Source of the DNA: a virus
Lineage: Duplodnaviria; Caudoviricetes
Strand: one strand, 5' to 3'
IMG/VR virus record: IMGVR_UViG_3300027805_000006
Length of the DNA stretch: 64,000 nt
Position 1 is the first letter of the stretch, and each line of letters opens with the position of its first letter. The notes beneath the pieces are model-generated. The model did not search any database. It worked only from the letters and a program-made list of their open reading frames with translations, and was not told where the DNA came from. Positions 1-64,000 of the stretch are shown in pieces. Made by a program: the position numbers and the translations under genes.

Positions 1-1
1 T

Positions 2-694
2 GCAGGCAGCGCAACTACTGCAGGCAGCGCAACTACTGCGGGTTCTCTTAACCCAGGTGCTCAGATTAATGGAATAGCCTTTACAGGTGCATCAGATATA
101 ACAATTACTGCTAATACGCCAAATTCAGTCACATTTAACAATGGTGGCGCTGGCGATGCATCTGCTACAACGTTTAATGGAAGTACTGCACGCACAATTT
201 CATACAATACATTAGGAGCGGCGCCCACAGCAAATCCTACTTTTACTGGTGTAGTACAGTTTGCTGATGGGACAGTAGGTGCACCATCTATTGCCTTCAC
301 AAATGAACCATCTCTGGGTCTTTACAGATCAACGACAAATTCAATTGGCATTACTGGAAATGTTCTTGTTGACAACGATATTGTTGCAACCGGAAATATT
401 ACTGCATTCTCAGATAGGCGCCTAAAGGAAAATATTTCCACAATTGAAAATGCGCTTTCAAAAGTTTCACAACTTACAGGCGTTACCTATACTCGTAAGG
501 GCACAACTCAAGTCGGCGTTGGTCTAATTGCTCAGGACGTTGAGAAAGCGATGCCCCAGGCAGTTGTGACAAATGAAGAAGGCTACCTATCAGTTGCGTA
601 TGGAAACTTAGTAGGTCTTCTAGTAGAAGCCATCAAAGAGCAGCAAGTACAGATTGCCGCGCTTCAGAGAAGGATTGACCAACTAACTGAATAA
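2..694 (+). CDS. Tail fibre protein, C-terminal part only (5' truncated), with Peptidase S74 intramolecular chaperone domain
   Basis: Frame 2 is open from base 2 to TAA at 692-694. Translation ends ...GNITAFSDRRLKENISTIENALSKVSQLTGVTY...GVGLIAQDVEKAMPQAV...SVAYGNLVGLLVEAIKE, which is the S74 signature. Missed by the ORF track because it has no start codon. Confidence 0.9.
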   Translation, partial: AGSATTAGSATTAGSLNPGAQINGIAFTGASDITITANTPNSVTFNNGGAGDASATTFNGSTARTISYNTLGAAPTANPTFTGVVQFADGTVGAPSIAFTNEPSLGLYRSTTNSIGITGNVLVDNDIVATGNITAFSDRRLKENISTIENALSKVSQLTGVTYTRKGTTQVGVGLIAQDVEKAMPQAVVTNEEGYLSVAYGNLVGLLVEAIKEQQVQIAALQRRIDQLTE

Positions 695-697
695 CAG

Positions 698-1591
698 TTA
701 GGCAAACTTCTTAATCTCTGGCGGGATAGGGAGGTCGTTTTTCTTTAGGTCCTCTATCGCATCTTTGAAGATTACAGCGTGGTCTGGCTTCTTCATAATC
801 TGTGACACTACCTGCTCAGCAGAAAGAAGGTCCTTTGCCTTTACACCTTTTCCAAACATAAATGCGGCAGCTTCATCAGGCTTTAGAATTGGGTCAGCAT
901 CTTTTGAAAATGCCTGCTTTATTCCTAGTTTCTTGAGTTCGGCTTCTACCTGCTCAGGAGTTGCTGGCTTTAAACCCAATCTTCCCTTTCCGTCCTTTCG
1001 CATTGGTGCAACGCGATATAGACGTTCAAGTCCTGCATCCATCTTGAAGCCACGCCGAACTCGAATAAGTTCCTCGCCAGTCTTTTCATCCTTGATTGCG
1101 ATGTCTTTTCCTTGCTCAAAGATATGCTTCATCAAATTCACAAGAAGAAAGTTTCTGACAACTCCCTTGTATTGGCTGTCTAGTGCTGAATGATACCCAA
1201 ACTTTGCCCATTCTATAGAAGGCACAAACATTAAATCGACCTGCACGCGCTTTTCACCAACCGTCTTTACTGGAAAAGAAAACACGTTTCCACCAGTCAT
1301 CTTTGGCTTATCAACTCCCGTGGCTACCTTCATCTTTTCTACTAAGACATCTCTATCATATGCACCATCTTCTATGGCTAAATCGACATCTCCGCTGTCC
1401 TTTCTCTTTCCCTTCAGAGTATGCTCAGTGGAGCCAAGCAGGCTCTGCTCAAGAGTAGAGTACGGAATTCCAATTGTTTTTTCAACAAACTGCAGAGCCA
1501 GTTTTACGTCCTGCTGATTTGCGCGGCTTGTTTCAAAACTGGCGGTGGCTGCGCCACCCTCAAGAAGAAACTGTTTGAATGTTACAGTCAT
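698..1591 (-). CDS. Pol-beta-superfamily nucleotidyltransferase-like protein with a capsid-targeting-like N-terminus
   Basis: GS-x(11)-GDVDLAI motif and a later VQVDLMF (third Asp). N-terminus is MTVTFKQFLLE. Confidence 0.7.
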   Translation of the reverse strand: MTVTFKQFLLEGGAATASFETSRANQQDVKLALQFVEKTIGIPYSTLEQSLLGSTEHTLKGKRKDSGDVDLAIEDGAYDRDVLVEKMKVATGVDKPKMTGGNVFSFPVKTVGEKRVQVDLMFVPSIEWAKFGYHSALDSQYKGVVRNFLLVNLMKHIFEQGKDIAIKDEKTGEELIRVRRGFKMDAGLERLYRVAPMRKDGKGRLGLKPATPEQVEAELKKLGIKQAFSKDADPILKPDEAAAFMFGKGVKAKDLLSAEQVVSQIMKKPDHAVIFKDAIEDLKKNDLPIPPEIKKFA

Positions 1592-1896
1592 GGCATTCCT
1601 ATAAGTTCTCTTGTATCCAACTTGTACTTTTTGCGGATGTCAGCAGACAGTTCATCTACCGCAAAATCAGAATATGCCATTCCTGGGTGCCAATTTTTTC
1701 GTAGCGGTTCCCACTTTTTGAAGAAGAGTTCCATCGTATCTCTGTCCATAACAGCCCAATCTACCTCATCCTTGAATAGTCGCATCACTTCTTTTGCCTG
1801 GTCCTTGGTTGCACCAAGTTCCTTCATAAAGGCAAGCAAAAATGGTAGTTCTTCTAAACTGCTTTCCATAAACTGCTTAAAGGTAATTTTGCTCAT
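1588..1896 (-). CDS. Hypothetical protein, possible internal head protein
   Basis: ORF overlaps the next gene by ATGA. N-terminus MSKITFKQFMES resembles that of the neighbouring gene. Confidence 0.7.
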   Translation of the reverse strand: MSKITFKQFMESSLEELPFLLAFMKELGATKDQAKEVMRLFKDEVDWAVMDRDTMELFFKKWEPLRKNWHPGMAYSDFAVDELSADIRKKYKLDTRELIGMP

Positions 1897-2024
1897 TAGT
1901 CTTTTTCTTTCTCACGGCGACCGATGTTTGCTTTACGAAGCTCTGTTGACAGTTGTCCGAGCATCCAACGTTCTGAATTGCGCGTAAAACCCGTAGCAAC
2001 TGCATTTGGCATCTTCTCTGTCAT
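1896..2024 (-). CDS. Small hypothetical protein (42 aa, MTEKMPNAVATGFTRNSERWMLGQLSTELRKANIGRREKEKD)
   Basis: Read by hand. Lies downstream of a TAAATA motif, and its stop overlaps the next start (TAATG). Confidence 0.55.
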   Translation of the reverse strand: MTEKMPNAVATGFTRNSERWMLGQLSTELRKANIGRREKEKD

Positions 2025-2035
2025 TTCATCAACTA

Positions 2036-2069
2036 TATTTATGTCACCAGACTTCTAATTAAATAAATA
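2036..2069. promoter_or_regulatory. Back-to-back T4-type late promoters (TAAATA on minus at 2036-2041 and on plus at 2064-2069)
   Basis: Core of the T4 late consensus TATAAATA, placed between divergent genes. Confidence 0.65.
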
Positions 2070-2095
2070 CTATCTAAGATTGTTGGAGAAAATCC

Positions 2096-4573
2096 TTGAA
2101 ATTTCACGGTATTACCCTAGAACAAGGAAGCGCCATCTCAAATATGACGCTTGATTCTGGGAATAGTTTCCCAGCACTGCCAGATGAAGGTGAATTGTTT
2201 TTTCGTTCTGATGCAGACCAGACAGTAAAGGGTCTCTATCTTTATATTGCCGGCAGTTGGCTAAAAATTGCCAATCCTTATGCCGTCACTATTCCAAAGG
2301 GAGAAACTCTACCTGTCGCTGGCATAGAAGGTGATCTTTTCTATCTAAACTCAAACACTGCAACAGAAGGACTTTATCTTTTTAAAGATAGCGGTTGGGT
2401 TAATATCACATCTGGATCTGCGCCGTCATTCATCGTCACCGGTGATGTAAGTGGTACTATAGATGGTGGTACAGATGCACTTACACTTGCAACAGTTAAT
2501 TCAAATGTGGGTTCATTTGGATCTACTACCCAGGCTGGAACATTCACTGTAAATGCAAAGGGTCTTATAACTGCGGCAGGAAGTACTACGATAACGCCTG
2601 CTTGGTCATCTATAACCAGTAAACCAACTACATTATCTGGTTTTGGAATTACAGACGCACAGCCACAAGATGCAGATCTGACGTCAATTGCTGGTTTAGC
2701 AGGAACATCTGGCTTCCTAAAGAAAACTGCTGCTGATACCTGGTCACTTGATACAAACACCTATCTAACTGCAAACCAAACAATTACGGTTTCTGGAGAT
2801 GCAACAGGTTCTGGTACTACGGCAATTGCTCTTACACTAGCAAGTAGTGGAGTAACGGCAGATACCTATAGATCAGTAACTGTTGATGTGAAGGGACGGG
2901 TAACAGCAGGAACAAACCCAACAACGTTATCAGGATATGGGATTACTGACGCGCAGCCACTAGATGCAGATCTGACGTCAATTGCTGGTTTGGTAGGCAC
3001 CTCCGGCTTCCTAAAGAAAACTGCCGCTGATACCTGGTTACTTGATACAAACACCTATCTAACTGCAAACCAAACAATTACGCTGTCAGGTGATATTACT
3101 GGAAGTGGTACTACTGCAATAACGGCAACCCTGGCAAATAGCGGAGTAACGGCTGGTACATACAGGTCAGTAACTGTTGATGTGAAGGGACGGGTAACAG
3201 CAGGAACAAACCCAACAACTCTTGCTGGTTATGGAATTACCGATGCTGTAGCCAAGGCTGGTGATTTAATGACTGGTGCTCTTGGAATTATAGCGGGAAG
3301 TGCGGCGGCGCCTGGGCTCTACTTTAGTGGTGATGTTAATACGGGATTATTTTCACCTACAGCAGAAACAGTGGCAATTACCACAAATAGTGCAGAAATT
3401 GCCAGATTTACAACAAGTGCGCTATTAGTAGGTCTAACATCAACAGTTACCGGTACTTCAGCAGGCACAGCAAAGATTCAGGCAACAGGTGTATCAAATT
3501 ACCTCGCGCACTATGCTGCTGACAGTGCTAATCCAGCAATTTTCACATTTGCGAAGGCAAGGTCTGGGGGTGTTGCGGTAGATACTGCAAATGGTGGAAT
3601 TGGTGAAATAAGATTTGACGCGTGGGACGGTTCTGCCTGGATAAGATCTGCGATGATTGCAGGTGCTGTTGATGGCACTGTTTCAACTGGAAATATTCCA
3701 TCGCTCATTAGATTTGCCACAATGCCTGCGGGAGGAACGCTCACTGAACGCTTTAGAATTGCAAGCACAGGTGCCTGGGGCGTAAATGGTGCTAGTTATG
3801 GAAGTTCTGGTCAGGTACTAACATCTAATGGTTCAACTTCTTCACCAACTTGGCAAACACCTGTCGCAGGAACAGTAACATCAGTTGCGGCTACAGCACC
3901 AGCAGCCGGATTTACTATTTCAGGCTCCCCAATTACTTCAAGTGGCACACTTACTTTTGCATTAGCAAATGACCTTTCGGGTGTTGAAAGTTTGTCAGGT
4001 ACAGGGCTTGCAGCACGTACAGCAGTAGATACCTGGACAACACGGTCAATTACTGTATCAGGCACAGGGTTATCAATAACTGATGGAAATGCTGTAGCCG
4101 GCAACCCAACAATTACAAGTAATGCAACAAGTGCAAACACTGTATCTACTATCGTTGCACGTGATGCTTCAGGAAACTTCTCTGCTGGCACAATTACTGC
4201 AGCGCTCAGTGGAAATGCGACAACTGCTACAAGCATTTCAGACGCTCCGCAACTTTCGCAGGCAACAACGGTAACTGCTGTAAATGGTTTAACTCAGACA
4301 GCAGTATCTACTGTTGCAACTTCTGCTGCAAGAACTATAAAGTACCTTGCACAAATTCACGATACAACGAACAGTCACTATCACGCCGTGGAAATTTTGG
4401 TTATCCACAACGGCACGACTGTTTGGAAAACAGAATATGCTGAAGTAGTCTCAAACGCTACTTTAGGAACTTTTGATGCTGACATTTCAGGCGCAAATGT
4501 TAGGCTATTATTCACTGCAACTGCTACAACAAACAAAAATGTGACAGTATATCGCACAGTAATCACTCCTTAA
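2096..4573 (+). CDS. Virion structural / tail fibre-related protein (TTG start)
   Basis: Thr/Gly/Ser/Ala-rich with fibre repeats (VTVDVKGRVTAG). The C-terminal KYLAQI...EILVIHNGTT...TEYA domain is typical of T4-like virion proteins. Confidence 0.8.
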   Translation: MKFHGITLEQGSAISNMTLDSGNSFPALPDEGELFFRSDADQTVKGLYLYIAGSWLKIANPYAVTIPKGETLPVAGIEGDLFYLNSNTATEGLYLFKDSGWVNITSGSAPSFIVTGDVSGTIDGGTDALTLATVNSNVGSFGSTTQAGTFTVNAKGLITAAGSTTITPAWSSITSKPTTLSGFGITDAQPQDADLTSIAGLAGTSGFLKKTAADTWSLDTNTYLTANQTITVSGDATGSGTTAIALTLASSGVTADTYRSVTVDVKGRVTAGTNPTTLSGYGITDAQPLDADLTSIAGLVGTSGFLKKTAADTWLLDTNTYLTANQTITLSGDITGSGTTAITATLANSGVTAGTYRSVTVDVKGRVTAGTNPTTLAGYGITDAVAKAGDLMTGALGIIAGSAAAPGLYFSGDVNTGLFSPTAETVAITTNSAEIARFTTSALLVGLTSTVTGTSAGTAKIQATGVSNYLAHYAADSANPAIFTFAKARSGGVAVDTANGGIGEIRFDAWDGSAWIRSAMIAGAVDGTVSTGNIPSLIRFATMPAGGTLTERFRIASTGAWGVNGASYGSSGQVLTSNGSTSSPTWQTPVAGTVTSVAATAPAAGFTISGSPITSSGTLTFALANDLSGVESLSGTGLAARTAVDTWTTRSITVSGTGLSITDGNAVAGNPTITSNATSANTVSTIVARDASGNFSAGTITAALSGNATTATSISDAPQLSQATTVTAVNGLTQTAVSTVATSAARTIKYLAQIHDTTNSHYHAVEILVIHNGTTVWKTEYAEVVSNATLGTFDADISGANVRLLFTATATTNKNVTVYRTVITP
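2654..3241 (+). repeat. Tandem 294-bp (98-aa) intragenic duplication; homologous units also at about 4803-5390 in the next gene
   Basis: GACGC(A/G)CAGCCAC..GATGCAGATCTGACGTCAATTGCTGG starts at 2654 and 2948. The same peptide DAQPLDADLTSIAGLAGTSGFLKKTAA..W.LDTNTYLT occurs at 4803 and 5097. Confidence 0.9.
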
Positions 4574-4607
4574 TATAAAGCCAATCTGACGGAAAGGGAA
4601 GTCAATT

Positions 4608-7600
4608 ATGGCAGTCAATCGTAAGTTTGTCGTCAAGCACGGCTTAGATGCAAACGCAATATCAATAGATAATCTTGGCGCATTAGGCTCAACGTTTGGT
4701 TTAGCCGGTGGTCATACATTAACACTTAGTACTACTAACACAACTTCTGTTACACTGCCAACTTCTGGGACACTAGCAACAACTGCTGATCTTGGTGGGT
4801 ATCAACCACTTGATGCTGACCTAACGTCAATTGCAGGTCTTGCCGGAACGTCAGGATTTCTAAAGAAAACGGCAGCAAATTCCTGGTCTCTTGATACAAA
4901 TACATATCTCACAGGCAATCAGACAATAACTTTTTCTGGCGATGCAACAGGTTCTGGCACTACAGCAGTTGCACTTACGTTAGCCAACAGCGGTGTGACT
5001 GCTAGTACATACAAATCGGTGACGGTTGATGTGAAGGGACGGGTAACGGCAGGAACAAACCCAACAACTCTTGCTGGTTATGGAATTTCCGATGCACAGC
5101 CACTAGATGCAGACCTTACAGCGATTGCTGGTCTTGCAGGCACATCTGGATTTCTAAAGAAAACGGCAGCAGATGCCTGGGTGCTTGACACAAACACATA
5201 TCTAACTGCAAACCAAAGCATCACTATTTCGGGTGATGTAAGTGGAACAGGAACTACCGCCATAACGACAACACTGGCAAATAGCGGAGTATCTGCTGCT
5301 TCATATGGTTCTGCTTCTCAGGTTGCAACATTCACCGTAGATGCAAAGGGCAGGCTAACAACTGCTGCTAGTACCTCTATTGCAATTACAACTTCACAAG
5401 TAACCTCTGGAACATTTGCAGATGCACGAATTGCTGCTTCAAATGTAACTCAGCACCAAGCGTCACTTTCAATTGCAGAAACGCAGATCACAGATGGAAC
5501 ACTTCTTGCACGATTAGGTTCAAATGAAACTGTGACAGGAACTTGGTCATTCAGTAATCCAGTTTCTGGTGCTACACCTACAACAGACAGTCACTTAGCA
5601 ACCAAGCAGTATGTAGATAATCTATCAACTGGCTTGGATATGAAGCAGTCAGTTCGTGCTGCTACTACTGGTCCAATTACACTCAGCGGAACACAGACTA
5701 TCGATGGAGTTGCAGTTGTTGCTGGTGATAGAGTACTTGTAAAGGACCAAGGCACTGCTTCTCAGAATGGTATTTATGTTGTTGCTGCAGGCGCTTGGTC
5801 ACGTTCAACTGATACAGATGGAAATCCAGCAGCAGAGGTAACTTCTGGGCTTTATACATTTGTTACTGAAGGCACAGTAAATGCAGACACTGGCTGGGTT
5901 CTTGCAACAAATGACCCAATAACGCTGAACACAACTGGCCTAACATTTGTTCAATTCACTGGTCTTGGTCAAATAACTGCAGGCGACGGTCTAACAAAAA
6001 CTGGATCTACTCTAAATGTTGTAACGGCATCTGCAGCAAGAATTGTTGTCAATCCTGACAGCATTGATCTTGCAACTGCTGGAACTGCTGGAACATATCG
6101 TTCAGTAACAACAGATGCATATGGGCGTGTGACTGCTGGTACTAACCCAACAACTCTATCCGGTTATGCAATTTCTGATGCCCAGCCTCTCGATGCTGAC
6201 TTAACAGCACTTGCTGCTCTATCTGGCACAGGCTTTGCTGTAAGAACTGCTGCAAATACTTGGGCACAAAGAGATATTGCAGTTTCGGGTAACGGTCTTT
6301 CTATCACGAATGGCACAGGCATTTCTGGAAATCCAACAGTTACCAGCAATGCAACGAACGCAAACACCGCATCAACTATTGTTTTTAGAGATGCTTCTGG
6401 CAATTTTTCTGCTGGTACGATCACCGCGTCTTTAAGTGGTAATGCTACAACAGCAACAACGGCAACTGTAGCAAACTCAATTTCTGTTCCTGATACAAGA
6501 AACGTCACAACAACCCCAGAAACAATAAATCAAAGTGTTGTTTTTGATTTTAAGGCAAACACCAGCAATGCGCTGTCTGATGGTGGAACATACCACGGGC
6601 TAATGACATTTAGACAGTGGGGTAGCACTACTGACTGGTCTGGAGGTAGAAGTCACCAGTTAGGATTTACTGACAATGATAATGTGTGGCATCGAAGTGG
6701 CACTTCAACTACCTGGGGAACTTGGTATAAACTATGGCACTCTGGAAATGATGGAAGTGGTAGTGGTCTTGATGCTGACCTACTTGATGGGCTTGAACTT
6801 CATACTGGAAGAAATAATGAAGTCAATAAAGTTGTAAGAACAGATGCAAGCGGTTATCTCCAAACAGGTTGGATTAACACCACCAGCGGTGATAATGGCA
6901 CAACAGCAATTGACCGTGTTTATGCCTCAAGTGATGGCTACATTAGGTACTATACTCCAACAAACTTTAGAACTGTTCTAGATGTTCCAACGCGCACGGG
7001 CGGAAGTGCTTCTGGTACTTGGTCAATCAGTGTTACTGGGAATGCAGGCACAGCAACAACTCTGCAAACAGCAAGAACCATTAATGGCATTTCATTCAAT
7101 GGTTCCGCAGATGTTGTAGTACCTTCAGACTGGCTGCACAGCGGAAGAGACTTTCCACTTGGCACTTTAGTTCAAACAACAATTGACTATTCTGTAACAA
7201 ATGGCGATCCTTGGGTTCTTGAGATCCGTGGTAACGCGTATGGTTCAATTGTACCATTTGAAATTCAGTACCAGGGGTACATCTACTCAGATACGATCAT
7301 AAATCACGGTGGATATTCAGTCGGTACCACGCTAACAGGACTAGTTGTCTTCAACTATGGTGGAAAACTGTGCTTCTGGTGGCCAAATCAGTCATACTGG
7401 CACGGGTACAATGTTCGTGTTTATACGACATACAGCGGGTATAAACCAAATACTGTTACGACCATAACGAATGAAGCGAAGCCTGTAAGCATAACAAAGG
7501 AAGTTGCTCTTTCATCTGGAATTAGACAGGTACTGCGCTCTGACAACTACAACTCGTATGCACCTACTCTAACTGGTACAGGCGCATCAGGAACGTGGGG

Positions 7601-10600
7601 CATCAGTATTTCTGGAAATGCTGCGACTGCAACAACGTTACAGACAGCAAGAACCATCAATGGAACATCATTCAACGGTTCAGCCAATATTACGATTACG
7701 GCAAATACACCCAACTCGCTGACCTTCAATAATGGTGGTGCTGGTGGTGCATCTGGATCTACCTTCAACGGTGGCTCAGCACTTACCGTTTCCTACAATA
7801 CAGTCGGTGCTCCATCTACAACAGGCACTAATGCATCTGGTACGTGGGGAATTAACATTACTGGAAATGCTGCGACAGCATCTGCATCTTCTACATCAAA
7901 CACTATGCGTGTTGCAGATGGAACAGGATGGTTAGGTGCTGGTTCAAGCATTTCTACATCTGGCGGTAGAGCAGTTGATCTTGCGCCAAATACATTTTCA
8001 AATGGCATATTCTTTGAATTTAAAAACAGCGGCTCTTTTTCAGGTCTCGGAAACTATGCTGGTCTAATCACGATAGCGCCTTGGTTAGGAACTACTGCAT
8101 CGACTGGAGATCCAAACTATCAACTTATATTTTCGCCTGCTGCTGTTAATAGTACCTCTGCACCCACAGTTCGAGTTCGTGCTGGTATTGATACTGCCTG
8201 GGGTTCTTGGTCAACTCTACTTCATAGTTCAAACTACAACTCATATGCACCCACTCTAACTGGTGGAGGTGCTTCAGGTACGTGGGGTATCAACATTACT
8301 GGTGATGCAGGCACTGTAGATGGCTTTAGTGCACAAATAGCGCAGGCTGCGGGTACAATCCCAGTGCGTGATGGTTCTGGATATACCTACTTCAACTACA
8401 TTAACTCAAATACTGGTAATGCTGAAAATCCAACAGTTAGCCAGGTAATTGTCACAAATGGTTCAGACGGCTTCTATAGAAAAGCGTCAATTGCCCATCT
8501 TACATCATCACTGTCTGGAACTGCCTCAAGTTTAACGGCTGGTGCTGTTACAGGCATAACTAATGGCACATACACTGGCGACTTAAATGCGCTCACAACA
8601 TCAGGTTTTTACCGTATTAACAATGGGCAGGCAAATTCTCCAAGTGATTATGCTCAGGTACTGGTAATTCACGGTTCCTCTGATACAATCACACAAATTG
8701 CTGGAGCATATTCAACTGGTACGCTTTTAACACGGTCTGGAAATCCATCAAACGTTGGTGGCGGTGGAGCGTGGTCTGCATGGCGAACTGTTCTCGCTGA
8801 CCATAACTACAATACATATGCACCTACTCTAACCGGTACAGGTGCTTCTGGTACCTGGTCAATCAACGTAACTGGTAATGCAGGTACAGCAACAACGTTG
8901 CAAACTGCACGCACAATAAATGGTGTTTCATTTAACGGTTCTGCCAATATTACGATTACCGCAAATACACCAAGTTCGTTGACCTTCAATAATGGTGGAT
9001 CTGGTGGCGCATCTGGATCTACCTTCAACGGAGGCTCAGCCCTTACTGTTTCATATAACACAGTCGGTGCTCCATCTACAACTGGCACGAATGCATCTGG
9101 TACTTGGGGCATCAATATTACTGGTGATGCAGGCACAGTAGATGGGTTCTCAGCATCGCAATCGATAACCGCGAACCACATTGTCGTTCGCGATGTAAAC
9201 GGGTATATCTTCGGTAACTACATCAATATGACCGATGAAGGTACGTCTGGTACAGCAGGTACGATCACTGGCATCATTGCAAAGCGTGGCGACAACTACT
9301 ATCGGAACACAAACGCTGCTTCAGTTGCAGCGTTCATCTCTGGACAAAACTTTAACACTACAGGAAATGCTGCGACAGCAACTAATGCAACGAATGCAAC
9401 GAATGCAACGAATGCAACGAATGCAACTGTCGGGCTAGCAACAAGCCGCTCAGGGAACTGGAATACTGACTTCTCTGCAACTACTTCAAATACACAGAAC
9501 TGGGGTGAAACGAGTAGTGGTGGACCATCGGGTTCATGGTACTTCCAAGAGAATATGCGTCACTCAAACAGCTCTAACGTTTGGGGTCGTCAAAACGCTT
9601 GGGGCTGGGAAGATAACGCAAACGAACTGTACTCTCGGAATGTCTCGGGTGGCACGTGGAGTAGTTGGGTTCGGTTCTTGAACTCTGCGAACTACAACTC
9701 ATATGCACCCACTCTAACAGGAACTGGTGCTTCTGGTACATGGGGTATCAGCATTACAGGTAGGGCATATCCACGCCGCTCTGATGGTGGTGATCTAAAC
9801 TTCTTCTGGAGTGGTCAGAGCGGACAACCAACTTGGCTGTGGGGTGGTACAGATGGTACTAATATGTACGTCTATAACCCATCAAACTTTAGTGTAAATT
9901 ATGCAACATCGGCAGGGTCAGTTGGCAGCAGCATTACCTTCAACAACGGTGGAGGTGGAGGTGGATCAGGTTCTACCTACAACGGTGGCTCAGCACTTAC
10001 CGTTTCCTACAATACAGTTGGTGCACCATCTACAACTGGCACGAATGCATCTGGTACTTGGGGCATCAATATTACTGGAAATGCTGCTACTTCAAGCAAT
10101 ACTTCTAGCATCTCAAGCGCTGTAGGTGGCGGATATACCTGGACAGGGCTTCAGCAGTTTAGAAGTAGTGCTGCAGTAGGAACTGCAGGGAGGTCAGGTG
10201 CATTTGAAGCGTTTACGCCAGGTAATGCAAGTGATGCTGCAACTATGTCATTCCACCGTGCTGGTTATTACGCCATAAATATGGGTCTTGACAGCGATAA
10301 CGTATTCAGGCTAGGTGGTTGGTCTGATGGTGGTAGTACCTACCGCCTTGCTGTCTCTTCTACTACTCTATCAGCACACAGATACGGTGGATTGTCAGTT
10401 TCTGGATCTTCCTACGGATCAATAAGAGTCGATGGTACTACAAACAGTTACGCGGGCACCTACTACGCAGATGCTTCCGGTTCTGTTGGTGGTATGTTTG
10501 ATACCTCCGGAAACGGTGGTGACTATGATTCTACAACTGGGTGGCACTTCTACTGGAACCGTAGTACTACCTGTCTAGGTATCGGAGGTTCATCTACTGC

Positions 10601-10973
10601 TTCTGGTTATAAGGCGTACATCAATGGAGCCCTGTATGCAACTGGGGATATTACTGCTTTCTCTGATCAAAGAATTAAGACAGATATTTCTGTAATTCCA
10701 AATGCCCTTGAAAAAGTCGAAGCTCTGCGTGGTGTTACCTATACAAGAACTGACAATGGTGATCTAGAAAGTGGAAAGCGATCCACTGGTGTTATTGCTC
10801 AGGAGGTGGAAAAGGTGCTTCCAGAAGCCGTCGTTCGGGATAAGGAAGACCCAGAAAATGGAATAATGGGTGTAAATTATGGAAATATGGTAGGTCTTCT
10901 CATTGAAGCCGTAAAGGAACTAAGCGCTAAGGTAAAGCACCTGGAGCAAAAATTAGAGAAATATGAGGGCTAA
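4608..10973 (+). CDS. Long tail fibre protein (2121 aa), modular, with C-terminal Peptidase S74 chaperone
   Basis: Repeated linkers NYNSYAPTLTGTGASGTW and TLQTARTING alternate with unique domains. C-terminus contains SDQRIKTDI...GVIAQEVEKVLPEAV...VNYGNMVGLLIEAVKEL. Confidence 0.9.
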   Translation: MAVNRKFVVKHGLDANAISIDNLGALGSTFGLAGGHTLTLSTTNTTSVTLPTSGTLATTADLGGYQPLDADLTSIAGLAGTSGFLKKTAANSWSLDTNTYLTGNQTITFSGDATGSGTTAVALTLANSGVTASTYKSVTVDVKGRVTAGTNPTTLAGYGISDAQPLDADLTAIAGLAGTSGFLKKTAADAWVLDTNTYLTANQSITISGDVSGTGTTAITTTLANSGVSAASYGSASQVATFTVDAKGRLTTAASTSIAITTSQVTSGTFADARIAASNVTQHQASLSIAETQITDGTLLARLGSNETVTGTWSFSNPVSGATPTTDSHLATKQYVDNLSTGLDMKQSVRAATTGPITLSGTQTIDGVAVVAGDRVLVKDQGTASQNGIYVVAAGAWSRSTDTDGNPAAEVTSGLYTFVTEGTVNADTGWVLATNDPITLNTTGLTFVQFTGLGQITAGDGLTKTGSTLNVVTASAARIVVNPDSIDLATAGTAGTYRSVTTDAYGRVTAGTNPTTLSGYAISDAQPLDADLTALAALSGTGFAVRTAANTWAQRDIAVSGNGLSITNGTGISGNPTVTSNATNANTASTIVFRDASGNFSAGTITASLSGNATTATTATVANSISVPDTRNVTTTPETINQSVVFDFKANTSNALSDGGTYHGLMTFRQWGSTTDWSGGRSHQLGFTDNDNVWHRSGTSTTWGTWYKLWHSGNDGSGSGLDADLLDGLELHTGRNNEVNKVVRTDASGYLQTGWINTTSGDNGTTAIDRVYASSDGYIRYYTPTNFRTVLDVPTRTGGSASGTWSISVTGNAGTATTLQTARTINGISFNGSADVVVPSDWLHSGRDFPLGTLVQTTIDYSVTNGDPWVLEIRGNAYGSIVPFEIQYQGYIYSDTIINHGGYSVGTTLTGLVVFNYGGKLCFWWPNQSYWHGYNVRVYTTYSGYKPNTVTTITNEAKPVSITKEVALSSGIRQVLRSDNYNSYAPTLTGTGASGTWGISISGNAATATTLQTARTINGTSFNGSANITITANTPNSLTFNNGGAGGASGSTFNGGSALTVSYNTVGAPSTTGTNASGTWGINITGNAATASASSTSNTMRVADGTGWLGAGSSISTSGGRAVDLAPNTFSNGIFFEFKNSGSFSGLGNYAGLITIAPWLGTTASTGDPNYQLIFSPAAVNSTSAPTVRVRAGIDTAWGSWSTLLHSSNYNSYAPTLTGGGASGTWGINITGDAGTVDGFSAQIAQAAGTIPVRDGSGYTYFNYINSNTGNAENPTVSQVIVTNGSDGFYRKASIAHLTSSLSGTASSLTAGAVTGITNGTYTGDLNALTTSGFYRINNGQANSPSDYAQVLVIHGSSDTITQIAGAYSTGTLLTRSGNPSNVGGGGAWSAWRTVLADHNYNTYAPTLTGTGASGTWSINVTGNAGTATTLQTARTINGVSFNGSANITITANTPSSLTFNNGGSGGASGSTFNGGSALTVSYNTVGAPSTTGTNASGTWGINITGDAGTVDGFSASQSITANHIVVRDVNGYIFGNYINMTDEGTSGTAGTITGIIAKRGDNYYRNTNAASVAAFISGQNFNTTGNAATATNATNATNATNATNATVGLATSRSGNWNTDFSATTSNTQNWGETSSGGPSGSWYFQENMRHSNSSNVWGRQNAWGWEDNANELYSRNVSGGTWSSWVRFLNSANYNSYAPTLTGTGASGTWGISITGRAYPRRSDGGDLNFFWSGQSGQPTWLWGGTDGTNMYVYNPSNFSVNYATSAGSVGSSITFNNGGGGGGSGSTYNGGSALTVSYNTVGAPSTTGTNASGTWGINITGNAATSSNTSSISSAVGGGYTWTGLQQFRSSAAVGTAGRSGAFEAFTPGNASDAATMSFHRAGYYAINMGLDSDNVFRLGGWSDGGSTYRLAVSSTTLSAHRYGGLSVSGSSYGSIRVDGTTNSYAGTYYADASGSVGGMFDTSGNGGDYDSTTGWHFYWNRSTTCLGIGGSSTASGYKAYINGALYATGDITAFSDQRIKTDISVIPNALEKVEALRGVTYTRTDNGDLESGKRSTGVIAQEVEKVLPEAVVRDKEDPENGIMGVNYGNMVGLLIEAVKELSAKVKHLEQKLEKYEG
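9384..9428 (+). repeat. 9-bp tandem repeat AATGCAACG x5 (encodes NAT repeats)
   Basis: Seen directly; the last copy is AATGCAACT. Confidence 0.95.
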
Positions 10974-10990
10974 ACAATAGGGCGCTTGAA

Positions 10991-10996
10991 TAAATA
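10991..10996 (+). promoter_or_regulatory. T4-type late promoter core TAAATA
   Basis: In the intergenic gap, 27 nt before the ATG at 11023. Confidence 0.6.
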
Positions 10997-11022
10997 CATA
11001 TGTCACTCTTTAGAGACCTACT

Positions 11023-14000
11023 ATGCTAATTGATCGTCCACAGATAACTGAAACGTCATTCATTGAGAATGCTGTTGTTGCAAGCGGTGCAACAAATCCA
11101 GCAAACCCAGATATAGGTGAATTATTTTATAACACTACAGATCAGAAACTAATGGTCTATAGCGGTACTAGTTGGGTTGAAGCAGGCTCAACTGGAATTG
11201 CAGCACACGAGGCAAACGCGGCACTTCACCTGACATCTTCTCAAAATACGCTGCTAGATAATTTAACAGCATCTGCTGCTGAGTTAAATTATATGGTTGG
11301 GGTAACCAGCAGCGTTCAAACTCAAATTGATACAACAAACATAAATTTAGCCAATGAAGTAACGCGCGCAACTACTGCTGAAAATAGTCTTCAACTTCAG
11401 ATTACAAATAATGGAAGCAGTTTTACAACACATATTGGAGATGCATCTCTTCACCTGACATCTTCTCAAAATACGCTGCTAGATAATTTAACAGCATCTG
11501 CTACTGAGTTAAATTATATGGTTGGTGTAACCAGCAGCGTTCAAACTCAGATCAATTCAGCAAATACAAATCTAACAAACCACGCTGGCGATGCTTCTCT
11601 TCACCTAACATCTGGGCAAAACACCCTCTTAGATGGAATTACCGTAAGTTCTGGAGAAGTAAATCAACTTGCAGGAATTTCACAGACAACAACCATTCAA
11701 AATCAACTAAATGCTCGCCTGAAGTTGGATGGTACTACCACAATGACAGGCAACCTTGCAATGGGGTCAAACCGGATTACCGGGCTTGGTGCTCCAGTGG
11801 ATGCTACTGATGCGGTCAATAAGGACTATGTCGATAACACCGTACAAGGTCTATCTTGGAAACAAGCAGTTGTTGTTGCAACTGTTGCCGATATAACACT
11901 AAGTGGGCTACAGACAATTGAAGGAGTTACTCTTGCAACAAATGACCGTGTTCTAGTAAAGGGTCAAACTAATCTATCAGAAAACGGAATTTGGCTTGCA
12001 TCATCTGGGGCATGGACAAGGGCAAGTGATGCAAATACTTCTGCTGAACTTGATGGTGCTGCAGTATTTGTGCAAAGAGGCGCTACTGTTGCAGATAGCG
12101 CTTGGGTGCAGGTAAATGAGATTGCAACTCTTGGAATTAGTTCAATTGTGTGGTCAAGGTTTGCTGCTTCAGGTGGTCTAAATGCAGGAAACGGTATTGA
12201 TGTTACTGGTGCAGTCATATCAGTAAAAAATGGAAATGGACTAGCATTCTCTGGGTCAAGCCTTGTTGTCAATACAACTTCTGACTTGACATTTAGCGGT
12301 ACGCAATTAGCACTTCCAAATACTGGTGTTACTGCTGGAACATACGGTTCATCAACAAGTATACCATCATTTACTGTAGATGCAAAAGGACGAATTACAA
12401 GTGCATCTACAACATCTGCAGTTGGTACATTCCAAGCCGCAGATGCTGACCTAGATGCGCTGGCTGCACTTTCAACAACTGGCATCATTGTTAAAACGGG
12501 GGCTGGTACAGCAGCAACACGCACTCTTGAGGTTGATACAAACACTGGTCTGTCTATACTTTATGCAGATGGAACTGCAGGAAATCCAAAGATTGCAACA
12601 AATGCCACGTCAAGTAACGTGTCAAGTACTATTGTTGCAAGAGATGCAGCAGGCAATTTTTCTGCAGGAACAATTACTGCAAGTTTATCTGGAACTGCAA
12701 CTAATGCAACATATGCAACATCGGCTGGAAGTGCAGCAACTGCAACGGATGCAACTAATGCATCATACGCAACAACGGCTGGAACTGCAACTAATGCAAC
12801 ATATGCAACATCGGCTGGAAGTGCAGCAACTGCAACGGATGCAACTAATGCAGCAAATGTTCCATGGACTGGAGTATCAGGTAAGCCAACAACGATTGCT
12901 GGATATGGCTTAACAGACGCGGCGTCAATTTCACTGATGAATTCATCAGATTATCTTAACTTACCACCACTTGCCGGTGTATTGCGCGATAATAATGTAC
13001 CACTGTACTCAGATTTTAAATTCTCACAGGGCAGTTGGAATACATCAACTTTCACGTGGGTAGATAGCGAAGGTAAACAAGTTAAGTACTACAGTACTAC
13101 ATCGCCGCTCAGTTACAGCAACATGTTCCGTGCATATAGGTATTCTGATTCTGATTCTTGGATATTTGACAATGAACCTGTGACAGTTGGATTTGCACTA
13201 GGCACGGAAAAAGTAGGTCGCATTCTGAACATGGGCACAAACTATGCTGTTGTTCAGTTGTTTACTGTTGCACTACCAGAAGCATTAACTCGAACTGTGA
13301 TTGTAACAACCGGCGGCTCATCTGATTCTGCGGACTGGACAATACTTGCTGATGTATCATCTATTAACTCATCTCGCAACAGAGCCAATTATCTAGTAGT
13401 ACCAACTGCATCTGGCACACGCATCCTAGTTGTTTATACTGTATCTGAAGATGTTTATCTTACAGTGTATGATACGTCATTGAATGTTCTTAGAACACAG
13501 TTGCTTTACGAAGCACTTGTGATGATGAATACAACAGATACACTAGGCCAAGGTCGAGTTGCTCCAGCAGCAAATGCTGTTAGTCTGTTTAATTATTCTG
13601 GTGCAGGGTGTACATATCCAAGTACATGGGATCCGTTCAATCAAAAATTCCATATGCACTGCTCATCATATTACGTATGGACTAGTGCAACAGGTACAGC
13701 GAATGGTCAGGGCTTTGGGGTATCTATATCATGGTCAATTCCAAAAACTTGGATTGAATCTGGAGTTGGAACACCAACAAATTTAATACCAATTAAATCA
13801 GGATCATACAGATATAATCTTTTACCAGATAGCACGTGGGGCACGCAGACCGGCGGTATGTCAAATTCTTGGACTGGCGGTCAAAACGTTTCACTTATAA
13901 CCGATGAATATTCTGGTCAGATAATTGCTACATCAAAGGGGTCATTTGACTCATCAAGCACTGGGTCAACGTACAGATTAGTTTCAAATTTTGCATACCA

Positions 14001-16752
14001 AACATTTGATACAAGTCTGCTATCTCCTCAGATTGTTTCATCACATTCGCTTCAGATACCAGACGGTTCTGCCTGGTCAAAGTTGCTGTATTCATACTGG
14101 GGTCAAGTTATTGGCAACCAGATTCTAATGCTTTCACAATCAACGCGCTATGGTTCACGATTTGTTTTAGCGCAGTTTAGCACTACAGAATTCAAGTCTG
14201 CAGCAATAACCAATGATACGCTCAAGCTTGATAGCCCATCTGCTGTTCTTGACCCACAAAATGCTGTTGGTGTTCCAGCATCTGTTGCAGCAAACTGGGC
14301 TCCTGGAAACTTTGGCGTAACTGTTGCCAGCGGAGTTCCAACCTATTATCACTGCGCGCCTGGCCAGACAGTTTATACGATTACTGCATCAGGAGTTTCG
14401 CGTCTTTATACGTCTGCTGGTATTTCAATGCCAGCAATTCCTTCTACTATTTCAGGAATTTCAGGAATTGTTAATCAAAACGTAATTTCCTGGAACTTAA
14501 GCGTTGGTGCTCCTATATTTTGGGCAGTAGTTCGTTCTTCTACTGGTCAAGCATACGTTGCAAAGTGCACTTCAGGCTCTTGGACAATTCCTGGCGCAAA
14601 TATAGCACAGGCTGAAATAGATGCTGGTAAAAGTAATCGAGGCGATACGTCAAACTCGATATATTTTGATACCGGTGGGTCTGCACTGTTAACACAAAAC
14701 GGGCGTTTTATGTTTGGTGGTGCCGTACCTTTTACCGGTGGCACTTATTGGATCTATACTAGCTACAACGTAAATACGAATGTCAGCACTTCAGGTGTTC
14801 CAAGCAGCGCGTTCGCTAATATAGCAACAGCACCAGCAACGTATAAGTCTGCTGGTGGTTATCCAGGCGGAACATTTGGATATAGCACTACTTTGGGATA
14901 TTATTGGTATCTTGCAACTGGTGTTTATGATGCTGCATATTTCTGCTCTTCTCGTGATATTCGTACTGGGGCGTCAGTTACTGAAGATGAATGGGCAACA
15001 GCATCATCTACGCGTTTCCAGACATATATTACAACTGAGTCAGCGACTGGACTGGTAGCGTATATTTCTTCATATCCTCTTTTCATTGGTGGATATTATT
15101 GTGTTACACCCACGCAATCTATTGCACTTACTGCTTCAGCAGTAAATTACGTGTATGCAACAAAGGATAGCGCAGATAGATCAACCGTTCTTATATCTGC
15201 TTCAACAACGCTATTACCATCATCATTCTCTCGTGTGCTATTGGCAACAATTACGACTAATGCAACAAACATTACATCACAGATCACATATCCAATAATT
15301 CAAAAGGATGCTGTCGAAGATTTATCCAACGTATCTATATCTGGAAAAGCAATTGGTGATGCACTAACTTGGAACGGTACTACTTGGACTAATTCTGTAG
15401 TTAGTTCTTTAGTATCTGGAACACCCAATAATACTCCCAATACCATAGTTTCAAGAGATGGGACAGGCAACTTTAGCGCAGGGACTATCACTGCAAATCT
15501 AACTGGCACAGCTTCAAATGCAACTGGCTTAAGTGGAATCACTTCTGCACTGGGGCAACCAGTGCAGCCTGCAACAATAAGTTCTATTTTGGGTCAAGAC
15601 ACTAACGGTTCGCTATATCGATATAACCTCACTGCCCTGGGTGCATTTGGAATTCTAACAACTTCCAACTACAACTCATATGCACCTACTCTAACTGGCA
15701 CTGGTGCTTCAGGCACCTGGTCAATCAACGTAACAGGTAATGCAGACACAGCAACAACGTTGCAAACAGCAAGAACCATAAATGGTACATCATTCAATGG
15801 TTCCGCCAATATTACAATTACTGCTAATACGCCAAATTCAGTCACATTTAACAATGGTGGCGCTGGCGATACATCTGGATCTACTTTCAATGGCAGTGTT
15901 GCTAGAACTATTTCATACAATACATTAGGCGCCCCATCAACAACTGGCACTAACGCATCTGGTACCTGGGGCATCAGCATTCTGGGAAGCGCTGCTACGC
16001 TAACTACGTCAAGATTTATTAATGGTACATTATTTAACGGGGGTGCAAGCATCAATTTCTTTGATGCTTTTGATTCAGGGGTGGCATCACCTAGTCCAAC
16101 ATCACTTACCGCAAATACTATCAGGGGGTTTGATGCTTACAGCAGCACAGATTTCCCAGGAGCCTACTATACGGGTCTTACAATTAATGGTGCAGCAGGA
16201 GTACGTTCTGCGCAACTTGCCTTCAACTGGAATTCAGAAGAGGCTGCACCAACACTAGTATATTTTAGAACAAATGATGATACCAGCGACGCACCTACCT
16301 GGAGTGCGTGGAGAAGAATTCTTGTAGATGGTACTACAGCAACATTTGCAAATGGTTCTTTAGCCGCACCGTCAATTGCATTTGCCGATGAAACAACTCT
16401 TGGCTTCTATCGCACAACTGGAACAATCAACGCAACTGGCAACTTCATTGCAACTGGAAACGTTGGCGCTTTCTCTGATGAACGTATTAAGAAGAACATT
16501 CAACCAATTGAGAGCGCACTTTCAAAGGTTCAGCAGATCAATGGTGTAAGTTTCGAGCGTGTTGATGATACATCAGGAAAGAGATATGTTGGTGTAATTG
16601 CTCAGCAGGTCGAAAGAGTTCTTCCTGAGGTAGTTGAACAAAACAATGATGGAATGAAGTCAGTTGCCTACGGAAATATGGTTGGTCTTCTTGTTGAAGC
16701 AATTAAGGAACTCAAGGCTGAAATTGAGGAACTGAAGAAGAATAGGGGTTAA
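11023..16752 (+). CDS. Long tail fibre protein (1909 aa) with large unique central domain and C-terminal Peptidase S74 chaperone
   Basis: N-terminal 75-aa repeats (HLTSSQNTLLDNLTASA), a WKQAVVVAT module shared with the 4608 gene, and a C-terminal SDERIKKNI...GVIAQQVE...VAYGNMVGLLVEAIKEL. Confidence 0.9.
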   Translation: MLIDRPQITETSFIENAVVASGATNPANPDIGELFYNTTDQKLMVYSGTSWVEAGSTGIAAHEANAALHLTSSQNTLLDNLTASAAELNYMVGVTSSVQTQIDTTNINLANEVTRATTAENSLQLQITNNGSSFTTHIGDASLHLTSSQNTLLDNLTASATELNYMVGVTSSVQTQINSANTNLTNHAGDASLHLTSGQNTLLDGITVSSGEVNQLAGISQTTTIQNQLNARLKLDGTTTMTGNLAMGSNRITGLGAPVDATDAVNKDYVDNTVQGLSWKQAVVVATVADITLSGLQTIEGVTLATNDRVLVKGQTNLSENGIWLASSGAWTRASDANTSAELDGAAVFVQRGATVADSAWVQVNEIATLGISSIVWSRFAASGGLNAGNGIDVTGAVISVKNGNGLAFSGSSLVVNTTSDLTFSGTQLALPNTGVTAGTYGSSTSIPSFTVDAKGRITSASTTSAVGTFQAADADLDALAALSTTGIIVKTGAGTAATRTLEVDTNTGLSILYADGTAGNPKIATNATSSNVSSTIVARDAAGNFSAGTITASLSGTATNATYATSAGSAATATDATNASYATTAGTATNATYATSAGSAATATDATNAANVPWTGVSGKPTTIAGYGLTDAASISLMNSSDYLNLPPLAGVLRDNNVPLYSDFKFSQGSWNTSTFTWVDSEGKQVKYYSTTSPLSYSNMFRAYRYSDSDSWIFDNEPVTVGFALGTEKVGRILNMGTNYAVVQLFTVALPEALTRTVIVTTGGSSDSADWTILADVSSINSSRNRANYLVVPTASGTRILVVYTVSEDVYLTVYDTSLNVLRTQLLYEALVMMNTTDTLGQGRVAPAANAVSLFNYSGAGCTYPSTWDPFNQKFHMHCSSYYVWTSATGTANGQGFGVSISWSIPKTWIESGVGTPTNLIPIKSGSYRYNLLPDSTWGTQTGGMSNSWTGGQNVSLITDEYSGQIIATSKGSFDSSSTGSTYRLVSNFAYQTFDTSLLSPQIVSSHSLQIPDGSAWSKLLYSYWGQVIGNQILMLSQSTRYGSRFVLAQFSTTEFKSAAITNDTLKLDSPSAVLDPQNAVGVPASVAANWAPGNFGVTVASGVPTYYHCAPGQTVYTITASGVSRLYTSAGISMPAIPSTISGISGIVNQNVISWNLSVGAPIFWAVVRSSTGQAYVAKCTSGSWTIPGANIAQAEIDAGKSNRGDTSNSIYFDTGGSALLTQNGRFMFGGAVPFTGGTYWIYTSYNVNTNVSTSGVPSSAFANIATAPATYKSAGGYPGGTFGYSTTLGYYWYLATGVYDAAYFCSSRDIRTGASVTEDEWATASSTRFQTYITTESATGLVAYISSYPLFIGGYYCVTPTQSIALTASAVNYVYATKDSADRSTVLISASTTLLPSSFSRVLLATITTNATNITSQITYPIIQKDAVEDLSNVSISGKAIGDALTWNGTTWTNSVVSSLVSGTPNNTPNTIVSRDGTGNFSAGTITANLTGTASNATGLSGITSALGQPVQPATISSILGQDTNGSLYRYNLTALGAFGILTTSNYNSYAPTLTGTGASGTWSINVTGNADTATTLQTARTINGTSFNGSANITITANTPNSVTFNNGGAGDTSGSTFNGSVARTISYNTLGAPSTTGTNASGTWGISILGSAATLTTSRFINGTLFNGGASINFFDAFDSGVASPSPTSLTANTIRGFDAYSSTDFPGAYYTGLTINGAAGVRSAQLAFNWNSEEAAPTLVYFRTNDDTSDAPTWSAWRRILVDGTTATFANGSLAAPSIAFADETTLGFYRTTGTINATGNFIATGNVGAFSDERIKKNIQPIESALSKVQQINGVSFERVDDTSGKRYVGVIAQQVERVLPEVVEQNNDGMKSVAYGNMVGLLVEAIKELKAEIEELKKNRG
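12691..12852 (+). repeat. Exact 72-bp direct repeat with 90-bp period (GTATNATYATSAGSAATATDATNA)
   Basis: GGAACTGCAACTAATGCAACATATGCAACATCGGCTGG... starts at 12691 and 12781. Confidence 0.9.
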
Positions 16753-16757
16753 GCACT

Positions 16758-17729
16758 ATGCCTGTTCCTTCAGGTCCGCTAAGTCTTGGTAATATTCAGA
16801 CAGAGTACGGTGGCTCAAATCCGGCGTCGTTGTCTGAGTACTACAGAGGTGCTTCATCCAGTTCTACGGTACCAAATCAAACATCTGCTGGGACTTATGG
16901 TACAATTCCCACGTCTGGTGCAATTTCAATGGGTACTTTTAGGAGCAAGGGCAAGTTCGTATTTAATGCCACAATTTCCACAAACACAACTGACTATAAT
17001 ATTTCAAGTGCTGCAACCTCAGCGGGTTGGGATGGCAGTGAAACACTTATTGCTTCAGTAACAATCAATGCTGGCGTATATGTTTATGCCACAACGACTT
17101 CTGCATATGCATTAGATACTGGAAGCAGTTTTCCAGGTGGTCACTATATTGCAATTACAAACAATGGGTTAATAGTTGGAAGGGGCGGGGCTGGCGGAAC
17201 AGGTGGTGGTTCCAATGCGTCATCTGCACTTGCCGCTGTTGCTGGAAGTGCTGGTGGTCCTGCGCTAAGAGCACAGGTTGCTGTCGAAGTTACCAACAAT
17301 GGCACCATTGGTGGTGGAGGTGGTGGTGGTGGAGGTGGTGCATCTGTATGGTTGGCAGATGGTGACAAGTCAGGCACTACTACATACAGCGCCTCTGGTG
17401 GAGGGGGCGGGGGAGGGCGTGCAAATGGCACGGCAGGTGTCAGAGGAACAGCGGCGGGTACTGATATTATAGCAAATAATGGTGCTAATGGAACTGCTGG
17501 TGCTCTTACAACCGTTGGGGCTGGTGGTGCAGGCTCAACGGGCTTTGGATGGGCAGGAGGGAATGGTGGTGCTGGTGGTGCTCTAGGCACTGCAGGCTCT
17601 TCTGGTCTTGCATCGACTGGTGGAACAAGCGGTGGTGTGGGGGCTGGAGGTGGTGGAGGTGCTGCAGTTGTTGGAAATGCAAATATTACGTGGGTGGTAA
17701 CTGGCACTAGGCTGGGCGCCCTTACATAA
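16758..17729 (+). CDS. Glycine-rich receptor-binding adhesin, T-even gp38-like (copy 1)
   Basis: Pattern ...TINAGV...NNG.I.GRGG...NNGTIGGGGGGG...GGGGGGGR...GAAVVGNANITW..GT.LG matches the glycine-rich-motif layout and C-terminus of T2/S16 gp38. Confidence 0.7.
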   Translation: MPVPSGPLSLGNIQTEYGGSNPASLSEYYRGASSSSTVPNQTSAGTYGTIPTSGAISMGTFRSKGKFVFNATISTNTTDYNISSAATSAGWDGSETLIASVTINAGVYVYATTTSAYALDTGSSFPGGHYIAITNNGLIVGRGGAGGTGGGSNASSALAAVAGSAGGPALRAQVAVEVTNNGTIGGGGGGGGGGASVWLADGDKSGTTTYSASGGGGGGGRANGTAGVRGTAAGTDIIANNGANGTAGALTTVGAGGAGSTGFGWAGGNGGAGGALGTAGSSGLASTGGTSGGVGAGGGGGAAVVGNANITWVVTGTRLGALT

Positions 17730-17737
17730 TATTCAGA

Positions 17738-17743
17738 TAAATA
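17738..17743 (+). promoter_or_regulatory. T4-type late promoter core TAAATA
   Basis: Intergenic, 26 nt before the ATG at 17769. Confidence 0.6.
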
Positions 17744-17768
17744 TTACACTTCCAGAATAAAGTCAAAA

Positions 17769-19541
17769 ATGACCTTACCAACCTCAGGACCTATAACATT
17801 ATTAGATATTCAAACTGAGTTTGGTGGCTCTAATCCTATCTACCTCAATGAATACTACCGTGGTGGCACCTATGTTCCTGCAGGCACATCTGCAGGAACT
17901 GGTTCATTTCAAGACGCGCCTTTGACATACGCTGCTCCTGCACAAATTGCAGCCAGCAGTACCATTCAAATGTCTATGTTCAGGGGAACAAGTGCAGTAG
18001 TGCCATTTGTATTGAACGTTGTTGTATCTACAAATACCACCAATTTCACAATGAGAAACCGAGCCATATCTGCTGGCTGGGACCAGACAAGCCCGCTCAT
18101 TATGACGGTCACCATAAATGCTGGGGTTACGGTAGGTGCATCTGACACAATAAATTCAGCATTTAGAACAAAATTACTTGGCAACCCTGCTTTTCCTGTA
18201 GGCTCTAGCCTTACGCTAATAAACAACGGCACGATTGCTGGAGCGGGTGGTATTGGTGGAGGTGGCGCTGTAGTAGCGTCTGAGGCATCTGTAGGAACAG
18301 GAATATCAGGCAACAGTGGTGGAAGAGCCCTGCAGGCACTAGACCCCCTCTTTGTTACCAATAATGGGACTATTGGTGGTGGTGGTGGAGGAGGTGGAGG
18401 TGGTGGCGCTCTTGTAGTAATTACAGATGGGAAACTTGGCATAAGCGCTGGCTACGGTGGTGGTGGCGGTGGTGGCGGTCAAGCAGTTTTGTTGATTGCT
18501 AATAATTTTGGTCCTGGTGGAACCGTTGCCGGCTGTGATTCGAACACACCAGGTGATGCAGGCACTAATGGAACAGTATCTACTGCTGGTTTAGGTGGCG
18601 CTGGTGCAACTGCTGGTGGAAGCAAAACTGCTGGATCTGGAGGTGCGGGTGGTACTCTTGGCCAGCCTGGCCAGCCGGGCAGATCAGTAACTGGTGGTTC
18701 TTTGGGCGGAGCAGGTGGTGCTGCTGGACCAGCAATTGAAGGAAATGCAAATATTACTTGGGGCAACTTTGGAACAATTCTAGGTTCTGGCTGGACATCT
18801 CCATATTCTCTTTCAGCCAACGTAAATCCGGTGAATGAAGGGTCAAGCGTAACTATATCATTGATTGGAACTGGAATTAGTGGCACAAATGTTCCATACA
18901 CAATTACTGGGGTGTCCTCAGCAGATATCAGCGGGGCTGCACTGTCAGGAAATTTTGTAGTAGGAACAACACCAACTCAGGTCATTACTCTTGCTGCAGA
19001 TGGTATAACAGAAGGAACTGAAACAATGACAGTTGCACTAACTCCTCCATCCGGACAGACTTCTTCACCATTAGTGGCAGTAACTGTAAATGATACATCA
19101 TTTGGGGCTGGACAGGTATTACCTAGCGCGTCAAGCACTTGGCAAATTGAAAATACTACAGTTTATCCAGCAACTGCACAGACAAATATTCATTTTAGAT
19201 CTTATGGCGATACTGAATATCCAAACGGAGGAGTTTTATCTGGAAGCAATTGGTTCACCGTTACTACTCCAGGAATAGGATCATCTTACTGGATTAGATT
19301 TACCGTAAATTCTGGCACTGTACCGCAGGGTTCTCCAGTAAATACTTGGATATCACTGAGTATAGCGCCAAGTTGGTACATCCAGTCTACTATGACGATA
19401 GCACAGAATAACGGTGGAATGACTTTAACAAAACAAACAGAATTTACTATAGACATAGCATCAAATTCAACAGGAACAAATATAGTAGCAACTCACACTG
19501 GTAATACCTTCTATGCAGAACAGGTATCGTCGTTGCTATAA
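17769..19541 (+). CDS. Glycine-rich gp38-like adhesin (copy 2) with C-terminal extension (Ig/Calx-beta-like plus beta domain)
   Basis: Shares the N-terminus LP.SGPI...IQ.EFGGSNPI.L.EYYRGG and the poly-Gly motifs. About 245 extra aa follow GNANITWG. Confidence 0.7.
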   Translation: MTLPTSGPITLLDIQTEFGGSNPIYLNEYYRGGTYVPAGTSAGTGSFQDAPLTYAAPAQIAASSTIQMSMFRGTSAVVPFVLNVVVSTNTTNFTMRNRAISAGWDQTSPLIMTVTINAGVTVGASDTINSAFRTKLLGNPAFPVGSSLTLINNGTIAGAGGIGGGGAVVASEASVGTGISGNSGGRALQALDPLFVTNNGTIGGGGGGGGGGGALVVITDGKLGISAGYGGGGGGGGQAVLLIANNFGPGGTVAGCDSNTPGDAGTNGTVSTAGLGGAGATAGGSKTAGSGGAGGTLGQPGQPGRSVTGGSLGGAGGAAGPAIEGNANITWGNFGTILGSGWTSPYSLSANVNPVNEGSSVTISLIGTGISGTNVPYTITGVSSADISGAALSGNFVVGTTPTQVITLAADGITEGTETMTVALTPPSGQTSSPLVAVTVNDTSFGAGQVLPSASSTWQIENTTVYPATAQTNIHFRSYGDTEYPNGGVLSGSNWFTVTTPGIGSSYWIRFTVNSGTVPQGSPVNTWISLSIAPSWYIQSTMTIAQNNGGMTLTKQTEFTIDIASNSTGTNIVATHTGNTFYAEQVSSLL

Positions 19542-19555
19542 TTAGGAGATTTTAA

Positions 19556-21034
19556 ATGACACTACCTTCATCAGGTCCTATTTCATTTCTAGATATTCAG
19601 AATGAATTTGGCGGGTCTAATCCAATTGGATTAGATGAATACTACCGGGGTGGGTCATATGTTCCTGTAGGTACTGCCGCAGGAACCGGGTCATCGCAAA
19701 CTGCACCCCTAACTCCTGTTGCTCCAGTTCAAATTACCACTGGCGGTACTATCCAACTCTCAATGTTCCGTGGAACTACAGCAATAGTTCCATTCGTTCT
19801 AAACGTTGTCATATCTTCACTTACTGAAGACTTCAATATGAGAAGTTATGCTCTTGCAAATGGATGGGATGGAACCTCTCCACTTAATATGAGCGTAACC
19901 ATCAACACCGGAGTTACAGTATCATCTTCATCAACTTCTACTCCAGCATTCACAACTAAAACTGCAGGAGATCCTACATTCCCAGTTGGTTCAAGTTTGA
20001 CGCTGTTGAATAATGGAATAATTGCTGGTCGTGGTGGTGCTGGTGGTGTAGGTGCTAATGTAGTCAATGTGACAACTTTGACTAACGGTGGTGCTGGTGG
20101 TGTAGGTGGACCTGCACTTGAAGCGCTTGATGCAATTTCAATTACACTTAATGGAGTAATTGGTGGTGGCGGGGGTGGTGGAGGTGGTGGAGGTGCTGCA
20201 ATTTATTCCACTGGCGGAAAAGATTCTGTAGATTCTGGTCTATCTGGAGGCGGTGGTGGTGGTGGACGTTCTATACTTTCTGGTGGAAATGGTGGAGCGC
20301 CTGGAACTGTTAATACTTCAACTGGCTCTGGTATTGAAAATGCAATTATTGGAGGCATAGGTGCAAGTGGAACAGTAACTGCCCCTGGATCAGGGGGAGT
20401 TGGTCCTTCTTCAGCAGGTTCTGGTACTACATCAGCAGGTTCTGGTGGATTAGGTGGTGACTTAGGACAACCTGGCGCTGCAGGAAGAACGTTAACTGGA
20501 TCTGTAGGTGGTGCAGGTGGTGCTGCTGGAGCAGCAGTTATTGGAAACTCAAATATTACTTGGGCCTTTGGCAGTTCTGCAGGAATTTATGGCTCTGGCG
20601 GACCTACAGTGGTGGTACCAAGCGGATCAGGAACTTGGCAGGCTTGGAACTTTGCTAGCGGCTTTTCAGCTACAACTGTTTCTTCTATTATAACATTCTA
20701 TCCAGGTGGTACAGTTCTACCACTTTTAAGTTGGTACAATAGTGCTCCTAATTACTGGGTTACACCGACAGGAGCAGGTGTTGGAAATGACTATTGGATA
20801 AAATTTACCTTTATTTCTCTGGATAATGGTGGTGCTACTATTTTAGGAGACGCTTTGAATACATGGATGCCGCTTGATATATCACGATCTATCGGTGTTC
20901 AAGTATCTGGCTCTGATAATGATGCAACTCTTACTGTAACAGTTCAATTTGCAACTGATTCTGCTGGAACAAATATCGTTGCCACACACACTGGTGTTAC
21001 AACAAATGCAATAATCTTCCCAGCAGGCGCTTGA
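19556..21034 (+). CDS. Glycine-rich gp38-like adhesin (copy 3) with C-terminal extension
   Basis: Paralog of 17769. The tail W.T.T..G.G..YWI.FT...GTNIVATHTG is shared with copy 2. Confidence 0.7.
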   Translation: MTLPSSGPISFLDIQNEFGGSNPIGLDEYYRGGSYVPVGTAAGTGSSQTAPLTPVAPVQITTGGTIQLSMFRGTTAIVPFVLNVVISSLTEDFNMRSYALANGWDGTSPLNMSVTINTGVTVSSSSTSTPAFTTKTAGDPTFPVGSSLTLLNNGIIAGRGGAGGVGANVVNVTTLTNGGAGGVGGPALEALDAISITLNGVIGGGGGGGGGGGAAIYSTGGKDSVDSGLSGGGGGGGRSILSGGNGGAPGTVNTSTGSGIENAIIGGIGASGTVTAPGSGGVGPSSAGSGTTSAGSGGLGGDLGQPGAAGRTLTGSVGGAGGAAGAAVIGNSNITWAFGSSAGIYGSGGPTVVVPSGSGTWQAWNFASGFSATTVSSIITFYPGGTVLPLLSWYNSAPNYWVTPTGAGVGNDYWIKFTFISLDNGGATILGDALNTWMPLDISRSIGVQVSGSDNDATLTVTVQFATDSAGTNIVATHTGVTTNAIIFPAGA

Positions 21035-21063
21035 TTTTTATCTTAAAGGCAGACACCAGCGAA

Positions 21064-21071
21064 TATAAATA
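21064..21071 (+). promoter_or_regulatory. Perfect T4 late promoter TATAAATA
   Basis: Exact consensus upstream of GGAG and the ATG at 21099. Confidence 0.75.
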
Positions 21072-21098
21072 AAATCAATCATATGATGGAGATCTAAA

Positions 21099-21449
21099 AT
21101 GAAGCAATTTGAATGGAAAATTAATCACGTTGAACAAGCGCAGGGAACAATGCTTGTTGAATACACCTACAACGGATCTTCAATGGTCTATAACCTACCA
21201 GTGCCTCCTGCCGACCAGGACATTGCAGAATGGGTCAAGATGTACGCTCCTGTGTCAGAGTGGGAAAGATCTGAAGCGCAGTTGGCTGCAGTTGAAGTTG
21301 GAATGACAGGCTCGCACGTTATTATTTCTCCTACTGCAGGTGTTGCTCCAGCAAGCGAGGTACCTTCTCTTTCAGGTAGCCTGAATGAGGAATACATTCG
21401 CGCCGTTGTTTATTCAGTTCTTGAGGAAATGCGGGAAGCACAGGTGTGA
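21099..21449 (+). CDS. Hypothetical protein (tail-module associated)
   Basis: Late promoter, GGAG SD, and GTGA overlap with the next gene. Confidence 0.75.
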   Translation: MKQFEWKINHVEQAQGTMLVEYTYNGSSMVYNLPVPPADQDIAEWVKMYAPVSEWERSEAQLAAVEVGMTGSHVIISPTAGVAPASEVPSLSGSLNEEYIRAVVYSVLEEMREAQV

Positions 21450-22003
21450 AAGAGACCTTGCACAATGCAAGGCGCCTTGATGAAACCAGAGTAAAGCGAG
21501 CATTTGGCTGGGTAGTTACCTTTCGGGATTTTCCTGAAGGCTCCTGGCAGGTAGTAGGCGGCGATAAGATGATGACAGAAGCACTTACCCTTTTTACTAA
21601 AGGGCGTGCTGAATTTTATCTTGACGGCGAAAGGCGCGGAGATAGAGTACCTGGAATCCTTTCCTCTGAGCATGATCTAGTTGGGCTAAACGGAGAATTC
21701 ACACTTAAATACGTTGAGCCTACTACACGTGTTTGCATTTTTTCTGGATTTGCTGGAAACAAAAATCAACTTCCAAATGTGTCAAAAATAGTTCTCCATA
21801 AAGAGCAACAGCAAAATGCTAGTGCGGGGTTTAAAGCACTGGTATGTTTAGGCGAAGTAAAGGTAAATGACAAGATTTTTACAGAGGAAAAAACGTTTTC
21901 AGTTGTATCAAACTCTGCTACTATAGAAGCCCTCTCAGAGCAAGTAATTTTATTGGATTTTTCAAATGCTACAGCGCCATCTAGACAAACTATTCAATCA
22001 TAG
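21446..22003 (+). CDS. Hypothetical protein (beta-rich, possibly cupin-like)
   Basis: Translationally coupled ORF; the fold suggestion is inference only. Confidence 0.65.
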   Translation: MKETLHNARRLDETRVKRAFGWVVTFRDFPEGSWQVVGGDKMMTEALTLFTKGRAEFYLDGERRGDRVPGILSSEHDLVGLNGEFTLKYVEPTTRVCIFSGFAGNKNQLPNVSKIVLHKEQQQNASAGFKALVCLGEVKVNDKIFTEEKTFSVVSNSATIEALSEQVILLDFSNATAPSRQTIQS

Positions 22004-22703
22004 GCTGATTTATACGCCACTCGCGTCATATGCTGGGTTGGGAGCAGTAGGCATAGGGGCATATGGTCTAATTTTCTTAGGTGTTTCTCCACTTTGGCTT
22101 TTAGCAACTTTAGTCTTTACATTCGTTATTCTAATGGGTGTAACTGTAGGAATGCATCGCCTATTTTGTCACATGTCATTTAGGACCAATCATTTTTGGG
22201 AATATTTGTTGGCATACGTAGGAACATTGGCTATGTATGGCTCAACTGTACAGTGGTGTGCTATGCACACTTCTCACCATCGATACGCTGATACTGAAAA
22301 AGACCCACACTATACGGGTTGGAGGTATCTTTTCTGGAAGAAAAATAGAAAGACAGAATTCAACAAAAAAGTTCTAGTCAGACTTTATAGACAACCGCTG
22401 CATCGATTTCTTCACCGGTACTATACATTGGTGATCGCTTTAACGTGTCTTTTTCTCTTTATTATTTCACCTTGGGCATTGGTATTTTGCTATCTCATTC
22501 CACTTTTTTGGCTTCACTTCGTTGGTTCATTTCACCAGGTATTTGCGCATGGAAGCAAAGGACCAAGAAACCTTCCGATAATGGAAGCATTGATGTTTAC
22601 TGGTGGTGAGTGGCTTCATAGACAACATCATGACAGCCCAAAATCTATTCGATTTGGGTCTTTAGATGCTGGATTTTTCTTTATAAGACTTATTTCTGTT
22701 TAG
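21966..22703 (+). CDS. Membrane fatty acid desaturase (delta-9-like), copy 1
   Basis: Three His boxes HRLFCH, HTSHHRY and HRQHH, plus hydrophobic TM segments. Confidence 0.85.
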   Translation: MLQRHLDKLFNHRLIYTPLASYAGLGAVGIGAYGLIFLGVSPLWLLATLVFTFVILMGVTVGMHRLFCHMSFRTNHFWEYLLAYVGTLAMYGSTVQWCAMHTSHHRYADTEKDPHYTGWRYLFWKKNRKTEFNKKVLVRLYRQPLHRFLHRYYTLVIALTCLFLFIISPWALVFCYLIPLFWLHFVGSFHQVFAHGSKGPRNLPIMEALMFTGGEWLHRQHHDSPKSIRFGSLDAGFFFIRLISV

Positions 22704-24184
22704 CACTCTAACTGGACTTCATACCCCCAGAGATAATCTACGTAATCGGTTACAATATCCGCATCAAGTAAATTGAGGTCTCTATCCATATATTGTTCAT
22801 ACTTTAGATGAAGCGTGCGGTCACCTTCAAGGTCGGCACCCACCACCTTTATTTGAGGAACATAGTTAATTCTCTCCATAGTACGAGCCAAGGCAATTCG
22901 AATATTTTTATATCCAATTTCATCATGAATTTCTGTAACTAGTGCATAGTCTTCTTCTTCCTCATCTTCATCAGGAGGAGGATCAACCCTAATGCTAAAC
23001 AGCTTCAAGTCACGAATAACTTTAGGTGATAGATATTGCTGAATAAAACTGTCATCTCGATGCTCAAATACTGCTTCCTTTACCACATCTTGCCATCGCC
23101 TACCAATAAGATGAGGCATCCACTCTTTATCTTCATCAGTTGGGTTTTCACAGATGCGCTTTACGTCCTGCAGGATGGCAAAGCCAAGTGCGTAAGGATT
23201 GATACCACTGTAGTGACGTGAATTATAACTTGGCTGATAAATTACACCTGAGTGAAAATCAAGGAACGCCATGAAGGCATCTGGTGATAGAATCCCCTTT
23301 TCTTCCAAGCGCGTCATAATGTAGTAGTGGCAGAATGAGGCATACCCTTCATTCAGGTTCTTTGTCTGCGCCTGTGGGTAAAAATACTGGTTTACCTTGT
23401 AGACAATTCTTAAAATTTCACGCTTCCACTGTTCTAAAGAAGGAGACTTCTTCATAATGAAGTACAGAAGATTTTCCTCTTCCTCCATTTTATCTTCATC
23501 TTCCCTATCAAGCTCAGGGTCGATGGAACTTGTGCGCTTAAGAATAATGTCTAGTTCTTGCTGCCGCTTCTCTTCACGTTCCATTAGCACCTTAAGCCTA
23601 GCCTCTTCACTTAACTTTGGGCGATGCTTGCGCTTAAACTTATCGATGCCGTGAGGTGCCAGTGCGTGTGCTGCATCTAGCACCATTTCAACTTCATCTT
23701 CACCATAACGTTGCTCGCATTGGCGAATATAGTCACGCGCAAAAATCATGTAGTCAATAATTGAACCAGCATTTGTCCATTGTTTGAAGGTCTCGTTATT
23801 ACGAAAAACTGCATTATGCCCAAACGCGGCGTGCGCAATCACCATTGTCTGCTGCAGCATGCTGTTTTCTTCCATAAGATAAGAGATGCAGGGGTCAGAG
23901 TTAATTACAATTTCATATGCTAAACCCATTCGTCCTGTCTGATATGCCTTTTCATTTTTTAGAAATTCTTTTCCAAATGACCAGTGATTATAGTTAATTG
24001 GAAGACCAATAGAAGCATATGCATCCAGCATTTGCTCCGCACTTATGATTTCAATAGCATTAGGATATAAAAGACCTTTTAATTCTAATTCTTCATGCGC
24101 AATTTTTTCGCATTCCATGTAAATTTGCTCAATTAGCGCAGGTGACCAGTCAGTACGGGATGTGATGTAAAGTGGTGTGCTCAT
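22700..24184 (-). CDS. spoVR: SpoVR/YcgB family protein
   Basis: GLPINYNHWSFGK, GLAYEIVINSDPCISYLMEEN, AHAAFGHN, TKNLNEGYASFCHY, INPYALGF. Confidence 0.95.
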   Translation of the reverse strand: MSTPLYITSRTDWSPALIEQIYMECEKIAHEELELKGLLYPNAIEIISAEQMLDAYASIGLPINYNHWSFGKEFLKNEKAYQTGRMGLAYEIVINSDPCISYLMEENSMLQQTMVIAHAAFGHNAVFRNNETFKQWTNAGSIIDYMIFARDYIRQCEQRYGEDEVEMVLDAAHALAPHGIDKFKRKHRPKLSEEARLKVLMEREEKRQQELDIILKRTSSIDPELDREDEDKMEEEENLLYFIMKKSPSLEQWKREILRIVYKVNQYFYPQAQTKNLNEGYASFCHYYIMTRLEEKGILSPDAFMAFLDFHSGVIYQPSYNSRHYSGINPYALGFAILQDVKRICENPTDEDKEWMPHLIGRRWQDVVKEAVFEHRDDSFIQQYLSPKVIRDLKLFSIRVDPPPDEDEEEEDYALVTEIHDEIGYKNIRIALARTMERINYVPQIKVVGADLEGDRTLHLKYEQYMDRDLNLLDADIVTDYVDYLWGYEVQLEC

Positions 24185-24297
24185 GACTTCCTTTGAATTG
24201 ATGGGAATAGACCTACCCCAACTGCTTCTCTAACCTCTTGTTGCCAGTGAAAATCGATTTTATCAAAAAAGGCTTCTGCTAGATAAGTGACATTCAT
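24181..24297 (-). CDS. Small ORF (38 aa, MNVTYLAEAFFDKIDFHWQQEVREAVGVGLFPSIQRKS) filling the yeaH-spoVR gap
   Basis: Read by hand. It has ATGA overlaps with both yeaH (stop) and spoVR (start). Confidence 0.6.
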   Translation of the reverse strand: MNVTYLAEAFFDKIDFHWQQEVREAVGVGLFPSIQRKS

Positions 24298-25658
24298 GCT
24301 GATGCCTTTGGCTTCTTTGCATATATTGAACGGAAGGCGCTAAAGACTGCGCTATCTTCTCCGATCTTGATAGCATGCATCTTTGGATTTGTACGCGAAA
24401 TTGACGTCATTACATTCCAAAGTGAAACTCCAGAGGCGTAGTTAAAGGTACCAGCAATAGACATACCTACCTGTACATAGACAGCATGACGCAGTTTAGC
24501 AATCAGCCCGTTCTCTTCAAGTTCTGCAATTACCTGTGGATTATCAGAGTCCCAGTTATCGCCATCTCCCGCATATGAAAGATAGATATTTGTTTGCTGA
24601 ATATCATATCGTGTCTTAATGATATCGTGCGCAAGTTTAAATGCTGGGGAAACAATGGTACCACCGCTCTTTCGTGTAGTAAAGAAATCCTCTTCAGTCA
24701 TCTCCTCCGCACCATCAGTGTGAGCGATAAAGATAAGATCGGTGTTTGGATATTTCCTCTTGATGAAGGCATACTGCAGTGAAAAGAATTTTCTGGCAAC
24801 TCGCTTCTTATTCTCATCCATAGAGCCGCTAATGTCCATCACCATCACAAGAACCGCGTCAGCCTGCTTTACCTGAATACGCTCGCTCTTTTTGTAGCGA
24901 AGATCAACTTTTTCAAAGAATGGAATAATTGAAATTTTTGACTTTAGTTCTTCAATGCGCTGGATAACATCTTTTCGACGTGCTTCGTAACTTGCGCTTA
25001 TCGGATTTCCAGAAAGAAATTCTTCAATTTTTTCTAGTTCTTTTTCAAGTGCAGCAAGTTCTTCACGGCTTTCGGCGGCGACGGCACGTCGCCGCCCAAT
25101 TGAATTTCTAAATGAGCGAATTACACTAAGTTGAGCAGCATTGCCTTCCTTCTGAAAACCTGCAGGCTTCCATACTGCTTCAGGCAGGTCCTTTTCATTT
25201 GTTTCAAGAAGATCAGGTAGTTCGCAGTCTTCAAAGAAAACATCAAAGAATTCTGAGCGACTAATATTGACAATAAAATCATCTTCGCCATCTTCGCCAG
25301 GTCCGGAACCATTTCCTCTGCCACCTCTGCCACCACCACTTCGGTCAATAATAAACTTATCACCTCTTTCCCAACGGTCATTTCCAATGAGTATGCTTTC
25401 GTAGTTTCCAGTTGATGAATCGTAGCGGAAGGTAGGCTCATGAAGTGCGTCCTTCGCAATCTTCACCGGATTGATAAACGACTTAGAGGAAGATTGACCT
25501 CCAGCCGCCTTTACTCCTCCAGCATCGATATCTACTGGCTTTGATTGACGAATACTATCTTTAATCCGTGCCAGTAATTTAGAACGATTATTAAGTGACT
25601 TGCCTCTGCTAGTTTTGCGTCTATCAACGAAAATGAAAGTCGTTGACGGTAAAGTCAT
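24294..25658 (-). CDS. yeaH: YeaH/YhbH (DUF444) vWA-domain protein
   Basis: FVDRR..SRGKSL.N, MDISGSM MIDAS motif, FFTTRKSGGTIVS, YAGDGDNW. Confidence 0.92.
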   Translation of the reverse strand: MTLPSTTFIFVDRRKTSRGKSLNNRSKLLARIKDSIRQSKPVDIDAGGVKAAGGQSSSKSFINPVKIAKDALHEPTFRYDSSTGNYESILIGNDRWERGDKFIIDRSGGGRGGRGNGSGPGEDGEDDFIVNISRSEFFDVFFEDCELPDLLETNEKDLPEAVWKPAGFQKEGNAAQLSVIRSFRNSIGRRRAVAAESREELAALEKELEKIEEFLSGNPISASYEARRKDVIQRIEELKSKISIIPFFEKVDLRYKKSERIQVKQADAVLVMVMDISGSMDENKKRVARKFFSLQYAFIKRKYPNTDLIFIAHTDGAEEMTEEDFFTTRKSGGTIVSPAFKLAHDIIKTRYDIQQTNIYLSYAGDGDNWDSDNPQVIAELEENGLIAKLRHAVYVQVGMSIAGTFNYASGVSLWNVMTSISRTNPKMHAIKIGEDSAVFSAFRSIYAKKPKASA

Positions 25659-25659
25659 A

Positions 25660-25863
25660 TTAGCCCCTTAGAAATAGAAGCGTATAGAAAATGCCAGTAG
25701 CGCAAAACCAAGTGTATCCTACTGACCAAATGGCAAGTGAATTTCCAAACATAAAAGGAATCCAACCAAAAGTTGCCAATAGAAAAGCATATGCCTTGCC
25801 TCTGTTGCTCAGACCATCTAGCCAAGAATAAAACTTGCTTGTGATATTAGATAAAATCTTCAT
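25660..25863 (-). CDS. Small membrane protein inserted between prkA and yeaH
   Basis: 67 aa with two hydrophobic segments and a GGAGG SD. Confidence 0.7.
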   Translation of the reverse strand: MKILSNITSKFYSWLDGLSNRGKAYAFLLATFGWIPFMFGNSLAIWSVGYTWFCATGIFYTLLFLRG

Positions 25864-25884
25864 ATTCAGTCCTCCAGAATGTTA

Positions 25885-27843
25885 CTAGGCCGCCTTCCTA
25901 TTGTTAGTAAACCAAGCAACTAGAATCTTTGTCTGATTTTCAGTATACCCCTTTTCAAGCATTCGCTCAACGAAACCGCGGTGTTTTTCTTCTGTGTCCT
26001 TGTCCTGCTTAGGTCCAAATGCAATGACTGGCATAATCTGCTCAGTGGCGCTAAACATGCGCTTTTCAATTACGGTCTTGATTTTTTCGTATTGGTCCCA
26101 AGATGGTGACTTGCCTTCGTTCTTTGCCTTGTAGCGCAGAACGTAATGAACGATTTCATTGCGGAAGTCCTTGGCATTTACAATACCAGCCGCCTTTTCA
26201 ATCTCTTCCAACTTCTTATTGAGATTTTCACGGTCAAGTAAAGTATGGGTCTCAGGGTCACGACATTGTTCGTCAGCCAACCAAGCCTCGGCGAACAAAA
26301 CATAGCGTTCAAACATATTCTGACCAAATGAGCGATAACTTTCAAGGTAGGCTGTGCGCAGTTCCTTTTCAAGGAACTCAAAGTAGCGTGGCTGGAGGTG
26401 TGACTTGATGAAGTCAAGGTACTCATCAGTCGTTTCCTTTGGAAGATTTTCCTTCTTCACGCTCTCCTCAAGCACGTACATTAGATCAATAGGGTTTGCC
26501 TGCTGTTCCTCTGGGCGTAGGTCATAGGTTGCAGAAAGAACCTTGAAGGCGAAGCGGGTAGACATTCCCTTCATTCCCTCGTCATTCCCAGCGGCATCGC
26601 GATACTCTTCGTATGGCTTTGCATTGGGCATGGTGTCCTTTACGTTATCACCGTTATAAACGCGAAGTTTGGCGTAGATGGTACTGTTTTCTGGCTTCTT
26701 TAGGCGGGTAAGAATGCTCCACTGTGCCAGCATCTTAAGTGTTCCAGGTGCACATGGTGCAGTTGCGAGAGAACTTACCTTAAGCATCTTTTCGTAGATA
26801 AGAATTTCTTCAATAGTTCGCAAGCAGTATGGTACATCGACAATGTAAACCCGGTCAAGGAATGCTTCGTTAGTTTTGTTGTTGCGGAAATTGAACCACT
26901 CGCTTTCATTTGAGTGAGCCATAATAATTCCGGTATAAGGCATAGAAGGAATGGCTTCAGTGCCGTTATAGTTGTGTTCCTGTGTAGCCATTAGCAATGG
27001 GTTGAGCGTCTTGATATTTGCCTTAAACATTTCAGCAAAATCCATCAAACCCTGATTAGTGCGGTTGAGACCACCACTGTATGAATACGCGTATGGGTGA
27101 TTCTGAGGAAATTTTTCCAATTTACGAATATCAATCTTTCCAACTAGAACTGAAACGTCCTGGTTGTTTTCATCGCCTGGCTCAACCTTCATCACGCCGA
27201 TTTGGCTGTCCTTATTTGGATAAACCTTAATTACCTTAAAGCGGGTAATATCACCGTCAAATTCCTTCAATTTTTCCTGAGCCCACCCACTCATTACCGT
27301 ATTAAGGTAGCGCTGTGGAATTCCATATTCCTTCTCAAGCATTTCTCCGTGCTCAAACTGGTTGAATAGCCCTAGAGGGCTATCAAGAACAGGAGACATC
27401 CGCTTTTCTACATCATTTTCTTGTGCATCATAAAGAACATAGATTGGAAACTTCTGCATCAAAGCCTTTAGGCGCTCTGCAAGAGATGACTTACCACCAC
27501 CTACTGGTCCCTTTAGATACAGAATTTGCTTGCTCTCTTCTAGTCCTGCTGCACTATTTCGGAAGTATGCTGCAATTCGCTCAATTGCATCTTCTGCTCC
27601 GTAAAAATCAGCAAATGAACGATATAGACGAATTTTCTTGTTTGAGTGAATTCTTGAAAGACGAGCGTCTTCACTCGTATCAATAATTTCAGGCTGGCCG
27701 ATTGCAGCAACCATTCTCTCTGCTGCAGTTGCATAGGTCATTTTATCCTGCTTACACCTGTCTAGAAACTGTTCCAGCGAAATAATTTCTGGCTGGGCAA
27801 ATTTACTAGCAAATGAGGCGGAAAGAGATGAGAGAGCAGTCAT
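25885..27843 (-). CDS. prkA: PrkA/YeaG family serine kinase / AAA+ ATPase
   Basis: ILYLKGPVGGGKSS Walker A, EPGDENNQDVS.LVGK.DIRKLE, YSGGLNR.NQGLM.F.EMFKA, LAHSNESEW-like segment. Confidence 0.95.
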   Translation of the reverse strand: MTALSSLSASFASKFAQPEIISLEQFLDRCKQDKMTYATAAERMVAAIGQPEIIDTSEDARLSRIHSNKKIRLYRSFADFYGAEDAIERIAAYFRNSAAGLEESKQILYLKGPVGGGKSSLAERLKALMQKFPIYVLYDAQENDVEKRMSPVLDSPLGLFNQFEHGEMLEKEYGIPQRYLNTVMSGWAQEKLKEFDGDITRFKVIKVYPNKDSQIGVMKVEPGDENNQDVSVLVGKIDIRKLEKFPQNHPYAYSYSGGLNRTNQGLMDFAEMFKANIKTLNPLLMATQEHNYNGTEAIPSMPYTGIIMAHSNESEWFNFRNNKTNEAFLDRVYIVDVPYCLRTIEEILIYEKMLKVSSLATAPCAPGTLKMLAQWSILTRLKKPENSTIYAKLRVYNGDNVKDTMPNAKPYEEYRDAAGNDEGMKGMSTRFAFKVLSATYDLRPEEQQANPIDLMYVLEESVKKENLPKETTDEYLDFIKSHLQPRYFEFLEKELRTAYLESYRSFGQNMFERYVLFAEAWLADEQCRDPETHTLLDRENLNKKLEEIEKAAGIVNAKDFRNEIVHYVLRYKAKNEGKSPSWDQYEKIKTVIEKRMFSATEQIMPVIAFGPKQDKDTEEKHRGFVERMLEKGYTENQTKILVAWFTNNRKAA

Positions 27844-27877
27844 TTAAATCCCTTCTGAAATATAGATATGTTTAAAG

Positions 27878-27883
27878 TATTTA
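27878..27883 (-). promoter_or_regulatory. T4-type late promoter core TAAATA upstream of prkA
   Basis: Intergenic, about 35 nt before the start at 27843. Confidence 0.55.
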
Positions 27884-27921
27884 CGGCTATTTTGGTGTAT
27901 TTTTTACAATTTTGCAAAAAA

Positions 27922-28281
27922 TTACAGGTGAATCAATTGTCCTTCAATGGAAGCAGAAGGCTCGACCGCAAGTGATTTATAAAATATTTTATCTGCTTTG
28001 AGAACACTTTGCTTCTTGATAATTAGGTTGCCCTCAACTCTAATTTCCTTTGCAGAAATACTTCCAGAAATAGTAAGGTCATCACTCATAACAATATCAA
28101 TGCACGTAACGCTGCCATTTACAAGGAGGTGTGTTTTGCCGGTTTTATCTTCAGCCGTTTTGATATGACCGCCAGAAAATAAACCATCAATCACGCACAC
28201 GCCATTTAAGTTTAGGTTACCAGAAAATTCAGTGCCTTTGCCAATAATGGTATCAAATCCTTGTGCCCCAAATAAACTCAT
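27922..28281 (-). CDS. Bactofilin (polymer-forming cytoskeletal, DUF583) family protein
   Basis: TIIGKGTEFSGNL...IDGLFSG...GSISAKEIRVEGNL...SVL..DKIFYKSLAVEPSASIEGQL is a beta-helix repeat pattern typical of bactofilins. Confidence 0.85.
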   Translation of the reverse strand: MSLFGAQGFDTIIGKGTEFSGNLNLNGVCVIDGLFSGGHIKTAEDKTGKTHLLVNGSVTCIDIVMSDDLTISGSISAKEIRVEGNLIIKKQSVLKADKIFYKSLAVEPSASIEGQLIHL

Positions 28282-28487
28282 TTTGCACCCTTCTTATTTG
28301 AAGTGACTGATTTAATCGCATATTCAAATATTGGAAACATACGACCTGTAAAAAATGCTAAAATGACACCAAAAAATACACCGATGAAATTGTCAGCAAA
28401 TTCAGCAACTAACATAATTATGGGAAAAATAAAAAGCAGGCGGTGTGGGAAAAAAAGGATGACTTTATCCAGATTATTATTTTTCAT
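28278..28487 (-). CDS. Small membrane protein
   Basis: 69 aa, two hydrophobic segments, overlaps the bactofilin start. Confidence 0.65.
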   Translation of the reverse strand: MKNNNLDKVILFFPHRLLFIFPIIMLVAEFADNFIGVFFGVILAFFTGRMFPIFEYAIKSVTSNKKGAK

Positions 28488-28512
28488 TTACTGCTATCCT
28501 TAAAAATTTATT

Positions 28513-28737
28513 TTATCTATCAAATTTTGTCAGGAACAGTTGCCCGACAATCATTTCGCATGCAGACAGTTTCCCATCACGTAGATATTCTTTCACAACT
28601 CCTGCAACTATTTCATCTACAGCCTCAGTTGCAATTTCAGGGTTAATGTTAATTCCGCCTAGGCAGAAATCACAATGTTGAAGAGCGTCTAGGATATGCT
28701 GCCTAAACTCTGGCAAGTTTGATGGTAAAGGCATCAT
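28513..28737 (-). CDS. Hypothetical protein
   Basis: ORF coupled by ATGA overlap. Confidence 0.65.
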   Translation of the reverse strand: MMPLPSNLPEFRQHILDALQHCDFCLGGININPEIATEAVDEIVAGVVKEYLRDGKLSACEMIVGQLFLTKFDR

Positions 28738-28973
28738 TTGTATTTCAACTCCTCATCTACAGAGCGTAAAACGTCAATCATCTGCCCCGCATTTTCAAAA
28801 GTTTCGCCTGGGGTAAGACCAAAAAAGTGCTGAGCACAGTAGGCTAAGATGTTGCCTAAATTACCTTCCCCAGTGCGCTCAAACTCATTGAGCATTGAGG
28901 GAAGTTGCTCACGATATGGCTCCATTTCTGGAATTGAGCCAATCAGGTCGTAATTAAGTTTGATAGTTGCCAT
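28734..28973 (-). CDS. Hypothetical protein
   Basis: First ORF after a sigma70-like promoter. Confidence 0.65.
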   Translation of the reverse strand: MATIKLNYDLIGSIPEMEPYREQLPSMLNEFERTGEGNLGNILAYCAQHFFGLTPGETFENAGQMIDVLRSVDEELKYK

Positions 28974-28999
28974 ACGCTTTAAAGGTTGTTCGTATGACT

Positions 29000-29008
29000 A
29001 TTATACCA
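29000..29008 (-). promoter_or_regulatory. Extended -10 sigma70-type promoter (TGGTATAAT)
   Basis: Consensus TGn-TATAAT, with an inverted repeat AACCTTG-taa-CAAGGTT upstream at 29040-29056. Confidence 0.65.
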
Positions 29009-29054
29009 CAGTTTTGGCAGTTTGTTATTACTTTTTTGTAACCTTGTAACAAGG

Positions 29055-29594
29055 TTATTTGGTGATCTTCCTAAGGGTGATGTATGTTGTCTCTACATCA
29101 CCATCCCATTGCGTAGAATGGGTTTCTACGTCCCAAAGAATTTCTTGCTTTCTTTGAGAGATTATAAATCTTTTCCACTCGTAGATATTTGTCTTGATTT
29201 TAACCTCAGCCTCACTTGATGAGGCTATAAGTGTCATATGAATTTCATCTACTAGATTTTTTTCTAGTGCTTCATCATAGACAGATGCTCCGCCCGCCAC
29301 CCAAATATGTTTCTGCTTTTTCCCAACATATTTTTCAAGAACGTCAATTGAGGAAACATACTTGACGCTTTTATGCAAAACCGGAGTTTTTGATAAGACG
29401 ATATTCTTGCGATTTGGAAGACCATTTGGTCGCTTAAGGCTCCTAAATGTAGTATTTCCCATAAGAACCGTGTCACCTATGGTGAGAGCCCTAAATCTCA
29501 TTAGATCATTTTTCAGGTTTGGATATGCTAACCTACCATCAGACCAACCAATGGTACCTACACCATCTACTGCTAGAATGAGTTTTACGGCCAT
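29055..29594 (-). CDS. folA: Dihydrofolate reductase
   Basis: LILAVD...IG...D..RFRALT.G..VLMG.TTF.SL...LPNRKNIVLS...WVAGGASVY. Confidence 0.9.
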   Translation of the reverse strand: MAVKLILAVDGVGTIGWSDGRLAYPNLKNDLMRFRALTIGDTVLMGNTTFRSLKRPNGLPNRKNIVLSKTPVLHKSVKYVSSIDVLEKYVGKKQKHIWVAGGASVYDEALEKNLVDEIHMTLIASSSEAEVKIKTNIYEWKRFIISQRKQEILWDVETHSTQWDGDVETTYITLRKITK

Positions 29595-31210
29595 TAGAAC
29601 TTCTTGCCAAACTGGGAGATAATCTGTGGCGCAGCGCTGTCAAATCCAGCAATGTCCAACTGTAGAGGATCATTTGGGTCAGAGACCGAAACATCTGTCA
29701 CAGACGTGGCAATAATAACTTGACGTGTCTTGGGTGTGTCCATCTTGCGGCGATACTGCTTGAGCGCATCTGTTGCGTGGATTTGACCTGCCCACGTTTC
29801 ATTGTCGGTGATGCTCACGAAGGTATCCACCTTCATGCGATTTTCAAGCGCGTGGGTTGCTGGTAGAGAAAGATCGGTGCCGCCCCAGTTAAACTTCTGC
29901 ATCTTCTTCAACACGGCATCTAGGCGCATGTTGGGGCTAATGTGCAATTCTGACATTTTGGTGTTGAAGCCACCAATCCAGTAGTTAGAATGATTTTTTA
30001 CCACAGCAAGAGCCATCACAGCCGCTACTTCAGCCGCTGAAAGATTAGGAGAGCCATTTACTTTTACGCCAAACATTGAGGCAGAGCAATCAACGCCTAG
30101 GAGATAGGCTTCATCGCTCTTCTCACCCTGCTCAAAGGCCGCATAAAATGCATCGTCGAGCGCATCAACAATTCGCTGATTTGGCTTCCACTTTGCCTTG
30201 CTCTTTTCACCTTGACCGGCTGAATACTGCCTAATCGCTTGAAGGAGCGTCAGTGGATGCACGCGCTGGTCACGAAGCGCATGTGTATTTGACAGTTTGC
30301 TGATTATCAAGTTGGAGCCTTCAGACAGTGGCGTCAGCACCCCATGAGAGGTCAGAATACCCAACTTGCGAATTACGGCAGTGAGACCCATATTGACAAG
30401 TAGCGCTGAGAGCACGTCCTTATCTGTCATCCACTTAGTGGGCACCATTTCCCAAGTAATATCCTTGTTGTCTGAAATGATGCGAAGCACTTCCTCACGC
30501 GAAGAGGAGGTCTTCAGTGTCTCAAAGTCCTGAACGAGTTTTGGCAGCGCTTCGAGATTTGACTTCTTTCCAACTGCATATCCAAGTAAAGCCTCCTGCT
30601 CGGGAGATGTTGGCTTGGTATGTGAAAGACGTAGCACGTCTCGGTGTGCCCACCCGTTTCGTGACTTGTACTTTAGCAGTTGAACAGCAAGGCGTTGAAT
30701 GTCCTTGTCGTTATACCACTTAGCAATGCCCCTCTTTGCTGCAGCATTCCACTTGCCAAGAGCGTCAAGAATGGAGACAAACAGGAATAGCCAAGTGCCG
30801 GTGCGTGCAACCTTTGGGAGGGCATCATAGGCGGCTTCAATTGTCGCCGCGTTTCCATAAACCGCGGCTAGCGCGATGGCAACAACTGAGGTGTCGTTCT
30901 TGGGAGACCTGCCAGTAAGAGAATACTCCAGCGCATGGCGCACTACTCGCACACCATCTTCGGCAATGCACGCCTTGATGGTATCAAAGCCCTGCTTAGT
31001 AATATCCTGCTGCGATGCATAGTAGGATGATTGCTCGCTGCCAATCAGGAGGAAGCGGTCAAGGACGCTCCACTTATCCAACTTGAAGGCAAAACCCCCA
31101 GCGTTGTTAAGTTTCATTTCACTCTCGCGGCCAGGGATGGGCTCAGCCTGCGTGGGGAGAGTGCTTGAAGGAGATGATGAGCGGGCGTATTGCGAGTAGA
31201 TGCTTGACAT
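29594..31210 (-). CDS. rsr: Ro60 / TROVE-domain RNA-binding protein (Rsr)
   Basis: NNAGGFAF...LDRFLLIGSE..SYY, SRNGWAHRDVLRLSH, MGLTAVIRKLG, vWA DCSASM, NWGGTD, TDNETW, AGFDSAAP. Confidence 0.95.
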   Translation of the reverse strand: MSSIYSQYARSSSPSSTLPTQAEPIPGRESEMKLNNAGGFAFKLDKWSVLDRFLLIGSEQSSYYASQQDITKQGFDTIKACIAEDGVRVVRHALEYSLTGRSPKNDTSVVAIALAAVYGNAATIEAAYDALPKVARTGTWLFLFVSILDALGKWNAAAKRGIAKWYNDKDIQRLAVQLLKYKSRNGWAHRDVLRLSHTKPTSPEQEALLGYAVGKKSNLEALPKLVQDFETLKTSSSREEVLRIISDNKDITWEMVPTKWMTDKDVLSALLVNMGLTAVIRKLGILTSHGVLTPLSEGSNLIISKLSNTHALRDQRVHPLTLLQAIRQYSAGQGEKSKAKWKPNQRIVDALDDAFYAAFEQGEKSDEAYLLGVDCSASMFGVKVNGSPNLSAAEVAAVMALAVVKNHSNYWIGGFNTKMSELHISPNMRLDAVLKKMQKFNWGGTDLSLPATHALENRMKVDTFVSITDNETWAGQIHATDALKQYRRKMDTPKTRQVIIATSVTDVSVSDPNDPLQLDIAGFDSAAPQIISQFGKKF

Positions 31211-31244
31211 ACAATCTCCTTTTTAAAACTATCAAAACGACAAA

Positions 31245-31636
31245 AACTAAGTTGGAAGTTCAGTGAATAAAACAATAAGTCCTAATCACCTACACCCATT
31301 TATTTCGTAATAGGTAACTCACGGATATTACGTTATCCGACCGTCCATTTAATTCTCAGTTAAATGAAAAACCTATCCATTTTTTGGATAATGGCATCCT
31401 CTAATTTCCAGACTTATCTTTCAACTCGCGTGGATTGATTAGAATTTCTATCACCATCATCGTTATGATAACCAACTTTAACGGTCGTTTTGAAATAACT
31501 AGTAATCTGAAACAAAACAGGTATGGGTGTAAGGAATTAGCCAGTCCTTAACTTCTGCTTTCAGACTGCTATGCAGTCAGGCTATCCATTATATGATAAC
31601 CATATCCTCACGGTTTCAGATGTTTTCAACTTTGAT
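31245..31636 (-). ncRNA. Candidate structured non-coding RNA(s) upstream of Ro60, possibly Y-RNA-like
   Basis: About 480 nt with no ORF in the track, with its own promoter. Helices at 31505-13/31613-21 and 31519-26/31600-08 (bulged). An 11-nt direct repeat TGGTTATCATA occurs twice. Y RNA genes are known to flank ro60 genes. Confidence 0.55.
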
Positions 31637-31642
31637 GAAGCA

Positions 31643-31671
31643 ATTCTACTATAGAAACAAACTACTGTAAA
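31643..31671 (-). promoter_or_regulatory. Strong sigma70-type promoter TTTACA-17-TAGAAT
   Basis: -35 at 31671-31666 and -10 at 31648-31643 with exact 17-nt spacing; predicted start near 31636. Confidence 0.8.
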
Positions 31672-31693
31672 ACTGTTTATTCAGGTTGAAGTT

Positions 31694-32317
31694 TTATTCT
31701 TTCTTCTTAGTTAATCTAGCAAGAAGGGCAGCCTTGAATTTTGGTGCCTGCACCTTGTAAATTCCGTCAAAGGCTCTCGTGTAGTTTGACACAAGCCTAT
31801 CAACCGGAGAAAGGTCTGCTCGCGTTTTTGCAGTTGCTGGCTCTGCTGACTTTAATCTTCCGGTGTATGGTGCCTTTCCCCCAGTGCTGTAGGAAGTGAT
31901 GCTTGTAATTCTTCCACTCAGTAAAACACGGCGCCATACTGCTTGACCCTGCTCATCTCCAAGTAGAGAGCCTTTCTTGCCCGTAAAGAGAAATGTGCCA
32001 TTTTTCTCTTCACGCTTAGTTGTTTTCTCAACAAATCCAATCTTCAAGAGTTTGGCATATTCTTCGCTTTCGCGCGCCTTCTTCATCGCAGGTGCAAGAT
32101 CTTCAGTTGTTGCACCAATTTCTTCCAACCAATCTCCAGCGATACCAGTTATAATGCCCTGGCGGTTATAAATTCTATGGCCACCAGTGTCTGTCCATGC
32201 GCTGGCTCTTTGTGAACCATACGATGGTTCAGCATACCCACGCCGATTAGGTATCTTTTTTCCCTGAGCATCTTTTTTAGATGTGTAAAGTTCTAGTAGA
32301 AGTTCAGCAGCTTTCAT
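31694..32317 (-). CDS. Hypothetical basic protein, possible internal head protein
   Basis: 207-aa ORF with N-terminus MKAAELLLE. Confidence 0.7.
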   Translation of the reverse strand: MKAAELLLELYTSKKDAQGKKIPNRRGYAEPSYGSQRASAWTDTGGHRIYNRQGIITGIAGDWLEEIGATTEDLAPAMKKARESEEYAKLLKIGFVEKTTKREEKNGTFLFTGKKGSLLGDEQGQAVWRRVLLSGRITSITSYSTGGKAPYTGRLKSAEPATAKTRADLSPVDRLVSNYTRAFDGIYKVQAPKFKAALLARLTKKKE

Positions 32318-32387
32318 GTTATTTCCGGTCTGACCGGTCTGAATTAATTATAACTGTAGCCTGTCTATCAATTTCAGGTGCCTGACC

Positions 32388-32723
32388 TTACGCCACACGG
32401 GGCTTAGGATCGCGTGGGCTAGGTGCACTGATATATTTTGATTTCCTGTCGAGAGGAACTGCTTTACCTGTAATGTCTCTAGTTGCGTGACCTGCGATTG
32501 CCTTTATTTTTCCTTGTTGAGCTAATTTTGATGCCGTACTTGCTAGTTCGGGGAATGTGATTGTGTCTACAACAAGTATTGCAACACCGTCACCTACCAT
32601 TTCTACTTCGGCACCATCTTCATTTGATAACTCGTCGATTAAGTCTTGCCCTTTAACTCGATATGTATTAAGTCTAGTATGCACACCTTCCGCCACACCT
32701 TGCATTAGTTCAAATATCTTCAT
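32388..32723 (-). CDS. Hypothetical protein (start revised to MKIFELMQGVAE)
   Basis: TAAATA at 32763-68 and AAAGGAAAG SD before the ATG at 32723. Confidence 0.65.
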   Translation of the reverse strand: MKIFELMQGVAEGVHTRLNTYRVKGQDLIDELSNEDGAEVEMVGDGVAILVVDTITFPELASTASKLAQQGKIKAIAGHATRDITGKAVPLDRKSKYISAPSPRDPKPRVA

Positions 32724-32795
32724 TTTGTTTCTTTCCTTTCTCACAAGACAGTTTAGTAAAGATATTTATTGTTTGCTGACTATTTTTGGTGATTT

Positions 32796-33368
32796 TTACT
32801 GCTTCGGGCGTGAATAAACGCACTGATTAAACAGCGTGCAGTACTTTCCTTCAATTTCAGGAACTACAAAATTACCGGCTTTATCCTGCTCAGCAATTTG
32901 TTCAAATAAGTATTTTTCTGGTTTTCCAGAAATCGGGTCGTCAATTTCAATCCATTCAAAAATATCCTTGCCTCTGTAAGCACCTACCTTTTGCTCCGAC
33001 GTTGACAAAATAACTGAAATGTTTAACCCCGCCTTTTCTATGAGAGCATCTAGGTCTTTTCCTGGCACAATATCACCTTCCTCAACTTTCTTGGTAATTT
33101 CTTGAAACGCTGCTAGTCGGTCTTTTGCGCTTTCAAGATTTACTAATTCTTCTGGAACGGTAAGAGCCAAGTAAAATCCGGTAAAAACGAGTATAAGTTG
33201 GTAGGAAAAAATCCAGAAGAATGGCAGTGCAATAATCCAAAAACCACCTAGATATGTGAAAACAAAAACAGAAATAAAAAAGTTTAGCACTAACCACAGC
33301 CACTGTGCCTTAGTTATTGCTCTCTCAACTATTTGTTCAATGTTCATTTGTTTGTTAGATGTTTCCAT
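32796..33368 (-). CDS. Hypothetical membrane protein
   Basis: Two N-terminal hydrophobic segments and an acidic C-terminal domain. Confidence 0.7.
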   Translation of the reverse strand: METSNKQMNIEQIVERAITKAQWLWLVLNFFISVFVFTYLGGFWIIALPFFWIFSYQLILVFTGFYLALTVPEELVNLESAKDRLAAFQEITKKVEEGDIVPGKDLDALIEKAGLNISVILSTSEQKVGAYRGKDIFEWIEIDDPISGKPEKYLFEQIAEQDKAGNFVVPEIEGKYCTLFNQCVYSRPKQ

Positions 33369-33403
33369 CTATAGGTTTCCATTAAGTTAATTTTATCACA
33401 CAT

Positions 33404-33982
33404 TCATTCAAAGTGTTTTAAAACACGTGAATGCTCAGGCAGATATGCCTTTAAGAACTGCATCTGGCAGGTCAAGATATTACGGTTTTCCAAAATTAGG
33501 GCTTCTGCTCTATTAGGGGTATATGGTAGATATAACAGTTCCATATCACAATCTTCAAGAAGATTATCATCCTTCTTTCGATTGCACTTGCCACAGGCAG
33601 TAACCACATTCATCCATTTATCTGCGCCACCTTTTGACCGAGGTATGATGTGGTCTCTCGTCAATTTCAAATCCTTGAAGATTTTTCCACAGTAGGCACA
33701 CATAAAATGATCGCGCCTGAATAATTCTTTATTGGTAAGCGCTGGGACAGAATTCATTCTTCTGATTGCTGCTGCTTCGGTCCTCTTTACTGCTATGATT
33801 GGAGCACTGTAAATTTTAGATTGCAGTCCAGTAATCTTGTTAATGCCGCCTCGATAAACAATCTTTTCTTTATCATCCTCTAGTTGCCAAGCAACTAACT
33901 TCTTAGCGTGATAAACGATTGCATCATCTTTTGAAATCCATCGATGTGGAGTTCCTTGATAATCAAGTGCTAGCACCCTCAT
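33404..33982 (-). CDS. HNH endonuclease family protein
   Basis: LFRRDHFMCAYCG...TRDHIIPRSKGG...W.NVVTACGKCNRKKD. Confidence 0.9.
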   Translation of the reverse strand: MRVLALDYQGTPHRWISKDDAIVYHAKKLVAWQLEDDKEKIVYRGGINKITGLQSKIYSAPIIAVKRTEAAAIRRMNSVPALTNKELFRRDHFMCAYCGKIFKDLKLTRDHIIPRSKGGADKWMNVVTACGKCNRKKDDNLLEDCDMELLYLPYTPNRAEALILENRNILTCQMQFLKAYLPEHSRVLKHFE

Positions 33983-34434
33983 TTCATATCCTTTACAATC
34001 TCTTCAAGTCTCTGAACAAATTTGACGTGGTCCCTCCTTCCATCTTCTTTAAATTGGTCAAGGGTCATCCATACGACATATTCAGTTTCTTCACACCACT
34101 TATCAAAGTCATAGCGATCCTGAATTTCAACACCAAATACTGCTAGGTTATATGCGCAAGAGTAAAGTTCTACTCTGCCGGCAAAGATGTGATGATATTC
34201 ACCCCTTGCATTTCTTTGCTTATATCCTAGTTCTTCTTCGGCTTCTCTAATTGCACATTGCAGTGCATCTTCATTTTCCTCAATCTTTCCCTTTGAAATC
34301 ATTGGACGTGGTCCGCCAAATTTGGGGTCAGATGAAATCATCATCATATACTGTATGATACCGTCTTCATTCCTAAGGAATGGTATCAGCCCAGAACGGG
34401 GACTTTTTTCGTAACCTTCTTCGCTTCTATGCAT
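33979..34434 (-). CDS. NUDIX hydrolase
   Basis: Nudix box KGKIEENEDALQCAIREAEEELG. Confidence 0.85.
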   Translation of the reverse strand: MHRSEEGYEKSPRSGLIPFLRNEDGIIQYMMMISSDPKFGGPRPMISKGKIEENEDALQCAIREAEEELGYKQRNARGEYHHIFAGRVELYSCAYNLAVFGVEIQDRYDFDKWCEETEYVVWMTLDQFKEDGRRDHVKFVQRLEEIVKDMK

Positions 34435-34456
34435 AGTGGGAGTTTGTAAGATATAC

Positions 34457-34480
34457 GAGAAGGGGATTAATCCCCCTCTC
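34457..34480 (-). terminator. GC-rich hairpin GAGAGGGGGA-TTAA-TCCCCTTCTC (terminator or processing site)
   Basis: 10-bp stem with one G-U pair on the minus strand and no U-tract. Confidence 0.4.
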
Positions 34481-34511
34481 TGATTTTAAAAATTATTGTT
34501 AGAAATATGAA

Positions 34512-34655
34512 TTATTTCTCTGGAAATTCAAGTACGAGCCTGTATATTAACAGGTCAATTACTATACAGGAATGTTCTACTCCGTTATCTTCATGTTTCT
34601 GGACATATTCTATTCCAAGCGCTGCGCCTGTTATAAAACACCCAGATATAATCAT
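34512..34655 (-). CDS. Small hypothetical protein (47 aa, MIISGCFITGAALGIEYV...)
   Basis: Read by hand; in the same strand run as its neighbours. Confidence 0.55.
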   Translation of the reverse strand: MIISGCFITGAALGIEYVQKHEDNGVEHSCIVIDLLIYRLVLEFPEK

Positions 34656-34658
34656 AAC

Positions 34659-34763
34659 TTACTTCTTAAACCAAGCCAAAACAATAGGCTTGAACTTATT
34701 GTAAAGCATCATCCAAAATGGAGCGAATGCTGTTCCAATTGCAATTCCGATAATAAAATCCAT
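34659..34763 (-). CDS. Small single-TM protein (34 aa, MDFIIGIAIGTAFAPFWMMLYNKFKPIVLAWFKK)
   Basis: Read by hand; GGAGG SD 4 nt before the ATG. Confidence 0.65.
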   Translation of the reverse strand: MDFIIGIAIGTAFAPFWMMLYNKFKPIVLAWFKK

Positions 34764-34807
34764 ATTTCCTCCGTAAAAAGCAACGACCTTTGCTGCCTTA
34801 GCAATAT

Positions 34808-35896
34808 TTATTGATTACCGCGCGTATTTTTAAAAACAAAAGAGTATGCCGCTGTCTTCTTCAATTCACCATATGGAATATCAGATGGCTTCAAAATTCC
34901 TTTGTTTAGTTTTCCTTCAAGCAGCAACTCAATCACTGCAACTCCAGTACCAGAAGTTGTAAGTTCAAGAGCAGTCAAACCTAGTTCTTCTTCGGGCAGG
35001 AAGTGAATACCTGCAGAAGCCATTTTTCCATTGACATCTTTTGCTACTGCTGCTAGCACCACAGTGTCGTCACGGGTGGTAGGAAATTTTTTCTTTGCGT
35101 CCTCAACTGCTTCTTCAAAAGAAAAGTTTTCGTTATTCAAAAAATTCTTTAGCAGCGGTTTGATGGTATTTTCTAAATGACCTTGATGACGTAGAGTTTT
35201 ATATTCCACATTAGGAATATGTGGATACGCTGCTAGGTCACCTACGCCGCCCGATGTGGTAAAGCCTTCATAGATAATTCCATCAACAAGAAGTTCTTCT
35301 CTCTCGATAAGAGGATCGACTACCTGTAGGGCGCCGTTTCTTTTTCGCTTTGCGGGTTTAATATACTCGTTAATCAGACCTTCTGGCGACCAAGTAATAG
35401 CATAGTAGTCAGGACCAAATGCCACTCTAGGAAGAGCACCTACTCGCAGGTCAAGAGAATGAGGCGTTCCGAGATTTGAGAAGAGGTCTAGACCAATATA
35501 ACTTACCAGCCCAGGTGCTAGGCCTGTCTGAGGGACAAATGTTGAAGAAACGTCAAGTGATGAAATGAATTCAGTTACTTGATTATCCTCGGTAAAATCA
35601 ACGTAATCAACTGCCCTAGACGCAGCAATCTGAGCAACGGTGGTGTTAATGTTGAATGGAGTAGAGCAAACAACTACCTTCGGGCGAACTATGTCAAAGC
35701 ACTGTTCTAGTTCTTCTTTAGAAGAGGCAACAAATGTTTTGATGTCCTTAGAGTACTGCTTGACGCTTTCAATAGCAGCGGGTAGTGTATCTACTACATA
35801 GATTTCACCAATTTTTAGGGTGTTTGCAATTTTTATAAGCGCTAAACCAACTCTACCTGCACCAACTACAAGTATCCGTGCCATAATGGGCTCCAA
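34808..35896 (-). CDS. Saccharopine dehydrogenase / lysine 6-dehydrogenase / polyamine-synthase-like oxidoreductase
   Basis: Rossmann ILVVGAGRVG, TGLAPG, LRVGALP, ITWSPEGLINEY, LEYKTLR-like segment. Confidence 0.8.
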   Translation of the reverse strand: MEPIMARILVVGAGRVGLALIKIANTLKIGEIYVVDTLPAAIESVKQYSKDIKTFVASSKEELEQCFDIVRPKVVVCSTPFNINTTVAQIAASRAVDYVDFTEDNQVTEFISSLDVSSTFVPQTGLAPGLVSYIGLDLFSNLGTPHSLDLRVGALPRVAFGPDYYAITWSPEGLINEYIKPAKRKRNGALQVVDPLIEREELLVDGIIYEGFTTSGGVGDLAAYPHIPNVEYKTLRHQGHLENTIKPLLKNFLNNENFSFEEAVEDAKKKFPTTRDDTVVLAAVAKDVNGKMASAGIHFLPEEELGLTALELTTSGTGVAVIELLLEGKLNKGILKPSDIPYGELKKTAAYSFVFKNTRGNQ

Positions 35897-35947
35897 AAGA
35901 AATTCTACATTCCTTATTTACCCGGCACAAAAATACATTTCAACAGG

Positions 35948-36184
35948 TTAGAATTTCCACGTTGTCCCAATGAAGGAAGTTTCAGCAGATTTTACTGAAA
36001 ATTCAAGCATGCATAAAGCATGCACTTCATTTAAAACTCCTACGCGTTCCTCAAAGGAATATGTTGGCAAGTCAGTTAGGTAAGAATAGCCTGCAAGGTG
36101 ACGAAGCCTATCTTCTGTCGCACCACGAACCTTGATTTTTTCAACCTCTGTCATACGATTGAAAATTTGCTGGGCTTTCTGCAT
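35948..36184 (-). CDS. Hypothetical protein
   Basis: AGGAG SD, which lies in a 7-bp hairpin ACTCCTG/CAGGAGT. Confidence 0.65.
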   Translation of the reverse strand: MQKAQQIFNRMTEVEKIKVRGATEDRLRHLAGYSYLTDLPTYSFEERVGVLNEVHALCMLEFSVKSAETSFIGTTWKF

Positions 36185-36238
36185 TTCTTACTCCTGTAAA
36201 GTTCAGGAGTTATAGTAACACATTTTACGACCTGATTT

Positions 36239-36709
36239 TTACTTTTTTAGACCTTCAAAGTAGCGTGTGCTTCCATCAGGCATTCTCTTTGCCGTTAAGA
36301 CTTGCTGTCTGTTTCCGGCAATATTGTAAGAAATATGAACCCACCCGTCATTTGGTCCCTTTTCGTGGTCGTGAAACTCCAGAATAAGTTGATCAAATTC
36401 AAGTGTTTCTGAAATCCACTGTGCAAGAACGCAGTTATCAACATCATAGATCTCGATATCAGCAGCCTGCCCATTGCAGTGCTGGCTAGTGGCAGATCCA
36501 CCCACTGCCTTATTGAGGGCTGGGCTTCTGTAGCCAGAAGATACCATCACTGGCTTCTGCCAAACGTCCTTAATTTTTTCAAGAACATTTTCACATAGGG
36601 CGATCATATTTTGCAGGTGCTCTTCAGATGGTTGATTTGAAATGCCAAGTCTAGAAGCAGTTTGACTTTTAGTCATCTCTGAAAGGTGAAAATTGCTAGA
36701 AAGCCACAT
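36239..36709 (-). CDS. Peptidase M15A Zn-dependent peptidoglycan peptidase (endolysin candidate)
   Basis: SSGYRSPALNKAVGG...SQH..GQAADI...WVHISY. Late promoter TAAATA at 36736-41. Confidence 0.9.
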   Translation of the reverse strand: MWLSSNFHLSEMTKSQTASRLGISNQPSEEHLQNMIALCENVLEKIKDVWQKPVMVSSGYRSPALNKAVGGSATSQHCNGQAADIEIYDVDNCVLAQWISETLEFDQLILEFHDHEKGPNDGWVHISYNIAGNRQQVLTAKRMPDGSTRYFEGLKK

Positions 36710-36768
36710 AGTATTCTCCTTTAAACTATTCGAGATATTTAGTGTATCTGTAAGTTTTTTAAACTTCT

Positions 36769-37026
36769 CTACTTGTACAGAGATCTAAGTTTTTCCTTTG
36801 CACCCTCAAGGCGCTTAATATCATCAGAGGATAGGTTTATCCCGGCTCGATTGATATAAAAGTTTAGCCTTGACATTGCCTGTTTAAGATCTTTACTTTC
36901 AGCCTTTAGCCCTGTTGCGATTGCAGTAGAAGACTTGGTAAAAAATCCTTCAGGTGGGTGCCATTTTTCCTTGACGGATGCGCTCCATTTTTCCTCATTA
37001 AGCGCCAGTAGTTGCTTAAGCAGCAT
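36769..37026 (-). CDS. DUF3175-like protein
   Basis: KWSASV...AMSRLNFYINRAG.NL...RLEGAKEKLR resembles DUF3175. Late promoter at 37080-85. Confidence 0.65.
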   Translation of the reverse strand: MLLKQLLALNEEKWSASVKEKWHPPEGFFTKSSTAIATGLKAESKDLKQAMSRLNFYINRAGINLSSDDIKRLEGAKEKLRSLYK

Positions 37027-37078
37027 AGTATTCTCCCTTTGTTTTTATTCTTTTAAGAAGAGTGGTTTAACCACAGAT

Positions 37079-37798
37079 CTATTTATCTGGCAACTGTCTC
37101 AGTTTTGCAAGTTTGAAAAATTGAAATACCTTAAACCACGCCCAGCCGGCGTCAAATTCCCACCACTTCCTGCTCAATTTTGGGTTTGCTGGATCTAGGT
37201 GGTGATTGTTATGCAGGCACTCTCCACCAATTAAAATGCCAAGTGGGAAAATATTTTTGCTGCTATCACCTGAACTGCCATTGGTGTATCCCCACTTATG
37301 GCCAATTCCATTGATAACGCCTGCTGCCCAGAATGGTATCCAGATCATTTGAACTGCCCACACAAGAACACCAAGAGTATCAAAAAGAACAACATCGATG
37401 AGCAGCATCAGTAAAATACCAAGGCAGTTGAACCTGGTGTAGATGTGTTGTTCTACCCAGTCATCAGGAGTTCCAACACCAAATGATTGAACAAGTCTCT
37501 TGTCTTCCGTTCCTTTTGCATACAGAAAAGCACCGCCAAACAGAACTTTCCAGATGCCAAAAACAACAGGGCTGTGGGGATCTCCAGGTTTATCGGTTGA
37601 ACTATGGTGCTTTCGGTGAATTGCTACCCATTCCTTTGTTACCATTCCTGTGGTAAGCCAAAGCCAGAAGCGCATAAAGTGAGCAAGAACTGGGTTAAAA
37701 ACAATTCCTTTGTGCGCCTGTGACCGGTGAAGGTAAAGAGTAACGCAGACTATCGTAATATGAGTTGCTATAAGAGTAAAAATAACGGCAGCAAGCAT
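37079..37798 (-). CDS. Membrane fatty acid desaturase (DesA/delta-9 type), copy 2
   Basis: His boxes LHRSQAH, IHRKHH and LHNNHH, plus DPHSP and KWWEFD. Confidence 0.9.
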   Translation of the reverse strand: MLAAVIFTLIATHITIVCVTLYLHRSQAHKGIVFNPVLAHFMRFWLWLTTGMVTKEWVAIHRKHHSSTDKPGDPHSPVVFGIWKVLFGGAFLYAKGTEDKRLVQSFGVGTPDDWVEQHIYTRFNCLGILLMLLIDVVLFDTLGVLVWAVQMIWIPFWAAGVINGIGHKWGYTNGSSGDSSKNIFPLGILIGGECLHNNHHLDPANPKLSRKWWEFDAGWAWFKVFQFFKLAKLRQLPDK

Positions 37799-38467
37799 TT
37801 ACTTTAGTCCTAACCGCACCAGCACTGCCTTGATAAACGGGTGGTGGGCTGAGAACTCTGGATCGTGACTAATGTTGGTAATGTACTCAAGAAACTGCGC
37901 GATGTGCTCCACGCTTTGGAAGCGATGGTACAGGTCGTATGAAGCAGTTGCTGCAGCGCCAATCATCTGAACCTTTTGCAGCGTTTCAGCAGAAAATAAT
38001 TCAGGGTCAAGATTTGAAATTTGATAATCAAATTTTGAGCAACTTTCATTTATACCTCTCAGGGCTCGCTGCATATCACCGAAAAAATGATTTGATAGAG
38101 AACCGCTGGCATCTGATAGAATAGCAACTGCATCTTCTACCTGCTCTTCGTGTTCTTGATTGCCTTCACGTAGATCAAGAGAAAGATGGAGAGGAGAATA
38201 GTCAAAATCATCAAAATTGCCATCGTCCAACTGGTCATTGAGGTACCTAGATATCTTCTTAAGAAGAGCAAGTTTACTTCCTACGCTTTCGCTGACAACA
38301 GTTGAGGTATCACCAGTAGATTGTTCTTGACCAATCTCTATACCAATAACACCTAACTTTAGTTTTGGTTCCTTTGCTGCAGCGACAGTTGCCTTATGTA
38401 CCTGCTTGGTTAATTTCTTTGTTGCCTTCATACCAGAAGGGGTAAGACCTAATTGATTAAGTTTCAT
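37799..38467 (-). CDS. Hypothetical protein (start revised to MKLNQLGL)
   Basis: TAAATA at 38490-95 precedes the ATG at 38467. Confidence 0.65.
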   Translation of the reverse strand: MKLNQLGLTPSGMKATKKLTKQVHKATVAAAKEPKLKLGVIGIEIGQEQSTGDTSTVVSESVGSKLALLKKISRYLNDQLDDGNFDDFDYSPLHLSLDLREGNQEHEEQVEDAVAILSDASGSLSNHFFGDMQRALRGINESCSKFDYQISNLDPELFSAETLQKVQMIGAAATASYDLYHRFQSVEHIAQFLEYITNISHDPEFSAHHPFIKAVLVRLGLK

Positions 38468-38579
38468 TTTATTACTCTTGCGAATAGAATATTTATTGTG
38501 TAAATCTACCGTGGCGCAGTATTTGTGTGAAAACTGCAACATAAATACAATATTCGCCACCCTAGTACCAAAGCGCACA

Positions 38580-39515
38580 ATGTATAATTTCCAAGAACTC
38601 CAGGAATTTTCTCACAAGAATGCCAATACGTTTAGTTATGGTGGCAGGATTTTGGGTGCAAAACAACTAGGAGAAACCATAGAATTTCACTACTCTCCTG
38701 TTTCAAGAATGGTTGGAACTTTCAAAGAAGAGTGTTTTAATGTAGCAAAACTGTGTCAGGAAAAAGCAAATTTAATGAACAGAACGCCTGCTGTTATGCT
38801 TTCTGGAGGAATGGATAGTCATGTAGTACTTTCATCATTTGTAGAACAGGGGTTGGAATGTGTTCCAGTTATGTCACTCATTAAATTGAATGGTCGTAAT
38901 TTGTCAGAACACGAACAGTTCTACGCTGAAAAGATTTGTAATTATTTTGGATTGAAGTTAGAAAAAACAGATGTTAATCTTGAATGGATTTCATCTAATG
39001 AAGCATTTTCAATTTATTCAAATGTCGGCGCTTTTGGGATAATGAGACTCGTGCATAACAAGGCTGATACGTTTGCTTGGAATGAACTGAATGGAATGGC
39101 GGTATATGGAAATGGAGATATAGTTATTGATAATAAACTACAGACTTGGTGCTTAAGACAACTGGGTCAATATCAAGTTCCTTTTAAATGTGGTCTATTA
39201 GAAAATAAAGTAAATGTCAGTATTTTCTTTCAACACACACCAGAGATACTTGCATCTTTTCTAAATGAGGGCATTATCAAAATGGTAACAAAATTAAAGT
39301 CGCCAGAAGAATTTACTGAATTTAGATTTGTAAAATACCAAGTGTATAGAAAACATTGGCCTTTTTTGGAAATGAGGCCTAAATTTTCAGGCATGGAAAA
39401 ATGCAAAATATTTTTTGATAAAGCAAGAGAAGATTTTTGCAGCAGACTGAATGTAATATATGATGACTTTTGGTATAAACCTATTGACCAAATTAACAAA
39501 ATTCTAATACCATAA
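38580..39515 (+). CDS. PP-loop (adenine nucleotide alpha-hydrolase, AsnB C-terminal-like) enzyme, copy 1
   Basis: VMLSGGMDS PP-loop. Start revised to MYNFQE after TAAATA at 38542-47. Paralog of 41445. Confidence 0.75.
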   Translation: MYNFQELQEFSHKNANTFSYGGRILGAKQLGETIEFHYSPVSRMVGTFKEECFNVAKLCQEKANLMNRTPAVMLSGGMDSHVVLSSFVEQGLECVPVMSLIKLNGRNLSEHEQFYAEKICNYFGLKLEKTDVNLEWISSNEAFSIYSNVGAFGIMRLVHNKADTFAWNELNGMAVYGNGDIVIDNKLQTWCLRQLGQYQVPFKCGLLENKVNVSIFFQHTPEILASFLNEGIIKMVTKLKSPEEFTEFRFVKYQVYRKHWPFLEMRPKFSGMEKCKIFFDKAREDFCSRLNVIYDDFWYKPIDQINKILIP

Positions 39516-39519
39516 ACAT

Positions 39520-40911
39520 ATGAGACACCTTATTATTTTAAATGGAATTTGGCCGTGGCCTGGTCAAAATTCTGCTTGGGCAATTAATCGATCGATGGGT
39601 GCATACCAAATCAGACACTGGCTTAAAAAATTTGGATTTAGCGTTCAAGTGATAGACTTTTGTCAAATTTTAACGGTAAGAGAAATTAAAACGCTACTAG
39701 AGCAGTTTATAGGAGATGAAACTTTTGCTGTTGGTTTTTCAACTACCTACTGGCCAAAAATTGGATCAGCACCATCAAATATGACTGAAACAATTAGTTG
39801 GCTACGAAGCAATTATAGTCAAATTAAATTAGTTGGTGGTGGGATGGGGAAAAAGACATTTGACTCTCTTTTTGATGTTGTTTTTGTGGGTCAGTCTGAG
39901 GACGCATTTGTTTCTTGGTGTCAGCAGCAAATTGGAAAATCAAATAAATCATTATTCAATAAAAAATTCAATATCACTGAACTTGATCATAAGTTTCAAC
40001 TAGAAGACTGTATTCTCCCGTTTGAAGTACTGCCAATAGAACTTGGTAGAGGCTGCATTTTTAAATGCAAGTTTTGCGCGCATCCAAATTTAGGAAAACC
40101 TAAATTTACCTATCAAAGGCATTTTGATCTAATTATTGATGAGATGAAGTATAACCATCAGCAGTTTGGCGTAACTCGTTATAACTTTATGGATGATACG
40201 GTAAATGAAGACATTGAAAAGGTAGAAAATCTTTCACGACTTCCTGATAGTTTAGGGTTTGAAATAATGTGGAATGGTTATCTTCGTGCCGATTTAATAT
40301 GGTCACGAAAGGGAACCGATGCTATGTTAAAACGCAGTGGGATGAAAACGTGTTATTTTGGTATTGAGACTTTTAATCCTGCAGCGGGCAAAGCAATTGA
40401 CAAAGGCTGGGGTGCAAAACACGGGAAAGAATACTTGCCTCACCTATATGAGAATGTATGGCAAAAAGACATCAACATTAGAATAAATTTTATAGTCGGG
40501 TTACCCGGTGAGAGTTTAGAAAGCAGCGAAGAAACATTTAACTGGTGTATGCATCAAGACTTTGGTATGTCTCAATTTACTGCTTTAGATATCTATGAGG
40601 CAAATGCGGGAGAAATAACTTCAGAATTTAGTAGAAATTATAAAGAACACGGGTATGTGCTTACTAATCCCGGTTGGAAAAATGAATTTATGACTTCACA
40701 ACAGGCTGCTGATGCCGCCCTAAGATTTAACAAAGAATTGGGAATGGTAAATAAAGTATCAAGTTGGCCGCTATTTAGTGTTATTTCTCTTGGAACAGAC
40801 TATGAAATTGCTAGGCAAATGAAAGTTGAAGAACTTTATAATTTTCCATTTGCTGTTGTACAAAAGTTTAAACAGCAATACATTAGTAAATTAAAGCAAC
40901 TAAAAGAGTAA
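39520..40911 (+). CDS. Cobalamin-binding radical SAM enzyme, copy 1
   Basis: ELGRGCIFKCKFC (CxxxCxxC), FMDDT, FGIET, and an N-terminal B12-binding-like domain with MGAYQI..WL. Confidence 0.85.
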   Translation: MRHLIILNGIWPWPGQNSAWAINRSMGAYQIRHWLKKFGFSVQVIDFCQILTVREIKTLLEQFIGDETFAVGFSTTYWPKIGSAPSNMTETISWLRSNYSQIKLVGGGMGKKTFDSLFDVVFVGQSEDAFVSWCQQQIGKSNKSLFNKKFNITELDHKFQLEDCILPFEVLPIELGRGCIFKCKFCAHPNLGKPKFTYQRHFDLIIDEMKYNHQQFGVTRYNFMDDTVNEDIEKVENLSRLPDSLGFEIMWNGYLRADLIWSRKGTDAMLKRSGMKTCYFGIETFNPAAGKAIDKGWGAKHGKEYLPHLYENVWQKDINIRINFIVGLPGESLESSEETFNWCMHQDFGMSQFTALDIYEANAGEITSEFSRNYKEHGYVLTNPGWKNEFMTSQQAADAALRFNKELGMVNKVSSWPLFSVISLGTDYEIARQMKVEELYNFPFAVVQKFKQQYISKLKQLKE

Positions 40912-40912
40912 T

Positions 40913-41452
40913 ATGGGAAAACATTTCCTGCATCTTAACTTTCCATTTGACATCGATATGTCGGAAATGGTGTATAGGGAAGCCGCTAATCAAAAAGATG
41001 AAATACAATTGTTTCCAATAAATGCAAGAAAAATAAACACCCAATTAATTGATGTTTTAAACAAAGTTGGAATTTTTGTGCCTCACGCAATTATATTTGT
41101 GACACAACCTAAAGCACATCTTTTCCCACACTCAGACCGGGCTGGAGCAAAATTAAATGTCATTTATGGAAAAAAGGGAAGTAGAATGTTTTGGTGGAAT
41201 ACTACAGCCACACCGAATTATCACAAGACAAAAGTTCATACTGATTATTGGCAGGTGCCTTTAGATCAATGTAAACTAATTGAATCAACAGAAATAGGTA
41301 TAACACTTGTTGATTCAGATGCTATACATTCTGTTATGAATAGCACAAATGAGCCAAGATACGCGCTGAGCATAAACTTAAGAGATAAAAATGGAAATAT
41401 GATACCTTTTTTAGATGCCGCAAAGAGACTAAAAGGATTTAAAAATGATTGA
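40913..41452 (+). CDS. Fe(II)/2-oxoglutarate oxygenase-like protein
   Basis: PHSD (HxD) ... IHSV ... R.ALS facial-triad pattern. Confidence 0.6.
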   Translation: MGKHFLHLNFPFDIDMSEMVYREAANQKDEIQLFPINARKINTQLIDVLNKVGIFVPHAIIFVTQPKAHLFPHSDRAGAKLNVIYGKKGSRMFWWNTTATPNYHKTKVHTDYWQVPLDQCKLIESTEIGITLVDSDAIHSVMNSTNEPRYALSINLRDKNGNMIPFLDAAKRLKGFKND

Positions 41453-42359
41453 ATACACGCAAAACAATAAAATAAATTTTGACTATGGCGGAGAAATGTT
41501 TGGAGATAAGACGTTAGGCTCTACACTAAAATTTAATCTGGCACAATGCACACGACGTCCTAAATCTTTTAAAGAGGAATGCTATGACGTTGCCCGTATT
41601 TTAAATGAAAAAGCAAAACACCAAGGAAGGGTTCCAACGATCTTGCTTTCTGGTGGGTTAGACAGCGAGGTTGTGTGCAAGGCATTTATTGAACAGGATA
41701 TACCCTTTGAGGCTGTAACTTTTAGGTTTGAAAATGAACTAAATCGGCACGAAATTCATTTCGTTAATAAATTTTGCGAAAGACACGGAATAAAGACAAG
41801 ATTTTTTGATATGGATGCCGTGTCTTTTATCAACTCAAGTGCTGCTCTTGAATTATACCTAAAGACCCGTTGTGCAAGAACTATTATGCTGCCGCATATG
41901 CTACTAATATCTGAAGTGTGGAATAATGGCGGAATGCCAATAGTTGGTGGTGGAGATATTGTTATTCACAATAGTAATGGGTGGAAATTTTGCAAATATG
42001 AGTATATGCTTTCTTGGTTTATCCACTCATTAAATGAAAGTATAGATGGGGGAGTAGCATTTTTTCAGCATACTCCAGAAATAATACTAGCAATGCTAAA
42101 CGAAAAAGAGATTATGTGGGCAACAGATCCAAAAAACATAAATGCAAGAATACTAAAGGATGTGCGGTTAGAAAAATATAAAACGTATCATCGTATTTGG
42201 CCAGATTTTGAAAAGCGGCCAAAATACTATGGAATTGAACTTGTATTTGATTTGTATATGCGAAAAATGTTTGAGTTTGATAAGCACCGGCAAATTCAGT
42301 ATGATGGAACTTGGGAAATAGATTTAGCAGAAGCCAGAAAAATTGTTGAACCTATCTAA
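41445..42359 (+). CDS. PP-loop AsnB-C-like enzyme, copy 2
   Basis: ILLSGGLDSE. Shares FKEEC..VA, FFQHTPEI and RPK..G.E with copy 1. Confidence 0.75.
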   Translation: MIEYTQNNKINFDYGGEMFGDKTLGSTLKFNLAQCTRRPKSFKEECYDVARILNEKAKHQGRVPTILLSGGLDSEVVCKAFIEQDIPFEAVTFRFENELNRHEIHFVNKFCERHGIKTRFFDMDAVSFINSSAALELYLKTRCARTIMLPHMLLISEVWNNGGMPIVGGGDIVIHNSNGWKFCKYEYMLSWFIHSLNESIDGGVAFFQHTPEIILAMLNEKEIMWATDPKNINARILKDVRLEKYKTYHRIWPDFEKRPKYYGIELVFDLYMRKMFEFDKHRQIQYDGTWEIDLAEARKIVEPI

Positions 42360-43833
42360 CTGTTGTGACTAGACTAATATTGTCCATTAGGTGAGGTAAG
42401 TTAAAGTGTTTAGAGAACTGTGTTATGTACTTCAACTTGAATTTGTTTGTCTCTATTAGATCTACATCTGGCATCTCGCGTTTCTTCGTGCTTAACACTG
42501 TTTGCATATCATAGCCCATATTAATACCATTAGCAACACTCCACGATGAAACTCTACATCTTGGATTTGTTGCAAGCATTGCCGTATCAGAAAGTTGTTT
42601 TGCAATATGTGATGTTGCATATGGTGATTTCCAGTGCCAATATCCATCTTCTGTTTTTTCAGTTAAGAAAAAACCCAGTTCATTTGCATTTTTTGAAATA
42701 TCTGATCGGTGATCTTTTTTCCCATCTGTTGGAGGTGGCATAACAACAAAACTTCTAAAGGTTATTCTTCCCATTGCGTGTTGGTTCCACCAGCGTATGT
42801 TATCATACACGTCGGTAACTGGATCATGTGGAAGTCCAATTATCATACTGACACACAAATTTATTTTTTTGCCCCAAATATCAGAATAAAGTTTGGGTAG
42901 CCAGTCCTTTGCGTGTTTTGCTGACCACCCCTTTCCAATGTATTGCGCCGCCTTTTTATTAAAAGTTTCTATCCCTAAGAATGGTGAAACTAGACCGCTC
43001 TGCTGTAGGTGTTCGGCGCTTTCTGGTTTTGACCAAATTAAATCCGCGCGGCAGTACCCAACCCACTGTATTGGAAATCCAAGATCTTTTTCAAAATTTG
43101 CAAACCTTGCAACCTTATCGTAGTCTTCATTCGCTGTGTCATCCATAAACATATATTTGTCAGTGCCAAACATATCTTTATTGTACTTCATTTCATCAAC
43201 AAGCAACTGATGCTGTCTTAGGTATGAACCTTTTTCCTTGCCAATTAAAGAATAACTACAAAATTTGCACTTAAAAATACATCCTCTTCCAAGTTCGATT
43301 GGCAGCATTTCACCAGAAATAATCACATCATCGGGTATAAATCGATGATTTAAATCTTTAATGTCAAATGACGGATTAAGTAAAGAAACCCCATGCTTCT
43401 TTTCTTGACACCATTTTAAAAATTCATCTTCTCCATATCCAACAAATGATGCGGCAACAGGAACTCTTGGATCTTCTAAACCGGAGTATTGATATTGTCC
43501 TCCTGTCACTATTTTCAATTTTGGAAATTTTTCTTTTAACTTTTGTATTGCTAGAACAATGTTATCTGACCAAAGTGCCGTTGGTCCCAAAAATGTTCTG
43601 CTAAGTCCTAAGCATATTGTTTTTTCTGATATGAAAGGCTCTGTTAGTGCCACAAGTTCATCATCTTCCATAAGGTGGGCGAACTCAATAACCTGAACCT
43701 TGAAGCCATGTTTTCTCAACCAATATGCAAGTTGATATGCTCCCATTGGACGGGAAAGAACTGGGTGTCTGTCCTTGTAACCATACCTAGTTGCTGCTTT
43801 TATTCCAGACCATAAAATGATATCGCGGTGCAA
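42352..43833 (-). CDS. Cobalamin-binding radical SAM enzyme, copy 2 (TTG start proposed)
   Basis: ELGRGCIFKCKFC, FMDDT, LGIETFN..A...I.KGW. GGAG lies 6 nt before the TTG at 43833, and MHRDIILWSG aligns with the paralog's MRHLIILNG. Confidence 0.85.
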   Translation of the reverse strand: MHRDIILWSGIKAATRYGYKDRHPVLSRPMGAYQLAYWLRKHGFKVQVIEFAHLMEDDELVALTEPFISEKTICLGLSRTFLGPTALWSDNIVLAIQKLKEKFPKLKIVTGGQYQYSGLEDPRVPVAASFVGYGEDEFLKWCQEKKHGVSLLNPSFDIKDLNHRFIPDDVIISGEMLPIELGRGCIFKCKFCSYSLIGKEKGSYLRQHQLLVDEMKYNKDMFGTDKYMFMDDTANEDYDKVARFANFEKDLGFPIQWVGYCRADLIWSKPESAEHLQQSGLVSPFLGIETFNKKAAQYIGKGWSAKHAKDWLPKLYSDIWGKKINLCVSMIIGLPHDPVTDVYDNIRWWNQHAMGRITFRSFVVMPPPTDGKKDHRSDISKNANELGFFLTEKTEDGYWHWKSPYATSHIAKQLSDTAMLATNPRCRVSSWSVANGINMGYDMQTVLSTKKREMPDVDLIETNKFKLKYITQFSKHFNLPHLMDNISLVTTVR

Positions 43834-43858
43834 AATTATCTCCACATTATTATGCAGG

Positions 43859-43884
43859 TATTTATCTGCTGTTTTTAGTAAATA
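43859..43884. promoter_or_regulatory. Back-to-back late promoters (TAAATA minus 43859-64; plus 43879-84)
   Basis: Seen between the divergent radical SAM and oxygenase genes. Confidence 0.6.
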
Positions 43885-43905
43885 TTTCGTAAAAGGAAAA
43901 AACAA

Positions 43906-44679
43906 ATGTCCTATAATACAATTTCAAAAAATGAACTGCTTAGTGTTCTGCAGCGAAATAGAAAGAAACTATTTTTAGATAAGTCAGTTTGGTGCAGAAC
44001 TCTTCAATTGCTAAAACTGGAACAGCAACTTGGAAATATACTCTACTTACCTTTAGATATTGAGCCGCTTCTTGATGATAAGGAAGAACAACTTTTCAAA
44101 GAATGGTTTTTTGAAGTATCAAAACCTATTAAAAAGTACAACTCAACTACAGGGCTTCAATGGGGAGAAAACAATAATCCATATGACGCTATTACAACAC
44201 CGGATTTATCTGACAATGTTTATCATCAAAATCCTGTAGAAATTGATAAATTTTTTCCTGGAATAAAAAAGAAACTAAAGCAACTTCCATTTAAAGAAGT
44301 TCCAGAATACAGGATATGGAGTTCTAGAACAGAAATTCCAATTCACCGAGATGCTTGGTATCCGCTTGACGTTCCAAGCAGTTTTAGATTTATGCTCTTT
44401 GATGAAAATCCAGAAAGCACTTTCTGGCTTCAGGAAGATTTTAGGGATGGCAGTAATGAAAGATTTTTTATTCCAAAGCACAAGTGTTTTTCTTGGAATA
44501 ATCTAAGAACTACTCACGGCTCTGTATTCTCACCGCAATACAGGAAAGCACTTCTTATACCTGCACCCGTTGAATTTGATTTAAGGGAGTTTCGAAAGTT
44601 AATTATTAGGAGTGTAAAAAAATATGAAAATCAAATTGTTTATAGCAGTAAAAAAATAAATGATTTTATTGATGCTTAG
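43906..44679 (+). CDS. Fe(II)/2-oxoglutarate oxygenase-like protein
   Basis: IPIHRD (HxD) ... WNN.RTTHGS. Confidence 0.6.
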   Translation: MSYNTISKNELLSVLQRNRKKLFLDKSVWCRTLQLLKLEQQLGNILYLPLDIEPLLDDKEEQLFKEWFFEVSKPIKKYNSTTGLQWGENNNPYDAITTPDLSDNVYHQNPVEIDKFFPGIKKKLKQLPFKEVPEYRIWSSRTEIPIHRDAWYPLDVPSSFRFMLFDENPESTFWLQEDFRDGSNERFFIPKHKCFSWNNLRTTHGSVFSPQYRKALLIPAPVEFDLREFRKLIIRSVKKYENQIVYSSKKINDFIDA

Positions 44680-45221
44680 ATGAACCCATATTTTTCAAAT
44701 TTTTTTGCTACTAAATTAAATGGGATGGAAAACCAACTGAACTGAATAAAAGAACGAGTTTCGCCTTCTGGTATATCAACGCTGTGTATTTTTGAAATGT
44801 TTAAAAGATATGCATCATCTTTTTCAGCGGTAAAACTAGAAATTTCTTCAAGGTCTTTTGGATCATACTGGTTAGGAACTTTATGATGATCAGCAAGATT
44901 TTCAGAATAGTACTTGCTCATTACAGGTTTTGCCTTTGGTTTTATTTTCCAAAATCTAGTTATTCCCTTTCCTGGTCCTATGTAGATATTAAGTTTTGCT
45001 GAAGCATCTACATCAAAATGTGGAACAAAAGAATTATATGCTTCTGACAAACAAATCTGCTCTGGAGAAAGAATTCTCAGTTGCTCTGGAGAAAAGAGTG
45101 TATAAAGCCTTTTTATTTTAAACTTATGAATTGAACTCCCGCGCCAAAGAAATTCGCCTTTATAGGCATCTACACTTTCAGACTGTATTTTAAATTTTGT
45201 TTTTATAAATGAAGGATACAT
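44676..45221 (-). CDS. Fe(II)/2-oxoglutarate oxygenase-like protein
   Basis: FVPHFD..AKLNI...LLNISKIHSV...R.FIQ. Resembles 40913. Confidence 0.6.
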   Translation of the reverse strand: MYPSFIKTKFKIQSESVDAYKGEFLWRGSSIHKFKIKRLYTLFSPEQLRILSPEQICLSEAYNSFVPHFDVDASAKLNIYIGPGKGITRFWKIKPKAKPVMSKYYSENLADHHKVPNQYDPKDLEEISSFTAEKDDAYLLNISKIHSVDIPEGETRSFIQFSWFSIPFNLVAKKFEKYGFI

Positions 45222-45228
45222 CCAATTT

Positions 45229-45738
45229 TCAATCCTTTATTAAGCGCTGCTGCTGTCTTGTAAGTCCTTCAGATAACTCCTTAAGATTTTTTGGTTTTTC
45301 AATAGGTTGCTTACTTAGATCTGGTTTTATATTTACTGGTGCTGGAGGAGGTGGTTTTACCTCTGCTTTAGGAGTAGCCTTTTCACCAACACTTGGCACA
45401 GGTACTACAGGTGCAGGAGTGGGTGCTGGAACCGGAGTTAGTTCTGGAACTGCAGCGACTGGAGGTGACGGCATAATCAGCGCTCTTGGTCTTTCAACTG
45501 GAACAGTCTTCATTCTGTCCTGAAGAATTACAAGCATTGCCTGCTGAAATCCTACCAACTGTGCGAGTTCTTTTTGGAGATCAGCGTTCCTCTGTTCTAA
45601 TTTTTTAATTTCTTCTGTTAGGCGCTCATCCTTTGCGTACCGCTCATCTATTTTGAAAAGAAGGGGTATTGAGACGGTCAAAGATGAAATGACAGCCGCC
45701 AGCGTTGCTGGAATTCCTATTTTTCTTAATAGTTCCAT
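45229..45738 (-). CDS. Membrane-anchored coiled-coil / Pro-rich protein
   Basis: N-terminal TM, heptad segment and PAPTPAP-rich tail. Confidence 0.7.
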   Translation of the reverse strand: MELLRKIGIPATLAAVISSLTVSIPLLFKIDERYAKDERLTEEIKKLEQRNADLQKELAQLVGFQQAMLVILQDRMKTVPVERPRALIMPSPPVAAVPELTPVPAPTPAPVVPVPSVGEKATPKAEVKPPPPAPVNIKPDLSKQPIEKPKNLKELSEGLTRQQQRLIKD

Positions 45739-45747
45739 ATTGTTGTC

Positions 45748-46080
45748 TCACACTGAAAAACTAGAACCACAGCCGCAAGTAGTAGAAGCATTTGGGTTAT
45801 TGATGGTAAAACTACTTCCCAGCAGTTCTTCCTTGTAGTCAATCTCAGCACCTGCAAGGTAGGTTTCGCTCATCGCATCAACTACTACCTTTATTTCCCC
45901 AAGATCGACTTCAAAATCGTCTTCGTGCTGCTCTTCATCAAGGGTAAAGCCAAACTGAAATCCTGCGCAGCCACCACCCTGTACGAATGCCCTTAGTTTT
46001 AGGTTAGGGTTTCCTTCAGATGTGATGATGTCAAAGATTTTTTGCTTTGCTTCAGGGGAAACTGTTAATTGAGACTGCAT
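45748..46080 (-). CDS. erpA: Iron-sulfur cluster insertion protein, A-type carrier (ErpA/IscA/HesB)
   Basis: [21 protein letters not shown]...VVDAMS..YL.GA.IDY...[16 protein letters not shown]. Confidence 0.92.
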
Positions 46081-46115
46081 TTGTTGGTCCTCTAATATGG
46101 TTATGGGTTTAGAAA

Positions 46116-46550
46116 TTACTTATTCAGTGAAAAAACTACATCATATTCATATCGCAATGGCTTAATAATTTGAATTAAATTACAACTGTAGTCAAGTGCA
46201 ACTCTTAGGGTTATATCTCCAACTAGTGGGCCATACGATAATGGTAAAACTTGATCAACTATATCTGGTTTTACTTGATTCATTTTTTGCACTTGGCCTG
46301 CAGTAACATGGACTGCTGGAAGTGTCTCTACCTGCCCTTCATGAATGACTTGGCGATAAATGTCGACGTCGCAGAAGCGGTGACGTTTAAATCCATATGT
46401 TAGCATAATTCGGTTATTATGTATTTTTGCTGTAGCCTCACCAGTATATTCTCCAGGCAGAGATGTATCAAGCAACATGTAGACAATGCTTATCACAAGC
46501 GCAAGGCTTGGTACCCAAATTAATTTGTAGAGATAATCTAAGCGTGACAT
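46116..46550 (-). CDS. Hypothetical protein with N-terminal TM and two Cys (possibly lysis-associated)
   Basis: Hydrophobic N-terminus and RFCD...YSCN. Confidence 0.65.
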
Positions 46551-46552
46551 TG

Positions 46553-46828
46553 TTATTGACCACCAGCCCTAATAACATTCTTTAGTGTATCCCATACCGT
46601 AGTAATGCCGATTAAAATCGCTGCTATCCACGTTACGACTGAAAGTGTTTGCTTTGCTAACCATTTGCGGCGGCCATCCTCTTCAATCATCTTACGAATA
46701 TATTTCATCTCATCGGCAGTTAACATATTTTCGGAATGATCTAGTTGGCGGCGGCGCTCGGGGCCATTATAATTGTCTGAGTCTTTGCGGACTCGGCGTT
46801 CTATAAATTCTTTTTCGTCTCTTGACAT
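46553..46828 (-). CDS. Single-TM protein, holin-like candidate (start revised to MSRDEK)
   Basis: Charged N-terminus (ERRV, PERRR) and a C-terminal TM. Confidence 0.5.
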   Translation of the reverse strand: MSRDEKEFIERRVRKDSDNYNGPERRRQLDHSENMLTADEMKYIRKMIEEDGRRKWLAKQTLSVVTWIAAILIGITTVWDTLKNVIRAGGQ

Positions 46829-46963
46829 TTTAATGCTACCTTTCAGCGTGCGGTTAATTATGGGTTTATTCCATATTTTGAAAGCACCTTTAAAAGGCGG
46901 CTGGTGTCTAGATCGCTTGAATTCTTTTTTCAAGAGTTTTTACGTAGTCGTAAAAGATGCTCT

Positions 46964-47008
46964 TTTAAAGTATTATTTAAAGTATTATTTAAAGTATTAT
47001 TTAAAGTA
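46964..47008. repeat. 12-bp tandem repeat TTTAAAGTATTA x3.75, intergenic
   Basis: Units start at 46964, 46976, 46988 and 47000. Confidence 0.9.
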
Positions 47009-47010
47009 CT

Positions 47011-47829
47011 TCACTTATTTTCATCTAAAACACAAAGATGATTTAGTATATTTATTACTTTGCTATCATTTGCAATGGTATAGCGAGGCTTAAATGTACC
47101 CAGTTGAACTGAAATATGAACAGAAGTTAGTTGATGATCCTCTACTTCTCGGTTTAAAGGATTAATTTTAGATAGTTCAATTGCTACCTTGCGGTATCGT
47201 GAAACGTTTGATGGGCAAAGATAGTTGGCATTGGTATCTACGATTGCGGCTGCAAACTTGCGTGCCAACTGCTTATCAAGTGAAACAATCAGGTGTGAAA
47301 CAATAACACTTGGGGAACTTGACTTGCCAACCTCTGGAGAAACAATTAGACGTATGTTAAGACACATTGTTGTAAGTGCCATACCTGTCACCGGTGTTGA
47401 AATTTTCCAAGATACGCTAAGGTCACGAGAATTTGTTTTCCCGTCCGGGAGTGGGAAAACCGATTGAATTAGTTGCTCAGCAACATTTCCCTTTTCAATA
47501 TGCTTATGTAGAATAATTACTTCTCTGCCTGCGTCAATTAGTTGTTCAAGTTCAGTTGCAACTTCCTTCAAAAACCACTTTGTTCGGGTTTCAAGAGGAA
47601 TAAGTCTATTCTTTTCTAACCGCCCTCCGCCGCGCGGTACTATTTCTCCGCCGTGCCAGATTGCTTTCTTGTTGTTTGGATATGGTTGCATCTGAAAGAA
47701 ATTATCAATGATGACACTTGCCTTAAAGGTCAAGTCATACTTCTTAGCTGCGAGAGTCTTAAAGTACTGAAGAAAGCGATTGCCCTCAAGAAGAGGTGCT
47801 TCTTTGTCAGTGAGTGTTTTTGCTAGCAT
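47011..47829 (-). CDS. Hypothetical protein
   Basis: 272-aa ORF with AGGGTGA SD-like sequence; no recognised motif. Confidence 0.7.
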   Translation of the reverse strand: MLAKTLTDKEAPLLEGNRFLQYFKTLAAKKYDLTFKASVIIDNFFQMQPYPNNKKAIWHGGEIVPRGGGRLEKNRLIPLETRTKWFLKEVATELEQLIDAGREVIILHKHIEKGNVAEQLIQSVFPLPDGKTNSRDLSVSWKISTPVTGMALTTMCLNIRLIVSPEVGKSSSPSVIVSHLIVSLDKQLARKFAAAIVDTNANYLCPSNVSRYRKVAIELSKINPLNREVEDHQLTSVHISVQLGTFKPRYTIANDSKVINILNHLCVLDENK

Positions 47830-47844
47830 ATCACCCTTCTAAGC

Positions 47845-47872
47845 AAGTACTGGGCCATTTGGCCCAGTACTT
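47845..47872. terminator. 12-bp perfect hairpin AAGTACTGGGCC-ATTT-GGCCCAGTACTT
   Basis: Just downstream of the lipoprotein gene; weak U-tract. Confidence 0.55.
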
Positions 47873-47886
47873 TATTCATTTAGTTA

Positions 47887-49401
47887 TTAACCTCCAACCA
47901 CCACCAGTTCGGTAACCTTTCGATCACCCGTCTTGATGGTGCCGTGATCAACAACATTACCAGTATCAAAGTTCAACTCAATGATCTTGGTATCGCTGTT
48001 CGCAGTAGAGACTGCTCCCCAAAGCATTGCCTTGTCCTTGAACATTTCAAACTTGCGGCCAGCACTAAAGAAGTATCCAATGCTGTCAGTATTGAAGTGC
48101 TTCATGGTGTTGGTAGCAACGTTCAGGCGGGAGAAGATGTTGCCAGAACCATTTACACAGAAGGCGTTTTCTCCTTCGAGGCGGGCGTATGTAGCACCTT
48201 CAGCAACTGCAACTGAAGCACTGGCACTTTCGCCGGGTCGGGTAAGAAGATTGTAGGCACCAGTGGTGGTGTTCCAAACCAGGCAACGATCAGACATTAC
48301 CCACTCCCCAAACCGGCCACGAACACCGTAGGAACCAGGAACGCGAAGTTGCGCAGGTGTCCATTCAGTGTAGGAGTTGGTGCTGAGGTTAAGTTGGCGC
48401 ATATACTGCGAGTATTCAAGCCATACAAAATTGCCTGCGGCATCAAGCATAACACCAGAACCGGGGTACTTTGAAGCAGGAATTTCAGGGCTACCCATCG
48501 CGGTGCTGATGATCTTGAATGCCTTCGAGTTTGCGTCGAGTGCCAGCACTACATCTGAACGCTGGGTAGAGGTAGCAACCAACCAATTTCCATTGTAGGC
48601 GAGGAAGCCAACGCCTGTCTTGATTGGGAGGCTTTCCTCAGTTAGCGTCTTGAGAGTAACCTTGCCATCATCAGCCACGGCAAGCGTGCGTACATGGCCA
48701 GACTTGAAGACTAGAACTGCAGTATCAGAACTGTTGAATGCTTGATCGCCTGCTTCAAGCACGTGGGAAATCTGATCCCCATCCACTTGGACTTCTACAG
48801 TTGCGCCGGATGAAGTAATGACATACATAGCATCCTTGTACGTAACCGTGCAGTTAGCATTAATGACAGAAGGAACCGTCAACTTGCCCAGCATGTGGCC
48901 CTTACCAGGATGCACGTCCCACAGACGGTGAATTCGTGCTTCAGCAGTTGAAGTATCACAGTGGGTAATCAAAGCGCCATTTGCATCACGAAGGTCAAGA
49001 TTTAGCGTAACCAACTTGCCGCCTTGAATCTTGTTGGTAAAACCAAAGTTCGAGCCAGGATTGACCTTTACTGAGGTGTTGGCATATGCCGTACCTGCAA
49101 AAGTGCTGGTGGCATCAAACATAAAGCGCTTCAGGAAACTATCCAGGAAGCCGACAACAGTGGATGAAGTAGCAGTCTGGGCAAGAACGTCATTCGTCTT
49201 GATGTCCATACCAACCAGACTGACATTGACTGCAGTAGGAGAAGGGGCGGCGGCGGTAGCAGGAGGAGTGCTAGTGCCACCTGAAGTGCCACCTGAAGAA
49301 GTTGCGGGTGCAGGGGCAGATCCACCACCACCGCCACAGGCAGAAAGGATGGCAACTGACATTGCAGCCAGAGCAAAACGAGCGGTGCGAGAAGTCTTCA
49401 T
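47887..49401 (-). CDS. Large lipoprotein (504 aa), probably outer-membrane anchored and beta-rich
   Basis: Signal MKTSRTARFALAAMSVAILSA|C lipobox, followed by a GGGGGS/PT-rich linker. Confidence 0.85.
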   Translation of the reverse strand: MKTSRTARFALAAMSVAILSACGGGGGSAPAPATSSGGTSGGTSTPPATAAAPSPTAVNVSLVGMDIKTNDVLAQTATSSTVVGFLDSFLKRFMFDATSTFAGTAYANTSVKVNPGSNFGFTNKIQGGKLVTLNLDLRDANGALITHCDTSTAEARIHRLWDVHPGKGHMLGKLTVPSVINANCTVTYKDAMYVITSSGATVEVQVDGDQISHVLEAGDQAFNSSDTAVLVFKSGHVRTLAVADDGKVTLKTLTEESLPIKTGVGFLAYNGNWLVATSTQRSDVVLALDANSKAFKIISTAMGSPEIPASKYPGSGVMLDAAGNFVWLEYSQYMRQLNLSTNSYTEWTPAQLRVPGSYGVRGRFGEWVMSDRCLVWNTTTGAYNLLTRPGESASASVAVAEGATYARLEGENAFCVNGSGNIFSRLNVATNTMKHFNTDSIGYFFSAGRKFEMFKDKAMLWGAVSTANSDTKIIELNFDTGNVVDHGTIKTGDRKVTELVVVGG

Positions 49402-49558
49402 TTGGTATTTCTCCAGTTTTCCAGTTTTTCCTGAGGGATTACCCCTCCTGTGATTGCTGCAGACCCGCTGCAGCGACGGTAAAGATATTATAACCTGAAT
49501 TCAGAAAAAGAACATCATTGAATTGTAACTGTTTCATTGGTGTAACAAGTTTCTTGTA

Positions 49559-49882
49559 TCAGGCGGTGTTAAGGGTGGCACCGATGGTCTTGGTTATTTC
49601 ACGCTCACGGGCGTGGGCTTCAGCCTTTCCACGTACTTTCTCGAGGACCTCAGTCGAGAATGCCTCTGGTCCAAAGGTACGAATGGCTTCACACAGTTTC
49701 CAGCCTTTGTTATGCCGAAGGGCTCGGGTTACGTGCCTTTGCCAGCGACCTTCGACTGCCTTCTTCGGGGTATTCCCGGCACAGACGGTCAAACCAATGT
49801 AGATTTCATCTGTTGGAATGCAGGTAACTTGGTAGATAACGTGCATTCTGTCTGACCGGAGTTTTCTCTTTGTCTGTCGCAT
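49559..49882 (-). CDS. Small GIY-YIG domain protein (start revised to MRQTKRK)
   Basis: VIYQVTC...IYIGLT...RWQRH. The -10 box at 49889-94 lies upstream of the ATG at 49882. Confidence 0.75.
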   Translation of the reverse strand: MRQTKRKLRSDRMHVIYQVTCIPTDEIYIGLTVCAGNTPKKAVEGRWQRHVTRALRHNKGWKLCEAIRTFGPEAFSTEVLEKVRGKAEAHAREREITKTIGATLNTA

Positions 49883-49888
49883 GAATGC

Positions 49889-49949
49889 ATTATACATCAA
49901 CCTGGGGGAAGATGTAAGAAAGATTGTAACAATCCTTAGATTGTTACAA
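49889..49949 (-). promoter_or_regulatory. Sigma70-like promoter (TTACAT-17-TATAAT) with upstream palindrome TTGTAACAAT-N6-ATTGTTACAA
   Basis: -10 at 49894-89, -35 at 49917-12, inverted repeat at 49924-49949. Confidence 0.7.
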
Positions 49950-49971
49950 CCAAAAGTAATAAATTTGTAAT

Positions 49972-50304
49972 TTACTCGGGGGTATCTTGACCTTCAGCAA
50001 CTTGCTTGACCATAATTTCGGCTTCAAGCATGAGTTTATCCATTGCTGATTTGTATTCCTTGGTCATTTTGCCAATCTTGTCAAAGACGGTGAGACCTTC
50101 TTTATCCTTGACAGTATCCAACTTCATTGCACCAGTCTTCTTCGCAAGTTTAGTAAGTGCTTCAACCTTATCTTCAAGGTCTGCAAGGCTGTCATTGACA
50201 ACAGAAAGAATTCCATCAAAATCAGAAGATGCTGACTTTGCTTCAGCAATATCCTGCTGACTGTTAGATGTGATTGCAGTGAGGTCTGCAAGTGCTTGAA
50301 ACAT
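49972..50304 (-). CDS. Hypothetical helical protein
   Basis: Perfect TATAAATA at 50330-37 and AGGAG SD. Confidence 0.75.
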   Translation of the reverse strand: MFQALADLTAITSNSQQDIAEAKSASSDFDGILSVVNDSLADLEDKVEALTKLAKKTGAMKLDTVKDKEGLTVFDKIGKMTKEYKSAMDKLMLEAEIMVKQVAEGQDTPE

Positions 50305-50332
50305 TTTTGTGCTCCTAGTTGCTTAGGGATAT

Positions 50333-51034
50333 TTATAAGGCGCTGTCTGGGCGCTTCAACTTCATGCTAGCGAATTCTGTGGTAAGTTGCTGCTGAGCGT
50401 CTTTTAATTTCCCAGAAACATTCATCAGTAATTGGAAAACTGCTAGAATTGCCTCGCGCTGCTTCATTGCGGGGGTCTTTGAAATTGCAGAAAGAAGATT
50501 TGACAAAGAGACGGGTATGTCAATTTTTGGAAGACCATCGCCACATTTCACCATACCAGTGATGTGCTTTCCATGTGCCTTTGCAAATTCACGTACAGAG
50601 ATGGTGCTAAGGTCGTATAAGTTACCCCTGATTGCGGCTTCAACGTCGCTGTCTGAAAGCACCGCTTCATTCTTTGCTTGTGCTCTTCTTATAAAAGCCC
50701 TTGCTACATGCTCAAGGCTCTTTGACAAATTCAAAAGACCTATCGTAATTGCTACTGCTTCTGCCTTATCAGATGGAATGAAACTCTTGGTGTTTGCTGG
50801 TGATTCTGGAGATGCAAGTAGTTTTTGCAGAAGGACAGACATAAGGCTGCATAGGTCATTTTGCTGCTCTGGACTAAGTTTCTTCCAGCAGCGCTTTGCT
50901 TGCTTTTCTACTGTTTCAAGAGGAGATGCCCATCCTTTTCTTACGCCAGAAACTATTGACTTTACTTCAAGGTCGTCGCCTTGAGATAAGTCTTCACCCA
51001 GCAGCAGTTGAATAGTGCGAAATTGTGTACTCAT
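50333..51034 (-). CDS. Hypothetical protein, paralog of 51031
   Basis: Shared HG....K....KI.I..S.S..S and A.F..LMN.S motifs. Confidence 0.7.
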   Translation of the reverse strand: MSTQFRTIQLLLGEDLSQGDDLEVKSIVSGVRKGWASPLETVEKQAKRCWKKLSPEQQNDLCSLMSVLLQKLLASPESPANTKSFIPSDKAEAVAITIGLLNLSKSLEHVARAFIRRAQAKNEAVLSDSDVEAAIRGNLYDLSTISVREFAKAHGKHITGMVKCGDGLPKIDIPVSLSNLLSAISKTPAMKQREAILAVFQLLMNVSGKLKDAQQQLTTEFASMKLKRPDSAL

Positions 51035-51750
51035 TCTGGTAAGGTCATTTTTAAGAAGCGTTTTTGAAGTCTAATGAACCCATCATGCATATTGACAGAG
51101 AAATTCATAAGAATATAAAATGCAGCAATGATAAATGCGCGCCTTTCAGCCTCAGGGTGTTTACCTGCTGTTGAAATAATGGAAGATACAGTAGAAGATA
51201 TGTTTATCTTAGTTGGTCCAGTAGTATATTTGATGTTCTTAACAACATCAGCACCATGCTTTAAAATAAACTGACTTACTTCTGGGCTAATGCTTAATGA
51301 TAGCAATTTTCCTGCCATTGCTTTTTTTGAAACTGCATTGGCTTGCGATAAATCAGTTGAACTTAGAGCAGTACGAAATTTAGTGCTTGCCTCTTTAATT
51401 ACGTAGGCAGCGGCATGAGATGCTTGCTTTGAAAGAGCCATCGCGTGTCCCAAAACTGCACTTGCTTCTTTTTTGCTAGAAGGTGTAAAAGAAGCAACAT
51501 TGAGATGTGCACTAATGTCTGAAAGAATCTTACGCATGTTCACAAACATTTCACGCTCACTCTCATTGGCTTCCTTAGGCTCCAACTGATTTGCAACTTT
51601 GTCGTATTCTTTAGAAATGGTAGATGTATCTTTACTCCAATTCCAATTGTAGAAGATAGAACTAGCAATTTTTGAAACACCGAAGAACAGGTCGTCCTCT
51701 TCAGGTCCTTCATATAGAAGTTTTTGGATGACTGGAAATTTTTGGTTCAT
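51031..51750 (-). CDS. Hypothetical protein, paralog of 50333
   Basis: Same motifs as 50333; TAAATA at 51829-34 upstream. Confidence 0.7.
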   Translation of the reverse strand: MNQKFPVIQKLLYEGPEEDDLFFGVSKIASSIFYNWNWSKDTSTISKEYDKVANQLEPKEANESEREMFVNMRKILSDISAHLNVASFTPSSKKEASAVLGHAMALSKQASHAAAYVIKEASTKFRTALSSTDLSQANAVSKKAMAGKLLSLSISPEVSQFILKHGADVVKNIKYTTGPTKINISSTVSSIISTAGKHPEAERRAFIIAAFYILMNFSVNMHDGFIRLQKRFLKMTLPE

Positions 51751-51847
51751 TTCTAAAGCCTTTCAAGATTACATCTAACCTGTGTTAATACATAACTAGA
51801 TATGTTTCAACTTATAAATTTCTCTGTATATTTATGTCAAACAAGCA

Positions 51848-51876
51848 AAGAAAAAGGGAACTTAATAAGTTCCCTT
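51848..51876 (-). terminator. Intrinsic terminator AAGGGAACTT-ATT-AAGTTCCCTT followed by TTTCTTT
   Basis: 10-bp stem plus U-tract on the minus strand, after the HD gene. Confidence 0.75.
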
Positions 51877-51919
51877 CTGCGAGCGCTATTTGTGCGCTAA
51901 TGCTATAATTCCGCCGCCT

Positions 51920-52609
51920 CTACTGCTTTAAGCAGTAGAAGTAGTTTAAGAAGTCATCATATACCTTGATTGGTTCTCTTGGTTCTTCAAAAAGTTGAAG
52001 AGTTGTCATATCAAGTTTGATTGTTCGTGACCAGTTTGAGCCTCGACTTTTTATCAGGTGATAGGCTTCGATGGTCAGGGCTACCTGGTCAGCCCACTTT
52101 ATGAAAAGTTCATAGACCGGCTTTTGATCCGGCATATTAAAACTGCTTCTGATGGCTGTCATCATCTTATCTTCAAGTTGAAGATAGACATTCCTGAAGG
52201 CTTCAGCCATCTTAAGAGGTGTTGGAACATCTACAATGTAGGCTTCAGTAGCATCGTGAAGCAGTGTTTCGAGCAGAAGGTCATTTGGGCAGTGCTTCTT
52301 GAGAAGCGAGTATGCTTCTTCCTGAAGGCTATCATTTGCCCGCTGTGTTATGAACTGGTCAAATGAGGTTTTAAGCCCCTGAGGGGAGACCTTTGCTTCT
52401 GTTGTTGGCAGAAATAGTTTTGTAACTAAGTCTGCCGTGTAGATTGAATGCTGACCAATCGTGTAGGGAATGGCTGATACTGTATGACCGACATACCTTG
52501 GCATTCGACTTATTGCCCAGGCAATATCCTCGATGCAAATAGTTTTTGGGTCTGGATTTACCAAATCAACGAAGTACCCAGATACAGTTTCAATTGCGGT
52601 TGCTGACAT
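51920..52609 (-). CDS. HD-domain phosphohydrolase (YfbR-like deoxynucleotidase family)
   Basis: IEDIAWAIS..PRY.GH...YTIGQHS...LLHDATEAYI.D.PTPLK...AD..AL..E. Confidence 0.85.
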   Translation of the reverse strand: MSATAIETVSGYFVDLVNPDPKTICIEDIAWAISRMPRYVGHTVSAIPYTIGQHSIYTADLVTKLFLPTTEAKVSPQGLKTSFDQFITQRANDSLQEEAYSLLKKHCPNDLLLETLLHDATEAYIVDVPTPLKMAEAFRNVYLQLEDKMMTAIRSSFNMPDQKPVYELFIKWADQVALTIEAYHLIKSRGSNWSRTIKLDMTTLQLFEEPREPIKVYDDFLNYFYCLKQ

Positions 52610-53144
52610 TTTTGATTGCTAGAAAACGAATATCTGTTTTGGCACTTTCACGTGAAGAAGACTTTGAATAGATCGGGAGATCACTTTCAATTGCATCTTC
52701 TTCAACGCTATACTCTACTAAACTAACGCTGGAAAGATTTTTAAAGTCTTGTGCCCAAACGTTGAAAAGTTTCTTCTTTAGAAAGTTTTTCCAAAGTGCC
52801 TGTGAATATTGAGTGTGCAGATTTCCAGAGGCAAGCAGGATGCCATCATCATTAATTGCTGCCTTGTAAAGTTGCTTTGCTAGACCTTTTCCACGATGCT
52901 CGGGGAAAGTCCAAATTTGATAGACTTCCCAAGCCTTCCAGTTTGGCTTTCGATAAAGATATAGCCAAGAAATTGGCTCTTTGTTTTCATCAAGAACGAA
53001 ATAGATCTTATAACTCTTTCCCGAGTTTATAAGTTGAACTTTATTCTTTAACTTGATTGATTTTAACCGTTTAATTCGGTTGCAAACATAATGGTACATT
53101 GACGTCCAATGAGGACGAGTAACTGCATTTCTTAATACTAGCAT
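52590..53144 (-). CDS. GNAT-family acetyltransferase-like protein
   Basis: IWTFPEHRGKGLAKQLY acetyl-CoA motif A. Confidence 0.75.
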   Translation of the reverse strand: MLVLRNAVTRPHWTSMYHYVCNRIKRLKSIKLKNKVQLINSGKSYKIYFVLDENKEPISWLYLYRKPNWKAWEVYQIWTFPEHRGKGLAKQLYKAAINDDGILLASGNLHTQYSQALWKNFLKKKLFNVWAQDFKNLSSVSLVEYSVEEDAIESDLPIYSKSSSRESAKTDIRFLAIKNVSNRN

Positions 53145-53152
53145 TTCTCAAT

Positions 53153-53173
53153 GGGAGGGGATTATCCCCTCCC
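53153..53173. terminator. Hairpin GGGAGGGGA-TTA-TCCCCTCCC after hsp20
   Basis: 9-bp perfect stem; no U-tract. Confidence 0.45.
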
Positions 53174-53187
53174 GTGTGTTTAAAGCC

Positions 53188-53634
53188 TTACTTGACTGAA
53201 ATCAGAAGAGGCTTATCCTCTTCACGTTCAACCACCTCAAGCGCAATAGACAAAAGCCCATCTTGCATTTCTGCTGATTTTACCACAACATTGTCTGCTA
53301 CAGTAAAGTTTCGGATGAATGAGCGCTTCGCAATTCCAATTCTTACGAGTTCACGACCATCAGGCTGCGGATAGTCTTCTTGACTACCTTCGGAAGAAAT
53401 TGATAGAACATTATTCTTACGATCATGGGAGATCTTAATGTCTTCCTTTCGATAACCTGCAAGAGCTATTTCGATGGTATATCCATCCTTTTCCTTGAAT
53501 AGGTTAAATGGAGGAAATCCATTTACTTGGTGCGTGGAATGGTTGGTTTCAAGCAGCCTTTCAATATCGCTGAAAAGGCGGTCAAAACCTAGGAAAGAAG
53601 TTTCAAGGGGCTTGTAAAAAGCAACACGGTTCAT
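53188..53634 (-). CDS. Small heat-shock protein Hsp20 (IbpA-like; start revised to MNRVAF)
   Basis: FLGFDRLF, FPPFNL, IEIALAGY, GIAKRSF.R.F, A.M.DGLL.I.L. Confidence 0.92.
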   Translation of the reverse strand: MNRVAFYKPLETSFLGFDRLFSDIERLLETNHSTHQVNGFPPFNLFKEKDGYTIEIALAGYRKEDIKISHDRKNNVLSISSEGSQEDYPQPDGRELVRIGIAKRSFIRNFTVADNVVVKSAEMQDGLLSIALEVVEREEDKPLLISVK

Positions 53635-53717
53635 AGTCATCTCCTTCAATAGAAGCAAGTTGATAAAAAGGGTTCCTAACGGCAACCCACTAAATTGAAG
53701 ACCCGTATGGCATCTTC
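53635..53717 (-). promoter_or_regulatory. ROSE-like RNA thermometer in the hsp20 5' UTR
   Basis: Hairpin I GAAGATGCC-ATAC-GGGTCTTC, hairpin II GGGTTGCC-GTTA-GGAACCC, hairpin III CTTGCTTCTATTGAAGGAG with the UUGCU motif opposite the AGGA SD. Confidence 0.7.
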
Positions 53718-53729
53718 AAATCTTATATA

Positions 53730-53933
53730 TTAATTTTCAGAAAATTCCTGCATCCACTTTTCAGGATATTCACCAGTATCAATAAACTTTACCTCTTCTT
53801 CTGTGAGGTCTGGGGCAAGTTTGGCTAAGTCTGCTCCCATGTTCCATGCAGCGAGTTGCTGCCGAGTCACGGCTATTTCCCGTGCATTTATGCTACCAGT
53901 TTTTAAGCAGCGTCTAATAACTTTCATGAGCAT
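53730..53933 (-). CDS. Conserved-type small phage protein
   Basis: R....TG......VT..QL..W..G.....P.LT.EE..FI.TG...E.W pattern, recalled from phage proteins. Confidence 0.65.
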   Translation of the reverse strand: MLMKVIRRCLKTGSINAREIAVTRQQLAAWNMGADLAKLAPDLTEEEVKFIDTGEYPEKWMQEFSEN

Positions 53934-53939
53934 CTTTCA

Positions 53940-54356
53940 TCAATTTCTACGACGAGTCGCACCGCTTTGGATATCCTTTAACGCTTCTTCAGTAATAAGT
54001 TGCGACCCACCTTTATTATATAGCGGCGCCGATATGAACTTACGATCTCGTGCCCGCAATTCGCGCTCAAGCATCTCAGGATTTTCACGATAGGTATGTT
54101 CAGGTCTAATAACAGACTTTGTACCACCGCCCTTGAATGCATCAAATGATTTCTTGATAAATGCACTTGATACCCCTGCCGAAGATGTTGTCTTTTCAGG
54201 CGCCTTCACTACTTTGGTACGATTCTTGCTGCTAAAATTGGTACTCATGGAGTTTATATTATTAAGCCACTGCTGATATTCTTGTGCCTTCTTTTGCCAA
54301 CCTGGCTTGTTCTTTGTTTTAGAGCGTTGATGTGTGTAAATGATAGCCATATTCAC
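53940..54356 (-). CDS. Hypothetical basic phage protein
   Basis: APLYNKGG motif, GAGGTG SD and an upstream promoter. Confidence 0.7.
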   Translation of the reverse strand: MNMAIIYTHQRSKTKNKPGWQKKAQEYQQWLNNINSMSTNFSSKNRTKVVKAPEKTTSSAGVSSAFIKKSFDAFKGGGTKSVIRPEHTYRENPEMLERELRARDRKFISAPLYNKGGSQLITEEALKDIQSGATRRRN

Positions 54357-54368
54357 CTCGTAGATGAA

Positions 54369-54397
54369 ATAATAACCTTTTTAGGCTCGAGAGTACA
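54369..54397 (-). promoter_or_regulatory. Sigma70-like promoter TGTACT-17-TATTAT
   Basis: Same GTGTAC -35 variant as at 57570 and 59899. Confidence 0.55.
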
Positions 54398-54500
54398 CCG
54401 TCAAATACAGGTTAGATGTATGGATTGTTCTTCTTAACAATCTTCCAGAAGCAAAAAAACACTGCTGGAAGTAAAACTAGAATAAACAGAAAAAATGCAA

Positions 54501-55538
54501 TCATCTAATTATTAGATATGCTATTACAAGAACACACAATACTTCAGCCAGAAAGTAGATAAACTTCTTATTTTTTACGGCAGTATCAAATAATGTATTT
54601 TGCACCGGCTCAGGCTCTTCAGGTGGTGGAGATACGTCATCACTTATCTGTGCGGGAGCAGTGGATGGTGCAGACCATGTTCCAGGCGCAGGTGCTTCTG
54701 TTAGAGTACCTGCGTTAAACCCCCATGGCTTCAAGAATGATTGGTCATATAGTGAAGGATGTCCATCAAGTTGAGGACGCTGTGTAAAACCGTTCGCAGC
54801 CATAAACTTATTCATATATGTTGCAACATCACGATAAGAAGAAAGACCAAGAGATAGGGACTTTAACAGTGAATATGTAGCGGCGCCCTGAAACTGGTTA
54901 TTAATGAATGCATCTGCTGATGTTTGGTGTGACTGGCAACCAGAGATTAGAAGAGCAGAACGATTTACGTCGCGTGATGTCTTAAATTCTCTGACTTGCA
55001 GTTTATTTTCTGTAATTTCAGTTTGGATGTATTCTGGCATTGGAAGAAATCGATTTCCCTGCTTTTGACTAGATTCAACAAGCGGCGCAGTAATTTCACG
55101 CGTTAACTCAAGAGAATCTTCTTGATCTAGTGCATTTCCGGAGTGGCAGCAATCTAGGACAACTGTAACGTTTACTCCATTTGGCACTTTATTAAATACC
55201 TGCTTCATGTAATCGTCTGTCACTACATTATCACGCCAATCTAAGTCAATAGGACAGATAATTTCGTCCAGACCGTCTGGCTCTACTGTTGAGCGCATTT
55301 GGGATCCATGACCAGAGAAGTGGAAAAAAATAACATCTCCCGGAATAGCACCTGTTACGAGCCATTCAAGACCCCTCTTGATTCCAGCAGCAGTTGCATC
55401 CTTTTCTAGGATGACTTTAATTTCATCAAAACCTTCTTTTGATAGAAGATTTTGTACATTATTCACGTCATTTATGCAACCACGCAGATCATTTCCAGTG
55501 CCTGCATAGTTTATTCCAACCAAAAGTGCCTTTTTCAT
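54501..55538 (-). CDS. Metacaspase (Peptidase C14) with C-terminal transmembrane anchor
   Basis: KKALLVGINY...LRGCIND, FHFSGHG (His), LDCCHSG (Cys), SGCQSHQTSAD, PQL. Ends FIYFLAEVLCVLVIAYLIIR. Confidence 0.92.
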   Translation of the reverse strand: MKKALLVGINYAGTGNDLRGCINDVNNVQNLLSKEGFDEIKVILEKDATAAGIKRGLEWLVTGAIPGDVIFFHFSGHGSQMRSTVEPDGLDEIICPIDLDWRDNVVTDDYMKQVFNKVPNGVNVTVVLDCCHSGNALDQEDSLELTREITAPLVESSQKQGNRFLPMPEYIQTEITENKLQVREFKTSRDVNRSALLISGCQSHQTSADAFINNQFQGAATYSLLKSLSLGLSSYRDVATYMNKFMAANGFTQRPQLDGHPSLYDQSFLKPWGFNAGTLTEAPAPGTWSAPSTAPAQISDDVSPPPEEPEPVQNTLFDTAVKNKKFIYFLAEVLCVLVIAYLIIR

Positions 55539-55540
55539 TT

Positions 55541-55596
55541 TCTGTCTCCAGCATATTCAACCTGCTTTATTTACAGGTTGAGTGACCGGAGACAGA
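55541..55596 (-). promoter_or_regulatory. RBS-occluding nested hairpin with late promoter TAAATA in its loop (metacaspase leader)
   Basis: TCTGTCTCC/GGAGACAGA outer stem (9 bp, covers SD GGAG), TCAACCTG/CAGGTTGA inner stem (8 bp), loop TAAATAAAG. Confidence 0.8.
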
Positions 55597-55625
55597 TTAA
55601 ATGTTTGGCACTCTATTGGATTATG

Positions 55626-55820
55626 TTACGTGCCTTCAGCCTCTTTCTGCTTCTTGTTGCCTCGCATAAATGCTCCGTAAGTTGTAAATTTCTGCCACCA
55701 AGCATTCTTCTTTTCATGCTTAGGTGTGGTCTTTGCTGGACCAGCACCTCCGCCTTGACGCATCTTGGACATTTCCTTCCGGCGGGCGATGTTGCGGGCA
55801 TTCTTTGATTGGCGTGACAT
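55626..55820 (-). CDS. Small basic protein
   Basis: MSRQSKNARNIARRK...KKNAWWQKF; AAAGGA SD. Confidence 0.7.
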   Translation of the reverse strand: MSRQSKNARNIARRKEMSKMRQGGGAGPAKTTPKHEKKNAWWQKFTTYGAFMRGNKKQKEAEGT

Positions 55821-55843
55821 ATAGTTCCTTTCTATTACGGGTG

Positions 55844-56956
55844 TTAAACATTAACTTGATTGACTAGAATATGCTTGATTGTGCTCAAGCGATACTTATT
55901 GATTTTCTTTTTTATTTTTTCACCATCATCATTATCAACTAGTTCTCGTGGAACTGATTGAAGCGCAGAATTTATTTGCTTAAGGGTGGTGCTGCTCACA
56001 CACATACTATTACCAGCAAGTTCTTGAATCTTTACCAGCATAATTAATTCACCTAGGTGATAGTTTTTATGCTCAAATGCTCTAGCAGATGAGAGTACAT
56101 TCAGTAGTTTGACAGGAGTAATTTTCTTTGCATCCTTCAGTTTGCAGAAGGCAGAATGAAGATTCTTAGATGCAAATGTGTGCAGACTCTTTGAGTCTTC
56201 TGGACAAATAGACATGGTAAAATAAATTACCTTTGATGATTCCATGTAATATTCACATACTTGATTTACGGCGCTTGCAACATCAACAAGACGAAGAATA
56301 TCACTCTTCTTTTTAATAAGACCAGAGAAAAACTTTGAGTGCGAAAAAACACCAAGATCCTTTAAACACTTGATAAAAATATTGAAATTAGGCTCTTCAA
56401 CAGTTTTTGCAAGTATTAGCCAGAAGCGAACATACTGAAGTTCGTCAAGCATCTTTTGCTTTACCATCTTTTTACACAACTTGAAAGTTTTTGTATGGAT
56501 AGTAAAACCAAATTGGCTAAGTCTAGCATACAGATTCGCCACACGAATTACACGCAGGGCATCTTCTGAAAAAGCACTAGACGTGTGGCGTAGCACTTTG
56601 TCTTCAATGTCTCTCTTACCGCCAAATGGATCAATGACTTCACCTGTAGAGAGGTCTTTAGCCATGCTATTGATAGTTAAATCTCTGCGTCTAAGGTCAT
56701 CAACGAGTGAAATTTTTGAATCAGCATCTACAGTAAATCCAGAATATCCTTTTCCAGATTTTACCTCAGTACGTGCGAGAGCATACTGCTCATATGTTTC
56801 TGGGTGAATAAAAATTGGAAATGAAAGACCTACCTTTTCAAATCCTTGTGCTAGCATTTCTTCTTCTGAAGAACCTACAACTACGTAGTCTCTATCCTTC
56901 GGCTCAATGCCAAGAATTTCGTCTCTTACTGCCCCGCCGACCAAATAAATCTGCAT
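55844..56956 (-). CDS. cca: tRNA nucleotidyltransferase (CCA-adding enzyme, class II, no HD domain)
   Basis: YLVGGAVRD.....PKDRDYVV, ALARTE..SGKGY.GF, DL.RRDLTINSMA, DPFGG..D, FSEDALRVIR. Confidence 0.92.
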   Translation of the reverse strand: MQIYLVGGAVRDEILGIEPKDRDYVVVGSSEEEMLAQGFEKVGLSFPIFIHPETYEQYALARTEVKSGKGYSGFTVDADSKISLVDDLRRRDLTINSMAKDLSTGEVIDPFGGKRDIEDKVLRHTSSAFSEDALRVIRVANLYARLSQFGFTIHTKTFKLCKKMVKQKMLDELQYVRFWLILAKTVEEPNFNIFIKCLKDLGVFSHSKFFSGLIKKKSDILRLVDVASAVNQVCEYYMESSKVIYFTMSICPEDSKSLHTFASKNLHSAFCKLKDAKKITPVKLLNVLSSARAFEHKNYHLGELIMLVKIQELAGNSMCVSSTTLKQINSALQSVPRELVDNDDGEKIKKKINKYRLSTIKHILVNQVNV

Positions 56957-56961
56957 TCAGA

Positions 56962-57360
56962 TTACCATGCCAGCAGTTGTTGTACATCCACATTGAATGA
57001 AATATAGTCCTTACCCTGCAAACTCAATTTTGCATTTGTGAGTGTATCCTTGGCAATTTCTTGTTCCTTTAGCAACTGCTCTATGTTAATCTGCAGGTTC
57101 ATGTCAGTGATGGCATGTCCTGTTACTTCAGAATTATAGTTGTCTAGAAAAATTCTAAAGACCGCTATAATTTCACAAGCATCATCGCTAAAAGCCTCAA
57201 ACTCAAGGTCATAGCACGTGATCCTGCATGTAATGGGATAAACGCACTGACCGTACTTTCCATTGCCATCCTCACCAAAAAAGGTAAGTGACTTGCCATA
57301 AAACGCCCTGTCTAGCAGTACTAGACATTCATCCTTGACGTAATCAGCAGTTCCCTTCAT
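56962..57360 (-). CDS. Hypothetical protein (start revised to MKGTADY)
   Basis: ATGA overlap with the upstream small ORF. Confidence 0.65.
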   Translation of the reverse strand: MKGTADYVKDECLVLLDRAFYGKSLTFFGEDGNGKYGQCVYPITCRITCYDLEFEAFSDDACEIIAVFRIFLDNYNSEVTGHAITDMNLQINIEQLLKEQEIAKDTLTNAKLSLQGKDYISFNVDVQQLLAW

Positions 57361-57512
57361 CGGAACATCTCTTCCCCGGCTTCTTTCCAACGCACCTGAG
57401 CCAACTTGCGCTTTCGCGTATCCCGCTTGTCATGCTCTCCTGCTTTCCTAAGCATAGAAGGAACAACAAAAGGGTTACGCGGCTTACGAGTACGAACAGT
57501 AATCTTTTCCAT
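57357..57512 (-). CDS. Small basic protein (51 aa, MEKITVRTRKPRNPFVVPSMLRKAGEHDKRDTRKRKLAQVRWKEAGEEMFR)
   Basis: Read by hand; first ORF after the 57548-57575 promoter. Confidence 0.65.
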   Translation of the reverse strand: MEKITVRTRKPRNPFVVPSMLRKAGEHDKRDTRKRKLAQVRWKEAGEEMFR

Positions 57513-57547
57513 TTTAGAAAGTCACAGAAAGTTGTTTAGATGATGGT

Positions 57548-57600
57548 ATTATACACTGCGGCTGGTAAATGTACACTAAAAGTGTGTTATAAATGTAACA
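57548..57600 (-). promoter_or_regulatory. Sigma70-like promoter TGTACA-16-TATAAT with upstream TGTTAC-N4-ATAACA site
   Basis: -10 at 57553-48, -35 at 57575-70, motif at 57585-57600. Confidence 0.6.
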
Positions 57601-57808
57601 GTTCAGGAGAAATATCTACATCTATTTCCCACCGTGTATTTTCCATATCAAGGTTAACGCTTTTAATTTTGGCGCCGGGATACTTTTTAGAAACAAAATT
57701 TACTATTCTGCTCTTCTCAGTTGGCACCATTACTAGTTGTTTTTCTAGCAGCAAATGGTCGGCAATAATTTCTTCCTGCTCAATTGAGCATTCCAAAAAC
57801 TGCATCAT
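57587..57808 (-). CDS. Hypothetical protein
   Basis: ORF coupled by ATGA overlap. Confidence 0.6.
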   Translation of the reverse strand: MMQFLECSIEQEEIIADHLLLEKQLVMVPTEKSRIVNFVSKKYPGAKIKSVNLDMENTRWEIDVDISPELLHL

Positions 57809-58038
57809 AGTTTATTTTGGTCCCTCAAAATCTGTATCTTGTCATAGATTGAAAGTAGATCTCTTGATGCCTGATTTACTTGAGAAACTTGTGACACGAC
57901 TGGAATATGACCTAAGTCCCTAAAATCTTCTAGAAGTGAATTCAAGTCAATTATGCTTTTCTGCATTTTGCCTAAGGTCTTTGCAAACTTGTCATCAAGT
58001 TGAATTCCGCGGTGTAGTTTCTTATCTCTTTCATCCAT
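57805..58038 (-). CDS. Hypothetical coiled-coil protein
   Basis: ORF within the operon. Confidence 0.6.
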   Translation of the reverse strand: MDERDKKLHRGIQLDDKFAKTLGKMQKSIIDLNSLLEDFRDLGHIPVVSQVSQVNQASRDLLSIYDKIQILRDQNKL

Positions 58039-58040
58039 TT

Positions 58041-58412
58041 TTATTCTCCGTCTGAAATACTATTTATTTTGCAGGATCGCGTCAGGCACTTTCCGCCACT
58101 TAGAACTACAAAGTTACTCGTATAAATTGGTTCTCCGTCTAACATAAAACAATTATTCTTGTAAGGATTATACTTTACTTCGGTGAGTGGCTGACCAGAA
58201 ATATCAATATCTGCCTTCAATACGTCACGTGCAACTGCAAATGCATGCACATTTTTTACATTTTCAGAAATTACACGTTGCCTTCCCTTTTCATTTACCA
58301 CAAATTTCACACCGAAAAGGACAGCTTCCTGTACTCGGTCAATTACTTTTCCTCGATACCTAACACTAAATCCCTTTGTTCTTAGATTTCTATATATGAA
58401 ATAGTTTGCCAT
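58041..58412 (-). CDS. Conserved-type hypothetical phage protein
   Basis: YRNL....FSVR...KV......KF.V...GRQRV....KNVHAF pattern. Confidence 0.7.
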   Translation of the reverse strand: MANYFIYRNLRTKGFSVRYRGKVIDRVQEAVLFGVKFVVNEKGRQRVISENVKNVHAFAVARDVLKADIDISGQPLTEVKYNPYKNNCFMLDGEPIYTSNFVVLSGGKCLTRSCKINSISDGE

Positions 58413-58475
58413 TTTTATCCCTTTTGATGTATTTTACACATTTTTTGCTTATCTTAATCTAAATAGATTGGTTGA

Positions 58476-59537
58476 ATGGAGACCCATATGTCAAAAAGCA
58501 TCTTTTTGCTCAAAAGAAGAGACGATTACAATCAGGATCCCAGTTATAGCGGATCATATCAGATTGCCACTGGTATGTGGAATTCTGCCAACTTTGTCAG
58601 CGAAATGCTGGTAGAAAATAATCGAGATTCATTTGTGGAGATGGTAATTGACTCTAATGCAATTGATGCATCAGTTACATCATATAACCCAAACTTTGTT
58701 TTTATTGAGGGGCTGTGGGTTACACCAGCAAAGATGCTTGAATTGATTTCAATTCCACGTCACTCTACTCGCACCTGGGTAGTACGAATCCACTCTGAGA
58801 TTCCATTTCTTTCAACAGAAGGAATTGCAATGGAGTGGATTGCAGAATATCTAAGACTTGGGATTGTTGTTGCACCAAATGCTCCTAGGGCTCATCAGCA
58901 GTTGAAGTGGTTTGCGGAAAGACTGGGTCTTTCCTCTTTGCAAGTAGAACAGCAGGTAGTCTACCTACCAAATTCATATCCAACAGATTTTGACCCTATT
59001 TCTGGTCTCAATACCTCTTCAAAGTCACACATCGACGTTGCATGCTTTGGTGCATTTAGACCACTTAAGAATCACCTTCAGCAGGTCTTTATCGCTAGTA
59101 GATTTGCTGATTCCATTGGAAAGCCACTAAGATTCCATGTCAATAATCGACTCGACAGTGGCGGGTCACCTATCTCAAAGAACGTCAAAGAGACAGTTGA
59201 GGAAATGGGTCACATAGTCGTAGAACATCCATGGGAAGATAGAAGTACCTTTCTGCAGAGCCTAAGAGATTGTGACCTTCTACTTCAAGTATCAATGTCA
59301 GAAACGTTTAACATTGTGGCTGCAGATGCTACCTATGTCGGGCGCCCCATACTTGTTTCAAATGAGATTCCTTGGGTACATCCACTATTTGCAGACCCAC
59401 AGAATGTAGATAAGTCTTTGAAGGCACTAGAAGCCATCTGGTCAAACAAGTCATACTATGTGCAAAACAACCGAAGAGGTCTGCAGAAGTACGTAACATC
59501 AAGCAAAGTTGTCTGGACAAACTACATCCCACAGTAA
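58476..59537 (+). CDS. Glycosyltransferase-like protein (GT-B fold, GT4-like)
   Basis: CFGAFRPLKNH...CDLLLQVSMSETFNIVAADA...RPILVS. TAAATA at 58460-65. Confidence 0.7.
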   Translation: METHMSKSIFLLKRRDDYNQDPSYSGSYQIATGMWNSANFVSEMLVENNRDSFVEMVIDSNAIDASVTSYNPNFVFIEGLWVTPAKMLELISIPRHSTRTWVVRIHSEIPFLSTEGIAMEWIAEYLRLGIVVAPNAPRAHQQLKWFAERLGLSSLQVEQQVVYLPNSYPTDFDPISGLNTSSKSHIDVACFGAFRPLKNHLQQVFIASRFADSIGKPLRFHVNNRLDSGGSPISKNVKETVEEMGHIVVEHPWEDRSTFLQSLRDCDLLLQVSMSETFNIVAADATYVGRPILVSNEIPWVHPLFADPQNVDKSLKALEAIWSNKSYYVQNNRRGLQKYVTSSKVVWTNYIPQ

Positions 59538-59541
59538 AAAT

Positions 59542-59564
59542 AAAGGGCTCTTTAAGAGCCCTTT
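59542..59564. terminator. Bidirectional intrinsic terminator AAAGGGCTCT-TTA-AGAGCCCTTT
   Basis: Between convergent genes, with A/T tracts on both sides. Confidence 0.8.
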
Positions 59565-59581
59565 TCGTTATTGTTAAAAGA

Positions 59582-59836
59582 TTAGCGAATAACCTTCAAC
59601 TTTGGATCAAGGTGCGAGAGGGCAAAATTTCCCATTCCAAGCACCAACTGGCGGATGCTGTTGGAGCCCATAATCATTGCCATTGCCTTTCGCACATTTT
59701 CGGGGCGGGCACCTTCAGTTGCATTCACACGGTCAATTGCCATACCCTTGGCAACCATAAGATTGGCGGCCTTTTCAATCTGACCCATAAAAGCAAAATC
59801 AAAGAAACCAGTTCCACGATCAACAGCCATTTTCAC
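59582..59836 (-). CDS. Hypothetical protein
   Basis: AAAGGAG SD; upstream sigma70-like promoter and TAAATA. Confidence 0.7.
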   Translation of the reverse strand: MKMAVDRGTGFFDFAFMGQIEKAANLMVAKGMAIDRVNATEGARPENVRKAMAMIMGSNSIRQLVLGMGNFALSHLDPKLKVIR

Positions 59837-59875
59837 TTCTCCTTTAGCGTGTCTAGTTATTTAGACAACTTTTAT

Positions 59876-59904
59876 ATCTTAACACCATCTAGATTAAATG
59901 TACA
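59876..59904 (-). promoter_or_regulatory. Sigma70-like promoter TGTACA-17-TAAGAT
   Basis: -35 at 59904-899 and -10 at 59881-876. Confidence 0.6.
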
Positions 59905-59949
59905 CCGCCAAATTGTAACAAATTGTATCATTAATGTTACACGGTGTAA

Positions 59950-60024
59950 TACTAAGTAACATTTATGTTACTTTTACTAAGTAACATTTATGTTACTTTT
60001 ACTAAGTAACATTTATGTTACTTT
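59950..60024. repeat. Three exact 25-bp tandem repeats, each holding the palindrome AAGTAACAT-TT-ATGTTACTT
   Basis: Unit TACTAAGTAACATTTATGTTACTTT at 59950, 59975 and 60000. Confidence 0.95.
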
Positions 60025-60776
60025 TTTCTTTGTTTTACTACTTTTGTCACTTTTACTGGCACATAAAAGTTGGTATCTCCCAGCATCTTTCTCAGTTTGA
60101 TTAGGTCATTCCAACGTTCTCTAGTATTCTGAGATCCTAGAATTACTATTGTTACCATATTGTAGTTGACTTCCATCACCGTAACTAGACAGCCACCCGC
60201 CCTTTTAATAAATCCTGTCTTTGAAAGGTAGAACTTCCAGCCCTCTTTGTTTAAGAACGGATTGGTGTTTATTCTTTCGCCTATGGTTGTTTTATCCCGA
60301 ACTGAGATGCTTGCGAGTTCTGTTCGATAAAGTTCTCTTGCGCTTTCAGCAATCTTTCTAGCGGTTGATTGGTTCAATTCATCTAGACCACTTCCTTCAA
60401 CGAGCGTAGCATTTGCAACCGATGAAAGTTCAGTAACACGCCCAAGTGCCTTGGCAGCGGCATTGTCAGAAGAAACTAAAGACAATTCAGTAAGTTCTCT
60501 TCGCGTATAAAACTGACCTGCTTTAAGAGGTGTAAATGTTCTTCCACCATTTCTTATATCTTCTTTAGTGACCTCGATCATTTCATTTTGGTCAAGAGAG
60601 GCGCTCTGCTGCGCAACAAACATCTTGGTGATGCTTGCGATAGGGCGAACATCATCGATATTTTTCTGCAGCAGAATATTTCCCTGCATATCCGTCACAA
60701 TAAACGATGATGCAGAAATTGAAAAAGCAGAACTGGAAAATATTAGGCAGAAGAGCCAGAAGATGGCTTTGAACAC
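60018..60776 (-). CDS. Peptidase S11 D-alanyl-D-alanine endo/carboxypeptidase (PBP7/PbpG-like), secreted
   Basis: Signal peptide, PIASITKM (SxxK), SSDNAA (SxN) and SKTGFI..AG.CL (KTG). Confidence 0.88.
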   Translation of the reverse strand: MFKAIFWLFCLIFSSSAFSISASSFIVTDMQGNILLQKNIDDVRPIASITKMFVAQQSASLDQNEMIEVTKEDIRNGGRTFTPLKAGQFYTRRELTELSLVSSDNAAAKALGRVTELSSVANATLVEGSGLDELNQSTARKIAESARELYRTELASISVRDKTTIGERINTNPFLNKEGWKFYLSKTGFIKRAGGCLVTVMEVNYNMVTIVILGSQNTRERWNDLIKLRKMLGDTNFYVPVKVTKVVKQRKK

Positions 60777-60916
60777 TTTTCTTGTTGTGGTTTAGACTTT
60801 TCAGTAGAAGAAGGTTCCTGCTTCTTTGCAAAAATTCTTTCCCAGCCAGTTCTATATTGGTCTGTGCTCTGTTTTGTTTTTAAAGCATCACCGGTAATGT
60901 CATTTTTTGCAGTCAT
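60743..60916 (-). CDS. Small phage protein (57 aa, MTAKNDITGDALKTKQSTDQYRTGWERIFAKK...)
   Basis: Read by hand; the KNDITGD...Y..GW..IF motif is recalled from large phages. Confidence 0.6.
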   Translation of the reverse strand: MTAKNDITGDALKTKQSTDQYRTGWERIFAKKQEPSSTEKSKPQQEKCSKPSSGSSA

Positions 60917-61673
60917 TCGACTTTACTAGTTTTTCATTGTACTTAAGAAGGGCATTTGTTGCTTCAGGATTTATTCCAACACTTTCTGCCCAAGCACACC
61001 ACGCGTATACATCCTTTGGAATACACTTGCTATTTGCACCTCTTTTATCAGGGTAAACGAATGTCCACCATAAATTCATTCTAGGATCGTCTCCATACAC
61101 TGCGTCGCGTACGGTGTAATAATCAACTCCTGCGGCCTCACACGCGTCATACAGTTCCTGACACTGCATTACTTTGTAGAAAATTGCACGATTTTCACTA
61201 AACTTGATTACTTCTGCTTCAAGTCTAGATACCTGTCTAATTCTAACATTCGCATTATAAACTGTAGCATAGCAATCAATTACTTTACGTCTATCTTCAG
61301 GATCTCCGCCTAAAATCATAAATTGACGGCTGTCCATCTGCAGCATTGGATGTGCAGGGGTTTCTCCCAAATATTCAGGCTGAACAACTATTCTCTTGTT
61401 ATACTTTTTTGCCATCTTGTCTGCAAAGCCAGGTTGAGTTGCAGATCTAATAACAACAAAGTCACAATTACAGTTTGCAATTGCATCTTCTACAGCAGAA
61501 CAATCAAGTTCTGGACCACCAGTCCAGGGCGTAGGAACAGCCAAAAAGCAAATATCACAATTTTCTAGCGGTCTAGAATATTCATCAATAAACTTATCAT
61601 AAATCTGTGCATGTGGAAAAAGCCGTTCTGTTGCTTTACCAATCCATCCATAACCAACAATTCCTACTTTCAT
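60900..61673 (-). CDS. UDP-glucose/GDP-mannose dehydrogenase-family protein (short, lacks C-terminal domain)
   Basis: GIVGYGWIG, FLAVPTP, RSA..PG, PEYLGE, AEVIKFSEN, KCIPKD (catalytic Cys). Confidence 0.85.
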   Translation of the reverse strand: MKVGIVGYGWIGKATERLFPHAQIYDKFIDEYSRPLENCDICFLAVPTPWTGGPELDCSAVEDAIANCNCDFVVIRSATQPGFADKMAKKYNKRIVVQPEYLGETPAHPMLQMDSRQFMILGGDPEDRRKVIDCYATVYNANVRIRQVSRLEAEVIKFSENRAIFYKVMQCQELYDACEAAGVDYYTVRDAVYGDDPRMNLWWTFVYPDKRGANSKCIPKDVYAWCAWAESVGINPEATNALLKYNEKLVKSNDCKK

Positions 61674-61694
61674 AGTGGTAACCTATCTATGTGT

Positions 61695-62999
61695 TTATTT
61701 TTTGGGTGAAAAACCGATTTTTTCTCCAGGAACAAATGGAAAATTATTCTTTTCAAGATATTCATGAAGAACGCTTTTATATTTACTATTCTTAACTGAG
61801 GCTTTCAACCATAAAAATTCCTGTACGAGAGCAGTATCTAAAAATGGATATCGCGTTTCTATTCCATAATGACCCGCAACATATTCCTCTTTGTTTAGAT
61901 ATTGAATTTGCGTTCCATCCCAAAAACTGTGCCAAGGAAAAAAGCCTTCCAAACGCTCTGGAAATAATCCGCCAAATGAACTATGATCATATATTTTTCT
62001 GCCCGCAAAACCATAATCGCTAATAATTTCATCAGCACCTTGTCCAGAAAAATATATTCTCCTCTTTTCATTATTTGCTCTTGTACAAATTGCTGCTAGA
62101 CCAACTGATGCATTGTCCGCTTTTATGTCATAGTCCTTAAACCTATCTTTATACTTAAAGTCTTCACAGTATGACATTAATTCAGAAAGATGAAAATTGT
62201 ATTCTTCCCTACTTATATCAATTAATTCTGTATCCTCTAAAATATGAGTTCTTTGTTCAAGTATATTCATATTTTCTTTATTGATAATAGAATATGCTTT
62301 AAATGGAACTTTTTGTTTATGAAGTTCACAAGATATTGCACCGCTATCATAACCAGAACTTAATCCCAAGAACATAGTGTACGGGGTATTTGCTGTTCTT
62401 TTTCTGATACTTTCTGAAAAAGCAACTAACCAGTCATCACAATTTGACTTGTGCTGATTTAAATCAAAAGAAATATTTTTTATTTCTTGCTTTAACCTAA
62501 GGGTTTTTAAATCATAGATCCTCGTGGTATTAGCGCTTAACTTTTTTGAATTTTCAAATCCAAGTCCAGTTAATTGACTTTGATAAGAAGAAACACCAAA
62601 GTGATCTTGGTCAAAAGCATACCATAATGGTTTACAGGAAAAAGTATCTGTCGCTATCAACACTATATTATTTGTAAAGTCTATTAAACAAAGAGCAAAT
62701 TCACCATCGAGGTGTTTTACGAACGAAATACCCTTATCTTTGTACTGATCAATTATGCAAAATCCATCACTCTTATAATCACCAAATTTTTTATAATTGT
62801 ATATCTCGCCATTAAACACACATACTATATCACCATCAATGAATGGTTGCGGGGTAATTTCTCCGGTAATATGCAGAAGATTGTGCAGAAATTCTACATT
62901 GTTTACAACTTTTACAGAAGTTAAATCTGGCCCCCGCTTTATGCAGAAGCGATTTGTCTTTTCAAGACCGATCTTATTCGTTACTCCAAAACCACACAT
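61695..62999 (-). CDS. Asparagine synthetase B-like glutamine amidotransferase
   Basis: N-terminal MCG (Ntn Cys), FNGEIYNY, LSSGYDS, FSGQGADEI, ETRYPFLD. Confidence 0.88.
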   Translation of the reverse strand: MCGFGVTNKIGLEKTNRFCIKRGPDLTSVKVVNNVEFLHNLLHITGEITPQPFIDGDIVCVFNGEIYNYKKFGDYKSDGFCIIDQYKDKGISFVKHLDGEFALCLIDFTNNIVLIATDTFSCKPLWYAFDQDHFGVSSYQSQLTGLGFENSKKLSANTTRIYDLKTLRLKQEIKNISFDLNQHKSNCDDWLVAFSESIRKRTANTPYTMFLGLSSGYDSGAISCELHKQKVPFKAYSIINKENMNILEQRTHILEDTELIDISREEYNFHLSELMSYCEDFKYKDRFKDYDIKADNASVGLAAICTRANNEKRRIYFSGQGADEIISDYGFAGRKIYDHSSFGGLFPERLEGFFPWHSFWDGTQIQYLNKEEYVAGHYGIETRYPFLDTALVQEFLWLKASVKNSKYKSVLHEYLEKNNFPFVPGEKIGFSPKK

Positions 63000-63006
63000 A
63001 TTTTTC

Positions 63007-63957
63007 CTAATAACAACCTGAATAGATTTTATGTCTACTCAACGTGTTCTCAAGTTCATTAATAACAAAAGGTTTGAAATCATCTGTAGAAAAATCTAAC
63101 ATTTTTCCAGCAATTTTTTGACCTTCACCACTTAAAAAACCGCCTAACGGGAAAAAGGTAAGTTCACCCACAAAAATTCTAGAATGTGTTTGGTACATAT
63201 CAACACGCAAATACTTCCAACCGGCTGAAAGTTTTTCCGCAATATCCTTCATTTCTTCCCACTTGTGTGGAATATTAAATTCATTTGTTCTGCCAAGAAG
63301 TGTATTGAAATGAAAATCCAGATTTTTTCCGTTAATATCTACGTTTATTTCCTTTGATACCGAGTTACCTCTTCCTTCAATATATTGAATCCATTTTATT
63401 TTACCATTCACACAGTGAAATTTAAAATCAGCAGGTGGGATATTTGAAACAGGTCCGATATATTCTTCTGCGAATATCTGTGGTTGAATGTAAGAATACA
63501 TCCATTCTCCATATTTCCAACCATACGCAAGGTTTATTGCCTGTTCAAGTTGACTTTTTATGCTTGATAAATTGAACATACTTCCGTCTTTAATTAAAAA
63601 AACGGTGCCTGAATTATTATTAACTTTTAAAACATAAGACGTTGGTAGGTTACAATTAGCAATTTCACTTGCCCTTTTAAATTTTGCAAAAATTGTTGGG
63701 GTAAAACCTGCACCAATTCTGGTTTCAATATAGTGTCTAACAACAACTTTATCAGATAGACTTACGTGAAGTTTAGACTGATCAAATAATTTTAACCACT
63801 GTATTTTAGAATTAAAATCTTGAGGTTTAACTAAATCGGGAAAGCATTTTAGTTTTGAGAAATAGAAAGTATGAATATTTTCATATATTTCCTGAATTTC
63901 GCCAGTTAATGGTACAATTTTACTATCTTCTTGCCATTTTTCTTTAAGTTTAGTCAT
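63007..63957 (-). CDS. TupA-like ATP-grasp protein (polysaccharide amino-acid ligase family)
   Basis: P.DFNSKIQWLKL, DK..VR.YI, VLK.NNNSG, EEYI...DFKFHC.NGK, LRVDMY...GELTFFP. Confidence 0.85.
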   Translation of the reverse strand: MTKLKEKWQEDSKIVPLTGEIQEIYENIHTFYFSKLKCFPDLVKPQDFNSKIQWLKLFDQSKLHVSLSDKVVVRHYIETRIGAGFTPTIFAKFKRASEIANCNLPTSYVLKVNNNSGTVFLIKDGSMFNLSSIKSQLEQAINLAYGWKYGEWMYSYIQPQIFAEEYIGPVSNIPPADFKFHCVNGKIKWIQYIEGRGNSVSKEINVDINGKNLDFHFNTLLGRTNEFNIPHKWEEMKDIAEKLSAGWKYLRVDMYQTHSRIFVGELTFFPLGGFLSGEGQKIAGKMLDFSTDDFKPFVINELENTLSRHKIYSGCY

Positions 63958-63958
63958 A

Positions 63959-64000
63959 TCAATTCTTTTTCAGAATCATTATGAAATTACCACCCTCATT
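63959..64000 (-). CDS. 3' end of an upstream gene (NEGGNFIMILKKN*), truncated by the window edge
   Basis: Open frame from 64000 to TGA at 63961-59; too short to assign. Confidence 0.3.
   Translation of the reverse strand, partial: NEGGNFIMILKKN

Follow-up and report, generated by a model that had tools for sequence, protein, structure and literature searches.

The metacaspase gene of this phage DNA is preceded by a two-tier hairpin (minus strand, 55541–55596), in which the GGAG of the gene is buried and a TAAATA box is held in the apical loop. The whole 64,000-nucleotide stretch that was analysed is referred to here as the window. The arrangement is probably a promoter-gated translational switch of the type described for T4 gene e, soc and I-TevI. 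As a regulatory device it belongs to the textbook biology of T4. Its novelty lies in the cargo, a phage-encoded metacaspase, and in how widely the gate is conserved: dozens of lineages of uncultured giant phages have it as a portable cassette of promoter and hairpin.

In the proposed mechanism, RNA entering from upstream would carry both arms of the 21-bp, two-tier hairpin together with an outer extension. Hairpin and extension would lock the Shine-Dalgarno sequence (SD) and the AUG, and no protease would be translated from read-through RNA, which could come from the operon of the CCA-adding enzyme, possibly from a sigma70-like promoter at 57575–57548 and from a further TAAATA that lies upstream, at 58066. 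The gene's own promoter box, TAAATA at 55573–55568 in the apical loop, would most likely be read by the host RNA polymerase with a gp55-type late sigma. Transcripts begun a few nucleotides downstream, near 55562, would be without both 5′ arms; their 24-nt leader would be unstructured, its GGAG-N7-AUG accessible, and they would be translated. Here, we infer promoter activity, the position of the transcription start site (TSS), late timing and the effect on translation from the sequence and its predicted folding.

The leader hairpin and the ribosome site

The metacaspase gene occupies 54501–55538 on the minus strand and encodes a protein of 345 amino acids (aa), with a His/Cys dyad, a Pro/Ala-rich linker and a hydrophobic C-terminal helix. 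The open reading frame (ORF) matches the Pfam family PF00656 (Peptidase_C14) at 6.5e-35 and, among solved structures (PDB), yeast Yca1 and plant MC4 at 1e-34. The catalytic dyad, H77 with C130/C131, is invariant in 30 metacaspase homologues.

Read 5′ to 3′ on the minus strand, the predicted hairpin begins with an outer 5′ arm of 12 nt (55585–55596), which lies upstream of the promoter box and is therefore carried only by RNA begun further upstream. A spacer between the two 5′ arms (55584–55582) leads into the inner 5′ arm of 9 nt (55573–55581), the final base of which is the first T of TAAATA. This is followed by an apical loop of 7 nt (55572–55566), which together with the last inner pair spells the TAAATA box (55568–55573; context CTGTAAATA), a candidate gp55-type late promoter core. 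The predicted +1 is downstream of the box, near 55562. The inner 3′ arm of 9 nt (55557–55565) pairs with 55581–55573 and, after the 3′ side of an internal loop (55556–55553), the outer 3′ arm (55541–55552) contains the SD, GGAG, at 55549–55546. The metacaspase ATG (55538–55536) comes 7 nt after the GGAG.

When a 65-nt leader segment was folded with ViennaRNA, the 12 + 9 bp structure had a free energy of -33.3 kcal/mol (z = -10.1), and none of 200 dinucleotide shuffles was equally stable. In a 106-nt context the helix extends further: a distal 5′ extension (55597–55619, minus strand) is predicted to pair with 55520–55540, where CAUUU meets the AAAUG that contains the start codon and GAGUGCC pairs with codons 3–5; over the whole extension, the AUG and codons 3–6 are base-paired. 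The fold that includes this extension has a free energy of -47.7 kcal/mol, again with z = -10.1. The initial annotation had proposed a T4-style early/late switch at this leader, and its letters for minus strand 55536–55600 match the sequence exactly. It had also described the SD as buried in a 9-bp stem with TAAATA in the loop. The SD is buried and the box does occupy the apical loop plus the last inner pair (55573–55568); the stem, in turn, is stronger than described, as it comprises 12 + 9 bp plus the outer extension rather than 9 bp.

The hairpin has no second copy within the 64-kb window, and an exact-pattern scan of metagenome contigs for the inner hairpin gave no match. In Rfam 15, no family reached its gathering score at this site; the hits were miRNA-precursor look-alikes at 18–22 bits, against gathering scores of 97–108.

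To express how far a ribosome site is covered, the opening energy was used, which is the ensemble free energy needed to unpair positions -13 to +3 of a gene start (the translation initiation region, TIR). Read-through RNA was modelled from at least 45 nt upstream of the box and own-promoter RNA from 6 nt after it (55562). For the metacaspase TIR the opening energy is 23.5 kcal/mol in read-through RNA versus 4.3 kcal/mol in own-promoter RNA, so that in these folding calculations the ribosome-binding site (RBS) is strongly occluded only when the RNA includes the upstream arm, as the T4-style model proposes. Among the other 16 TAAATA-associated genes of the window, the difference between the two RNAs ranges from -1.0 to 5.6 kcal/mol. 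In addition, the metacaspase start is the most occluded of the 68 testable starts in the window, for which the median is 5.6 and the runner-up 12.7 kcal/mol. A 5′ end placed anywhere downstream of 55587 leaves the metacaspase TIR open, at 3.6–5.2 kcal/mol, and the inference of a switch is therefore independent of the exact TSS. The predicted own-promoter transcript, from 55562 onward, folds at -4.1 kcal/mol with z = 0.1 and has no significant structure.

Metacaspase leaders in related phages

A protein search returned thousands of metacaspase homologues, many of them on contigs of 130–390 kb. At the DNA level, a search of phage GenBank records with the locus gave no match, and a tblastn search of phage records with the metacaspase gave one distant match, to an unannotated huge phage. 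In IMG/VR, relatives were found with an alignment-based scan; a single-sequence scan gave none.

In 34 distinct metacaspase leaders, TAAATA lies 20–37 nt before the ATG, at protein identities that go down to ~40%. The two-tier hairpin itself is kept in the two relatives L001 (77% protein identity) and L002 (73%), in which the inner 5′ arm (55573–55581 in the window) has no changes. Across the window, L001 and L002, all 63 of 63 pair cells are paired, with three compensatory pairs in the outer stem and several conserved G-U pairs, the latter fitting RNA of the minus strand only. The CAUUU/AAAUG pairing of the extension is also present in L001. A further relative, L108 (65%), retains the two-tier design in another form: GUCUCC/GGAGAC covers the SD and a different inner stem surrounds TAAATA. 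In L002, an aldolase gene stands between the 64-aa ORF and the metacaspase gene, and the hairpin stays beside the metacaspase. Because box-bearing hairpin and protease gene remain together at this locus, the hairpin belongs to the metacaspase gene.

Most of the 34 leaders have a different, co-varying hairpin, in which bases at or upstream of the predicted start site mask the SD or the AUG. At loci of 40–58% identity, the 5′ arm begins inside or just after TAAATA, and the 3′ arm either reaches into the AUG or masks the SD. Eight distant loci share an 11-bp hairpin that runs from inside TAAATA to the AUG and is 95.5% paired. Five of its 11 pairs show compensatory changes (12 cells), and the covariation score was reached by none of 500 shuffles. 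In distant loci with T4-like spacing, at least 3–5 nt from box to start, the TIR opens too.

In the 34 TAAATA leaders, the TIR opens at a median cost of 11.7 kcal/mol in read-through RNA and 3.2 kcal/mol in own-promoter RNA. The occlusion was matched by none of 100 upstream-shuffled controls in 20 of the 34 leaders, and by at most 5 of 100 in 26 of them. AT-rich metacaspase leaders that lack TAAATA (leader GC 0.41 or below) are mostly little occluded, at 0.4–9.9 kcal/mol. To judge from these alignments and folds, selection has kept the relation among the promoter box, an arm that precedes or spans the start site, and the masked ribosome site, and no particular sequence. The T4-style design proposed for the window is thus found again, with compensatory changes and altered architectures, in dozens of related metacaspase loci. 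This makes for unusually clear evolutionary evidence, as arm sequences and architecture vary and the 5′ arm is always at or upstream of the predicted start site.

The gate extends to other genes. In G001, a complete, terminally redundant relative of 385 kb, promoter-gated RBS occlusion (>8 kcal/mol) is predicted for 7 of the 49 TAAATA-associated genes, including a gp25 homologue and a DUF7487 protein; among others, the gated genes lie at L098:7466–7885, L094:9418–10149 and L093:2080–2832. By these predictions, promoter-gated occlusion is used repeatedly in this clade. T4 gene 25 is known to have a conserved stem at its TIR (PMC3014915).

TAAATA as a putative late promoter core

Within the window, 15 of the 38 TAAATA copies lie 12–60 nt upstream of called gene starts in the sense orientation, where ~1 is expected (p 1.3e-14). 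TAAATA is the most enriched of all upstream hexamers, the next independent hexamer being near 1e-3, and ~18 copies are found 21–53 nt ahead of an SD and ATG. The box precedes tail-fibre-like genes at 2096, 11023 and 17769, as well as a tail-fibre or structural gene at 21099. The preceding base is mostly A, and is G or C in seven cases that include PrkA. The metacaspase box is of the GTAAATA form, most other sites being ATAAATA; further G-variants stand at promoter-like distances before PrkA (27883) and at 35920 and 43879. The full T4 octamer, TATAAATA, shows no enrichment in the 64 kb, with 2 copies versus 3.4 expected. This shortage was considered as an argument against T4-type promoters and was dropped, as the shorter TAAATA core carries the signal.

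Relatives with larger genomes give the same picture. TAAATA is the top upstream hexamer of G001 (60/251, p 3e-30), with GATAAATA as its preferred form, and it precedes the gp25 baseplate homologue of that genome. A homologue of gp55 (phrog_234) was detected in G001 at 3e-19 and in a second relative, G005, at 2e-28; gp45 was found in G005 only, with none detected in G001. The gp55-like protein of G001, used as a query in a protein search, has thousands of relatives. The longest contig listed for a metacaspase homologue and the longest listed for a gp55-like homologue are the same, at 388,165 bp, and therefore one contig probably carries both genes. Taken at the level of sequence, the enrichment, the position ahead of structural genes and the gp55-type sigma of the relatives all favor the view that TAAATA acts as a promoter core, as the T4-style model holds, and it is very probably the gp55-type late promoter core of this clade. 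For the window's own genome we infer gp55 from the homologues in these relatives. Only 12 of the 69 window proteins have a match in G001. The window is an accessory region, and clade membership thus rests on the metacaspase cassette and the shared promoter motif. (N)TAAATA is accordingly available as a supported late-promoter core for the annotation of this uncultured phage clade.

A separate occurrence of the motif was observed at 46968–47008 (minus strand), where three tandem copies of a 12-nt unit with TAAATA in it (TTTAAATAATAC) precede a gene that starts near 46933. From its sequence, the array may act as three promoter boxes in a row or as a regulatory repeat.

Similar boxes have been described in other phages. 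In the jumbo phage CBB, an ATAAATA late motif is found before structural genes, together with a gp55-like sigma (PMC5259590), and the late promoter motif of T4-like cyanophages is NATAAATA (PMC2984593). The present clade resembles CBB/GAP32 and S-PM2/Syn9 in having a short A/T box related to TATAAATA upstream of structural genes and a gp55-like sigma. Those reports concern promoters only; the coupling of such a box to an RBS-masking hairpin is what distinguishes the present case.

The closest parallel to the coupled arrangement is found in T4. In the account of gene e given in PMC3014915, which draws on McPheeters et al. (1986), transcripts initiated upstream fold into a hairpin that sequesters the RBS. 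According to the same account, one or more late promoters lie in the DNA encoding the 5′ part of this structure, and late transcripts lack the 5′ strand and are translated. Hairpin control of e and of I-TevI is treated together there (PMC3014915), and homing-endonuclease leaders with TATAAATA inside hairpins have been reported (PMC2677866). As in gene e, upstream RNA is here predicted to mask the RBS, a late-type box lies within the structure and the cargo is possibly harmful if made early. Unlike in gene e, the box is TAAATA with a preceding G rather than TATAAATA; its place is the apical loop of the inner hairpin, and the two-tier, 21-bp helix to which this hairpin belongs is much more stable. 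The cargo also differs, being a metacaspase of an uncultured ~330-kb phage in which the switch is predicted from sequence and folding. The leaders of the td-intron endonuclease I-TevI of T4 and of the Aeh1 mobE/fractured-gene endonuclease likewise have a late promoter element inside an RBS-sequestering hairpin that limits translation to late transcripts from the gene's own promoter and is conserved among relatives (PMC3014915; PMC2677866; PMC2988022). Whereas these endonucleases are selfish elements lodged in essential genes, the protease gated here is an accessory protein that is conserved, and its promoter-hairpin cassette has been carried with it into different gene neighbourhoods.

Read-through RNA, rival explanations and the role of the protease

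Upstream of the metacaspase gene and on the same strand lie a 64-aa ORF (55626–55820), which is conserved in L001 and L002, and the gene for the CCA-adding enzyme (tRNA nucleotidyltransferase; 55844–56956), part of an upstream operon that would read through into the hairpin. A candidate sigma70-like promoter at 57548–57575 (minus strand; TGTACA-16-TATAAT, 10/12), a consensus match only, could supply such read-through RNA, and a terminator scan found no terminator-like site on the minus strand between this candidate and the metacaspase gene. Sigma70-like matches are not enriched in the window, and another TAAATA is present upstream, at 58066. With a box at this position, some of the read-through RNA may itself be late, and the device may serve to insulate the gene rather than to separate early from late. 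Of the proposed early/late switch, gating by the gene's own promoter is supported at the level of sequence and folding and the assignment of read-through RNA to an early class is not, given the unenriched sigma70-like matches and the TAAATA at 58066. The device may be better called insulation from all read-through than a pure early/late switch, and 'translated only from its own promoter' is a safer wording than 'early/late'.

The locus occurs in one freshwater metatranscriptome (run X1), in which half of the sampled words of 54400–57600 were found. Contigs from this run are identical to Hsp20, the metacaspase gene and the 64-aa ORF (window 53000–58000). They cover the metacaspase body (54502–55535), the 64-aa ORF (55637–55835) and, at the highest depth, Hsp20; they leave uncovered the leader (55536–55636) and most of the CCA-enzyme gene (55839–56506). 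With a depth of 2–4 and frequent holes, these contigs cannot define transcript ends. The coverage is compatible with a separate metacaspase transcript and was counted as evidence neither way. The phage was apparently active in the sample.

Several other explanations of the hairpin were weighed. The gene could be silent in all transcripts until a nuclease cuts the hairpin or a protein or helicase opens it, TAAATA being incidental. The obvious nuclease would be RNase III acting on the 21-bp bulged helix, for which the lambda N leader and the T7 early mRNAs provide precedents. Indeed, a helix of 12 + 9 bp with a 3 x 4 internal loop, or ~38 bp when the extension is included, resembles RNase III substrates in size and shape. 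Such processing is nevertheless unlikely to be the answer: most relatives keep TAAATA and the occlusion with hairpins of just 7–11 bp, a length below what RNase III needs; TAAATA is strongly promoter-like across the genome; and cleavage of the loop alone would leave the arms paired. The dependence on promoter activity could be challenged from another side, by supposing that TAAATA is no promoter here, being a non-consensus G-variant or a site for an RNase or regulator, and that the protease is made at a constant low level from read-through RNA. The G at -1 in place of the commoner A speaks for this supposition. It is improbable all the same, as the G-variants before PrkA (27883), 35920 and 43879 lie at promoter-like distances and the box is kept in metacaspase leaders where all flanking sequence has diverged.

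Translational coupling, in which ribosomes ending the upstream ORF would melt the hairpin and tie metacaspase translation to the upstream gene, finds some encouragement in the many distant relatives that have an upstream stop 3–8 nt before TAAATA, close to the 5′ arm. In the window, however, the stop of the 64-aa ORF (55626–55628) is 30 nt before the main stem, and a ribosome terminating there would get no further than the weak outer extension. The gene upstream also changes from locus to locus (the 64-aa ORF, the aldolase gene or a 118-aa gene that is conserved), and through these changes the metacaspase keeps its box and hairpin. The conservation of TAAATA would be left unexplained; coupling thus appears very unlikely. 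The chance is just as slight that the structure has no role in translation and is instead a terminator, insulator or RNA-stability element of the upstream operon, or a palindrome at the DNA level, bound by a protein or forming a cruciform. In favour of this are the stability of the inverted repeat, its intergenic position and the folding of its plus-strand RNA (-28.7 kcal/mol). Against a terminator, an intrinsic-terminator U-tract after the hairpin is absent on either strand (AAAAUGAAAAAGG follows it) and the terminator scan made no call here. Against a DNA palindrome, the conserved G-U pairs work only in RNA of the minus strand, which folds better than that of the plus strand. Whatever the arm sequence, moreover, the 3′ arm in the relatives is always the SD and/or the AUG. 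All of these explanations are less coherent with the data than the promoter-gated switch.

The presence of such a switch bears on what the protease does. That a mistimed metacaspase is costly to the phage is suggested indirectly by the conserved insulation of the gene from read-through. The further proposal of the initial annotation, by which the protease would be toxic or timed for lysis or morphogenesis, is a reasonable one. The conserved gate offers a concrete starting point for working out what caspase-like proteases do in phages. More speculatively, the strict and deeply conserved gate might mark the membrane-anchored metacaspase as a late-acting executioner in an abundant, uncultured clade of freshwater giant phages. 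At the end of infection it would kill or lyse the host, or destroy a protein of host defence, and its earlier production would harm the phage. This is a tentative proposal, and it is doubtful that it will hold as stated. Such an executioner may act jointly with the co-conserved downstream protein of 134–138 aa and Hsp20. If the proposal were true, the lytic cycle would include caspase-type proteolysis as a step timed by the phage, and such proteolysis would be more than an effector of host defence.

On the 3′ side of the metacaspase gene are a 138-aa ORF and Hsp20. No TAAATA was found upstream of the 138-aa ORF, and because of this the ORF, Hsp20 and the protease may form one late operon. The order metacaspase, (small ORF), basic protein of 134–138 aa and Hsp20 (53188–54356 in the window) is kept in L002–L004, down to 57% identity. 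In L003, a gene of the NUMOD3 type, which is homing-endonuclease-like, lies directly upstream of the metacaspase cassette in the opposite orientation (L003:2060–2536).

Elsewhere in the window there are tail-fibre-like genes and a PrkA/YeaH/SpoVR-like operon of a kind known otherwise from jumbo and huge phages. This operon (PrkA/YeaG, YeaH and SpoVR-like) is intact at 22700–27843 on the minus strand, with a GTAAATA box ahead of it at 27884, and its closest phage matches are Enterobacter phage LAU1, huge metagenomic phages and Ralstonia phage RsoM2USA. Two further repeats were noted. A perfect 13-bp inverted repeat with a 2-nt spacer (AAGTACTGGGCCA / TGGCCCAGTACTT) occupies 47845–47872, between genes ending at 47829 and 47887. 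At 59954–60023, a 20-nt near-palindrome (AAGTAACATTTATGTTACTT) is present in three tandem copies with a period of 25 nt, between two genes, convergent or divergent, at 59959 and 60018; judged by sequence, this looks like an operator or protein-binding array.
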